A stretch of 64,000 nt of DNA from Octopus vulgaris (Eukaryota), in assembly GCA_951406725.2 (NCBI GenBank), contig OX597820.1, positions 12,958,001 through 13,022,000 on the forward strand, in the 5' to 3' direction. The notes under the pieces were generated by a model that saw nothing but the letters and a program-made list of their open reading frames with translations, was not told the origin of the DNA and ran no database searches. The translations under genes were made by a program, and so were the position numbers. The stretch's first letter is position 1; each line of letters starts with the position of its first letter. This document shows, piece after piece, positions 1 through 64,000 of the stretch.

Positions 1-1075
1 AGCTACCTGCGGAGGCCATTCGGGATCCTGTGTGAAGGCTAAAGGTGCTCCCTTGTAGTGCTCTTCCATCACTTTTTCAATTTCTCCTCCTCTATAGAAG
101 AGGACCAATACATTCAGTTCTTTCGTTGGCGGCACAGTTTCCGCCAACGGTATTCCTTCTCTTGTCGGTGGCACAACCCCAACCGACGTAGTTCCGCGAC
201 ATTCCGGTGCTACACTGACAGCCGGTAATGTCCCGTTTTTCTTCCTCTTTTTTTTTTTTTTTTCCCTTTTCAACTGAGGGAGGGTGCGTCTCCTCCGTGG
301 CTGGAAGATTCGCCTTCCTCTCCTCATCCCTATTATCCTTTGGTGAGCACCCATTGTTGCTCACCTTCCTCTTTCGGCCTCTGTTTGAGGAGTCCTCTGC
401 TTTCTCGGCCGTTATCGTTCCCTCTTCTAGAGGGGTTTTACTTAACTGTTCCGGGATCCTATTTTGTTCCCGAGGACAGTTCTTCTTTATGTGGCCGGAC
501 TCCAAGCACCGATGACACTTAGGGGGGCGACCCTCAAGCATCACCGGGTACCTGCACCCGGCCATTTTAAAAAATCTGGAAGAACCAGATTGGCTGATTG
601 GGTCCACAGGGTCAAAATTGCTTTTGACCCAACCCAAGCAGCCGCAGGAAGAACTTTTACATCGAGGAGCTTAGTTTCGCTGTCACCCAGACCCCGGCGG
701 ATAGTCTCCTCTATCCACTCGGGTTCTATGTCGGGTGGCAGTCCGCAGATCCAAGCTTTCATCAATTTCTTTTTTTGTACGTAGGCAGGAATAAGATTTC
801 CTTACTCTCCAAGGGTTTGCTAGCAAATTTGCAAGCCTCTTCAGGGGTGTCAAATAGCAACCACACCGTTGCATATTTGACACCCCTGAAATGAATTTAA
901 TTGTTGGCAAATACTCTTCCAACTCCTTTTCAATTGCCGTCTTTTCGAATAAGGCGATGGTGTCAAGTGCTTTGGAGTAGATTCTCAACACCACCGTCCT
1001 ATCTTCACGGTCTTTTAACCACTTTTTAGGTGGTATGGTTTCCCACTCCAAAATTTTGTTATTTTTCATTGCCAT
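1..1075 (-). pseudogene. Frameshifted ORF1 (gag-like) of a non-LTR retrotransposon, possibly L1/Tx1-like
   Basis: Three overlapping minus-strand ORFs (683-1075, 541-765, 92-637) join by frameshifts, one at a T-run near 770. Contains the zinc knuckle CHRCLESGHIKKNC (CX2CX4HX4C) followed by a basic, low-complexity tail. Probably continues off the window edge. Confidence 0.65.
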
Positions 1076-1771
1076 GTTTGTTTTAAAATATATTCAAATT
1101 AAACTCAAAAGCAGGAAGAAAAAGTTCAAAAGTCCAAATAAAATTTGATAGATTTTTGAAAAAACAAAAAGGAGAAAGCACAACAGAAGGGAAGAAATTA
1201 ACGGAAAGTCGCAATAAAGAAAAAAAAACAAAAGGGGGGATTAAATGAAGTTCAAAAGAAAGTTAATAACAGAAAAAACACAGCAAAAATATTCTGGCCT
1301 TGCGGTACTCCCGGCCTGGGTTGAACCTGGAACGCCGCAACTGCAACACAACCTCCACAAAAATGGGTCCGAAAGGTAATCCAATAGTGGCTTATTTTTA
1401 TAATTTTCTTGCGAAGTACTCTGACAAGGGAATAAATTCAACAAACCCAAACACAGCACTGGCTACCGCTAACGGTAATTTTAACAGTAACTGTATTGAA
1501 TTCTGAGGATACGCCCCTCCACTGTTTTTTCTTTTTTTTTTCAATGAACACAAAAACGGCAGCCACCGAGAGCAGGCGAAATTGTCTCAGAGTTGGACAC
1601 AACCTACTGAAATAATAATTGGCACGCAATAAATTATGCCCAACTCACAATAAACAAAATCACTTACCTCGACAACTTTCCGTTTTTGGTCTTTTTTCTT
1701 TAATTGGACAGAGCTGATTGACTCGCGTCCACTCTGGCTGAACAGGAAGCAGCTGACTAATTGCGCATGTG

Positions 1772-1811
1772 CGTTAGCAAAGCTACTTACCACACAGCCA
1801 CTCCTGCGCCT
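1772..1811 (-). mobile_element. SINE family A head fragment
   Basis: Reverse complement AGGCGCAGGAGTGGCTGTGTGGTAAGTAGCTTTGCTAAC matches the 5' end of the copies at 3594 and 32206. Confidence 0.8.
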
Positions 1812-1899
1812 TTATATGTATATAAAGTACATAGACATAATTCAAATACATGTTTTGTGTAGCTTATTTCCTAACCAAAAATCAGGTGCACATTATAAA

Positions 1900-2516
1900 C
1901 AATGAAAGGCCGATTTTAGTGATTCATTTGAACGAGGTACTAGAGAGCCAATCCGATGATAAATCTGACATTGGATCTTGGAAGTTTGCATGAATCCTGG
2001 CTCAGTTAAATATTTGTGGCTCCAAATACTGTCATCTGTAGTGCAGCGTTGTATTGCTTAATTTTGTTTGGGAAGTGCTTGGAATCTTGGTCAGTTGATG
2101 ACAACATTTCCTTCAATGACTCTGGAAGTTGGGGGATTTCAGTGAGTTTAGCCTTTCCACCACTGCAGCACGGTGCAGGTCTCTGCAGGCCACTTCCTTG
2201 CTTTACAATGTATGCACTCAGTTGTCATTGTACCAATGGAAAGTCTAGTGACTTCTGTATATTTGAAAGCTGCTTCAAAGAAGTTGCTTCTCTGAGCTGT
2301 TGCAACTGCTCTTCATTCTGCAGTGGAGATCCTATTCCTTGTCAGCCATGCATACCTCTGTTCATCATTTTGAGATCCTCTGTCTTTTGTAGTGCACAGT
2401 CTCTTCGTTTCTTGATATGCGTCCATTTCTGCAGCTGTCTCTCTTTCCCTGGACAGAAACATTCTTTTGGCTGACCTTGACATTGTTGATAAATTTGACA
2501 CTTTCCTTCTAGGCAT
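1900..2516 (-). pseudogene. Helitron Rep/helicase N-terminal remnant
   Basis: Manual translation gives CCSGGKAKLTEIPQLPESLKEMLSSTDQDSKHFPNKIKQYNAALQMTVFGA, then a frameshift, then EPGFMQTSKIQCQIYHRIGSLVP. This matches the Helitron motifs CCxxGK...SKHF..IRxYN.AFQMTSFG and FKIQGQVYHRIGSL. Confidence 0.8.
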
Positions 2517-2834
2517 GGTAATATACGTATACAGATATGCACAGGTGCTGAAGATAGTAAACAATGAAAATACCTGGGTAACGGAAATTATATTTTTTAA
2601 TACGATGGGCATAAAATAAATAAGAAATTTTTACGGAAAAATAAAGAATTGTATGGCTTGAAGCGAAATTTGTCAGTGAGCCAAAGAACCAGTGTTGAAA
2701 GAAACAAAAAAAATTGTTAACTGCAGAAAAATACAAAACCGTTGCAAAAGTAAATAAGAAATTTTGGGGGAAATTAACTAAGTGTACGGATTTAAGTGAA
2801 ATTTGTGAAGTTACTTTTGTCAGTTACTATTGTT

Positions 2835-3190
2835 ACATAAAATCTCCATTGGCTTCAACCACGGTCTTTTGGATGATCTCCTTGTTTAAGTTGCCTTCAG
2901 TTCATATTTGGTATTACAAGGAGTTTTGTTGGTCTCTCGTTCAACTGCGCCTCACATATAAAAATGAAGGCCAGATATTAGGGGTGATGTGGTTGCAGAA
3001 ATAGTCTGACAGCCATGACTGGGTTCTCGTTGCCAGACATAGGGTCTTCCACCAGCCACCGTCTTGACCCAAGCACTTGATGAAGGCCTCCGTGTTAAGT
3101 GTGAGACTGTGTGGGATGATGAATGGAGGCATAACGTCGCCATCATTAGTGATCACTCCAAACTCCATAACGTTGACTGAATGTTTGATT
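2835..3190 (-). pseudogene. Tc1/mariner superfamily (DD37D/maT-like) transposase C-terminal remnant
   Basis: Frameshifted pieces KHSVNVMEFGVITNDGDVMPPFIIP, GRPYVWQ, TQSWLSDYFCNHITPNIWP, VERETNKTP and VVEANGDFM* resemble the DDD catalytic region. Confidence 0.7.
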
Positions 3191-3593
3191 TTCATCATTG
3201 TCGATAGATGTCCTCAGATTTCCCTGACCTCAGATTTATACTCAAATACTCTGACATGTTCGTACTGGAGCTTCCGGCGTATCGTTTCCAAATTTCTGGC
3301 AGAGTGAATTGCATCATGGTGTTGTTTTTCTCACAGATGGTGCCTAACTGACCCTACTATACTGCGTAGTCGACAAAATTAAAACAAAACAATGCACATA
3401 CCCCAAATTACAAGTATAGAATTGCATGCCGTATATATGAGTGAATGCGTGTGTATGTGTGTGTGCCAATTTATATGTGTGTGTATATGTGTGCGTAAGT
3501 GTGGGTGTGTGTGAATATATAGTTGGTTTATAGATGGATATAGCTACCTCACCCATATCTATGAGACTATATTGTTATTTACGTATAACAATA

Positions 3594-3776
3594 GGCGCAG
3601 GAGTGGCTGTGTGGTATGTAGCTTGCTTACCAACCACATGGTTCCGGGTTCATTCCCACTGCGTAGCACCTTGGGCAAGTGTCTTCTGCTATAGCCTCGG
3701 ACCGACCAAAGCCTTGTGAGTGGATTTGGTAGACGGAAACTGAAAGAAGCCCCTCGTATATATGTATATGTATGTA

Positions 3777-3822
<46 letters not shown>

Positions 3823-4027
3823 GTGTTTGTCCCCCCCCCAACATCGCTTGACAATCGATGGTGGTGTGTTTACGTCCCCGTAACTTAGCGGTTCGGCAAA
3901 AGAGACCGACAGAATAAGTACTAGGCTTACAAAGTATAAGTCCTGGGGTCGATTTGCTCGACTAAAGGCGGTGCTCCAGCATGGCCGCAGTCAAAATGAC
4001 TGAAATAAGTAAAAGAGTAAAAGAGTA
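3594..4027 (+). mobile_element. SINE family A, full length (tRNA-derived head, internal (TA)n(TG)n, 3' tail ending in GAGTAAAA repeats)
   Basis: A-box-like TGGCTGTGTGG and B-box-like GGTTCATTCCC. Near-identical copies at 26492, 32206, 39486 and 58441. Confidence 0.9.
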
Positions 4028-5477
4028 TACTCTAATGTAATCATATATATTTGTGTGTGTATTTTGAGTGGTTATATTCAGGAAATAGATAATGGAATGA
4101 GATAGCGGTATTTCTCATATGAAGTTAAACTTGAGTGAAAATTTTGCAGATGTCTATCTACCTGTCAGTTCTCTGCATTTACTATTACGAGAAAATTGTG
4201 AAATTCTGTATCCAAGCTTTTAAATTTGAGAATCATTTTGTTTAAACAAATAACATTAACAAAAATTGCAGCAATTCCGTAATATTTAATTTACTTTGAG
4301 CTATTTTAGTTAATGCTTAAGGTATTTTATATTTTAACGAATAGCTTCAATTACATTTATAAGTCATAAAATTCAAAATTTTATTCATTTAGAAATTAAT
4401 CTTCTAAATTTGAGTATCATTTAGCTTGTAGCGAATAACATTAAGAAAATCTACTGAAATTTGATATTTGTGAATATTGTAGTAAAATTTCAGCTAAGAC
4501 TAATGACGTTTTTGCTAGCATTTAAAGTGTTTTATATTTTAAAATATAATTCCTGTTTCATTTAGACGTCATAAAATTCAACATTTTATTAATTAAAAAA
4601 ATTCAGTTTTATTTACTCTGATAAGATACCCACACATCTTATATTGAAACTTATTTCTTAATGCAAAGTAATTAAGAAGGTACTTAATACATTCTATAGA
4701 GGTGGATGAGAAGCCCTGCTTTCTAAGGAGATGAGGAATATAAGAATTATATTTCATATTTATTGTGAACAAAATGAATGACTGCAAGATGGCCGAATCG
4801 GAAAGCTCCATTGTGGTTTTAGTTTCTCAAGTTTGTCTTTCATCCTTCCGGGGATGATAAAATGTACGACCAAATATTGGCCGGTACTATAGCAAAATTG
4901 CTGACCTGGTTACTAAATCAGAAACCACTGTAAATAAACGAATATACATCGTTGATGGGAAACAAGCAAATTTTAAATGTGTCTTGAGTATACTGTCCAT
5001 TATAAAAGATTTTTTTTTTGAGAATTTAAACACTTAATACACACACAATCACATAAAGATCAAATTTTGGTTTCTATCGTAAAAATTATCTTTGAAATCA
5101 ATTACGTTATACATTATGTATAAACAAAACATGAATGAACTAAAATTCGAATAAGCATAAAATCAGTCGATTAATACGATTAGAGACATTAATTCGATTA
5201 AATGAAAATAAAGAGAAGACTGAAATCAGTTGAATAACTTTAAAGATATTAGTATGTAGATAAAGGGGGAAAGATTGTTTTGATTTGATAGTCAATATTT
5301 AAACAAAATTTAATATCAAAAGCGTTTGATGTGTTTTGGAAAGTACTTATATGTATAAAAATATACTTTCACTTAAATATCATTCCACAGCCCAGATTCT
5401 ATTCCCCATGAACCGTTAGTAAAGGTACTTTCAAACAAGCCATCATAACAACTGCGCTTAGGTTAAAAAGTCACGTA

Positions 5478-5682
5478 ATATTTCTTTTCTACTCGAGACA
5501 CAAGGCCTGAACTTTTGAGGGAGGCGGCCAGTCGATTAGATCGACCCCAGTACTTAATTTATTGATCCCGAAAGGATGAAAAGCAACGTCGACCTCGGCG
5601 GAATTTGAACTCAGAGCACAAAGACAGAGGAAACACTGCTAAGCATTTCACCCGGCGTGCTAACGATGCTGCCAGTTCGCCT
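5478..5682 (-). mobile_element. SINE family B (tRNA head plus Nin/Deu-like domain)
   Basis: Reverse complement of the family B consensus GGCGAGCTGGCAG...GAGTTCAAATTCCGCCGAGGTCGAC...CTTTCATCCTTTCGGG. Confidence 0.85.
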
Positions 5683-5713
5683 CCGACAGCTTCGTAATAT
5701 TTATTATTCATGC

Positions 5714-6116
5714 AAGGCGGCGAGCTGGCAGAATCGTTAGCACGCCGGGCGAAATACTTTGTGGTACTTCGTCCGCCGCTGCATTCTGAGTTCAAATTCC
5801 GCCGAGGTCGACTTTGCCTTTCATCCTTTCGGGGTCGATAAATTAAGTACCAGTTACGCACTGGAAGTCGATATAATCGACTTAATCCGTTTGTCTGTCC
5901 TTGTTAGTTCTCTCTCTGTGTTTAGCCCCTTGTGGGTAATAAAGAAATAGGTATTTCGTCTGTCTTTACGTTCTAAGTTCAAGTACCGCCGAAGTTGACT
6001 TTGCCTTTCATCATTTCGGGGTCGATAAATTTAGTACCAGTTGCCTACTGGAGTCGATCTAACCAACTGGCCCTCTCCCATAAAATTTCGGGCCTTGTGC
6101 CTAGAGTAGAAAAGAA
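5714..6116 (+). mobile_element. SINE family B, dimeric form
   Basis: Head AAGGCGGCGAGCTGGCAGAATCGTTAGC. The Nin-like core GCCGAGGTCGACTTTGCCTTTCATCCTTTCGGGGTCGATAAATTAAGTACCAG occurs twice (about 5800 and 5990). Confidence 0.9.
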
Positions 6117-6132
6117 TATTTATTATGCAAAT

Positions 6133-6520
6133 AAGGCGGTGAGCTGGCAGAAACGTTAGCACGCCGGGCGAAATGCGTAGCCGTATTTCGTCTGCCGCTA
6201 CGTTCTGAGTTCAAATTCTGCCGAGGTCGACTTTGCCTTTCATCATTTCGGGGTCGATTAAATAAGTACCAGTTAAGCACTGGGCTCGGTATAATCGACT
6301 TAATCCGTTTGTCTGTCCTTGTTTGTTCTCTCTGTGTTTAGCCCCTTGTGGGTAGTAAAGAAATAGATATTTCATATGTCTTTACGGTCTGAGTTCAAAC
6401 TCCGCCATGGTCGGCTTTGCCTTTCGTCCTTTCGGGGTCGATAAATTAAGCCCCAGTTGCGTAGTGGGGTCGATTTAATCGATTAGTCCCCTCCCTTGTA
6501 CCTAGATTACTAAAGGATAT
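6133..6520 (+). mobile_element. SINE family B, dimeric form
   Basis: Second tandem copy with the same head-core-body-core-tail layout as 5714-6116. Confidence 0.9.
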
Positions 6521-6835
6521 TTATTATAAGTATGGCACAACATTTCTTTTCACCATAGTTTGAAAAAACCGTTTTTAACGAAATTCAAAGGTAAGAGGGA
6601 CCGAGTAAAAAATATATATTTAACACGAAATTACATTTGAGTTCTTTGTTTATGTAACAGATGCTTCGTTTATATATAAATTAAAGCTATGCCTTAGAAT
6701 CTATCAGTCTTTCGTTTTCACCCTTTCTCTTTCTGTATAAATACATATATGCATATACACTCATACATACATTATCTATCTATATATGTGTGTATATATA
6801 TTATATATATGTATATATATATACATATATATTTA

Positions 6836-6877
<42 letters not shown>

Positions 6878-6897
6878 TATATGTATGTATATATATG

Positions 6898-6951
6898 TTC
6901 CACGTCCTCGCGTTGTTGTGTTTTTTTGTGCTTTCTTGTTTGAATTAACTT

Positions 6952-6953
<2 letters not shown>
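6898..6953 (+). mobile_element. 3' tail fragment of the short HHR-bearing family, inside (TA)n
   Basis: GTTCCACGTCCTCGCGTTGTTG...TTGTTTGAATTAACTTTA matches the 3' ends of 54760-54890 and 60748-60943. Confidence 0.75.
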
Positions 6954-6986
<33 letters not shown>

Positions 6987-6997
6987 ATACATATATA

Positions 6998-7049
<52 letters not shown>

Positions 7050-7687
7050 CACACGCACATAAACATGCATGTGTATAAATATATATGTGTGTGTGTATGT
7101 GTGAATGTATGTACGAGCATACGTACACATATAAAACCATACACACATAAACCATTGATAAAGTAAATTTACTTGCCTTAATAGCTTCATAACCCCAGGC
7201 AATTCCCATTAAACCTTATCAGATTAATTTAACTAAAATCTTCTGATTTTTTTTTCTTTTTATTTACTCTTTAGATTGAGTTCACTTTTTTTCTTTGCTC
7301 TTGAAGTCAGGTACACTGTAGTTATTAGAGAAACAAATAAATAATGTGTATGACTAATACAAAAATTGCAATCCAATTAAGCAAGGTGCTCCAAGCAAGT
7401 GTAATTATATAATTTACTTGGGGGGGCGGAATAAAGAAAGAAAACCGATACGAACTTATCTGAACCTATACACCAGGTATTTGGTACCTCATTCATTAAG
7501 TTCACTCGTCTTCGAAATAGCGACAAAGATAAACCAGATGTTTTGAACTGGATGGTTAAAAGACAAAGTCAACGCTGGAAGAGTTTGAACTCTTTTAAGT
7601 GTAACGTGATTAAAGTGTCACGATACACTTTATTAACCACCTGAGCTACCACCTGCACGTACGCTACTATTATCATAATTATAATTA

Positions 7688-7875
7688 AGGTGGCACGCCG
7701 GATAAGAAATGCTAAGTAGTATTTCGCTCCTGTTTACGTTCAGAGTTCAAATTCCGTCGAGGTCGACTTTCACGGTTTATCTTTTCGGGGTCGATAAAAT
7801 AAGTATCAATTGAATACTTAAGTCGATGTAATCGATCGTCCCCTCCCCTATTTTGCTGGCCTTGTGTCAACATTC
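7688..7875 (+). mobile_element. SINE family B, diverged
   Basis: GAGTTCAAATTCCGTCGAGGTCGACTT...TTCGGGGTCGATAAAATAAGTA core. Confidence 0.75.
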
Positions 7876-8058
7876 GAAATCATCATTTTCAATATTATTG
7901 TTTTACTTCTGAGAACGCCCGGTCTTGTTTGTTCTGGTAGATTCTGTCAGAGCGAACAACATCATGGTGTCAGAGGTTTCACAAGTTCTCTTTCTGTTCA
8001 TTATAAGCTTCGACACTCGGTTGTTAATTATCGTGGGAGACATGCAACATCCAAGTAC

Positions 8059-8740
<682 letters not shown>

Positions 8741-8892
8741 AATGTGGTAAGTTCAATTTGAAAAGAGTTAAGCTCTATGATATGATTTTATCGTGTTTTG
8801 TCAGAAAAGCTTTAATCCTGCACCGCAACCAAGAATCTTTCAACTTGAATTTTTCTTTGTCTACTTCCACTTTCATAGTATTTTTCAAATAA

Positions 8893-9095
8893 AAGGCAGC
8901 AAGCTGGCAGAATCGTTAGCATGCCGAGAAACCACTGAAGAGCATACCGTATGTATTTAAGTTCTGAGTTCTGAGGTCAAATTCCGCCGATGCCGACTTT
9001 GCATTTCATCTTTTCAGGGTCGATAAACTACGTACTAAATCGTTCTACTGGGGTCGATTTAATCAACTATCCCCCTCCTGCAAACTTGCTAGATC
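8893..9095 (+). mobile_element. SINE family B, diverged
   Basis: Head AAGGCAGCAAGCTGGCAGAATCGTTAGC plus the Nin-like core. Confidence 0.8.
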
Positions 9096-9117
9096 ACGTC
9101 TATTAGATCGTTTACCG

Positions 9118-9264
9118 TTTATTGGTACTTTATTTTATCTACCGTGTAAGGATGAAAGGCAACCTTGACTTCGGTGGTTTTTGAACTCAGAACGTAGAGA
9201 TTCAAAAGAAATGCCGTTAAGCATTTCGTCCAGCGCGCTAACGATTATTCCAGCTCACCGTCTT
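9118..9264 (-). mobile_element. SINE family B, diverged
   Basis: AAGGATGAAAGGCAACCTTGACTTCGG...TTGAACTCAGAACGTA is the reverse complement of the core. Confidence 0.75.
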
Positions 9265-10069
9265 AATAATCAAAACACACAGTGCTAAGGCATAACTAAT
9301 AATGGACAAGGAAAAAGATGGGAACATTTATCAAGAGCAACGGCTGTAATTTTTAGAATTTTTCAATATATTGTAGGAAGAAGATGAATAGATGAAGTAT
9401 TATGAAAGAACAAAGAAAAATTAGCAAGCAAAAATCTCCATCTTTAAGGGCAAAAGAACATAGATATTTCTTGGCATTAATGGCACTTGCTGGCAGTAAT
9501 GTTTTTGTCTTTTTATTGCGAGTAATGATATCCTGAAAAAGATACGAGTAAATAATAACGTTTATACATGTTATGTTGAGATGTTACATTGTGCAGCTGC
9601 GCGGCAGCTGTTATATTGCGAATCCACTTGTGTTTTAGCAATATTACGTATTGGTTTTATAACAAAAATATCATTTCATGGTGGAAATGGAGACTGTAGA
9701 GACAAGAATAATACCATAAACAATATGTTTCCTCTGTTTCGGAAAACAATACCAAAAAACGGATTAAACAAATACAAATTAAGATAAAAAGCCTCACAGA
9801 CTTCAGTAGAAGAAATAAAATAATGAATCAAGGCAAAGATAGAGAATATAAATGATATCTCTGACAGATAAAATATCATAAACAAAGCAAAATGTTTATT
9901 TATGACTGATGAAAGAGAATTCCAGTAATAATCGAACATTGTTGGAAAATAACCAAAACAGAAATCAATAAATACAGGTAAATCAAAACAATACTTCTCG
10001 TGGGTTTGGCACAGGACAAACACTGGACAACAGTACATAGGATTTTAAAATGCATGAAAGTAAATCTCT

Positions 10070-10240
10070 AGGCGCAGGCGTGGCTATATGGTTAAGGAGC
10101 TTGCTTCTCAATCTTGTGGTAATGAGTTCGGTCCGATTGCTTAGCAACTTGGGCAATAAACTTTCATTATAGATGCAGGCTGACCAATGCCTTGTGAGTA
10201 AAATTAGTGGTCGGAAACTCTGTGGAAGAATGCCACACAC
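10070..10240 (+). mobile_element. SINE family A head, diverged
   Basis: AGGCGCAGGCGTGGCT...TTGGGCAA...GACCAATGCCTTGTGAGT...CGGAAACT. Confidence 0.7.
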
Positions 10241-10264
10241 ATACACGAACGCATGCACACATCG

Positions 10265-10436
10265 TTAGCCACTACACACATTTTTTCTCTCCTTGTTTTT
10301 TTTTTGTGTCCCGTTCTGTAGAAGAGCGTAGGCTCGAAACGTAAAAGACTTTCTATTCCTGAGCGTTATACTAATACATATGTTTGTTTTGTACACCACC
10401 TGTCTTCGTCTTTTGGTTTTTTCGTAAACTCTTCCT
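10265..10436 (+). mobile_element. Short PLE-type element with a degenerate minimal hammerhead motif (about 10310-10350)
   Basis: CTGTAGA-A-GAGC-GTAG-GCTC-GAAAC-GTA. Shares downstream CCTGAGCGT with 60748-60943 (CTGAGCGT at 54760-54890) and ends in (TA)n. Confidence 0.6.
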
Positions 10437-10711
10437 ATATATATATATATATATATATACAAAGTAGTAAATATATATATATAGTTGAGGTGTGTTCTGT
10501 TAAGAACGTATAAGAGTACAAATAGACCTCGTTCACCCTTAGAATTCCCAAATAGCCGAATGTATTCTTACGGTATGCTACCAATTCTAGTCTCAGGTAT
10601 TCCTCGTGTGTGAAAATAAAAAATAAAAAGTAGAAGAGTCTTCCTTTTGACTCTTTTATTTTTTACTTTATATATAAATATTTTGTTTAATTTGTAATAA
10701 TAATGTATATG

Positions 10712-10805
<94 letters not shown>

Positions 10806-11346
10806 AATTAACAGAATGAGATAAGAAAACACGAGGCTGTGAAAATTTGTCAGAATATTTACAGCTGTTCCCGGGATATTTTTTATATCTTTTCATCAGA
10901 GAAGGTGCGAGAAAATGGCTAAGCAAGTTATTATAGATAAGATATGAAATACAGTGTGAAGTGTAGGAATGAAAACAGACATGCGATACGTAAGGATATT
11001 GTATTTGTAGTCCCATTATTTGTGCAGAATGGTGTATATATGTTTCCTATGTATGTATATATAAGGTTTGTTTATGGGAAACGTTTTGAATATGCAAATA
11101 AAGCTCTTATTTCATAATGCCGGCCACAGTCTAATGATGATGACTGGTGAACCAGTTATTTAAGGTTGCATCGAGTTGCACCGATATAATGTATGTTAAA
11201 TATAATATTAATAACCATACTCCTTGGTTGGAATGTGATTTGTAGAAACGCGCATAGCGATGCATTAAATGTTTACAAATTCCATCCTAGGATTATTGTT
11301 GTTGTTATCATTATAGGAGACCACTATAAAAAGTAGTGTTACTTGC

Positions 11347-11580
11347 AAGGCGGCGAGCTGGCAGAATAGTTAGCACGCCGGGCGAGATGATTAGCAGTAT
11401 TACGTCTGCCGTTACGTTATGAGTTCAAATTCCGCCGAGGTCGACTTTGCCTTTCATCCTTTCGGGGTCGATAAAATTAAGTACCAGTTACGCACTGGGG
11501 TCGATGTAATCGGCTTAATACCGTTGTCTGTCCTTGTTTGTCCCTTCTATTTTTAGCTCCTTGTGGGTAGTAAAAAAATA
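11347..11580 (+). mobile_element. SINE family B
   Basis: Near-consensus head, core and body. Confidence 0.9.
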
Positions 11581-11603
11581 TATATTTATTAGTGTTACTT
11601 CTC

Positions 11604-11960
11604 CGGGTAAATGGTAAATGGTAAAGAGCCCTTTCGATCATGAATGACCATGGGATTGCACCTAGAAAGTTCCCCATTGAGACCCAAGTCCGGGCAAGGT
11701 TGTTTTATAGAAGACCAACAGTCTCCCATGCATATCAGCCTGCCCTCTCCACGCCACCGTTGTTATCCAAAAGAAAGGCAAAGGTCGATACAGCTTGGCA
11801 CCAGTGACTTCGCAGCTCATTTCTGCAGCCGAGTAGACTGAAGCAACGCGAAATAAAGTGTCTTGCTCAAGAACACAATGCACAAACCTGTCCCGGAATC
11901 GAACTCACTACCTCGTGATTATGAGCCCGACTCTATAACCACTGAGTCATGCGCCTTCAC
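11604..11960 (-). mobile_element. tRNA-headed SINE family C (Meta/MESC-like central domain)
   Basis: Reverse complement reads GTGAAGGCGCATGACTCAGTGG...GAGTTCGATTCC...TGTGTTCTTGAGCAAGACACTTT and ends in TTTACCA repeats. Confidence 0.7.
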
Positions 11961-12909
11961 GCGTTACCTGTCACTAGTTACGATATACGGAGGATGTGTA
12001 TTGGAAATTAAGATAACATCAGGAAAGTCCAACATAAATACTTAATTCCTATGTAGTTATCACCATTGAAGTTATTTGGAACTCCATATCGGATGCATTC
12101 CGATGCGTAAGTTCAATGGATCATCCGGGGAACAATCTATTGCATAGAGTTACAGAGAATGAGTCATACTGTTGCAAAATATTTGATTTTTTAACACAAT
12201 ATATGTGTGCCGTGTGTGTCTTTGTGACCATGCGTCTTTCTTTTTATGTTTGAAGCACCTCCCCCCATAACTTGACAGCTACTGTTGCTTTGTTTGCATC
12301 CTCGCAACTTAGCGGTTTGGTAAAATAAACTGATAAAACATGTGCAGGACCTAAATTTACTTACTGAGGCCGATTTGTTTGATTAAACACTTCAGAGCGG
12401 TGCTCCAACATGGCCGCAGTTCAACTGGCTGAAATAAGCAAAAGACAGCTAAAACGTATATTTAATAATGAGGAGTTTGAGGATGTGTTAAGTTGGTAAT
12501 ATTTTAGGTCTGATAGCGTTCAAAGTTCCTGGTTTGAGAAAATTTCCTTTCCAAGGATGTGCTCTCGGTTTGACAAGATTACTTGCGAAAGAGAACACAG
12601 AAGACAAACAGTACAGAAGTGATCAACAACGGCCACATCACAAGATTACTTCAAGTGTTGGAATGAATGACATTGTTGAAAGCTGGTGTCATATACATGT
12701 TCATATCAATACAACATTTACTCCATGAGGAATCCAACGGCAGCTGATAGATGACATAGGCAACATGAGGTCAGCTTTAGAAGTTGAATAGGAAAGAGAA
12801 AAAATAGTGATGAGATGGATCGTATTCGAAAAAGATGCAATTCTTTATGTCCGAATAATAATGTACTTGTAAAAATATCTGATATCTGTGAAATAATATA
12901 TTATTGTAA

Positions 12910-13089
12910 GTGCACGCATGGTTGTGCGGTTAAGTAGTGTGCTTTGCAATGAAGAGGCTACGGGTTCAGTCCCACTTCGTCACAACTTGAGAGACGGGGC
13001 AAAGTGTCTCCTACCATTGCCCCGGGTCAACCAATGCTTTGTGATTGGGTTTAGTCGACGAAAACCGCATGGGACTACGTCGTATATAG

Positions 13090-13137
<48 letters not shown>

Positions 13138-13378
13138 GTGTGTGATTTTGTATCTGTGTTTGTCACCTCCACCCCCACCGCCATCGTTTCACAACTGGTA
13201 TTGGATTCTTTTTTTTTTTTTGCACTCCCATAACTTAGCGGTTAGGCAAACGAGTTCGGCAGAATAAGCACCACATATAAAAAAAAAAAAAGCATAGGCT
13301 CTGCGATCGATTTCTTCGATTAAAACCCTACAAGATGTTGCTCCAGCATGTCCGTAGTCAAATGATTGGAACAAAAAG
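12910..13378 (+). mobile_element. SINE family A, old diverged copy
   Basis: GGGTTCAGTCCCACT head, internal (TG)n, and tail TAACTTAGCGGTT...GCTCCAGCATG. Confidence 0.7.
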
Positions 13379-13682
13379 ATATTAGACCAGCACAAAACTT
13401 TAGCGGATCAAGTTGATAGCTGCTCAAAGAGTAAAAATCGTGAATTTGTCATCTTCTGTTTCTCCGCCTGACTTATGTATTCATTTGTAATAAAGAGGCG
13501 GAGGCTCAAACTGGAGACAGAGGTAATCGGTTTAACTGGTTCTCCTAACGGATTAGTGATTATTTTATTGACTGCAGAAAGATTAAACGTAATATCAACA
13601 CTGATTAGACTTGAACTCAGAATATAAAGGGGCGTAGAATAGTCTCCTTTCGCTGATCTAATTCTGCTCTTCGTATTTCTGT

Positions 13683-13935
13683 TATGTTACGTTTCGTATA
13701 ATGAAAATTGTTCGAAACAATTGTTCGAAAACAATTATTCGAAAAACAGATATTCGAAATAAATACCATTTGTGTACTTGATTTTTAATTTTATCATTTT
13801 TCTTGAAATAAAATGAAAAATTTAGAATAATTAACATTTCGTATAAGTGTCCGTTTGAATAATTTTCATTCATACAATTTTCCATTCGAATAAATGTTTT
13901 TCGAATAATTTTTTTTTCGAACAATGTTCTCATAC
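13683..13935. mobile_element. Foldback/MITE-like element with multiple internal TTCGAA repeats
   Basis: Left arm of ATTGTTCGAAA-type units (13705-13760) is mirrored by TTCGAATAA/TTCGAACAAT units (13850-13925). Confidence 0.55.
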
Positions 13936-15769
13936 TCCTTATGTTTATTTATGTAGTTAGTGTATGTATGAAAATGAAACGAACGATAACAACTGTGCAA
14001 ACTTACTAAAAAACATTAACGGTTTAATACCGATGGGTGACCTCAAACTTTATTCAAATTGTAACTCGGAGATTGATACTTGAACATTTTGTGAGAATGT
14101 TCAGCTGAGACAATACGATACAAAAGGATATCAACGATTATACAATGCTTATAGAAAAGAACGAAATCGGGTTATGAATCAAGTGAATTACTTCTTTAGA
14201 CAACAAAAAACTAAAATCCCTGAAGACAGACGAGATATATGAATACAAATCTATGGTATAGTGACTAGGACAGACACATGAAAAAGAAGAAAGAATTCAA
14301 TGAGGGAAAATAATTCTTGGATAAAGAATATACGGTAAACAAACTAAATAGTAATATTATCAGCCAAGGCACCAGAACTTGAGCAATGCCAATATTGAGA
14401 TAGTCTGCTGTATCTTCTTTTATGCATGTAAATCTACTAAAAGCAGAATAATAGATGCTACAAAAAAGTTGTAAAGACTATTCAGTGGGTTGTGTACACA
14501 ACGTAGTTTTGGTAAATTGTTTATACTGAGAGAAGAAAATAGAAGAGAAATAAGATTAGCAGACACAAAACTGTGGGCAAATATAGAACTGGAAGAAAAT
14601 ATGCTATGAAACGCAAGGAACCTTATTTAGGAAATAAGGATAATAAATCAAATGTCCATAAAGGCCAAAAAAAAAAACAAATAAAAGGTAAAGATCAAAT
14701 AAAAAGACGAAAAAGTGCTAGAATCACAGTTTCACATATAGCAAGAAGTATGTCTGAGAGAAAGATTTTTGAGCAAGAAAGAGAGTGATGGAGCTAGGGA
14801 GAGAGCTAGGGAGAGAAAGAGGGAGAGAGAGGGAGAGAGCTAGATCATGGCCACACAAGAACATCAATTAGAAGAATCTTTGTTAAAGCTAAGATAGAAG
14901 CCAGCAAAATATTAAATACCGAATGTGTAGAAGGTGGGGCATGTCTGTTTATCACACACACACACACTGGTATTGACACACACACACACATATATATATA
15001 TATTTATACACACACACATATATATATATATATATGTATGTATGTATGTGTGTGTGTATATATATATTAATTATATATATTGTTACATATTTAAATAATA
15101 TAAATTAATTTATGTGTGGCTTAAGTCTTTCATTGTTTGATTTGCCTAATAGTGGTTTTGTCTCTAATTTAATATAATATATATATATATATATATATAT
15201 ACATATGTGTGTCTGTGTATTTTTAGCCACACAGTGGTTAGTATGCAATCTAGATTCAAATTAAAATGAAAAATTCTTCAAAAAATAACGAAGCTGTTTT
15301 AGAAACTGAGTTTCGTCATGTCACATGGGATCTTTCCTTTTGCAAACTGTGCGGAATTTTGATCTGATAACAAGAAAAAAGTTAAGTCCAGAGATTTTGT
15401 TATGTAGCTTGCATTGCGGAGACGCTGGCAGAATCGTTTGAATATCAGATAAAAATACTTTGTTTTATTTGCTCCGCTCTTTACATTCTTAGTTCTATTC
15501 CCACTGATGTCTACTTTACCAACGGTTTTGAAGGAATGTGTAAGTCGATGGCTGGGGCGACGAAATAAGTGGTTGGAGTGAAAGCATCGGAGCATGAAAA
15601 TACGTTTCTAGTTTTATTGGTTTATTATTATTATTATAACAGTATTTGAAATAAATGATTGTAATTCGATTTGCAACTTATATAGCGGAGTTGTAAAAAC
15701 AGCTAAGGTGTTTTCTGTAATTATTGTAGGTAAAATTCGTATTGGCACTAAATAATAACAAAATAAATG

Positions 15770-16015
15770 TTCCTTCTCAAGCCATGCAAGGCTCATAAGG
15801 GCCGGTTTCCCGGTTTCAGTATCGTAGAAATTTACCCACCTGGATGGGACGCCGGACCGTCGCAGGGTTACTCATTTTTGCCAGCTGAGTGGACTGGAGC
15901 AACGTGAAATGAAACGTTTTGCTCAAGAACACAACGTAACGCCCGGTCCAGGAATCGAAACCACAATCTTACGATCATGAGTTCAATACCCTAACCACTA
16001 AGCCACGCGGTTCCA
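15770..16015 (-). mobile_element. tRNA-headed SINE related to family C, different 3' tail
   Basis: Reverse complement reads TGGCTTAGTGGTTAGGG...GTTTCGATTCC...GTTGTGTTCTTGAGCAAAAC...AACCCTGCGACGG...CCCATCCAGG. Confidence 0.75.
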
Positions 16016-16636
16016 CGTACTGGTACTATATCATAACATATCTTAATATGATTAGCCGATCGTTTTGTTATACTATGAAAATGCATACCATAAAAATTTA
16101 ATTCTTTACGCTGGTACATGCTCACACTTTGTAGCTGTTTAATCCTAATTCGTCCTTGATCAAACCGACTACCATCAGACTGTGCAGCTTTTTTGTTCAT
16201 TAAGATCACATTAGCCTATGAATCTTTCGCTATCGACAGCAAAGCGTTAGTAAAGTTTGACTAACAGAGACGAGTCTCTTCGATTACCTTATCGTACAGT
16301 GTGGTAGATAAATATTATCAAATATCATTAGTAGTTATCTAATCAGTAGTTATTTAATCAATATTGTAAATTCAGCCATACTGAATATCAACTCTGAGGA
16401 AAACGAGACACCACTCATTATCAAAAGTCCTGCTCATTAAAATATCTGACATCGACGCCGTTAATGAGAATAATTATTATCAAATATTATTTCATTGGCA
16501 AAATACGAAGAAAGTTCTTTTTGGTATCGCCTTTTACATTGCAGACATACGACTGGTAATTATTCTATCCATTACATCTGGTTGAAATGTAATTAAATAC
16601 CGAAATGAATTTTGTTCGTCGCTCCTTAGTATACTG

Positions 16637-16698
<62 letters not shown>

Positions 16699-16699
16699 C

Positions 16700-17127
16700 A
16701 CAGGGTGTTATGATCATAATATCTCAGCGAAAGAGTTTGACAAGCTCAGAAAATATAAAGACCTACTCATTGAAATTGAGAAAATGAGGCATCTCAAGGC
16801 GGTTACAATACCAGTGATCGTAGGAGCACTAGGAATGATCAAGAAGGGAACTGAAAATTATATGAGAATGATCCCTGGCTTACCATCCCTGCAAGAAGTG
16901 CAAAAGATTGTCTTAACTGGTACATCACACGTATTGAGAAGAGCATTGTCGATGTGAGAACTGTTGCTGCTCATGTATTTTAATTTAACTTAAAAAAAAA
17001 AAAATAAAAAATAAACGAACTACTGAGTTTGGTTTAATGGCCTACCAATGTATGCTATGAGTTTCTTTGCCCTAGGAGTCGGGAAGACACTCGGCAAGAA
17101 ATGGAAGCAAATGTGAAAGAAGAAAAA
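16700..17127 (+). mobile_element. 5'-truncated R4/Dong-like LINE 3' end inside (AAT)n
   Basis: Translates to ISAKEFDKLRKYKDLLIEIEKMRHLKAVTIPVIVGALGMIKKG...GTSHVLRRALSM*. The 3' UTR resembles that of 43083-46017. (AAT)n on both sides. Confidence 0.85.
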
Positions 17128-18180
17128 AATAAATAATAATGATAATAATAAGTCCATTTTGAGGCTTCTAGAGGTGACTGACGGTTGTAAAACTACTTTT
17201 GAACTCAGATGATAGTTCATCCTATTATATCTAAAATGATTGGGATTGAAACTTTATTACCTAATTCCCGAGGCAGTATAAGGCAAAATAATTCAATTAA
17301 ACAGGAAATGTAATGAACAAAACACGGTGTTCGCGGGCTTTTAAATCGTTCTTTCAATTACTACTACACTCATTAGAGCTAAGATTTTGGCACCAGTTTT
17401 TCAGTTAATTATTTACTAATTACCGAATGAATGTTATTTCACATTAGTTCTTATCTAAATAGATTTCTGATGTGATTTAGGGCACAATAACTTCGGCAAT
17501 CTTTAGTAATTCTGCACCAGGTGGCGTGTGTCACCTGGTTCAGAAACACTAATTACTAATTGAGCTACTTTTCCAGGTAATCTTATTTGCCCTATTTCGT
17601 ATATTCCTTTCATTTTGCAATTTGAAGACCAGGTCATCTGCGTACAATCAGATGCAATCCATGGTGAAATATTTATTTAAAAACGGCTAAGAAAGTTCCA
17701 AAACACCGTTATATCTTTCAAAAAATAAATTGAAATTACCCGAGGCACGAGGCAGGTGTAGGAAACAAAGAAAACTACCTTGCATCAAGATATAAAACAT
17801 TGAAACAGTGATACACATTTATTCGGTTAGTGTATCTCATATGATATTTACAACTCACAACATATAAAAACCTACGTCATCCCATGATAATACAAAATGT
17901 GTGTAAATGAAATTTAATTTACTGCAACAGTAATAATTAATTCTTATATTGCTGAAAATCCATATAAATCATATCGCGTGTGTATGTGAATGTGCGTAGA
18001 GTCAATTAAATCAACCCCAATACATGGTTAGCGATTATTGTACAGTCTCCAGAGGGATGGCAAAACAACTCGAAATTCTGCTGCATTTAACACAGAGAAC
18101 GTAAAACAACATAAATGTCACAAAAAGTATTTAGACCAACGATTTGCCAGTTCTGTAACAATCTGAATAATATCTTTTCA

Positions 18181-18575
18181 CTAGCAGTATCGCCCGGCGT
18201 TGCTCGGGTTTGTTTCGACCCTTTAGAATTGGAAGTTTTGAAAAGTGAAACTTTTGCATTATGTAGCTTATTATTCTCTTTAAGTGAACATTTTTCTGAT
18301 TGAAAAACACCGAAAAATGGCGACACAGCAGTCAAAAAATCGTGAAAAGTAGGGATTTTCATAGAAAAAAAAGCACCTTTTGGATGTAAATAATTTTTGG
18401 TGTTAACATGGTCCAATTTGAATTGTCTCTTCTACGGAAGGAAGAGCGAGCCTTCTTCTATCATACTCTCAATTTTGGTCAACTTGCGCCGCAGGGTCTC
18501 GGAGAAGATAGTGTTAGTTGAAGGCTACCAAACCTGCCATACACAGACAACTTCGGCTTTATATATAGAGAGAGA
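18181..18575 (-). mobile_element. Non-autonomous Helitron
   Basis: Minus strand starts 5'-TC and ends with hairpin CCCGAGCAACGCCGGG plus CTAG-3'. Inserted between A and T with no target-site duplication. Confidence 0.85.
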
Positions 18576-19118
18576 TTAGGAACAATGCTAATTTTGTGTC
18601 AGCTTGGCGGTACACTTGCCAGAATATTCGTCGGAATACTACCCGCACTTCTTCTATCGATCCTATGGAAATCAGAACTTATTACAGTAATTCTCTGAAC
18701 TAAATGTTGCAAACATCTGTGTTGGTATTCTACCGTGTTATCCTCAAAAAAAAAAGCCATTACAATTTCAAAAAAAAAAGAAGTAAATTAATACAAGTAG
18801 CATAAAACAATAAAACTAAGATAAAGAATGAAAAACACAGGCGAATGAATGATAGTAAACGAAATACAAAAGTAAATGAATACTAAAATTTCAATTAAAA
18901 ACCACTCTAAAATTAAGCAAACAATGGAACAATAAGAAATAAAAAAATGGAGTTTAAATGTGACAAGATGATGTCTAGCAAAAGTGATCAATCACCAAAC
19001 AAACGACAGGTCGAACTGCTCGGAAAGTGTAAAAATACAATAGAAAGGAAATAACATCTCTCCAACCAATCAATATCTATTCGATAGTGATGTAATATTG
19101 CTGGTGAATAACGACTTT

Positions 19119-19159
<41 letters not shown>

Positions 19160-19328
19160 TTTATCCTGAAATGTGTTTGTCGTTATGAGAACACCATCGA
19201 TTCACTACGACCGCGACGACGATTATTAGAATGAAGATGTTATGAAAGAGCCTTTTTTTACGTGGGAGGGTGCTTAGTGTCCTACACAAAACAAACAAAT
19301 CTCAAATTCCACCATTCCTTTCATACAA

Positions 19329-19715
<387 letters not shown>

Positions 19716-19870
19716 TGGTTTCAGATTTTGTGACAAAGCTAACAAGTTCGGGGGTAAATCGGTTAATCGACCTCAGTGCTGAAATCGAAATTATTTTTAT
19801 CGATCTCGAAAGGATGAAAGGCAAAGTCGACCTCAGCAAAATTTGAATTCAAAACGCACGAAATGTCACT
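19716..19870 (-). mobile_element. SINE family B, diverged
   Basis: CGAAAGGATGAAAGGCAAAGTCGACCTC core in reverse orientation. Confidence 0.7.
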
Positions 19871-20061
19871 ATTCCGTAGCAAGACCGCTGTACTAGACGT
19901 TTACGACTTTGGGAATCTTAGTGTACAAAGTAGCTGGAGATACGATAGTTCGATCCCCACCCACCCCCAAAAAAACAGGCTATTGCATGCAAAAATGAAC
20001 ATTGAAATAAAAACGCACTTGCCAAAATTTGAACATACGACAGTTTAGCATAATAGCAACG

Positions 20062-20113
<52 letters not shown>

Positions 20114-20428
20114 GTGTTGTATCTGTGTGTATGTCTGTATACGTCCTCGAGTCGTAGCGTTTCGGAGAAAGACAATGATAATATTAAAACAGGCTTAGAA
20201 AGAACATAAGAACAGAACTCGATTCATTCAGGGCGGTTCTCCAGTATGACTAAAACAAGTGAATGGTAAAAGCGGTACGAAAAAACAATATTCTTCCTGC
20301 CCATAGATAATAGCATTTTGTATTGTATATTATTTACATATGCATATTATAGTTTGTCAATGGATGTAAGTAGTTCAAGTAACTAAAGTAAGTGCCTTAA
20401 GGAAGCCTAAACTTACTTTATATATCTA

Positions 20429-20825
20429 CTAGCAGTATCACCCGGCGTTGCTCGGGTTTGTAAGGGAAATAACTATATAAGCATTTTTAGAGATGTAAAG
20501 TATAATAGCCATCTCAATATGGCTAACCACAAAGGGGGAGGTTACTTTAGCTTTTTACGTTCTGAGATTTTATAATACATTTTTAGAGAGTTACTTCCCT
20601 TATATATGCCAAAAATGCATTAAAAATGGGAAAAATTGATGGTAAATTTTTTTTTAAATCGTAGACTCATCGTAGACGCGCGCTAATACCCAGAAGGGCT
20701 CGATATGAATCACGACTATAAGATACTCGGTTTTGGTTAAACTGCATCGCAAAATGTGGGAGTAGTTAGGAATCTAAATCGTAGGAGACAGACAGCACAC
20801 AACCTCACTTTCATATATATAAAGA
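20429..20825 (-). mobile_element. Non-autonomous Helitron, second subfamily
   Basis: Same 3' hairpin plus CTAG and 5' TC ends as 18181 but a different interior, which matches 52267-52675. Confidence 0.85.
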
Positions 20826-20898
20826 TTACATATTTCTAGTATATATCATAACAGTACATTGTTTTAAAGTTCATGTAGAATATATACTACACGTTAAA

Positions 20899-21110
20899 AG
20901 GCGGCGAACCGGCAGAAATGCTATCACACCAGGCGAAATGCTCATCGGTTTTTCGTCTGTCTTTACATTCTGAATTCAAATTCCGCCGAGGATTTTCTCA
21001 TCTGCCTTTCATATTTTCGAGGTCGATAGATTAAGTCCCAGTTGCGTACTGGAGTCGATCTTATCGACTGGCTCCCTTCCCAGATATTTTGGATCTTGTT
21101 TCTTGAGTAC
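20899..21110 (+). mobile_element. SINE family B, diverged
   Basis: Head AGGCGGCGAACCGGCAG and core TTCAAATTCCGCCGAGG. Confidence 0.75.
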
Positions 21111-21399
21111 GTACAAAAAAATATATACTACACATTAACAGTCTTGCTTCTGAATATCGTCCATTTACTTTTACCAGATCTTTTATTTGGGTGAAATAAA
21201 ACACAGAAGCTTGTCGTTGTTGTTGTTGTTGTTGTTGCCGTTTTGCTCCAGATCAGCTCCGACCGAGTCGAACTATGGACAAAAATATTTCAACTGTGAC
21301 CATTGGATGGTTTATGCATTGTCCTAAGGATCATCCCCTTACATATAATAACTAGGATGCTCTGAGGATTTGAGGAATTTGGCTACTGTCTTCTTTCAT

Positions 21400-21818
<419 letters not shown>

Positions 21819-22001
21819 CGATGTCAAGCAACCTGAGCAAAATACGTTATAGATTCGAGACAAAATTAACAAATTGAACACCAATTTTATTGCCATCGAC
21901 TCAATGCCTTTGCCACCCATCTATTTATTCCATGCTTTCATTTTCTTATATTGCAGTTTTATTTCATGAGGTTCACATATGTTACGTGATAAAAGTGAGA
22001 C

Positions 22002-22041
<40 letters not shown>

Positions 22042-22389
22042 GGGGAGAGATAGAGAGAGAAAGAGAGAGGGAGAGAGCTGTTCTATTTACAATAACAAGA
22101 CGTCATCATAATTTATTGTTTCTGAGTAGAGACATGAATAGACATGCCACAACGAGAGAGAAAATATCGATTTTTAACGAAGGTACATAAGTAAAAGTAT
22201 TTTCGGAGTGTTTGGACCGTAAAATAAATGGTATCGATCTCAGTAGCTGACTGGTGATAATTCTATCGACCTGTTAAAGAAAAACTCTTCGTCGGGATTT
22301 GAACACATGATATGCCTCCTATACTGTGGCTCTACTGATTCTTACATCACCTACACACAGCCATGCACACGCACACTCACTTTTCATTA

Positions 22390-22585
22390 TCTTTTGCTTT
22401 TTATCTGCTCTTGCCATTGGGCTGCGGCCATGCTGGTGCACTGTTTTGAAAGGTTTAGTCGCTGGTATTTGTTCTGCAGTTCATTTTTGCTATGCTTGAT
22501 CGCAAAATTATGGGAGCATAACCAAACGAATACCGGATGTAAAGCTGTTTTGGTTTGTTTACGCAAAGGTATACACACACACACG

Positions 22586-22629
<44 letters not shown>

Positions 22630-22795
22630 ACATGCATCCGCACTGTCTCCGTCTAAAATATTCACTCCCAAGGCATTGGTCAGCCGGAAGCCATAACAAA
22701 AAATTGCTGAAAGTGACGTGTAGTGAGACTTAACTCGCAAAGTGAGTGGTTGAAAATTTAGCTTCTTAATCTTTTAATCTCGCAGTTATGTCTGC
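22390..22795 (-). mobile_element. SINE family A, old diverged copy
   Basis: GCTGCGGCCATGCTGG tail and TCCGTCTA...CACTCCCAAGGCATTGGTCAGCC head in reverse. Confidence 0.6.
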
Positions 22796-22895
22796 GCTGA
22801 TCGTTGTTTAAATATAGAAATAAATGTGGGATATATAATTTATTGAAAAAAAAAAACCTGCATTAATTATGCACCAACCCATTACTATCGCAGAT

Positions 22896-23108
22896 AAGGC
22901 GACGAGCTGGCAGAATTGTTAGCACTCTGCACGAAGTGCTTAGCAGTATTTCGCCCTTCGCTAACTTCTGAGTTCGAATTCCACCGATGTCGAATTTATC
23001 TTTTATCTTTACGGAGTCAATGAAATAAGTACCAGTTACACACTGGCGTCGATGTAATCGACTCGTCCCCTCCCCCAAAATTGTTGCCCTTGTGACAAAA
23101 TTTGAAAC
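22896..23108 (+). mobile_element. SINE family B, diverged
   Basis: AAGGCGACGAGCTGGCAGAATTGTTAGC head and ATAAGTACCAGTTACACACTGGCGTCGATGTAATCGAC core. Confidence 0.8.
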
Positions 23109-25327
23109 CATTACTATCGCTGACACGACCAATACCATCTCCTTACTGTAACCATCATCATCACCGCCATTAAGAAAGATATAAGAATTTCACACGTATT
23201 CTGACATAGAAATTTAATCACATTATCAGTTGTTTTGAAAGCAAACGGAGGAATGTAATGGAAAAAGGTTCTCTCGGCTCAAGGCATTTCATTTTCATTT
23301 GTGTGTAGTTTGATTGACGAGGTGCTGTGCAAAAGTTGAGACAATGTCGACATTTTCGAAGACTGTGATTACGCTGATCGATAATAATTACATTTTACGC
23401 AGGGAGTGAATTCGCTGTCACCAAATTCCATGAACCGCTTTTCAATCAAATAATTTCAGACGAACGAAAGAGGATTGACGGGGACATAAAACATCGAGAA
23501 GATAAAGCAAGGGAGACGTGCCACTAGACGAAATCACAATTTCAATTAACTTTGCGCGAAGATGACGGACGACGAATGACATTGAGAAGGCGTAAATAGG
23601 CCGAATCAGATCCGAGTTTCTGTATTCCGTCAGGTTTGAAGTGAAACCGAATTACATGTAAAATGGAAAAACACACATTGAGCTTTAAAGATAAAGCTTA
23701 TCACCATCCTTTGATTGCATTCAGTGATGTCACCAAGTGACATCGTTTTGAGCAAATGGAAGGGGCATTAGTTATACCCTGCTTTTAATTAAATTATGAA
23801 GAAATATCGCTGTAGTTGTTAATATTGCTGTCATTTAAAGTCACGTATCATTTCATCTCGCAGATCTATGAAAAAACTACTTTCCATCGATTCTCAAACT
23901 TTATGATCATGGCGATGATGTACAGCAATAATTTGTGTTATATCCTTTCCGAAAGGTATAATTTTTTTTTAAATGTTATTCCTTGAAAATCGAGCTATCT
24001 TCTAACGACTATACACAAAAATTTACATCGTTCGCATCAGCGGTAAAAAGTAGCAGTATTTGAAATTCTCTCGCCTATATACACACGGTGAGACAAACCA
24101 GTTCAAATGTATGAAATCAATAGAAACGAAATGTCAATATATTCAAGTGCCATTCTTCTTCGCTTCAATTCACATACACGTGCTCTTCACTTGAGACAAT
24201 TTAAAACTCTAAGAGTTTATGCAAACCAAAATTCAAACGCAAAGTGGTCTGGTAATGAAAATTATTATGCAATTTGAACAAGAACGTATTTCGGTTGAAA
24301 CTTATATATGCGTTTTTGTGTAAGTCTACGAGAGAATATGCATACATATCCGCTATTAGTTTGTTTATGCACTTCAAGTTAGATTATTTGTTTTATATTT
24401 CATTGCATTTTATTTCACAGACATATTTTTTACAGTCAATTGAAAATTAGAATTATATAGTGCATGGCTTAATTTTAATTTTCTGCTGTTATGTTAATAT
24501 CCCTTCTTGTCTACTAAAATTCATACACACACACAAAGCGCATCAATTCATAAGCATATAAATTCATAAAAAAATATTGTAAACAAAATATGGTGAAATC
24601 CCGACGTAATCCAGGATCGTAATTCAAAGGTATCTAAGTTGTACGATAATGAGAGAATTAAGGTTCTCCTATGAATCTATAAGGTAAACACGAAAGGTTC
24701 GCGTGAGTATAAGATAATCAATCAAAAACCTACAAATAACAAACAACAAAAAATAAAAAAATAAGTACAATGAATGTCCACAGCTAAGATTATACTGATG
24801 CTCTTAGAAGAAATACAGTTATAGAGAAATAATTATAACGTTTCGAACATATTTTATCGGTTACTAAAGTTTCTTTATTAGTCAGACAGGGCCGAATACA
24901 GAGGGGACAAAATACAAAGTATAGCTTTTCTTTTCGAAAATAGAAAAAAAAGGAGAAAAATAAAATTGCAATCAAAAGGGATCGTGAAAGTCCCAGAAAG
25001 ACTGGGACGATAAGGAAAAGGAGAAAAGTGATAAGAATCCAGACCCTAGATCGAATGCACATCAGTTATGTTCACACGCTCAACTTCTGTAAAACGAAAT
25101 GTATTGAGTCACATTCATACAGTTTAAACACGTAAATTTACTATTCTAAAATTCGACAAGATTTCCTAATAACTCGCTATATATATTTCAACATAACACA
25201 AGCCTACAAATATACACACACTCACTCATACCTACAAAAACAAATGTACACAAATATGCACATAAGGTAACTAAAACACAACCACTCTAGTATACTGTTA
25301 TATCGCAGATCTACCCAACCCAACCCC

Positions 25328-25594
25328 CATAGCGTTGACTGTGGGCTGGTAGCTGTGTACAGTCGCCCCAATGGCGCCCCCGGAACGAGCTCTGGTTGCC
25401 ATTAGGGCGACTGTGGGCTGGTAGCTGTGTATAGTCATTCCAATGGCGCCCAGAGCTAGCTCTGGTTGCCATAGCGTCGACTGAGGGCTGGTAGCTGTGT
25501 ACCCCAAGTAAGGCATGTGTAAAATTTGAATGAAATTGGTTGTGTAGTTCTCAAATTTTAGGGAAACAGATAGACAGACACACTCACATTCTCA

Positions 25595-25600
<6 letters not shown>
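25328..25600 (-). mobile_element. Probable non-autonomous Helitron 5' portion with about 70 bp internal tandem repeats
   Basis: About 2.5 copies of a CATAGCGTTGACTGTGGGCTGGTAGCTGTGTA... unit, followed by AAATTTGAATGAAATTGGTTGTGTAGTT...ACAGACACACTCAC...TTTTATATA, similar in layout to the Helitron 5' ends at 18575 and 20825. Confidence 0.5.
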
Positions 25601-25649
<49 letters not shown>

Positions 25650-26491
25650 ATGTATGTATATGTATATGTATGTATGTATATATATATAACTTATATAACG
25701 ATTTTATGGCATGCGTGTTGGCGTGTATGTATGAATGTAGGTATACGTGTACGTATGTATGTGTGAATGCGTGTGTGTATATCCGAAGTGATTAAACCTA
25801 TCAAAAGCCACTGTAATAACGAAATACAATTGTGATGGCTTCATCATTTTAAAGCGTGCAGAGAAGAGAAGAGAAATGCTTTTAACAATTCAGAGTAAAA
25901 ATTTTCATCTCAAAGGAAAGTTAGGAGAACGAGAGGGAAAAAAATTGAAAGAGAAAATGTGAAAAGAGGAAGCAATTGGAAAGTGAAAACATTGATAGAG
26001 AAAAAAGAATAAGGAGCGAAGAGCTGCGTGTGAGCCTGAGCCAGTTTCATCTTAGTAAGTGACTTTGAAATAGACCAGAATGGCTTTTCATCAATTGAAG
26101 AGGAAAACAGGGGAGATAATGGGTGAGACCGGATTAGATCTGTGTATTTGCTAAGTGAGTGTGTATGTGTGTGTGCACTAAAAAGTGATCGCGTGCTGAA
26201 GTCAGAAAAATGTGTGCGTATGCATATGTGTTTCTTAGCCATTCTAGTTGGAAGTGAGAGCGTAGCATGTATTTTGCAAGGTTTGGTTGTGTTTGTATAT
26301 TGTATGCGTGTATAGGTGTATGCATGCATACACGTATATGAAGATTGTATGTGCATCTCGCTTGCATGTTTGTACATTGTGTAATTGCATGTGCGTGTGA
26401 ATGTCTATGTTGTTGTTAGGACGTATGCATGCGTATGTTTGTTTTTAAGCTAAATATGCATAAATGTGGGTATCTGCGAGTATTTTGTATA

Positions 26492-26698
26492 TCTTTTACT
26501 TGTTTCAGTCATTTGACTGCAGCCATGCTGGAGTACCGCCTTTAATCGAGCAACTCGACCCCGGGACTTATTCTTTTGTAAACCCAGTACTCATTCTATC
26601 GGTCTCTTTTGCCGAACCGCTAAGTAACGGGGACATAAACACACCAGCATCAGTTGTCAAGCAATGCTAGGGGGACAAACACAGACACACAAACACAC

Positions 26699-26769
<71 letters not shown>

Positions 26770-26933
26770 ACGACGGGCTTCTTTCAGTTTCCGTCTACCA
26801 AATCCACTCATAAGGCTTTGGTCGGCCCGAGGCTATAGTAGAAGACACTTGCCCAAGGTGCCACGCAGTGGGACTGAACCCGGAGCCATGTGGTTGGTTA
26901 GCAAGCTACTTACCACACAGCCACTCCTGCGCC
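26492..26933 (-). mobile_element. SINE family A, full length
   Basis: Near-identical reverse complement of 3594-4027. Confidence 0.92.
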
Positions 26934-27406
26934 TATGTGTCTGTGTATGTTAGGTGCAACTCTGTCCGTCGTATTTGTCTGTGTGTTTGTAAGTGCGCTA
27001 CGTTTAATGCGTGTAGATGTGTGTTAAATGAATGTGTTGCATGGAGCGTGCGTGTGAGTTTCCGTGTGTGTAAGAGCGTGTTTGTGTGTTAGTGAGTGAC
27101 TGAGCACGCTTGAGCTTGGTTATCACTAGATTGGGTGTGTGATTTTGATTTTAGATTCTTTGTTAACATAATGCAAGTAGAAGAATTACTTTCGTGCGTG
27201 TTTATTATGTGTATATTTTGAGAGACACGTTTATGTATTGTGTGTATGTTTAGTCAACTTCTTTGATTAGTGTATACGCTGTCTTTCGGTGTGTTTTGAG
27301 AGTGCATGTGTTTGAAGTCTAAATGTGCGTGTGTTCTATATGTGCAAGTAATATATAGCAGTATGTATTCTATGTGTGTGTGTGGGTTTGCATTTATGCA
27401 AATGTA

Positions 27407-27927
27407 CCGTAAATCCTCGAGTATACTCCGCCCTTGAGTATAATACGCAGGGGATTTTTATGGGGCTGTACCTCTGAAAAACCTAAACCTTTTGTATAAT
27501 ACGCACCCCTTCTCTAACTTGAGTCAAAGAGGTCTATATAACGTCCTTGGTTTGTAAAACTATATACGGTAACGTCCTTTATTATTATTGTATATATAAC
27601 ATAATGCAAACGTGTAGCGTTTTTGTGCATTTTGTTTGCAGAAAATAAAGAAATAACAGTAATAACAGTAATAACGTTTAATAAATGTTGCTTACTGCAA
27701 GTTATGGACGATTCTTTTATGACTTCATAGCTTTCTGACTTAGCTTAAGGTATTTTCGCGTCCGACATCACAAAATGCGTCTGAATAACGATTGCCGGAC
27801 AGCAAATAGAGACTCGGACATTCCTCAAAAAATAATTTTCATTTTTAACCTCGTATATAGTCCGCACTAGGGATTTTTACCTTTAAATTGTGGGGGGAAA
27901 ATGCGGATTATACTCGAGGATTTACGG
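27407..27927. mobile_element. MITE (Tc1/mariner-pogo type)
   Basis: Terminal inverted repeats CCGTAAATCCTCGAGTATA / TATACTCGAGGATTTACGG, TA on the left, and subterminal repeats GTATAATACGCA. Confidence 0.85.
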
Positions 27928-28979
27928 TGCTTAGTATAGAGTAATTGTATTGACTGCTTAATATCTGTTTGTCTTAGCAGGGTGTGATGGTGTATGTTGT
28001 CTAATGTATTAAGCGGTGCGTTGTCAACTGTGTAGTGTGTACTGAGAAGGGGATAAGAAAAAGGGTAGGTATTGAGTCCGCGGACACGAGCATTCTGAGA
28101 AGAAATTTTCTTCTCTCTGGAAGCTAGAGATGGAGGATGCAGCATACTGAGCATCACCATAATGGAGAAGCATTACCCTAAAAATGTTCCGCAAATCGAT
28201 CAGCCACTTTAAACAATGCAAATACATCGGCAAAGAGAGCATTTGAAACCGCCAGAAGCGTTTTCTAAAGTATAACTGAAAACTTTGATGATTTAGCAGT
28301 GATTACTAAGTTTAGTGAGCGTGATGGTATTGGGAAAAATGGACAAGAGTGAAAATGGGTGAGAGTAGGATCTGAGTGGGTCCAAAGAGAAATATTGTAA
28401 CTCGGATTACCAAGCGGCTACAATGGATTATATATATACTTGAAAATGGTGCTATCCTCACATGGATAGCCGGCTTCAGCTTGATTATGTGAGACAATTT
28501 TCCTCATGTTAGTCATACAGCCGAAAGTAGTTTAAATTAATACCTAATGAACAATTTCCTATATCTGTGGTTAGTGGGAAAATGATTATGTATTCAATGT
28601 AGGAAGACTTTATCTCAGTGAAACTCAAAGTTTAGAGGGAAGTGTGTACAAACAAGTGATATTACAGCATCTTTTCTTTGTAAAACTGAGGCTTTAGTTC
28701 CTCTAATTTTATCCTTGGATCCGGTCTCATATAGCACGGTGATATAGTAAGCAGTTGCCGATGTTTTTCTACTGGGTTTTCAATGCTAATGAGTATCATG
28801 GACCCGTGTTTCTGTAAATACGCTTTTCATCTGATTTTCTAAATTATTTCAATTACCTCTGCTTGAATCTAGTTTGACATACACGGATTCAATCATCGCT
28901 ACAGAGTTTTCATGGAGCAAATATCAAATGTCTTTCTTATTTTGTCTAAAGTGTACTTACTTAAGATTTTGGGACATCA

Positions 28980-29340
28980 AACACGCCGTCTGAGTATTGA
29001 GAAAAATTTGGCGGTGCCCAAGTGGAAGAGACATGAGACTAGATAGCTTCGAGGAAGAGAAGCCATTCTACAAGCTATAGACAGAATTATATACCTATCA
29101 GCCAGTGGATGGTCCGTCGTCTGTTAGTGATTGAAACCCAGTTAGCCGAATGGCTCTTCTTTGGATGCAAACCAGGATGTGGTGTGCATTGCTCGTTACT
29201 TTTTAAAAGTATATTTATTAAAATAGGAATCGAACTAATGTGCTTGAAACCTTTTTTTTTTTGTACTCCCAGTATCTTTATATTATCGGTATTCATTTGA
29301 TCGATGATAAAGGGAATGCAGGTCATGTTTACCACTCTTG
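28980..29340 (-). pseudogene. Highly decayed LINE RT C-terminal remnant (CR1/Jockey group, uncertain)
   Basis: Scattered motifs DNIKILGV, HISSI, SKRRAIRLTG and YSL*NGFSSSKLSSLM resemble LINE thumb-region sequence. Confidence 0.4.
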
Positions 29341-30488
29341 GAGACTATTTCAGCAGTGCTTATATGCATAATTCTAATGAATTAATGAATGCTAAAGTAT
29401 CTTCAGGAGCCGCAGTAAAATAAATGCCTTCATTTTAGTTTACTATTTCAGTGTAATAGATGTAAGGCACTTTGGAATGTCATTATCAGCGTGAGATTAC
29501 CAAGTGTATTATTGCAATGAATAGAAATCAGTTCATGACAACGCTTCGACAAAAGCCTGACACTATTTTATGACATCTGTCAATCTAAGCCCCATAATTC
29601 AAAGGGCCGGGGAGAGAGGGAGTTGATTATATGAGATTTCTAGTGTATTTGTGTTGTATTTGAATGAGAACACAAACCAGATTGGAAATTCAGTTCTAGA
29701 GGAGCTTCTCCGTTTCTCTACACTCTAAACCAGACTTTTCACCCATTATACCGCAATATAGTCTGAAAATGTGCTACGAATTTTCAGCCGAACCGGAACA
29801 TGTTCGTACATTTAGAAAGCTTTCTTGATTTTAATGCACAGCACAGGATATGATATATTTATTTTTCTTTATGGTCAAATGCAATGCATGCATCCATCGT
29901 GTTTAAGACAATTTTAGTAAACGGCTTTTATGTAGTAAATATTTTTGTGTTGGTCGTGTTCTGCAATCATTTAATGCGGTATTCATTGATCCGTGAATCA
30001 AAAACTGTTGTAAAATACTTTTTAAGTAATAGCAATAAAGCACATGAAAATAACAACAACATCAACTACAAAAACATGAACTATAATGTATCTTCATATC
30101 AAACATTATCATTTTTGCACGAGGGGAACATGCGAGTGGCCAAGTGATCAGGCTGCTGCTCTCATGGTCATGGGTTCAACTCCCGGAACAGGCGGCATGT
30201 TGTGTTCTCAACCAAACCACTTCACTTTACGTCGCTCTATTACTGTTTAGAAGCCAACATCTCAAAACGTAGAGTCAACGTTTTCTCTGGGTTTCATAAA
30301 AAGCGAATGAAAGAGGTTGAGGTAGAATCAGCACTCCGGTCTCGTAAAACCCTCGTCAATAACGATTACCCAAACAGACGCATGGGCTCAAGCGTTGACA
30401 CCTGAGTACTTCAAAGTGTCATCCTCCAGGTGTAGAGGGCCACCAATAAATGGTGGATGCAGCGACGCACTGTTACAGTGCATTCCAC

Positions 30489-30502
30489 CTACTACTACTG
30501 AA

Positions 30503-30579
<77 letters not shown>

Positions 30580-30611
30580 GGCTGCTGCTGCTGCTGTTGT
30601 TGTTGTTGTTT
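30489..30611. repeat. Compound (ACT)n(GCT)n(GTT)n microsatellite
   Basis: Seen directly. Confidence 0.95.
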
Positions 30612-31491
30612 TTAAGCAACAAGACTGGTATGGGTGATTAGGTGATGGTCTAGGGCTTAGGGGCGGGAGACCCCAGACCTTGGAAAAAAAAAAACTTTGG
30701 TCGTCTTGTTGTAGTCGTGGGCTCTTCATTGACGCCCGACACCACTGTGAGGTGGCCCTCGAAGTCGCTGGAAATGGAGATCTTCAGGTCCAAATTCTTG
30801 GACGGCTGCAGCTGCTGCTGTTGTTCCTACTACTAATAATAATAATACTACTACTACTACTACTATTGAATATGCAACTCAGTACTTGACTGGTACTTGG
30901 ATTTTCAGCGGATGAGTCAAAGTTAACATCAATTAGTTAAACTCAGAACCGACGTCGTTATAATTGTCGTCTCGGTCACCGCCGCCACCACAGCAACATT
31001 ATCGTCTTCGTCGTCATCCTCATCCTCATCCTTCTCCTCCTCCTCATCATCATCTTCAAAAACAGTGTCATCGTTGCCTTATGTAAACATTGCAGATAAA
31101 TGTAAACAAATTTATGGAAATTAGAATGATAATAAAGAGAGACAGAACATAACATGAAACAGACAAAAAAAGTCAGTGATTCAAAGAAGAAGAAGAAGAT
31201 GAGGAGAAGGGCGGAGGCGAGGCGAGGCGAATAAGAGCAATAGCAACAATTTGAATAGCAATGAAATTCTATGAATGAAAGTTGGAGCAGAATTTGAAAG
31301 CGCATTCACTTGAGGGCAAAAATATACAACGATAAAACAAAGAAAAAAAGAGACAGAAACTTTGTTGGTTACTTTGATTTTAATGTCAACATTAACGAAT
31401 GATCGAACATTTTAATGTCTTGGTAGCAGGAAAGCATTAGATTATAAAGAAAAAACAACACCATCTCAGTGAAGAAAAAGATGCACTTCTA

Positions 31492-31531
<40 letters not shown>

Positions 31532-31534
31532 TAC

Positions 31535-31585
<51 letters not shown>

Positions 31586-31784
31586 GAAATACTACGGCGA
31601 GACACTCGTATCAAAACACAGACAAGCAACTAGTGTATTAAATTCTTTCAACGTTTCATTTTTATGCGGTGAAGTTCTTAAATCGTTTCGTGAGCTTAAT
31701 GCCAAAATGTAGTTCTAGATTTCATAGTTAAAAATATAACAACAACAACAACAACAACAACAGCAATAATATTAATAATAATAA

Positions 31785-32753
31785 CAAGTTGCGACACGAC
31801 GATCAGGTGGTAGCAAGAAGTGCTACATTGGAAAATGTAAAAGAAGGGGGCTAGAGAGAGGCAAGACTTGGTATGAGCACAAACCTCAGAGAACGGCGGA
31901 GTCGGAGACTAGCAAAATCCTCTGGGATTTCCCAATCCAAACAGATCAGGGGCTAACAGACCGGATCTAGTGGTGGTGGACAAGGTGCACCACATAGGCT
32001 ATATAGTTGATGCTGTATGCCCCTTTGACCCACGAATAGTCATGAAGGAGAATGGAAAGGTTAATAAATACAACGCTCTTAAGTACGAAATGGCCCGGCT
32101 ATGGAAAATGAAGACGGTAAAGATGGTGCCAATTATTGTTGGGTCCTCGGGAACAGTATCAGAAGGCATCAAGGAAAATATAGAGGAAATTGGAATAGAG
32201 GAATAGGCGCAGGAGTGGCTGTGTGGTAAGTAGCTTGCTAACCAACCACACGGTTGCGGGTTCAGTCCCACTGCGTGGCATCTTGGGCAAGTGTCTTCTG
32301 CTATAGCCTCGGGCCGACCAATGCCTTGTGAGTGGATTTGGTAGACGGAAACTGGAAGAAGCCTGTCGTATATATGTATATATATGTATATGTGTGTGTG
32401 TTTGTGTGTCTGTGGTTGTCCCCCTAGCATTGCTTGACAACCGATGCTGGTGTGTTTAGGTCCCCGTCACTTAGCGGTTCGCAAAAAGAGACCGATAGAA
32501 TAAGTACTAAAAGGTGGTGCTCCAGCATGGCCGCAGTCAAATGACTGAAACAAGTAAAAGAGAAAAAAAGAGAGTAAAAGAGAGTGCCATGTAGAACTGT
32601 TACAAAAGGTGTGCATCCTTGGCGCGGTCAGATAAATTAGGAAAGTATTAGATAGCTGAAAAGAATGGATAGTATGGTACCGAATGCTACAGGTAGCAAG
32701 CCAGCTACCCATGCTAGACTCCAGGAGCTCCAGCCAAACCTGTGAAGAAGAGA

Positions 32754-32754
<1 letters not shown>
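31785..32754 (+). mobile_element. R4/Dong-like LINE 3' fragment, interrupted by a SINE A copy
   Basis: KTWYEHKPQRTAESETSKILWDFPIQTD..RPDLVVVDK..YIVDAVCPFD..KVNKYNAL..VPIIVGSSG, then SINE, then CHVELLQKVCILGAVR*IRKVLDS*. (AAT)n on both sides. Confidence 0.8.
32206..32580 (+). mobile_element. SINE family A inserted into the Dong-like ORF
   Basis: Consensus head and tail with an internal deletion. The LINE frame resumes after it. Confidence 0.9.
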
Positions 32755-32793
<39 letters not shown>

Positions 32794-32794
<1 letters not shown>

Positions 32795-33847
32795 GCGGCA
32801 AAACACGAGCAAAACAAAAAACTGTTCTCAGTATTTAAGGAAGCTGACAAATACAAACAAGAAATCATACCACCTAATAAACATGAAGAAGAAGAAGAAG
32901 AAGATGAAGAAACAACAAAAGCTATAAAAAAAATGAAATCCAAACTAAAAATAGAACAGCAACGAACCATGATAAAACGATGGCAAGAAAAGCCCCTTCA
33001 TGGTAAATACTGGACTAAACTAAACGCAAAAGAAATAGACAAAGAAAAATCCCAGCAATGGTTGAGAAGCTCAGGACTCAAAGCAGAAACAGAGGGATTT
33101 TTAATTGCAGCACAAGACCAAAGCCTCCCCACCAGAAATTACCAAAAACATGTAATGAAAAGAAATATTACAAGTAACTGCAGAATATGTGGAGATGGAC
33201 AAGAAACAATAAATCATATTATCTCTAGCTGCCCAGTCCTGGCTAAGAAGGAATATATTCACAGACATGACAGAGTTGGAACTTACATACATTGGAAGCT
33301 ATGCCAACATTATGGAATAACAACAGAAAAAAGATGGTATAGGCACACACCAGAAAAGGTCACAGAAAACGAGAAAGCAACCATACTCTGGGATATGCCG
33401 ATACACACAGATAGAGAAATTAAGGCCAACAGACCAGATATAGTTGTCAGAGACCATGAAGAAAAAAATGCTTTCTAATTGATGTATCAGTACCGGCAGA
33501 TGACAACGTGTCTCTAAAAGAAATGGAGAAACTCTCAAAATACAAAGACCTGGAAATAGAGGTAACTAGAATGTGGAATCTGAAAACAGAAACAATTCCT
33601 ATCATAGTAGGTGCATTAGGCATGATAAAAAAATATTCAGACAAATACATAACAAAAACACCAGGACTTACAAACACATATAACATACAGAAAATTGCAC
33701 TACTAGGCACTGCACACATCCTACGCAGAACACTTTCCATACAATAACCATCAGAGCATCACAACAAATCACAGCACATACCCAAGGCACACAGAGCTGC
33801 GCTCGGTAGTGAAGTGAAAGCACGCTATAAAAATAAAAATAAAACTA

Positions 33848-33851
<4 letters not shown>
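32794..33851 (+). mobile_element. 5'-truncated R4/Dong-like LINE (RLE domain), relatively young
   Basis: ORFs 32933-33478 and 33508-33747 (frameshift at the A-run near 33465) give W.EKPLHG, AAQDQSL, CRICGDGQETINHIISSC (CCHC), RHD, RPDIVV and KLSKYKDL, a restriction-like endonuclease. Flanked by (AAT)n. Confidence 0.9.
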
Positions 33852-33897
<46 letters not shown>

Positions 33898-34544
33898 TAG
33901 TGGGGGAGCATAAAAGTAGTGGGGGAGCATAAAAGTAGTGGGGGAGCATCAAAGCAGTGGGGGAGAATCAAAGTAGTGGGGGAGCATCAATGCCCTAATG
34001 CACTACCAGGCAGTGGCTCTCATGGCTTCTGATCTTAACTGATTGGAAGTGTTATCATGTACATTGTTTTGTCTTGGTATAAAAGATGGGCTATAGCAAA
34101 TATTCTGCTCAATACCACAGATTTGCTTGTCAGTTGTTTGACCTTAACCAGTTGAGCATGTCCCTTAGTGGCTGACGATATGTGCATCTCTGATCACGAG
34201 CAGAAGTAGTGGGGGAGCATCATAGCCATGTGTTGAGAGCGATTCTTTGGGGTTTGAATAATTCACCTCTGGAAACATGGGTGGTTCTTTCAACATCCTT
34301 AAACAACCCTTATTCAGGGACCTTTTGAGCTGGATGGGCTACTCAACCTGAAGAAAATTTTAACTGGGCCCCACCTGCAAGGTCATGTGCTGTTTATCTT
34401 GATATGAGATCACCATGTCGCGTACATATGGTTGTGATGCATGTGCCTGGTGTACCTTATCAGACGGGTAGTCATGATGGGTATATTGGGCTTCGTATAT
34501 TTTACCCCAGTGTCACTTTGATGGCATGAACTGCTCTCTCATTC
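33898..34544 (+). mobile_element. Non-coding (AAT)n-inserted retroelement, family D
   Basis: Near-identical reverse copy at 46105-46627 and partial copy at 47070-47270. Begins with five roughly 19-20 bp AGTAGTGGGGGAGCAT(C)AAA repeats. (AAT)n on both sides. Confidence 0.8.
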
Positions 34545-34551
34545 AATAATG

Positions 34552-34617
<66 letters not shown>

Positions 34618-34762
34618 TATAAATGTAAAGATAAGCGAGTTAAGGAGGTCAATAAACAATGTATATTAAATACATGAAATACAAAAATTGTTTACGTACA
34701 TAAACGTCTGACTTACACAAAATAGAATTGATGTCAAGAATTAAAGGTGTTGACGAAAAGTA

Positions 34763-34996
34763 CAGTAATCCCTCGACTATCGCGTGTTTTACGTTCCAAA
34801 ATCCACCGCGAAAGGTGAAAATCCGCGAAGTAGAAACAGTACAGTACTGTATATATATTTATTATTTTCATGATTTGTATATATTTATTTTATACTAAAC
34901 GCAAAACAACGTCACAGAGGAATCGATGTAAGCTTAAATGATAAACCGCGGTATTGAACCGCGAAGGTTGAACCGCAATATGGCGAGGGATTTCTG
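34763..34996. mobile_element. Tigger/pogo-like MITE
   Basis: Terminal inverted repeats CAGTAATCCCTCG / CGAGGGATTTCTG with TA on both sides and internal CCGCGAA repeats. Confidence 0.8.
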
Positions 34997-35383
34997 TATT
35001 ACAAGTTCAAAAGCTGTTGCTGGGGCTTCGGTGGTCTAAAATAATATTTGTAGATTGATTCTACTATAGGATGCGATGAACCCCAACCTTCAGGGTTGTG
35101 AACTTACATTTGAGATGTTGACTTCAACCCATTTAATACTTAAATTCAACCCCTTAAATTCTTTTATCGGTATGCTGGGCCTTTTTGCATGTAAACATAT
35201 ATTAATTTTGTTTGTATTTCATGTATTTAAAATACTTTGTACATCGACCCGCCTGACACTCAATCCTTGCATTTACTTCGCTACCCGCTCAAGTTTAAAC
35301 CTCTTGAGCGAATGTTCTATACAAAGTAAATATCTGATTTTCATCTATGAACTATATACATATACATACATACATAATCATAC

Positions 35384-35422
<39 letters not shown>

Positions 35423-36188
35423 CATAGAACAATAGTCGACAATTACAAATCCTACATGCGCAATGACCCAGAGCATTCAACATTTCAAATGGCGATATAC
35501 ATTTTACAGTACAATTTTAATGTTTCAACTTATGAATTGTAGTGTATGTCATATTCAATTTTTCTAGATCGCAAGATAAACCTCTTAACAGAATCACTAA
35601 TAAAACCTTTGAAAGTAGACTAACCGTGAAGTCCTCTATAACGTCGTATCATAAAGATCGTCAAAATTACAGACTCAATTTAATGGTTCTTGAACATCTA
35701 TGCAATCATTTGAATTTTACTTTGAAGGGAAGACTGAAATATTTCTTATCTTTTGAATTATCGAATTATACCTCGTTTCTTATTTAATTCATGAGATAGT
35801 AATTCTCTATTTGCAATAACAACAACTGTGTGGCATCGCGTTTCTTATATGAAATCTTTGAATGGTTATCACCTGAATCCTAATAAATAGAAATCTAAAC
35901 TCTGTTACAAACACATGATCTTTAGAAGTTCTTCAAAGTGCTGCATTAGTGGGGAGTGCAGGGTTGGAAAGAGAGAATTCAATTCTCTGATGCAATTGTT
36001 CAAGAGCTTGCGGGTAAAATTAGCTGTTTGGTTCAATAAATATACTGAATAGTTAAATCCTTGGTTCGATGTATCTGTCCTCTCACAGAACAGTTGTATC
36101 CAAAATACCGCGCGTTGTTTCCTGTAAGGTACGTCTTCATGTGCCCTGAGATATACCGAGCTGTGCCGTGAGATATATCTAGGTGTAC

Positions 36189-36253
<65 letters not shown>

Positions 36254-36602
36254 AGAGGAAAAATTTTAATAAGGCAGAATGCTAAATTGAAAGTAAATTT
36301 TAATAAAAATGGGTGTATGGAAAATTAAAAATGAAAACATAATAAATCAAACCGGTTTACAGGGCAAGGCAAATTTTCAAAATTTGGAAGGGGAAATGAA
36401 AAGGTATACATATACAAGGAAAATTAGAAAATCACATGTCATTTAATTTCTGGTTCAATAATTGTTTATTTTCATCAACATGAAGCTTTGGGTTCCAGAA
36501 AGTATAAGAGTTTAACCACTTCTTTGGTTTTTGAGTATTTATTCTTCCGCTACGTTATTAATACATCACGTTTATGTGTATGCGTGTGTGTTTGTGTGTG
36601 AG

Positions 36603-36982
36603 TGGTGGAGGCGCAATGGCCCAGTGGTTAGGGCAGTGGACTCGCGGGCGTAGGATCGCGGTTTCGATTCCCAGACCGGGCGTTGTGAGTGTTTATTGAG
36701 CGAAAACACTTAAAACTCCACAGGGCTCCGACAAGGGGTGATGTGAACCCTGCTGTACTCTTTCACCACAAATTTCTCTTACACTTTTTTCCTGTTTCTG
36801 TTGTATCTGTATTTCAAAGGGCCACCCTTGTCGCACTCTCTCTCTCAAGCTGAATCTCACCGAGAACTAAGTGTACACGTGTCTGTGGAGTGCTCAGCCA
36901 CTTGCACGTTAATTTCACGAGTAGGCTGTTCGTTGATCGGATCAACTGGGGCCCTCATCGTCGTAACCGACAGAGTGCCACA
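36603..36982 (+). mobile_element. tRNA-headed SINE, further family
   Basis: A-box TGGCCCAGTGG and B-box GTTTCGATTCC, followed by a roughly 300 bp non-tRNA body. Confidence 0.75.
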
Positions 36983-37937
36983 AGTGTGTGTGAGCGCTCG
37001 TTTGTGAGTTTGCATGTTATTTGCATTACACAGTGTTAGTAAAATATCTATCTCTCTCTCTCTCTATATATATATATATACATACATATATATATATATA
37101 TATATGAATAAAAAAATGGAGTTTACAACAGAAAGTAAAAATATTTGATTACACCTGCGTTGACTCCATTTTCTTATTCATATTATTCAAAATATTCAAC
37201 GTAAACACGAAGTTTCTACCTTTATAAACAAGGAGTTACAACACCTTTACTTGTGAGATTTTTGCTGCCCTGGCAACTATTTATTTATTTTTTCCGTGTT
37301 AATTGTTAACAAGGTAAAATACACTCATCTATTTACATATATATATATATATATATAGGAAGAGAGAGAGAGAGAGAGAGTAAAAGAGAGAGAGAGAGAG
37401 AGATAACGGAAAATAGACCGTCCTAAAATTTAGATATTTAAAAAGTGGCCCCCAAAACCCGACTTGTTAGTTGAGAAAAGAAATAGATAGTATCTGTCCT
37501 ATAAGTGTTAGGGAGAGATTGAAAGCCAGATATTGAGTAAGGGAAACAAAACTCGAATAAGAATAAAAGAGACATCTGTAAGAAAAGATGGCTTTAAAGT
37601 ATTGATAACTGGAGGAATATAAATATTTATATATATTGATAATGAATGAAAATAAATGGATATATGTATGTATGTGTGTATATATATTAGAAGAAATGAG
37701 GTACTCAGAAATTTGGATTCACAGATATTTATTAATATGTCACATGTTTTTATAAATCATTTATTAGCGCTTGCGTCTACTCTAGTGGAATCGTGCATGT
37801 ATATAGTATGTATGTAAACATTCATGCATGCATGTATGTATGTCATTATTCAGTTTGTTTCAAGATTTTTTGCCAATAGAGAACTGGTTTCCAACATAGA
37901 TCTAACATTGATCCAACAATAGGGTATTTTTGTTTGT

Positions 37938-37981
<44 letters not shown>

Positions 37982-37984
<3 letters not shown>

Positions 37985-38314
37985 AAAATATTAGGGAATA
38001 AATCCAAACTTACAGGGAAAAATCAGATTTAGGATTGAATCCAATTTTATAGTAAAATATAATATTAAATTAGAGATAAAACCACTAGTAAAATCATTGA
38101 AAAACTTAAGACAATTTATTTAAGATTTATTAATTTATATTATTTTAATATATATCAAAATTATTAAAAAACGATCGTAGTGTTATACTAATTATCTTTT
38201 TTTAATAATTTTGATATATATTTAAAATAATACAAATTAATTAATCTTATGTATTGGCTTAAGTTTTTCATTGTATGATTTGCCTAATTTGGATTTATCT
38301 CTATACTTAATATA

Positions 38315-38316
<2 letters not shown>
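37982..38316. mobile_element. Inverted-repeat-plus-extension element in (TA)n (PLE-type)
   Basis: TTAGAGATAAAACCACTAG...AAAAACTTAAG is inverted at CTTAAGTTTTT...GATTTATCTCTA. A related single arm lies at 15105-15180. Confidence 0.55.
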
Positions 38317-38390
<74 letters not shown>

Positions 38391-38786
38391 GTGCATGTCT
38401 GTATATGCGCATGTTCGCATGCATATGTGTGTATGTCTGAGTGAGCATGGCCTTCCCACAATGCTCGCTGTTCATTAGTCTGTTGTTGAATATAAACTTA
38501 TCCATTAAAAACCCTTTTTTTTTTTAGCACTCACACACGCATATTTATATATACGAGCATGTCGATAGTGAAGGGAACTTCCCCTCCACTAATCCCCTAT
38601 AGAATGATTTGGTTGTGTTGCAGTCGCTCAAGGTCGACCCGAGACGGCATAGTTGCGCGAGTGCAATTCGACGGTCGCTGTGCCATACGCCCTACATCGG
38701 CCTCTTTTTGATCCACGACTGTAGTTTAGTTATGGAGACGAGCGGCGGAAAAAGTGCGCCTCACAAACGGCGACCTTCAAGTAAGT

Positions 38787-39078
<292 letters not shown>

Positions 39079-39485
39079 TACTAAATATGTGAAAGTAAAT
39101 GAACTCTTATTATTAAAATGATTTGCGAAGCTTGAGGTGATAAGCTTAGGAATAAGATATGAAAATTAGGGTGAATTTATAGAAAGACGTGTAATAGTTC
39201 CACGGATACACGTCTTTTATTGTTGATACCGTTTCCATAATTAAGATCTTTACTGAGATACAAGTGGAAATGATTATCGTAATTAGCCTAAGATGATGAT
39301 CAGTGGAGGCTGACGTTATAGAAGTGATTCTATTGGGGAAGATGCTGGGGGAAAATGCAGATGTGTTTATGATGACGGTGACGGTTGTGGTGTTAGAAGA
39401 GAAGCTGTGGACATTGAAGATTTACTGGTGGATATGACCATAGTTATAAGGGATTAATACGTTTTGGCTACATTAGAAAATTATA

Positions 39486-39898
39486 GGCGTAGGAGTGGCT
39501 GTGTGGTAAGTAGCTTGCTTACCAACCACATGGTTCCGGGTTCAGTCCCACTACGTGGCACCTTGGGCAAGTGTCTTCTACTATAGCCTCAGGCCGACCA
39601 AAACCTTGTGAGTGGATTTGGTAGACGGAAACTGAAAGCCCGTCGTATATACGTATATCTACGTATGTACGCGTGTGCGTATATGTTTGTGTGTCGGTGT
39701 TTGTCCCCCCAACATCGCTTGGCAACCGATGCTGGTGTGTTTACGTCCCCTTAATTTAGCGGTTCGGTAAAAAGAGACCGATAGAATAAGTACTAGGCTT
39801 ACAAAGATTAAGTCCTGGGGTCGATTTGCTGGACTAAAGTCAGTGGTCCCACATGACCACAGTCAAATGACTGAAACAAGAAAAAGAGTAAGAGAGTA
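39486..39898 (+). mobile_element. SINE family A, full length
   Basis: Matches 3594-4027. Confidence 0.9.
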
Positions 39899-39919
39899 TT
39901 GTTTTCTTATTTTCTATCT

Positions 39920-40372
39920 ATTACTTGTTTCAGTTATTGTATTATGGTCATGCTGGAGCACCACCTTGAAAGGTTCAGTCGAACATGTTGTCCCCAGATG
40001 ATATTATTTTTGAAAGTCTTTTTACTTATTTTATGGGATACTTTTGCCGGAACGCTAATACAAAGGGGATGGTGAGAAACCAGCACCGGATGTCAAGCGC
40101 TGGAGGAGACAAACACGGACACAAGGACTCATATATACGTAACACACAAATACACATACATCATACACATAGAAGCACACACGCACACACACATACAATA
40201 ACAACAACAACAACAACATACACAAACGCACGTATACATACGGGTTTCCTCATAGTTGGTCTAACAAATTCAATCACAGCCCGAAGCTATACTAGATGAC
40301 ACTTGCTGAAGGGACGTTGAACAATGGGGCTGAACCCGGAACTACAAGTTTGTAAAGCGAACTTGTTACCTA
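39920..40372 (-). mobile_element. SINE family A, old diverged copy
   Basis: TTACTTGTTTCAGT...CATGCTGGAGCACC tail and GACACTTGC...GGGCTGAACCCGGAAC head in reverse. Confidence 0.65.
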
Positions 40373-40567
40373 CAAAGTCGGTTTATGTAGTGGTGACAGA
40401 GGAAAACCATATAGAGCTGTTGATATTTTGTTATGTCTAGGGAGCGTCATCATGCCAATATTATTAACAACACACACGCACTGGTTCAATTCCACTCATT
40501 TATTTTTGTTTTTGTTTGCTTCTTGCAACCTTTTCAAAGAAATTTGACAAACAAAAACAACGACGGC

Positions 40568-40601
<34 letters not shown>

Positions 40602-40619
40602 AAAATAATAATAATGATG

Positions 40620-40685
<66 letters not shown>

Positions 40686-40907
40686 GGTGAGTGAAATTGA
40701 ACCAGTGTGTGTGTGTGTTAATTATATTGGCATAATGACTCTCCCTAAATACTAAAAAATTTGTTTCAAGACGCGAATTCACATAAAGAATCTCGCAAAC
40801 CAAGTATAAAAACGAAGATGTATTAATGCATATTCTGGATCCTTTCTGGTCAAGGAAACCTGTGGTCAAAGGTATTCCGGCTGCAACCACCTCGCCTGCG
40901 TTTTTGG

Positions 40908-41252
40908 GCATAGGAGCAAGCATGGCAATGTTGTTAAAAAGCTTGCATTGTAACCACATGGTTTCGGGTTCAGTCACACTGCGCAGCAACTTAAGCAAGT
41001 GTCTCCTATTGTAGCCCCCGGCCGACCAATGCCTTGTGAGTAAATGAGACTGACAACCGGTGTTGGTTTATTTGCATCCCCGTAACTTTGTGTTTCGGAA
41101 CACGCTACCGATAGGTTATGTACCAGCCTTCAAAAATTATTAGCATTGCAATCGATACGTTCGATTTAAACCTTTCAAGGCGCTTTCAAGGCCTTTCAAG
41201 GTGCCCCAGCATGGCCGCAGTCCACTGACAGACACAAGTAAACGATAAAAGA
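40908..41252 (+). mobile_element. SINE family A, diverged and internally deleted
   Basis: AACCACATGGTTTCGGGTTCAGTC...GGCCGACCAATGCCTTGTGAG...CCAGCATGGCCGCAGT. Confidence 0.7.
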
Positions 41253-41809
41253 CAGAGCATCTAATAGTTTTAGCAGCAGAAGTAGTAGAGCAAAATGCAA
41301 CGAAGACAGTTCGGGTAGTAGTATTAGTGTGGTCTTAGTGAGGAATGGGGAGAAATGATGTGGCGGTGGTAGTTGTGTTCGTAGTGAAGACGAATGAGGT
41401 CTAGTGTCACTAATCTTTATGGTGTTCGTGCGGATTATTATTGTTCTTGTTCATGGTTTAATGGAATTTGCTGGTGCTTTCATTGAAGATAATGGTTTGC
41501 TGTTATGGTATTTCGCTCATTTGAAGTGGTTGTGTATAAAGAAAGTTGATTAGAGATATCGCCGAGTTGGTGTTGTTTTGAAGTGATCGAAGAGCTGGAT
41601 GGATGGCAAGGCGTTTCACTGATGGTAACGAAGATGCTGGAGAAGTCCGTGCTGTTGTTGTTGTTGTTGGTGGTGGTGGGTGGTGGTTCTGTTGGTGCTG
41701 GTTCCAATAAGGAGAGGATTTTTTGACTATTGATGTCATTAGTGATAGGAGTGGTGTAATGGAAAGATGGTGTTGGGTCGGGCGATAATAGGATGCAGAT
41801 GGCGTCTTT

Positions 41810-42480
41810 CATAAAAGATGATAATGACGATGATGATGGTGGTGGTGGTGGTGGTGGTATTCGTGATGATGGTGAGGATGATGATGAGGAGGAGGAGGAT
41901 GACGACAATGACAATAATTATGAATGCGATGACGATGATGGTGATGATGATTAGATGACGATGATGACGATGATGGTGACGATGATGACGACAACGACAA
42001 CGATGACGACGATGTTGATGATGATGAGGAGGAAGAAGAAGACGTCCGCGACGACGAGGAGAACGATGAGGATGACAACTACGGCGATGATGACGATGTT
42101 GGTGAGGAGGAGGAATGGGATAATTGCGATGGGGATGATGAAGATGATGATGAGGAGGAGGAAGAGAAGGAGGATGACTACAACGACAATGATGATGATG
42201 ATTGCGATGACGATCAAAATGATGATGATGATTATGATGACGATATTGACAATGATGGTGACGATGATGATGATGGCAACGAAGACGTTAATGATGATGA
42301 GAAGGACGACGAAGAGGAGGGCGAGGAAAAGGATGACGATGACGACGACGATGATGATGATGATGTTGGTGAGGAGGAGGATCAGGAGGGAGAGGGGATA
42401 ATTGCGATGATGATGATGATGACGGCGACAAAGACGTTGATGTCATGATGTTAATGAGGGTGGTGAAGATAATGATGGTA
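41810..42480. repeat. Degenerate (GAT/GAC/GAG)n low-complexity tract
   Basis: Trinucleotide-biased tract with an internal duplication of GATGTTGGTGAGGAGGAGGA...GGGATAATTGCGATG (about 42094 and 42362). Confidence 0.85.
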
Positions 42481-42809
42481 ACGGTGGTGGTGTGGTGGCT
42501 TCATAGTGGCAATTAGTTGTAAACTAATTTTCCTTTATTAGTATAACGCAATCACATACCCACATCTAGGCAATGTCATATAAATACATTTCGTAGCTCA
42601 AAAAATTTATCATAAGTTCGGTTGATTGTGTTGTTCCATTAAAATAAAGCCAAAATTCGAAGACTACACAGAATTTAGAATCGTAGATTTAATGAGAGAA
42701 ATGACAGAACTGTTAACTAAAATAATCTAATAAAAAGTTAGAACAAGAATCAATGAAGATGAAAATCAAGTACAAAGTAGTTCTACATTCAAGAGATGAG
42801 GAATTATGA

Positions 42810-42963
42810 ACATTATTTACATCATTTACATTTGATGGATATTTGTCCTCATCTTGTTTGTTGTTAACACAACGTTTCGGCTGATATACCCTCCAGCCTT
42901 AATCAGGTGTCTTGGGGAAATTTCGAACCTGGGTTCTCATTCATAACGTGTTTTTCGATGTTG
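42810..42963 (-). mobile_element. HHR-containing tail of SINE family E
   Basis: Matches 49313-49462 and the reverse of 46737-46875. Contains the hammerhead motif at 42866-42911. Confidence 0.85.
42866..42911 (-). ncRNA. Minimal type I hammerhead ribozyme motif (G8U variant)
   Basis: GACAC CUGAUUA A GGCUG-GAGGGUAUAU-CAGCC GAAA CG UU^GUGUU. Stem I GACAC/GUGUU, stem II GGCUG/CAGCC, palindromic ACGU stem III. Confidence 0.7.
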
Positions 42964-43008
42964 TTATTATTATTATTATTATTATTACTATTATTATTAT
43001 TATTATTA

Positions 43009-43082
<74 letters not shown>

Positions 43083-46017
43083 TTCTTTTTTTCATTCTTT
43101 CTTCAAATTTTCTTCTGTTTCTCGCCGAGTGTTTTCCGCACACCTAGGGCAGAGAAGCTCATTGTATGCATTCCCAGATTACACACGCAAATTCACAGGT
43201 AAAAATATGTATTTAAAAAAATTGATAAATAAATAAATTCATGAATGGATGTTGTTTTCACAGCGATAATGCTCTTCTCAGTACATGAGCCGTTCCAGTT
43301 AATACGATTTTTTGCACTTCCTGTAGGGATGGTAAGCCTGGAATCATTTTCAAATAGGTTTCAGTACCTTTTTATATCATTCCTAGAGATCCTACAATCA
43401 CTGGTACTGTAGTCGCCTTGAGATGCCACATTTTTTCAATTTCTATTAGCAGGTCTTTATATTTACTAATCTTGTCAAATTCTTTCGCCGCTATATTGTG
43501 ATCGCAAGGGATACTCATGTCAATTAATAAACACATCTTTTTTGTCTGATCTTTTATAATAATATCTGGTTTATTAGCTTTTATAGTCTTGGCGGTCTGT
43601 ACGGGAAGTCCCATAGAATCGACACATTTTCTCCCTCAGCCAAAGCTTCAGGATGGTGTTTATACCATTTGTCAGCGGTTTTGATTTTATAATACCGACA
43701 TATTGTCCAATGTAAATACTGGCCATTTCTGTCATGTCTTGCTTTATATTCTGCAGGTGCTAAGACTCTACACCCTGAGATTAGGTGGTCTATTGTTTCA
43801 ATCTCATCGTTACAGAATCGGCATTTTGGGTCAGCTCCATTTTGTATCACACTGGCTTGGTAGTTCCGGGTTAATAAGCTTTGGTCTTGAGCAGCTAATA
43901 TGAAACCTTCACTCTCTGCTTTTAGCCCTGAGCTTCGTAACCATTGGTGCGTGTGTTTCTAGTCGACATCAGCTTGTTTGCTACGGGCCACATACTTGCC
44001 ATGGAGAGGTTTCTGTTCCCATCTACTAGTTAAATTTTCATGTGCTTTCGTCTTTGCAATTAATTTTATTTTCTTTGCAGCTGCAGCTGGCGCATTTCCT
44101 TCAGCCTGATTAATCTGGTGGATATCTAAGAGATCAGCAGCGAATCTTTTGCTCTCTTTGAGAATAGAGTAAAGTCTTTTCAGTCTTTCATGTTTTTCAA
44201 CAAGTTTTAGCATTCAATCGTTGGTTGCTTCAAGGTATTTGGCCAGTCCGATTGTGGTGGTTTTGTATGTAAGTTCAAGCTGGATCAAACCTCGACTTCC
44301 CTGAGCTCTGGGAAGGTAAAGTCGATCCACGCCTGCCTTTGGGTGGTGCATCTTATTACAAGTCAGTAGCTTGCGGATCTTTCTGTCAATTTTCATTATT
44401 TCACTGGTATTCCAGTTAAGCAAATTGAAGCTATAAAGAACAACTGGTACTGCTAAGGAATTTATGGCTAACACCTTATTATATGCAATCAGCTCAGACT
44501 TCAGGACTGCTCGAACTCTTCTATAACATTCCTTCCTAACCTTCTATTTCATGCTTGCATGCTGGATACCAGAACCTTCATTTATTCCTAGGTATTTATA
44601 GGTTTGTTCCTGCTCAAGTTCCTTTATTACTATTTCGACATCTAATTCGATTGAACTAGACTTTACCAATTTCCCTTTCTTAAAAGTGACTTTGGCACAC
44701 TTTTCAAGGCCAAACTCAATCCCTATATCATCACTGAATCCTTTCACGATATGTAATAATCCTTCAAGATCTTCATCATTTTTGCCATGTATCTTTAAAT
44801 CATCCATATAAAATAGATGGCTTATTTTTCTGTTGTCAATTTTGTAGTCATATCCTGTTCTATTCAGTTCACTTGAGAGTGGTATTAGTGCTATGCAGAA
44901 AATTAGTGGTGAAAGTGAGTCACCTTGGAAAATTCCACAGTTTATGCTAATGTTGTTTGAGCGCGATACTCCATTAGAATGGTATAATTGGAGCTTTGTG
45001 TTCTATAGTGACATATTATACTTTAAAAAATCTGAAATCACAGGAGAAATTTTGAAAATGTCCAGCGATTTCAGAATTCACGAATGCGGTATGCTGTCAA
45101 AGGCTTTTTTATAATCAATCCATGAAGAGCTGAGATTTCTGCGCTTGTTATGGAAGTTCTCAAGGATCATGCGAATAATTAGGAGCTGATCTTTGCATCC
45201 GTATGAGCCTCGTCTGCATCCTTTTTGTTCAGTGGGAAAGAGGTTATTCTCTTCCATAAACGTATATGTTTTCTCTACTAGAATAGATGTCAAAATCTTA
45301 TAGGTAGTAGATAAACATGTTATAGGCCGGTAGTTTTTTGGTTCTTTCGTTTTGTTATTTTTGGGGAGGAGGTAAGTAATACCATTTGCTATCCAATGGG
45401 GCGTTTTTTTCGGGTCTTTCATAATACTATTAAATAGTATTACTAACACTTTGTGTGCGGACGAGAGTGATGAGAGTTAGAAATTTGGTACTCTATCAAT
45501 ACCAGGGGATTTCCACTTATGAGCCTTCGTTAGTGCCCTCCTTAGGTCGGCGATTGAGATGTCTTCCCATACCTGTTCTTGTAGATTTTTGTAGTCATCT
45601 TGGGTGCGTTTGATTTGAACATATTTTGTTTGTAGAATTTGATTCTTTTCTCAAATCTGCGTATTCTCTGAGCTTTTGCTTGAAATTTTTCGTTTAAGTG
45701 TTTCTTTCGCTGACATTAGTTCTTCTCTTGTTGAATGTCCATATTTTCTCACAATCTTCCTGTCTTTTCTTGATCTTACATCATTTCCAGTGATTAGCTC
45801 AGTTAATATTGATATCTCCCTTCGCAATGATTCAATTTCAGTTTCAATTCTACTCCTCCAGTCTGATTTTCTTTTGGAGTTTGGTATTGTTGGCTTTTTG
45901 GGTGTTAAACAGCGTCTTTCGATTACCTTAGCGACAGAGTAAAAAATTTCATTTAATTTATTTAGATCGGGTTTTAGTTGGTGTATGATTTTTTGTGTAA
46001 CGCAGTTGCCAATATTT
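43083..46017 (-). mobile_element. R4/Dong-like non-LTR retrotransposon, about 2.9 kb, 5'-truncated and disrupted (RT plus RLE)
   Basis: RT motifs KSPGID, NYRPITCL, EQKGC, WIDYKKAFDSIPH, GIFQGDSLSP, HLFYMDD and YKYLG. Endonuclease region CRFCNDEIETIDHLISGC, RHD, KPDIIIKD, LIDMSIP and KISKYKDL. (ATT)n on both sides. Confidence 0.93.
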
Positions 46018-46036
46018 GTGTTTTATATTGGTGTGC

Positions 46037-46104
<68 letters not shown>

Positions 46105-46627
46105 GAGTGAGAGAGCAGTTCATGCCATCAAAGTGACACTGGGGTAAAATATACGAAGCCCAATATACCCGTCATGACTACCCGTCTGATAAAGATACAC
46201 CAGGCACATGCATCACAACCATATGTGCGCGACATGGTGATCTCATATCAAGATAAACAGCACATGACCTTGCAGATGGGGCCCAGTTAGAATTTTCTTC
46301 AGGTTGAGTAGCCCATCCTGCTCAAACGGTCCCTGAATAAGGGTTGCTTTAGGATGTTGAACGAAACACCTATGTTTCCAGAGGTGAACCATTCAAACTC
46401 CAAAGAATCCTCTCAACACATGGCCATGATGCTCCCCCACTACTTCTGCTCGTGATCAGAGATGCACATATCGTCAGCCACTAAGGGACATGCTCAACTG
46501 GTTAAGGTCAAACAACTGACAAGCAAATCTGTGGTATTGAGCAGAATATTTGCTGTAGCCCATCTTTTATACCAAGACAAAACAATGTACATGATAACAC
46601 TTCCAATCAGTTAAGATCAGAAGCCAT
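46105..46627 (-). mobile_element. Family D non-coding element, 5'-truncated
   Basis: Reverse complement of 34022-34544, with (ATT)n on both sides. Confidence 0.85.
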
Positions 46628-46648
46628 TATTATTATTATTATTATTAC

Positions 46649-46699
<51 letters not shown>

Positions 46700-46727
46700 G
46701 GTCACTGCTTGGAATCGAACTCGGAAT
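46700..46727 (-). mobile_element. SINE family E head fragment (B-box region)
   Basis: Reverse complement ATTCCGAGTTCGATTCCAAGCAGTGACC matches 49543-49570. Confidence 0.75.
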
Positions 46728-46736
46728 GATACTAAA

Positions 46737-46875
46737 AACATCGAAAAATACCTTATGAATGAGAACCCAGGTTCGAAATTTCCCCCAAGATACCTGATGA
46801 AGGCTGGAGGGTATATCAGCCGAACAACAAAGCAAGACGAGGACAAATAACCGTCAAATGTAAATAATGTAAATA
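46737..46875 (+). mobile_element. SINE family E tail with a partly deleted hammerhead (46789-46825)
   Basis: GATAC CTGATGA A GGCTG..CAGCC GAA, followed by a deletion of the cleavage-site region. Confidence 0.8.
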
Positions 46876-47069
46876 CCCCAGCATGGCCACAGCTCGTGAG
46901 CTGAAACTAGAATCAATCAATGTATGTACAAAGTAGTTTAAAAACAAGAATAGGGATTTTATACTTGACCTGCGAAACATGTACAACAGCTGTACATAAA
47001 AATCAGTATGCCTATACAAGCCTTAAAGTCTATAGTAGGTATTTCACAGATTTAAGCACGCAAAGATGA

Positions 47070-47270
47070 TGTTTCGTTCAATATCCTTAAACAACCCTTA
47101 TTCAGGGACTTTTTGAGTGGGATGGGTTACTTGACCAGAAGAAAATTCTAACTGGGCCCCACCTGCAAGGTCATGTGCTGCTTATCTTGATATGAGATCA
47201 CCATGTCGCGCACATATGGTTGTGATGCATGAGCCTAGTGTACCCTTATCAGACGGGCAGTCTTGATGTG
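47070..47270 (+). mobile_element. Family D internal fragment
   Basis: ATCCTTAAACAACCCTTATTCAGGGAC...GATCACCATGTCGCG matches 34295-34480. Confidence 0.85.
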
Positions 47271-47423
47271 TATTAGGACCTCTAAATAATTATAAAAGAT
47301 GTACTGGGAGGAGACAGGAGTTATAAGAAATGAAAGGAAGAAAAACGTCATAATTTAATATTAAGAAAATTAAAGCAGCGTTTTACTTCTACTCCGTTAA
47401 GTCTATTCACTGAGATCTTCAGA

Positions 47424-47509
<86 letters not shown>

Positions 47510-47726
47510 GCAGAACTTGAAAAATCTTGGGTGTGCAGATCATACTACTTTATTAACTTCAAGAAAGATGTCCCACAATGAATGGGGAAGATTGTCCTCT
47601 CCGATAGAATTGAATAGGCAGAGAAAAAATCGATGCTAATCAACAAAAAAATGGCAGTCTCACCAAATAAATATTACAATTAAAGAAAGTCAATAGAACT
47701 TACCATAAATATTATATATTTAGTAG

Positions 47727-47774
<48 letters not shown>

Positions 47775-47798
47775 CAGGCATATATATATGTGTGTGTA

Positions 47799-47861
<63 letters not shown>

Positions 47862-47979
47862 ACACATACATACATACATATTTACGTGTTTGCGTGTCTG
47901 CGTGTTCATGAGTAGTGTATGTGTGTGTGTGTGTGTATGTGTGTGTGTGCGTGCGCGTGTGTGTGCGTACGTGGGTGTA

Positions 47980-48050
<71 letters not shown>

Positions 48051-48249
48051 TAAGAAAATAAGAAATGTAAAGCCGAAATAAAAAGGGTTGGAATAGTTAG
48101 AAAACCATTTATGAAAAGAAATTGTTAAACATACTAACATCAAGAAACATTATAGCAAAACCAGAACAAAATATTATTAAAATGCTATGCATGGCTTAAT
48201 CTTCTTTACGAAAGTGAAACACAGACATTAACAAAAGTATTATCAAATA

Positions 48250-48520
48250 GATTACCGGCATTTCAGATGTAGACATACTGAAGACCTTTGGGAATATCAT
48301 AGATAGAAAGAGAATACAAATCCTACGACAAAATACCAAAAGAGGTTAAAGCTTAGAAAATTTTATTAGTGACAATCAAAGAAAGAAAACTAAAATATTC
48401 TGGACAATTAATGAGAAGGAAAGATTTATAGAGAATGCTAATAGAAGGTAAGATAAATGTAAAGGAAAAAAGACCGAAAATAATGTTGCTGGATAATGTC
48501 AAGAATTAGGCTATGAATGA
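48250..48520 (+). pseudogene. RTE-clade LINE C-terminal remnant
   Basis: LLVTIKERKLKYSGQLMRRKDL*RMLIEGKINVK resembles the RTE motif IKxRKLxYFGHxMR...EGKxxGKR. Confidence 0.6.
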
Positions 48521-48604
48521 AGATGCATAAGGGATGAAGCGGAACTGAAATGATTATTCATGGTATTCAACGAGCTAAGAGATGCTGATATATATAACTA
48601 TCTA

Positions 48605-48645
<41 letters not shown>

Positions 48646-48662
48646 GTCTATCTATCTATATA

Positions 48663-48694
<32 letters not shown>

Positions 48695-48695
<1 letters not shown>

Positions 48696-49000
48696 CGCCT
48701 CCGTAATTCTTCTGTAGGCCATGTTATCTTTCCTATTCCCTCTTTCTTCTGTTTATTTTTGGACGCTTTTGTATTCACTCTGATGAAGCTCCATGTTCTA
48801 GTTCGAATATCCTATGAAGATGAAGAATATTATTCTCGCAATTCTTTCGTAGGCACTGACTGGCGTCGGAAGCGGAAACGGCCGTAAGAATTGTTATGTC
48901 ACACAAATGTTATGTCATGTTTTGTATTAAATTGTAAGCTACCTGATGTGGTCCAATTGATTTGTTTGTTGATCTGAAGTTTTCTCTATTTTCCGATTAT
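48695..49000 (+). mobile_element. PLE-type element in (TA)n with a hammerhead-like motif (48775-48892)
   Basis: CTGATGA A GCTCC...GGAAGC G GAAA CGGCCG TA. Palindromic stem III ACGGCCGT, imperfect stems I and II. Confidence 0.55.
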
Positions 49001-49312
49001 TTATATATATATAGGTGTGTGTCTATGTGGATATCTTTATATCAATTATAAAATAAATACTTCCCAAAACACACGCTTTCGGGTTCAGTCCCACAGCGTG
49101 TCATCTTCGGCATGTGTTTTCTACTATAGCCTTGTGCCGACCAAAGCTTTGTGAGTGGATTTGGTAGACGGAAACTGAAAGAAGCGTGTCGTCTATACAT
49201 ATGTTAGCACGTGCATGTCTTTGAGCTTTTAATTTGAGTTTGTAAATTTCTGAAAAAGTAAAGAGCTTGAGGAGACGGAGAGAAGGAGAAGGGTAGGGGA
49301 TATACATGAAGC

Positions 49313-49462
49313 TTATTTACATTATTTACATTTGACGGATATTTGTCCTGATCTTGTATGTTGTTAACACAACGTTTCGGCAGATATACCCTCCAGACTT
49401 CATCAGGTATCTTGGGGAAATTTCGAACCTGGTTTCTCATTCCTAAGTTATTTTTCGATGTT

Positions 49463-49544
<82 letters not shown>

Positions 49545-49614
49545 TCACTGCCTGGAATCGAGCTAGGAATCCTGGGGTTAGTAGCCCACACGCTTAACCA
49601 CTACGCCATATGCC
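49313..49614 (-). mobile_element. SINE family E, full length: tRNA-derived head, (AAT)n(GAT)n spacer, hammerhead-bearing tail
   Basis: Head GGCATA-TGGCGTAGTGG(A box)-TTAAG...TGGGCTACTAACCCCA (anticodon-like arm)...GCTCGATTCC (B box). HHR at 49366-49411. The 3' end has ATGTAAATA repeats. Confidence 0.8.
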
Positions 49615-49627
49615 TATCCGTGAAGCG

Positions 49628-49817
49628 ATCTGAAATTTTGGGAGAGGGGTCCACTTGATTATATTAGCACAAGTGGTCGACTGAAACCTGTTTCATCATC
49701 ACCCAAAAGGTGAATTCAAAGTCGATCTAGGCCGGATTTGAACTCGGAATGTAAAGACGGATGAAAGCCGCAAAGCATATTGTTTGACGTGCTGACGATT
49801 CTGCCGTGTCGTCACCT
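49628..49817 (-). mobile_element. SINE family B, diverged
   Basis: CAAAGTCGA...GGATTTGAACTCGGAATGTAAAGACGG...GTGCTGACGATTCTGCC. Confidence 0.65.
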
Positions 49818-50360
49818 TCGTGTGAAACTGAGAATGAGGATTGATCGTTGCATTGTAGCCACGAGTCAGCTGTGACCTCACAGACGTATTATCAAATGTT
49901 ATTCAATATCCTCTTTCCCTTTTCTCATGCATAACATCCCTAGACACTCTATACATTTTCTTAAAGAAAAACACTTTAACAACCTAGATTTACAGGAAGA
50001 AAAGAAAAAAAAAATTTGAAAGCATAACAGATCAAATGATCGAGAGAGAAAAATACCCATAACTTCCTCACCAAGGAAACAAAGAAAAGAAAAAGAAGCT
50101 CGATGTTCGGGACAGTTATGTAATTTCTTTGCAGAATGTATGTTGACTTGTTCTTTTTCTCTGCCGCTCTTACGAGACAAAGGGATTAACTGTGGGTAGG
50201 CAGGTTGGCACCTTACAACGCCCCAACTGTAACAATCGAATGCAATAATGTATATATAAAAAAGGAATAACGCTTTTCTTTATATTTTATATATGAGGTC
50301 CAAGATGGTGCATTATACCACTTGTATAGTTGTATATATAAGTACTGACATAATATATAT

Positions 50361-50559
50361 ATTAAAATTAAAAGTTAGGTATTTACGAGATACCACCATG
50401 CTGAAAATAGTGGCCATGATCTGACTCTAAAACCACCTTAATTGTCCATATATCATATATTGTTGATATATGGACAATTAAGGTGGTTTTAGAGTCAGAT
50501 CATGGCTGCTATTTTCAGCATGCTGTTATCTCGTAGATACCCTAAATTATAATTTTAAT
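50361..50559. repeat. Near-perfect palindrome of about 200 bp
   Basis: Arms of about 95 bp (e.g. GCCATGATCTGACTCTAAAACCACCTTAATTGTCCATATATCA and its reverse complement) around an 8 nt loop. Confidence 0.92.
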
Positions 50560-50640
50560 AATTATTACCTGTGAAGCTTATTTTTTCCATGCTGGTCACT
50601 TGGTAAAATCGTTATTTTATTTTTAAATTAACGATCTTAT

Positions 50641-50671
<31 letters not shown>

Positions 50672-50832
50672 GCGTCGTATTTATTACGATTGCTATTTTC
50701 CAGTAAATATTGGTGCCTTGTTGTACCATTTATCTACTTTTATATATTTATATCTATATATATATATATATATATATAATTATAATTCTTACATTATATA
50801 TATAGAGAGAGAGACAGACACACTGAGATAGG

Positions 50833-50943
<111 letters not shown>

Positions 50944-51318
50944 CATTTATAGTGCTTACATTATATTTATATATAAAACACTTGCAGCATGGAAGGTGTT
51001 TTAGAAGCCAGTTTAAAAACACGCAAAACCCGTTAGATTCACATGAACATACAAATTTAATTTGCGTGAAAATACTTTCGTCGCTTTGAAACCGCAACCT
51101 GTTCACTGACAGGAGCGGGGACCAGTTGATTAAATTAACACAAGTTAATATAAAGGTCTTTAACTCCATAAATATCTTTAAACTCCATTCTGTCAACACC
51201 CCAAATGTAAATTTCTCCCTGAAGATGAAGATTGGTATTATCCGATGATGGAATCAATTTACAATCATTATTTTAGACCACCAAGCCCCCAGAAACAATA
51301 CTCTCTTTATATATGCCC

Positions 51319-51391
<73 letters not shown>

Positions 51392-51509
51392 CATGTATAT
51401 ATGTATATATATGTATGTATATATATATGTATATATATATATATATATATACATATATGTATATATATGCACAATATACATATATATATATATTTATATA
51501 TGCATATAT

Positions 51510-51549
<40 letters not shown>

Positions 51550-52266
51550 GTACGTAGATATGTATATCATTATATATAAATATACATATGCATGTATACA
51601 TACGTACATACATACATACATACATACATTATAGGTTGTTATTACAAATATTACATGTGTCTTTAAGTAAAATATGAGACTTACATAGAATAAAATAATA
51701 TGGCGATAATAGTATAAAATGTCAATATTGTACAACAGGTCGTATGAATCTAATTTCCATTAATGTGATAAAATGTAACCTGTGATATATCTTGAAGTAT
51801 TAGATGCTGGTCAAAGAAAATTATTTCTTGAAACATTTATTTTTATATAACATTTATTATATTTTGCATTTCTTTCAATATTAAATGTTTATAAATAGTG
51901 TTTTATGAAATTATGTATTTCAAGGCAAATATTTATATATTCATGTAGTTATTCTATGTGTATTGAAAATGGTTCTGTTTGTACACGTTGGTTTACTATG
52001 GTCGCATGAAATATTGTGGACGGGCTTTATGTCGGATCGTTAAAAGCACAAAACGCAAAGTGATATAAGCTGAACGAAATACCAAATCAGGTTTAAATAC
52101 TACCACTGGAAATTATGTTTTTCATTAGCAACGTTCGTCACGTCGCTTGTCTTTTAATACCAAAAGATAACACCTACTTCATTTTTTTTTTCACGTAATT
52201 AAATCCTTCTTTGACAATAAGCTATTTATTTTGTGGTTAATCAAGATTCAAAGGGCTTATATATCA

Positions 52267-52675
52267 CTAGCAGTATCGCCCGGCGTTGCTCGGGTTTGTA
52301 AGGGAAATATCTATATAAGCATTTTTAGAGAGTTATAGCCAAAAAATACCAAAAAAAAATGCATTAAAAATGGAAAAAAAAATTATGGTAATTTTTTTTT
52401 TTAATCGTTGACTCATCGTAGACATTTTTAGAGAGTTACTTCCCTTATATAATAGCGAAACAAATGCATTAAAATGGTAAAAAATTATGGTAATTTTTAT
52501 TTTATCGTAGACACATCGTAGACACATCGTAGACGCGCGCTAATACCCAGAAGGGCTCGATATGAATCACGACTATAAGATACCCGCTTTTGGTTAAACT
52601 GCACCGCAAAATGTGGGAGTAGTTATGAATCTAAATCGTAGGAGACAGACACAACCTCTCTTTTATATATAAAGA
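52267..52675 (-). mobile_element. Non-autonomous Helitron, same subfamily as 20429
   Basis: TC...hairpin-CTAG termini at an A|T junction, with an internal tandem duplication of about 110 bp. Confidence 0.85.
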
Positions 52676-52837
52676 TTTGTCTAAATCTTTTACTTGCTGC
52701 AATCATTAAGCTGTGACCATGCTACAACATCATCTTGATTTTTTTAGTCGAAAGAATCGACCGCTGTACTTATTTTTTTAAAGTTTAATATTTATTCTAT
52801 TGGTCTGTTTCGCCAAACCACTAAGTGAAAGGGACGT

Positions 52838-53090
52838 AAAATGGCAAAAATTCAAAAGATAGTGCTCGTAGGAACTACGTAAAGTACTGTCTATGTAATC
52901 TCGAATTTTAAAACAAACTCATAATTTTCTTGCTTTGATAGACATTCTCTGGAACAATACAATGTGCAAAACCAAATATATGACAGCCTAGGCATAACAC
53001 CAACTTGAACTCCTAACCTGTTGTCTCTTGATGTCTCTGGGTGAGAGTTGGAGTCAACTTGTAGAAATAAAAAGCAAAAAAGTCAAACCT

Positions 53091-53092
<2 letters not shown>
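52838..53092 (+). mobile_element. Dong-like LINE extreme 3' end and 3' UTR, followed by a compound (AAT)n array
   Basis: Aligns to 61766-62031 (AAAATGGCA..ATTCAAAAG ATAGTGCTC...CTAGGCATAACA...AAAGCAAAAAGTCAAAC). Confidence 0.75.
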
Positions 53093-53181
<89 letters not shown>

Positions 53182-53201
53182 TAATAATAATAATAATAAT
53201 G

Positions 53202-53242
<41 letters not shown>

Positions 53243-53250
53243 GTTAATAA

Positions 53251-53337
<87 letters not shown>

Positions 53338-53379
53338 TGAAGACGATGATGATAATAGTAGCAATCCTAAGCGAGTGAG

Positions 53380-53520
53380 GAAGCGGATTGTACTGACCCA
53401 GAGACTTGACTGGTATTTATTTTGTCGGCAACGAATGGATAAATAGCAAAGTCGATTTCGGCGGAATTTTAACTTAGAACGTAAGAAGCGGAAGAGACGA
53501 TACAAAGTATTTCGTCCGCT
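53380..53520 (-). mobile_element. SINE family B, diverged
   Basis: GCAAAGTCGATTTCGGCGGAATTTTAACTTAGAACGTA. Confidence 0.65.
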
Positions 53521-53596
53521 GAGTTACGAGGACGTAAACATGCCAACATCAGTTGTCAAGCGTTGGTGGGGTAACAAACGCAGTGGCACAAACACA

Positions 53597-53644
<48 letters not shown>

Positions 53645-53699
53645 CATACATACATAACTACATACATACAGACATACATACATACATACATACATACAT

Positions 53700-53731
<32 letters not shown>

Positions 53732-53787
53732 GTATTTATATATATATATATACATAAATACATACATACATACATACATACATACAT

Positions 53788-53833
<46 letters not shown>

Positions 53834-53855
53834 TTATATATATATATATATATTT

Positions 53856-54546
53856 AAGTAGTTGAATGAATTATCCTAGTATGGATAATTCGGCTAACCG
53901 ATACCCGGGTAGCAGATTCACGTCAGAAAAACACGGTTGAAGCTACATGCCAAGGGCAGAGATCACGTACTTTCGTGTGGAAATTTCTGTTTCTTTTAAT
54001 ACAAATAAATGAAAGAATGGAGTTGAACGACACAAACCTGTCACTTCACTACTAGTTGCTTTTGGCATCTACCCAACCACACACACAATCACGCACATAC
54101 ATACACACACATAGACAAGAATGCAGTTATATACATACATACACATAGGCACTCAATCTCATTAGCAAAAGCAAACAACAACACATCACTATTCATATGA
54201 CTTGCACCCTGTCACCTTCCTATTCTTAGATATCTCCCCTTCCAACCTTGTTTGAACTCTTGAACTTTCTAGAATCTTCTACATTCAACCGTTTTTGACG
54301 TCACTGCTTATAACGGAATATTTTAAAGAAACACTCATTATCGCTATGGACTCCGTGTGGGCAGTCATCTATAAGTTTTTGTTCATCATGATGCTGACAT
54401 AAGTTCCTTGTCTTTCCTGATGAGAAGGCGGCAGAATGCACCCCTTATTCCTTCGAAATTAGGAATATGCAATCTTCGAAACATATGTCGAGAATAAAGG
54501 AATTTTGTTAAATCGTCGTTCAACTCTATTCTTTCATTTATTTGTA
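53856..54546 (+). mobile_element. PLE-type non-autonomous element with inverted terminal segment and hammerhead
   Basis: Inverted repeat 54001-54031 / 54517-54546, an extension of about 145 bp outside the left arm, HHR at 54413-54493 followed by AATAAA, (TA)n flanks, and a second copy at 19443. Confidence 0.75.
54413..54493 (+). ncRNA. Type I hammerhead ribozyme motif with intact core
   Basis: UUUC CUGAUGA GAAG-[46 nt containing the UAUUCCU/AGGAAUA hairpin]-CUUC GAAA CAUAUG UC^GAGA. All core nucleotides are canonical; predicted cleavage after C54489. Confidence 0.8.
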
Positions 54547-54572
54547 TATACATACATACATACATACATACA

Positions 54573-54659
<87 letters not shown>

Positions 54660-54701
54660 AATAACAAAATCTGTTACTCTAGTTTCTCGTTGCCGTTATC
54701 A

Positions 54702-54759
<58 letters not shown>

Positions 54760-54760
<1 letters not shown>

Positions 54761-54890
54761 CTGACGAAGAACTCCGCTCGAAACGTTAAATCCTTCTTCT
54801 TTCTTTCCCTTGCTGAGCGTCCAATACTTGTTCCACGTCTTAGCGTTGTTGTATTTTCTCTTTGTGTTTTCATGTTTGAATTAAACTTTA
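54760..54890 (+). mobile_element. Short HHR-bearing element in (TA)n
   Basis: AUUU CUGACGA A GAAC-UCC-GCUC GAAA CG UU^AAAU. Tail shared with 60748 and 6898. Confidence 0.75.
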
Positions 54891-54910
54891 TATACATAAA
54901 CACTCTCATA

Positions 54911-54948
<38 letters not shown>

Positions 54949-57172
54949 CATATACATACTCAAACATATGCGTACACAAATGCAGATACATACATACACA
55001 CATATACATACGTGCTTACATATGTGAGTGCTTCTCTGGTGTGAGTGTGTGTGTGTATGAGTGTGAGTGTGTGTGTGTGTATGAGTGTGATTGTCTGGGA
55101 TTGCTTGCTAACGTTATGTGACTTGCAAATGTCAATAGACGAATTTTTGAGTGTCTGCATAACTAGAAGCGAATTATGTGATCTCGTACGAGATATATGT
55201 ATATTTTGAATATATTTGCAGAATTTGTGAAATGAAGCACCAACTGTAAATGTCATAACTGAAAAATAATTAAAAATATAATTACAAAATCAAATTGAAA
55301 TGAGATCTAAAATATTCGATAGAATTCACTGTTATTTTGGAATGCAAATATCTAAATATCTGTTCGTTGAGAATGTCGTTCGCTACTGGATATTTAGCAG
55401 AGTAATAAAACTTTACTATATATGTGCGTAAATGTGAATACAAACGTTCTGCTTTCGTCTGATATACAATAATGTTATATAGAGCTTTATATTTACCTCA
55501 TTATCAAGCTAGCTATATATCGTCACACAGACACACACACACACACATATATATATTTACTTGGCACTGATTGCGACTGAGGCTGCCGAATGGTTCCTAT
55601 ATGGCTAGGAATAAGAGTTAAATCAGCTAAAGCTGCATAAACGCACATTTGAATACACTAACAGGGGAGGGAATCTGTCAATATGTATAAACGAGCGTTT
55701 CTGCAGCTATAAGGGTATTTACCTCTTATTTCTAGCAATATAGGTGTTATTCAGCACGCTCAATCACAATTGGTGACGATTAAACCTTTCCTTGAAGGTT
55801 TTATATAGCGCTTGGGTGCTTATATTAATTATTAGAGATGGGTTGTAGTTCACTACAGCTGTTTCAGGAGCATTCTTTTGCTGGTGTACAAAATCGTTAC
55901 ATCATGCGAAAAATAGTTCTCTTTAGATGATTAAATAGAAAATTTTACATTTAAAACTACAAAATAGAACAGAGTGCAAAATGACCTTATGATTGGTGAA
56001 ATGATGCTCTAGATCGGAACAAGTGGAGAGGTGCTGTTAGGACTGGTTGTAATGCCTGGGAGGAAAAGATGACTCAGCACTGTGAATTTAAAAGCGCCTG
56101 TCGCAAATGAACAATTGGAACTGTAATCAATAGGGGTCATTGGATATGTATATGTGACCGTGCATTGTTGTCAAAAACAGGATACATAAACTATATGAAG
56201 TCACATGAAACTCGTAATGCCCAGATACGTAATGATCTTGGTCACCAACCACCTCTTACGACTTGTGTCATGTGTCAAAAAATATGTAAGACTATATCTG
56301 GTCTTTTAAAAGTCATCTAAGGGCTCATCAACGGAGTGATTATTCTGTGTGATGGGATGTGGTGTGTGTGCTGATGTGACGGCTATCATCTCTCACGATG
56401 AAGCAATCACACACACACGCACTCACACACACACACACATGCACACACACATACACACACACACACACATATGCATGTATGTATGCGAATATGTTAGGAT
56501 GGTTAGTGCGGCGCTCCAAATTTAGTAATGACATATACAAATAGAAAGTAGAAGCGATTACAGAAAAAGAATGAAGGACTGATAATTATGGAAACCATCT
56601 AATCAGCTATGGAGACCGGTTTCAAGTGCAATTTCTGCGAGTTTAATGTCCGAAGGCTTTCAATTCCTCTGTACTATTCGTCTGGTTTTCCAGTGAAATT
56701 GGGATGATGTTTCCTAGTACAATCAACAGAGAGAGACCACCAGTTTAACAACAAATTTAGTGAAGCAGCACTGGGGACCGTATTTATAATTCATTCACAT
56801 TCTATCGACTGTGAACGGTAGAATTTTGTTTCTTGCTGTCTATGAGTGAAAATGTCGACATGTAGATAGTTAAAATTGGTGCCAATTCTTAGAATTTTTC
56901 ATAAATTGCTCTAAACTCAATATTTTCCATCGTGAGACAAACCTCAGCAGTCACTCATGTAAAGACAGCAATAAACAGTTGAAACTAGTCGAATCGTTTG
57001 AATGAATGTTCGTCCGGCAGGATTACCTTAACATCTGATTGCAACGCAATTGAGATTGAGTAAATGTTTAAGTATTTAACACATGCAGATTAAATTGATT
57101 ATAATAAATTCACACACACACACACTGACAGACAGGCACGCGTATGCTATCTCAGTTATATGGTTTACATAT

Positions 57173-57403
57173 AAGGTGGCGAGCTGGCAGAAACGTTAGC
57201 ACGCCGGGCGAAATGCGTTGCCGTATTTCGTCTGCCGTTACGTTCCGAGTTCAAATTCCGCCGAAGTCGACTTTGCCTTTCATCCTTCCGGGGTCGATAA
57301 ATTAAGTACCAGTTACGCACTGGGGTCGATGTAATCGACTTAATCCGTTTGTCTGTCCTTGTTTGTCTCCTCTGTGTTTAGCCCCTTGTGGGTAGTAAAG
57401 AAA
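57173..57403 (+). mobile_element. SINE family B with apparent target-site duplication
   Basis: Near-consensus copy, flanked on both sides by TATATGGTTTACAT (about 57157 and 57407). Confidence 0.92.
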
Positions 57404-58354
57404 TATATATGGTTTACATTTTATTAGAGCTATTGACGTTCTGCAAGGTGTAGGGTTTGAGAAGCCAGAGTGCAAGGAATATTAGCAACTAGCTAACCAC
57501 GTTACGCCAATAATGACGGCTAATTGTAGTATTTATATATAAATAATGTACAAAATGAGGTACATAATAATCACACATACAAATATTCACATACTTCCTT
57601 TGTACACGCACATACATACACACATATACTCACACGGAATTGAAATGCTGATTTTTTTTCACAACTTCCTTCTTCATTCATCTATCACCCCTTCCTTTCT
57701 CTCATTGCTATTACTTTCTCTCACTCCCTCTCAGTCAGGGCTATTACTCTCACTACTTCTCCTTCACTGAATTACTATTTTCTCCCCCTCCTCCGCATCC
57801 GGCGTGATTCTGGACAAATATACATATATACAAATATATAAAAAATACTACGCTCATTATTATATTAGGAAATTATATACTGTTTGGTGTTGCTGTTTTT
57901 ATTTAACCTTGGCTTAGCACCTTGGCTTAGCACTCTTATAATGAAGTCGTTCCGGTAGTTAATATCCCGTTTTCTGTGTCTCAAACGCAATGTTCCAAGC
58001 ATGTATCGTTATATGAGCGAAAATGTGTTTGCAAAGATAAACAAAGCAAACATATATATCTGGTATCCTTTGACCTTTTAGCGATATTCTATTTAGAATT
58101 GGGTGCCATTTATTTGTCGAAGTGTAAGGCTGGAATTTGTGATGGTTGAGTGGCTACATTCAAAGGCAAAGCAGTATCGAGTTTAGAGAAAACCAGGGAT
58201 AGGTTTGCCGTTAATGATTTTGCTAAATTTATTCATAGTTTACTAAGAGTTTGGCGGTAATGGATTTGCTAAATTTAGTCTAGACTTTTCACACACCCTC
58301 ACGTACACGCACACATGTATATATAAGTGTTTTTGTGTAAATACATGCATGTAA

Positions 58355-58408
<54 letters not shown>

Positions 58409-58440
58409 TTATTTATTTAATTATATACACATACATACAT

Positions 58441-58820
58441 CAGGAGTGGCTGTGTGGTAAGTAGCTTGCTAACCAACCACATGGTTCCGGGTTCAGTCCC
58501 ACTGCGTAGGATCTTGCGCAAGTGTCTTCTGCTATAGCTCTGGGCCGACCAATGCCTTGTGAGTGGATTTGGTAGACGGAAACTGAAAGAAGCCTGTCGT
58601 ATATATGTATATATATGTATATGTATGTGTGTGTATGTGTTTGTGTGTCTGTGTTTGTACCCCTAGCATTTCTTGACAACCGATGCTGGTGTGTTTACGT
58701 CCCCGTCACTTAGCGGTTCGGCAAAAGAATAAGTCCCGGCGTCGATTTGCTCGACTAAAGGCGGTGCTCCAGCATGGCCGCAGTCAAATAACTGAAACAA
58801 GTAAAAGATTAAAGAGAGTA
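58441..58820 (+). mobile_element. SINE family A
   Basis: Matches the consensus, with a small deletion in the tail. Confidence 0.9.
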
Positions 58821-58845
58821 TATATATATATATATATATATATGC

Positions 58846-58878
<33 letters not shown>

Positions 58879-60747
58879 CATACATATTTATATATATAAA
58901 GAGAAAGAGACAGACAGAGCGAGACAGAAAGAAAGAAACGAAGATGGAGTGATGGACGGATGCCTACGTGGCTTAATGTTCAGTCGCGTTGTACGGCACG
59001 TTAGGTACTTTTCTTCTGCTACTGCAAAGGGTTGATCTATGAATTGCGTGAGAATTTGTTAAACGGAAACTTTGTGGAATCCCGTCGTAAGGTATATCTA
59101 TCTTTGTGTCTGTGCATATGATATTAGCGAACTAGAGTGAATCTACAAGAAAATAGTGCTGGAGGCACTGAACAGAACTCTAAAAATGTGAAAAACGAGG
59201 AGACGGTTGTGCTATCAGGATATTTTTACCAGACTCTGATCGTTATAGTTAAGGGAAAGGAGGCTGATGATAGTAAGCTTTTGGTATACTCTAGGGTGTC
59301 CGACAAGTCGTAAATTCCCTTAGTGCATTACAATCAAATAAATAATAACATACGATGGATAATTTTCAGCTTATTACAGCTGTTTCTAACGTAACTTTTT
59401 AATAGAAGAATGAGAACATTACTCCGTTATAAAAGACAGTAATTATCAGATGAAACCAGGAGACGATTATGCTATCAAGATGTTTTCCCCAGACGCTGAT
59501 TGTTATACATAAGGGAACGGAAGCTGATGAAATTCGAAGCTTTGTCTATGTGTGTAGACATATGCAGTAGGCATACTACTCTGCCATATTTGTGTTCAGC
59601 CTTCGAATAATATGTATAAGGAAGAATTCCAACCAAGTTTTGTGGTTCGTTACCTCAACAGCTCCTTTATAAAATCCAGTGACTAAAGACATCAGGAGGA
59701 ATCACGTCCGGTTTTGGTCCCTACTTCTCTACCATTTTCGATGTAGCGCTCCACTTCCTTTCGGTGGTGTCTTCAGCTCTTGTGTTCAATGCGTTTCTTC
59801 TTTCTCCTTTTTTCTTTGATCTTTTGTTCTTTCGTTTCTTCGATGCCATGTCAACGAATATCAGCGGGTGAATAACCATCCTGCCAAATTTCGCTTTAAA
59901 TACACACCGATAGGCTCCAGCAGCCAGCACCAGCTAAATGTAATGTATATATATTATTGGCACTTATTACTGACGCACAAGGGAGATAACCTTTTTATTC
60001 ATATGCCGCCGTTTTGTCAAGGAAATATTATTGAACCGTTTTCGTTTTAGTAAAGAAATTTCACGGTAGTAACAGTAATTTAACAATGCAGGTAGGACAA
60101 AGAGTTGCAGGCCTTGTGCAAAATTTGAAATCAGTATTTCTATTCTAACATGACAATATTTTGTTCATGAACAAAATAGCCAATTGATGGAGACCTCTAA
60201 AACGAAGAGACATTTTGATATTTGAATTTAAAAATTACATTTTTCCGAATAGCTTTTAGTCTTATTTTAATTAGTTTTTGTAATTAAATTTTTTCAATCA
60301 TCATTAAGTTATGACATTTACATTTCTATGCTCTTAATTGTACAAGCTCCATAATTGCACTAAAATATACTTACTAGATTGCCACTGAAACACATGAAAA
60401 TCAAACGTAATAATACAGAAAATTCCGCAAAATATCCATCCACGATTTTTTCAATTCACGCACAAATATGCACACACACATATACTTACAAAAATATAAT
60501 CACAGACAGTGATGATCAAAACACATACATGCATATATATATACATATATACATATATACATGAGTATTTAAACACACACACACGCATACACACACACAC
60601 ACATATGTATATATATATATGTGTGTATATATATATGTATGTATGTATTTATATATACATATGTATATATATATGATTATATATATATGCATATATATGT
60701 GTATATATCTATATATATATATATATGCATGTATATATATATACATA

Positions 60748-60943
60748 CCCCCCCCTGCCTGTATCACTAACGATTTTTTTCCTCTGTCTTCCCTTATCGG
60801 GATCTCCTATGTTTCCGACGAAGAGCTCCGCTCGAAACGTCAGACCCTCCTTCTTCCCTTCTTTCCTGAGCGTCCAATCATACTTTATTTGTTCCACATC
60901 CTTGCGTTGTTGTCTTTTTGTTTTCTTGTTTGGATTAACTTTA
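60748..60943 (+). mobile_element. Short HHR-bearing element in (TA)n (motif at 60811-60845)
   Basis: GUUU CCGACGA A GAGC-UCC-GCUC GAAA CG UC^AGAC. Stems I and II pair; the core has a U4C variant. Confidence 0.75.
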
Positions 60944-61358
60944 TATATATATATGCATTGAAATTCTTTTGAATTTGGCGCGAGAATATTCAAGATGTAA
61001 CGGATTACAACGAGGTGAGATAGATTTTTCATTTTAGGAACAGCAAGACCTGCTGAGGAGAATTGAGGCACGAGCGAGAATTTGAAATCATGATCCAGGT
61101 ACTTCTCTTGCCTCAGTCTACGTTTTTTTTTAGCAGAAATAGTAGGTTAAATTCCGCTTATTTGCCCGATTTCTGTTGGTCTGTTGTATATTTTCAGTGA
61201 GATTGGTGGTTAAGGCTGGGGGTCCTTCCACTTTCTAAGTAAGCTGGTGCTTCCTGTACCCTCCAATATAATAATGAATTTATTGTTTAATGCTAATATC
61301 ACATGATGCCACAAATATTATTGTTGTTATTATCATTTATTTAGAATTGCCGCTGATA

Positions 61359-61425
<67 letters not shown>

Positions 61426-61443
61426 TAATAATAATAATAATAA

Positions 61444-62036
61444 TCCACCTCCAGTGCTTGAAAATAACCACATCTCACTCTGGAACTTCACCATTCAAAC
61501 TGACAGAAAGATAGATGCTAACAGGCCAGATATCATATTGAAAGACTTCAGACAAAGAACATGCCTCCTCATTGATATGACTGTCCCAGTCGATATAAAC
61601 GTATCTGTCAAGACCTACCAAAAACTGAGCAAATATAAAGATCTTGAAATAGAAATCAGCAAAATGTGGAACCTGAAGACTAAAACAATACCTGTTGTCA
61701 TAGGTGCCCTGGGAATGATAGTGAAAGGGGCTGATTGCTACCTAACTCAGATACCAGGAAACCCCAAAATGGCAGAAATTCAAAAGATAGTGCTCATGGG
61801 AACTGCTCATATCCTACGCAAAATACTCTCTATGTAATCTCAAGGTTTAAAACAAACTTTTTTCTTTTTTTTTTTTAATTTATTTATTAGACATTCACTA
61901 GTACAACACAAAACAACCCCAAATATATGGCACACTAGGCATAACAACAACGTAAACTTCCAACCTGTTGTCTCTTGAGGCCTCTGAGTGAGACTTGGAG
62001 CCAACTTGTACAAACATAAAGCAAAAGTCAAACATA

Positions 62037-62040
<4 letters not shown>
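61444..62040 (+). mobile_element. 5'-truncated R4/Dong-like LINE 3' end inside (AAT)n
   Basis: Open frame 61454-61837: ISLWNFTIQTDRKIDANRPDIILKD...LLIDMTVP...KLSKYKDL...IPVVIGALG...GTAHILRKILSM*. (AAT)n on both sides. Confidence 0.9.
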
Positions 62041-62113
<73 letters not shown>

Positions 62114-62174
62114 ACAATAATAACAATAAAATATTTACGTTTATTTCTTTGGAATATTTACTCACTTTTATATG

Positions 62175-62393
62175 TGTGTGTGCGTGTGTGTGTGTGTTTG
62201 CCCCCCCCCCACATCGCTTTACAACCGATGCTGGTGTGTTTACGTCCCCGTAACTTAGCGGTTCGGCAAAGTGACCGCTAGAATAAATACTATACTTACA
62301 AAGAATAAGTCCTGGGGACGATTTGCTCGACTAAAGGTGGTGCTCCAGCATGGCCACAGCCAAATGACTGAAACAAGTAAAAGAATAAAAGAA
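62175..62393 (+). mobile_element. SINE family A 3' half
   Basis: ACATCGCTT..ACAACCGATGCTGGTGTGTTTACGTCCCCGTAACTTAGCGG...GACTGAAACAAGTAAAAGA. Confidence 0.85.
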
Positions 62394-63129
62394 TATATAT
62401 ACATGTATGTATCTATATTCGTGTGTGTGTGTGTGTGTGTGTGTGTATACATATATATATATATTTAATACAGACATACATGTGCGTTTGTATGTGCGTA
62501 CACGCATTTGTGCCAAGAAAAAGAAGCCGAACTACAATTAATAATACAATTGGTAAAGAATTTATTCTTTGCAAAATTGATGATTCCTTTATTTGTGATG
62601 AGAATCGAATCTTTCTTTTATAGATTCATTAACACGCCTGAAGGAATCTTGTATGCATTCCTTCGGAAGCGTGCATGAGTGAACACACACACACACACAC
62701 ACACATGTATATACTGTATATGTATGCATATGTACATGTGTGTTTTTGTATATATATGTATGTTTGAACAATTGCAGGAAAGATATCAGCAAAAAGATTC
62801 TACAAAAAAAATGATGTGTTGAGAATGATAGTTTGCTCATAGTGTTTAGTGAGGGACCTGTCGGGTTGAATGCAATTTCACAAGTGCAGTGGAGCAGAGA
62901 GACAAGTGGTTCGCAGGAGTGATCCTGAAAACCATGTCGATTCGAGAGACTGAGTGCGTTATATTAGTTTCTTCCAAAAATAATAGCCGCGCCCAGGTGT
63001 TGTATTTTGAAAGGCAATTTTATCATAGTATTTTAATTATATTTTAGGTGTATTTCGACATACTTAATAATTGATGTATGCTCTTTAATTATTTTCTACT
63101 TATTTCAGACAGAAAACATTCTTGAAACA

Positions 63130-64000
63130 TAGGCGCCCTTAAAAAGGGCCTTCGCTTACTTTTCTTGCGTGATTTCAAGCTTGGGTACAATACCTCCCAA
63201 ACTGCTGCCAATATCAACAGAGCAAGAGGAGAGGTGTCCATAACTTATCGCACATTACGAATATGGTTTCAGAAATTTTATAGTGGCCATGAGAGCCTTG
63301 AAGATGAAGAAGTTAGAGGACGTTCATGCAATCTTGACAATGAACAAATAAAAGAAATTGTTGAACAAAACCCACGTCAAAGTGCCAGGGAAATTCTCAG
63401 GCACTTGGTGTCGGTATTGCAACGGTCTCATGCAATCTGTAGATGGTTGGTAAAGTGAAAAAGCTCGATAAATGGGTGCTGCATGAGCTCAATAAAAATC
63501 AAAATTTCGACGTTTTGAAGTGTGCTCGATGCTCCTTCTGTGAAACACCAATGATCCTTTTCTTGACTGAATAGTCCCTTGTGGCAAAAAGTGGATTTTT
63601 TATGACAACCGTAAACTATCAGGTCAATAGCTTGATCGTGATGAGTCCCCCAAACATTTTCCAAAGCCAAAGTTGCATCAGCAAAAGATTATGGTGATTG
63701 TCTAGTGGTTTTCAATTGGTGTTGACCTTTACAGCTTTCTGAAAGCCAATCAGAGCATTACAACAGCATTACAAATGCATGCTCACTTTCAAAAAATGAC
63801 ACCTACATTGGTGAATCAGCGTGGCTCAATTCTGCTCCACGATAATACAAAACAATATGTTGCAAGAATGACGCTGCAGAAAGTCACAGACTCGGGATAT
63901 GAGACTTTACCACAACCTCTATATTTTTTTGATCTTTCACCAACTGGCTACAATTTTTTAAGCATTTTAACACGTTTTTTAAGGGATAAAACTTTCAGAT
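63130..64000 (+). pseudogene. mariner (DD34D) transposase pseudogene, runs off the window
   Basis: HTH region FKLGYNTSQTAANINRA...WFQKFYSGHESLEDE..GR, WVLHEL (WVPHEL), KWIFYDNR, KPKLHQQKIMV, LLHDN and YFFDLSPTGY (YSPDLAP.DY), with several stops and frameshifts. A possible degenerate TIR lies near 62961-62990. Confidence 0.92.

Follow-up and report, generated by a model that had tools for sequence, protein, structure and literature searches.

The stretch of the Octopus vulgaris genome analysed here (64,000 nucleotides, hereafter the window) carries on its minus strand, at about 49.4 kb, a short repeat in which a tRNA-like, SINE-type head with A and B boxes is followed by an (AAT)n/(GAT)n spacer and by a "tail" containing a hammerhead motif in the order GATAC-CTGATGA-A-stem II-GAAACGTT-GTGTT (Table 1). 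An earlier note, made from the sequence alone, had described this unit as a chimeric SINE, and all of its parts were found where that note had placed them. The recurrence of the tail at two other places in the window was also confirmed, the match of the second copy covering 42813-42962 (minus strand, 91%). Each copy has its own lesion in the hammerhead, as had been noted: two stem II mismatches in the 49.4 kb copy, a G-to-T change in the core at 42.9 kb, and a 12-nt deletion at 46.8 kb. Three features had been overlooked, namely the 6-bp duplication, the fragment of an inverted head at 46700-46727, and a ~35-nt extension that carries the 42.8 kb copy to 42779.

Table 1. Repeat copies in the window and their parts (window positions, forward-strand numbering)
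Feature	Position	Strand	Basis or remark
tRNA-like (SINE-type) head, with the 5′ boundary of this copy	49541..49620	-	letters read directly and genome comparisons
A box	49598..49608	-	fits the consensus TRGCNNARYGG; column counts
B box, at class I tRNA spacing	49554..49564	-	C at the T54 position in this copy
(AAT)n/(GAT)n spacer	49463..49540	-	length differs among copies; often interrupted by later insertions
"Tail": part of the pseudo-LTR and at the same time the 5′ end of the Penelope-like ORF	49313..49462	-	frame homology to P0003
ATG opening a frame whose translation is homologous to the N-terminus of P0003, an intact relative	49438-49440	-	
Minimal type I hammerhead motif with palindromic ACGT stem III	49366..49411	-	two mismatches in stem II
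Predicted hammerhead cut, 49.4 kb copy	between 49371 and 49370	-	
Target-site duplication, 5′ copy, 6 bp	49621..49626	-	
Target-site duplication, 3′ copy, 6 bp	49307..49312	-	
Second copy: long arm, headless, 5′ end within the (AAT)n run	42779..42970	-	
Third copy: short arm, 12-nt deletion within the hammerhead	46737..46875	+	85%
Inverted arm remnant adjoining the third copy: (AAT)n and 3′ part of the head (46700-46727)	46626..46727	-	

The head is not a foldable tRNA, and ARAGORN reports 0 tRNA genes in the window. The T54 position of the B box, substituted in the window copy, is intact in 59 of 63 copies that begin at the head start (column counts). The Rfam search that the earlier note had proposed returned no tRNA or hammerhead match among 150 of the 211 matches listed for the window, none for two good copies at E ≤ 10, and none for related loci (20 at the gathering score, four at E ≤ 1); the Rfam models are blind to these minimal motifs. 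A weak head-like match at 8278-8297 was rejected, as it comprises just 20 nt and similarity ends there. The window also holds a ~590-bp repeat pair in opposite orientation (34022-34612 and 46037-46627, 94–99% identity), the second member of which adjoins the (AAT)n of the third copy, and a near-perfect long hairpin at 50397-50521, MITE-like or pre-miRNA-like, which stays under the Rfam cut-offs.

The unit belongs to a large family. When the genome assembly (G000; 2.8 Gb in 227 contigs) was scanned, the intact 46-nt hammerhead motif was found in 848 exact copies, against 0 for the reversed pattern. Head and tail are linked genome-wide: besides the window copy, the tail lies downstream on the same strand in 28 of 29 head-anchored loci, and a head match is present in 24 of 29 tail-anchored ones. 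An insertion was met in 12 of 79 arbitrarily placed 10-kb stretches (790 kb), which extrapolates to ~42,000 insertions (95% range 22,000–74,000). Copies are ~91–95% identical to the column majority, and the family is therefore old and decayed; core and stems are intact in 12 of 106 unselected ungapped hammerhead copies. In six of the loci inspected (L219, L227, L240, L251, L257, and L329), the (AAT)n spacer has been hit repeatedly by other short elements, parting head from tail. Seven loci on one contig (L065, L067, L073, L076, L084, L088, and L090 on C31) are 95–98% identical, flanks included, and represent segmental duplicates of one insertion.

Several head copies have in common an upstream region whose translation is recognisable as a GIY-YIG domain end. 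A search with this region gave 2,961 candidates, from which 30 loci were fetched (including seven duplicates of one insertion and the query itself). The head begins ~30 nt past the stop codon of an ORF in 29 of these 30, and the tail comes next in 29 of 30. Upstream of the GIY-YIG end lies a reverse transcriptase (RT) domain (RVT_1, E=1e-10). Since the Pfam search matched RVT_1 and not GIY-YIG, the endonuclease call rests on motifs: DKG, VY..C.C..YKG, and two His, read in natural copies. The ORF is 53–68% identical to long RT-bearing homologues and is a single frame with RT followed by GIY-YIG, the layout of EN+ Penelope-like elements (PLEs). An autonomous PLE with a pseudo-LTR (pLTR) matching the tail, which the earlier note had suggested seeking, is thus present in the same genome.

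The order of the element can be read from individual copies. A near full-length one (L175) has, in direct orientation, tail, ORF, head, spacer, and tail, and the pLTR or partial-tandem layout is seen in L175, in L184, and in 30 loci anchored on the ORF N-terminus. Behind the ORF stop come ~30 nt, the head, and the (AAT)n run; then follow the ORF start, with the hammerhead in frame, the extension, and the remaining ORF. The frame from the ATG at 49440 passes through the hammerhead, and in L326, L340, L341, and L345 it reaches a conserved N-terminal motif. Aligned with the N-terminus of P0003, an intact relative of 847 aa, the tail frame scores 88, while 500 shuffles gave a mean of 28 and a maximum of 55. 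What had been taken for a SINE tail is the N-terminal coding region of the ORF. Mini-tandems, in which a tail and ~150–300 nt of ORF start are followed by a new tail or head-tail unit, occur among L320-L349 (L321, L323, L328, L331, L342, L345, and others); in L328 and L342 the second unit starts at -7, at an identical ORF position in both.

The anatomy of the insertions is also of Penelope type: arms are paired in inverted orientation, one of them is longer by 30–40 nt, and the target is duplicated. Among 58 inverted head-to-head pairs (one counted twice via overlapping loci), 50 consist of one long and one short arm, the long arm carrying the ~35-nt extension. Exact target duplications of at least 8 nt accompany 30 of the 58 pairs, against 1 of 58 mismatched controls, with a median exact match of 8 nt. 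Because of the ORF order, the coding tail, and this anatomy, the unit is identified as the pLTR of an EN+ PLE, and it is near certain that the structure is that of such an element on every structural feature tested apart from the intron and the placement within Penelope/Poseidon. The extra Zn-finger-like linker between RT and endonuclease, which the Penelope/Poseidon clade lacks, was not seen by eye in the ORF-anchored loci. Some PLE families have an intron in the pLTR or 5′ UTR; no sense-strand splice joint was found among 15 of 114 joints listed from RNA-seq; a GT..AG skip on the antisense strand looks like a genomic deletion present in L012.

The earlier note had proposed a SINE mobilised by a PLE rather than by a LINE. 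The partner is indeed a PLE, but no free-standing SINE was found, and the head sits within the autonomous element (29 of 30 loci). Because the head is part of that element, it was in the PLE that the chimera formed, and the short copies represent the pLTR of this PLE. The head probably came from a SINE. It is identical to the head of a resident SINE (in L240) at 49 of 67 aligned positions and to the best of 10 sampled host tRNA types, Arg-TCG, at 44 of 68. Since it is nearer to the resident SINE head than to any sampled host tRNA, capture of a SINE 5′ end is likely on these comparisons, and a direct origin from tRNA-Arg, the best of the 10 types, was rejected for the same reason. The position it occupies corresponds to the promoter site of Drosophila Penelope, in a 3′ UTR that serves at the same time as 5′ region for the copy that follows downstream (PMC2377424, in the part available).

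The head was not found in related elements. A first metagenome scan and a viral scan did not find relatives; 80 related PLE loci (29–48% identity to P0003) were then obtained from metagenome contigs, 34 of them with enough 3′ sequence. None of these 34 3′ regions reaches 8 bits on a host-tRNA profile, which gives 24 matches of 8 bits or more in 30 segments of the head-bearing family. A tRNA-like match in L406, one of the relatives, turned out to come from another short element next to the ORF, outside the 3′ region of the L406 element.

The hammerhead, in contrast to the head, is shared. It occurs in 19 of the 34 3′ regions (shuffled mean 0.17, antisense 0), with stem II sequences that differ yet pair, in ~12 distinct families. 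The earlier assignment of the motif to the minimal type I hammerheads of PLEs is upheld. Covariation within the octopus family was set aside because its copies are decayed descendants of few masters, and stem II variation across families was used in its place; the pairing variants support a ribozyme fold conserved clade-wide. As for activity, a double-hammerhead dimer folds at -20.7 kcal/mol in ViennaRNA, against a dimer minimum of -29.2. In vitro, minimal hammerheads of animals did not cleave as monomers and cleaved at a low level as dimers (PMC4209133, in the part available). By analogy with other animal PLEs, any activity of the octopus motif is likely to be low and to be that of a dimer. 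The 3′ ends of the arms lie ~50–70 nt (short arm) or ~90 nt (long arm) past the predicted cut, and cleavage therefore does not define the template; of 40 5′ ends within the tail, one falls within 4 nt of the predicted site. The predicted cut is thus not what fixes where inserted copies end, and on this point the earlier proposal of a self-cleaving 3′ module has to be amended. Tandem monomers with cleavage-set ends, as in Sm-alpha-like repeats and retrozymes, are not what is found here.

The 5′ ends of copies bear on the function of the head. They were mapped on 224 arms from 130 loci (90 anchored on exact hammerheads in the order of their positions, the 30 loci with the best tail matches, and 10 chosen at random); most loci were picked by hammerhead or tail similarity, and the arms are not fully independent because both arms of each pair were counted. 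Most arms stop short of the head start, 40 of them in the tail, 77 in the spacer or headless, and 27 in the head body. Among the 79 that reach +8 (one duplicate locus dropped), 63 start at -10 to +8, six at -11 to -20, which are probably alignment overrun, and ten run at least 110 nt into the ORF. Per nucleotide, the 5′-end rate reaches 6.6% at the head start and is 0.77% in the head body, 0.44% at a palindrome in the tail, 0.18% upstream of the head, and 0.05% at the predicted cleavage site, i.e., about 36 times higher at the head start than upstream. Genome-wide, 1395 exact 25-mers cover the head start and 631 the sequence just upstream of it, or ~12,700 head-start arms against ~2,200 upstream after correction for decay. 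Furthermore, in the 30 loci anchored on the ORF N-terminus, all three direct arms that have a full A box and continue from the tail into the N-terminal part of the ORF (L324, L332, and L341) start at the head start. This boundary lies ~14 nt ahead of the intact A box.

Because most copies long enough to reach the head start right there, the head is likely a built-in Pol III promoter, and the pile-up of 5′ ends is best read as a Pol III start. We put at about 0.6 the probability that the tRNA-like head is a Pol III promoter within the pLTR and that the element spawns its own SINE-like short copies. In such a cycle, A and B boxes of the TFIIIC type would direct a Pol III start ~7 nt ahead of the first base of the head, and the transcript would span the spacer, the uncleaved hammerhead, and the extension. 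The PLE protein, acting in cis or in trans to mobilise the short copies, would cut the target and then copy such an RNA from one or both ends, and the cDNA ends would be joined head-to-head, to the flank, or by snap-back, self-priming at a small hairpin at -7 to +5.

This hairpin is formed by a 12-nt imperfect palindrome that straddles the head start, and it raises the question of whether any transcription start is needed: an RT stall, or cDNA trimming and snap-back, at the hairpin might truncate copies of long ORF transcripts. The modal end is -7, and 22 of the 63 head-start junctions are full or mini snap-backs on the hairpin. RNA-seq reads that leave the reference at -7 likewise mostly run on as inverted head (loose ends at place 287). 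The other 41 junctions, however, are not on the hairpin and join the flank or another place on the other arm, several with clean target duplications, such as L217 (12 bp) and L285 (13 bp). The palindrome in the tail raises the rate of 5′ ends only about fourfold, far below the value at the head start, and snap-back itself would require a free cDNA end at -7. Truncation at the hairpin is accordingly regarded as improbable.

Alternatively, the family may be a Penelope with an ordinary pLTR in which a Pol II start falls at the head, the head being a passenger or a co-opted Pol II core promoter. The ORF needs translation, which suits capped RNA, and the pile-up marks an RNA or cDNA end by which the polymerase is not named. 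Drosophila Penelope and Chlamys-3 initiate inside the pLTR from an internal promoter, according to the available portions of PMC2377424 and PMC8557442. Against a Pol II start stand the place of the boundary, so close before an intact A box, the intact B box at tRNA spacing, the scarcity of sense-strand T runs described below, and the T-rich tracts that the headless relative L350 has ahead of its hammerhead. A Pol II start is unlikely, though to be taken seriously.

A Pol III transcript would be sensitive to runs of T in the sense strand. The column majority over 2.7 kb contains no run of four T (T4), with depth dropping to 4 near position 200; mononucleotide shuffles lead one to expect 3.7 such runs (P=0.015), while under Markov nulls the deficit is not significant (P=0.14 and 0.21). 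Relatives of like T content average 2.3 T4 runs per kb, with zero in 2 of 26, and 3 of 54 relatives are without T4 over a matched span. The absence is not specific, because the ORF match of L350 (L350:2001-3906) also has no T4 run over 1.9 kb, yet this relative is headless, with a T-rich 3′ region. It thus allows Pol III transcription of the whole element without demonstrating such transcription. That the captured head replaced a Pol II promoter, so that Pol III, starting in the upstream pLTR, transcribes the whole 2.7-kb element and the protein is made from uncapped RNA, is rather doubtful. So, to the same degree, is the corollary that the element would be a protein-coding Pol III retrotransposon combining its own LINE-equivalent with its own SINE.

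Public runs filed under six organism labels contain over half of the sequence words sampled, with no RNA run listed for the window. Transcripts were looked for in three RNA-seq runs of another species (organism E; ~6% of each run, standard libraries). No pile-up of starts is seen at the head in these runs; both strands have equal depth, and the gradient follows copy number. In each run 262–319 reads leave the reference at -7, mirroring the genomic boundary, and these are uninformative on initiation.

An independent chimeric SINE family would have its own masters, be mobilised in trans by the PLE, and keep a self-cleaving 3′ module. When 64 short copies were compared with 46 ORF-linked ones, none of the positions in the head distinguished the two classes at p<0.01, and both classes have a G/A dimorphism at +63 (22 of 63 short, 13 of 36 ORF-linked). 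A tree of 75 rows is star-like and unclustered, with 22 label changes against 22.1 when shuffled, a comparison of little power. Given the lack of differing head positions, the shared dimorphism, and the unclustered tree, the short copies seem to have been produced again and again from the same masters, and no separable lineage of short copies is visible at this power. Head-start copies do outnumber ORF-linked ones by about five to one, and a short copy retaining its A and B boxes could become a source gene. Since, on the other side, the head belongs to the autonomous element, diagnostic positions and clustering are missing, and the ends of copies lie elsewhere than at the cleavage site, an independent SINE family is highly improbable. 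In SINE2 terms, a tRNA-derived head with A and B boxes is present, and a non-autonomous family distinct from a headless partner is not.

Comparison with known systems places most parts of this element on familiar ground. EN+ PLEs of the Penelope/Poseidon type share with it the RT with C-terminal GIY-YIG, the partial-tandem pLTR, the inverted 5′-truncated arm, the one-sided extension of 30–40 nt, and the minimal type I hammerhead in the pLTR, including the extra base between 9 and 10.1 and the palindromic stem III. It differs from the PLEs described in the consulted parts of these sources (PMC4209133, PMC8557442), as from the 34 related loci, in having an A/B-box head in the pLTR with 5′ ends piled at it.

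The earlier note had not recognised the architecture as any standard SINE class. Short retroposons of high copy number in which a type I hammerhead comes after a tRNA-derived promoter of Pol III type are in fact known, namely schistosome Sm-alpha and Sj-alpha (available parts of PMC6765202, PMC2770079, and PMC8490949). Sm-alpha is tandem, and its canonical hammerhead has been shown to cleave and release monomers; in the octopus family, copies are dispersed or inverted, their ends ignore the cleavage site, and the unit lies within an ORF-bearing element, while no autonomous element bearing the Sm-alpha unit is described in those parts of the same sources. TRIMp3 elements (Helenus, Ajax, and Cassandra) likewise carry a small-RNA-derived Pol III promoter in a terminal repeat, proposed to have come through SINE insertion, but they are non-autonomous and have true LTRs, PBS/PPT, and 4–5 bp TSDs (PMC10886601, in the part available). 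The octopus family, with its pseudo-LTR, its head in an autonomous element, and its longer duplications, falls outside TRIMp3.

Non-coding units derived from PLE pLTRs or 3′ ends are known as non-LTR retrozymes (10.64898/2026.07.22.740005) and as non-autonomous Chlamys elements, e.g., MRC1 (PMC8557442), both sources being available in part; the retrozymes, unlike the octopus copies, form head-to-tail arrays, and no tRNA-type head is described for them in the text available. Canonical SINE2 elements combine a tRNA-type head with A/B boxes and reliance on a partner RT, their tail being LINE-derived, and the word Penelope occurs 0 times in the available text (PMC5786205); the octopus family departs from them in its PLE partner, internal microsatellite, PLE-type insertion, and lack of a separate lineage. 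An autonomous PLE with a tRNA-derived pLTR head was not found in the literature searched, and the family may stand under another label in Repbase, Dfam, SINEBase, or the PMC13282606 library. A 2026 octopus repeat paper lists 190 Penelope-like consensus families and, in the part available, does not mention hammerheads. What appears to be new is therefore an autonomous PLE whose pLTR contains a tRNA-type head; a tRNA promoter joined to a hammerhead, a small-RNA promoter in a terminal repeat, and PLE-derived non-coding units were each known.

The short copies likely work like a SINE without the independence of a SINE from its partner. Should the head indeed function as a Pol III promoter, SINE-like copies would have arisen here by the reverse of the textbook route, the autonomous element taking up the head and giving off the short copies, and their motor would be a Penelope-type enzyme and not a LINE. 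An element of this kind would also suggest a possible source of Sm-alpha-like repeats with a tRNA promoter and a hammerhead, a link absent from the text consulted. If the head is a passenger, what remains is a decayed Penelope family of the ordinary sort that carries a curious insert. The family offers insertions in the tens of thousands that can be dated, together with a likely fixed RNA 5′ end, and so provides a handle on the unsettled transposition cycle of Penelope, as arms, extension, and snap-back priming can all be read from the insertions. Repeats of this kind would in practice be mis-annotated as SINEs.

Other hammerhead-bearing repeats were encountered during the genome scan. A second repeat with a minimal-hammerhead-like motif and a pyrimidine-rich tract upstream, at L110, L155, and L197, has no visible tRNA-like head and is probably another PLE family. 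In L091 (G000:C1:20000001-20010000), tandem units of 353–359 bp occupy 3082-4560 (plus strand) and an inverted minus-strand block, each with a type I hammerhead-like motif and a 2-nt palindromic stem III insert; this array looks like one of non-LTR retrozymes, not related to the Penelope-like family with the tRNA-like head.
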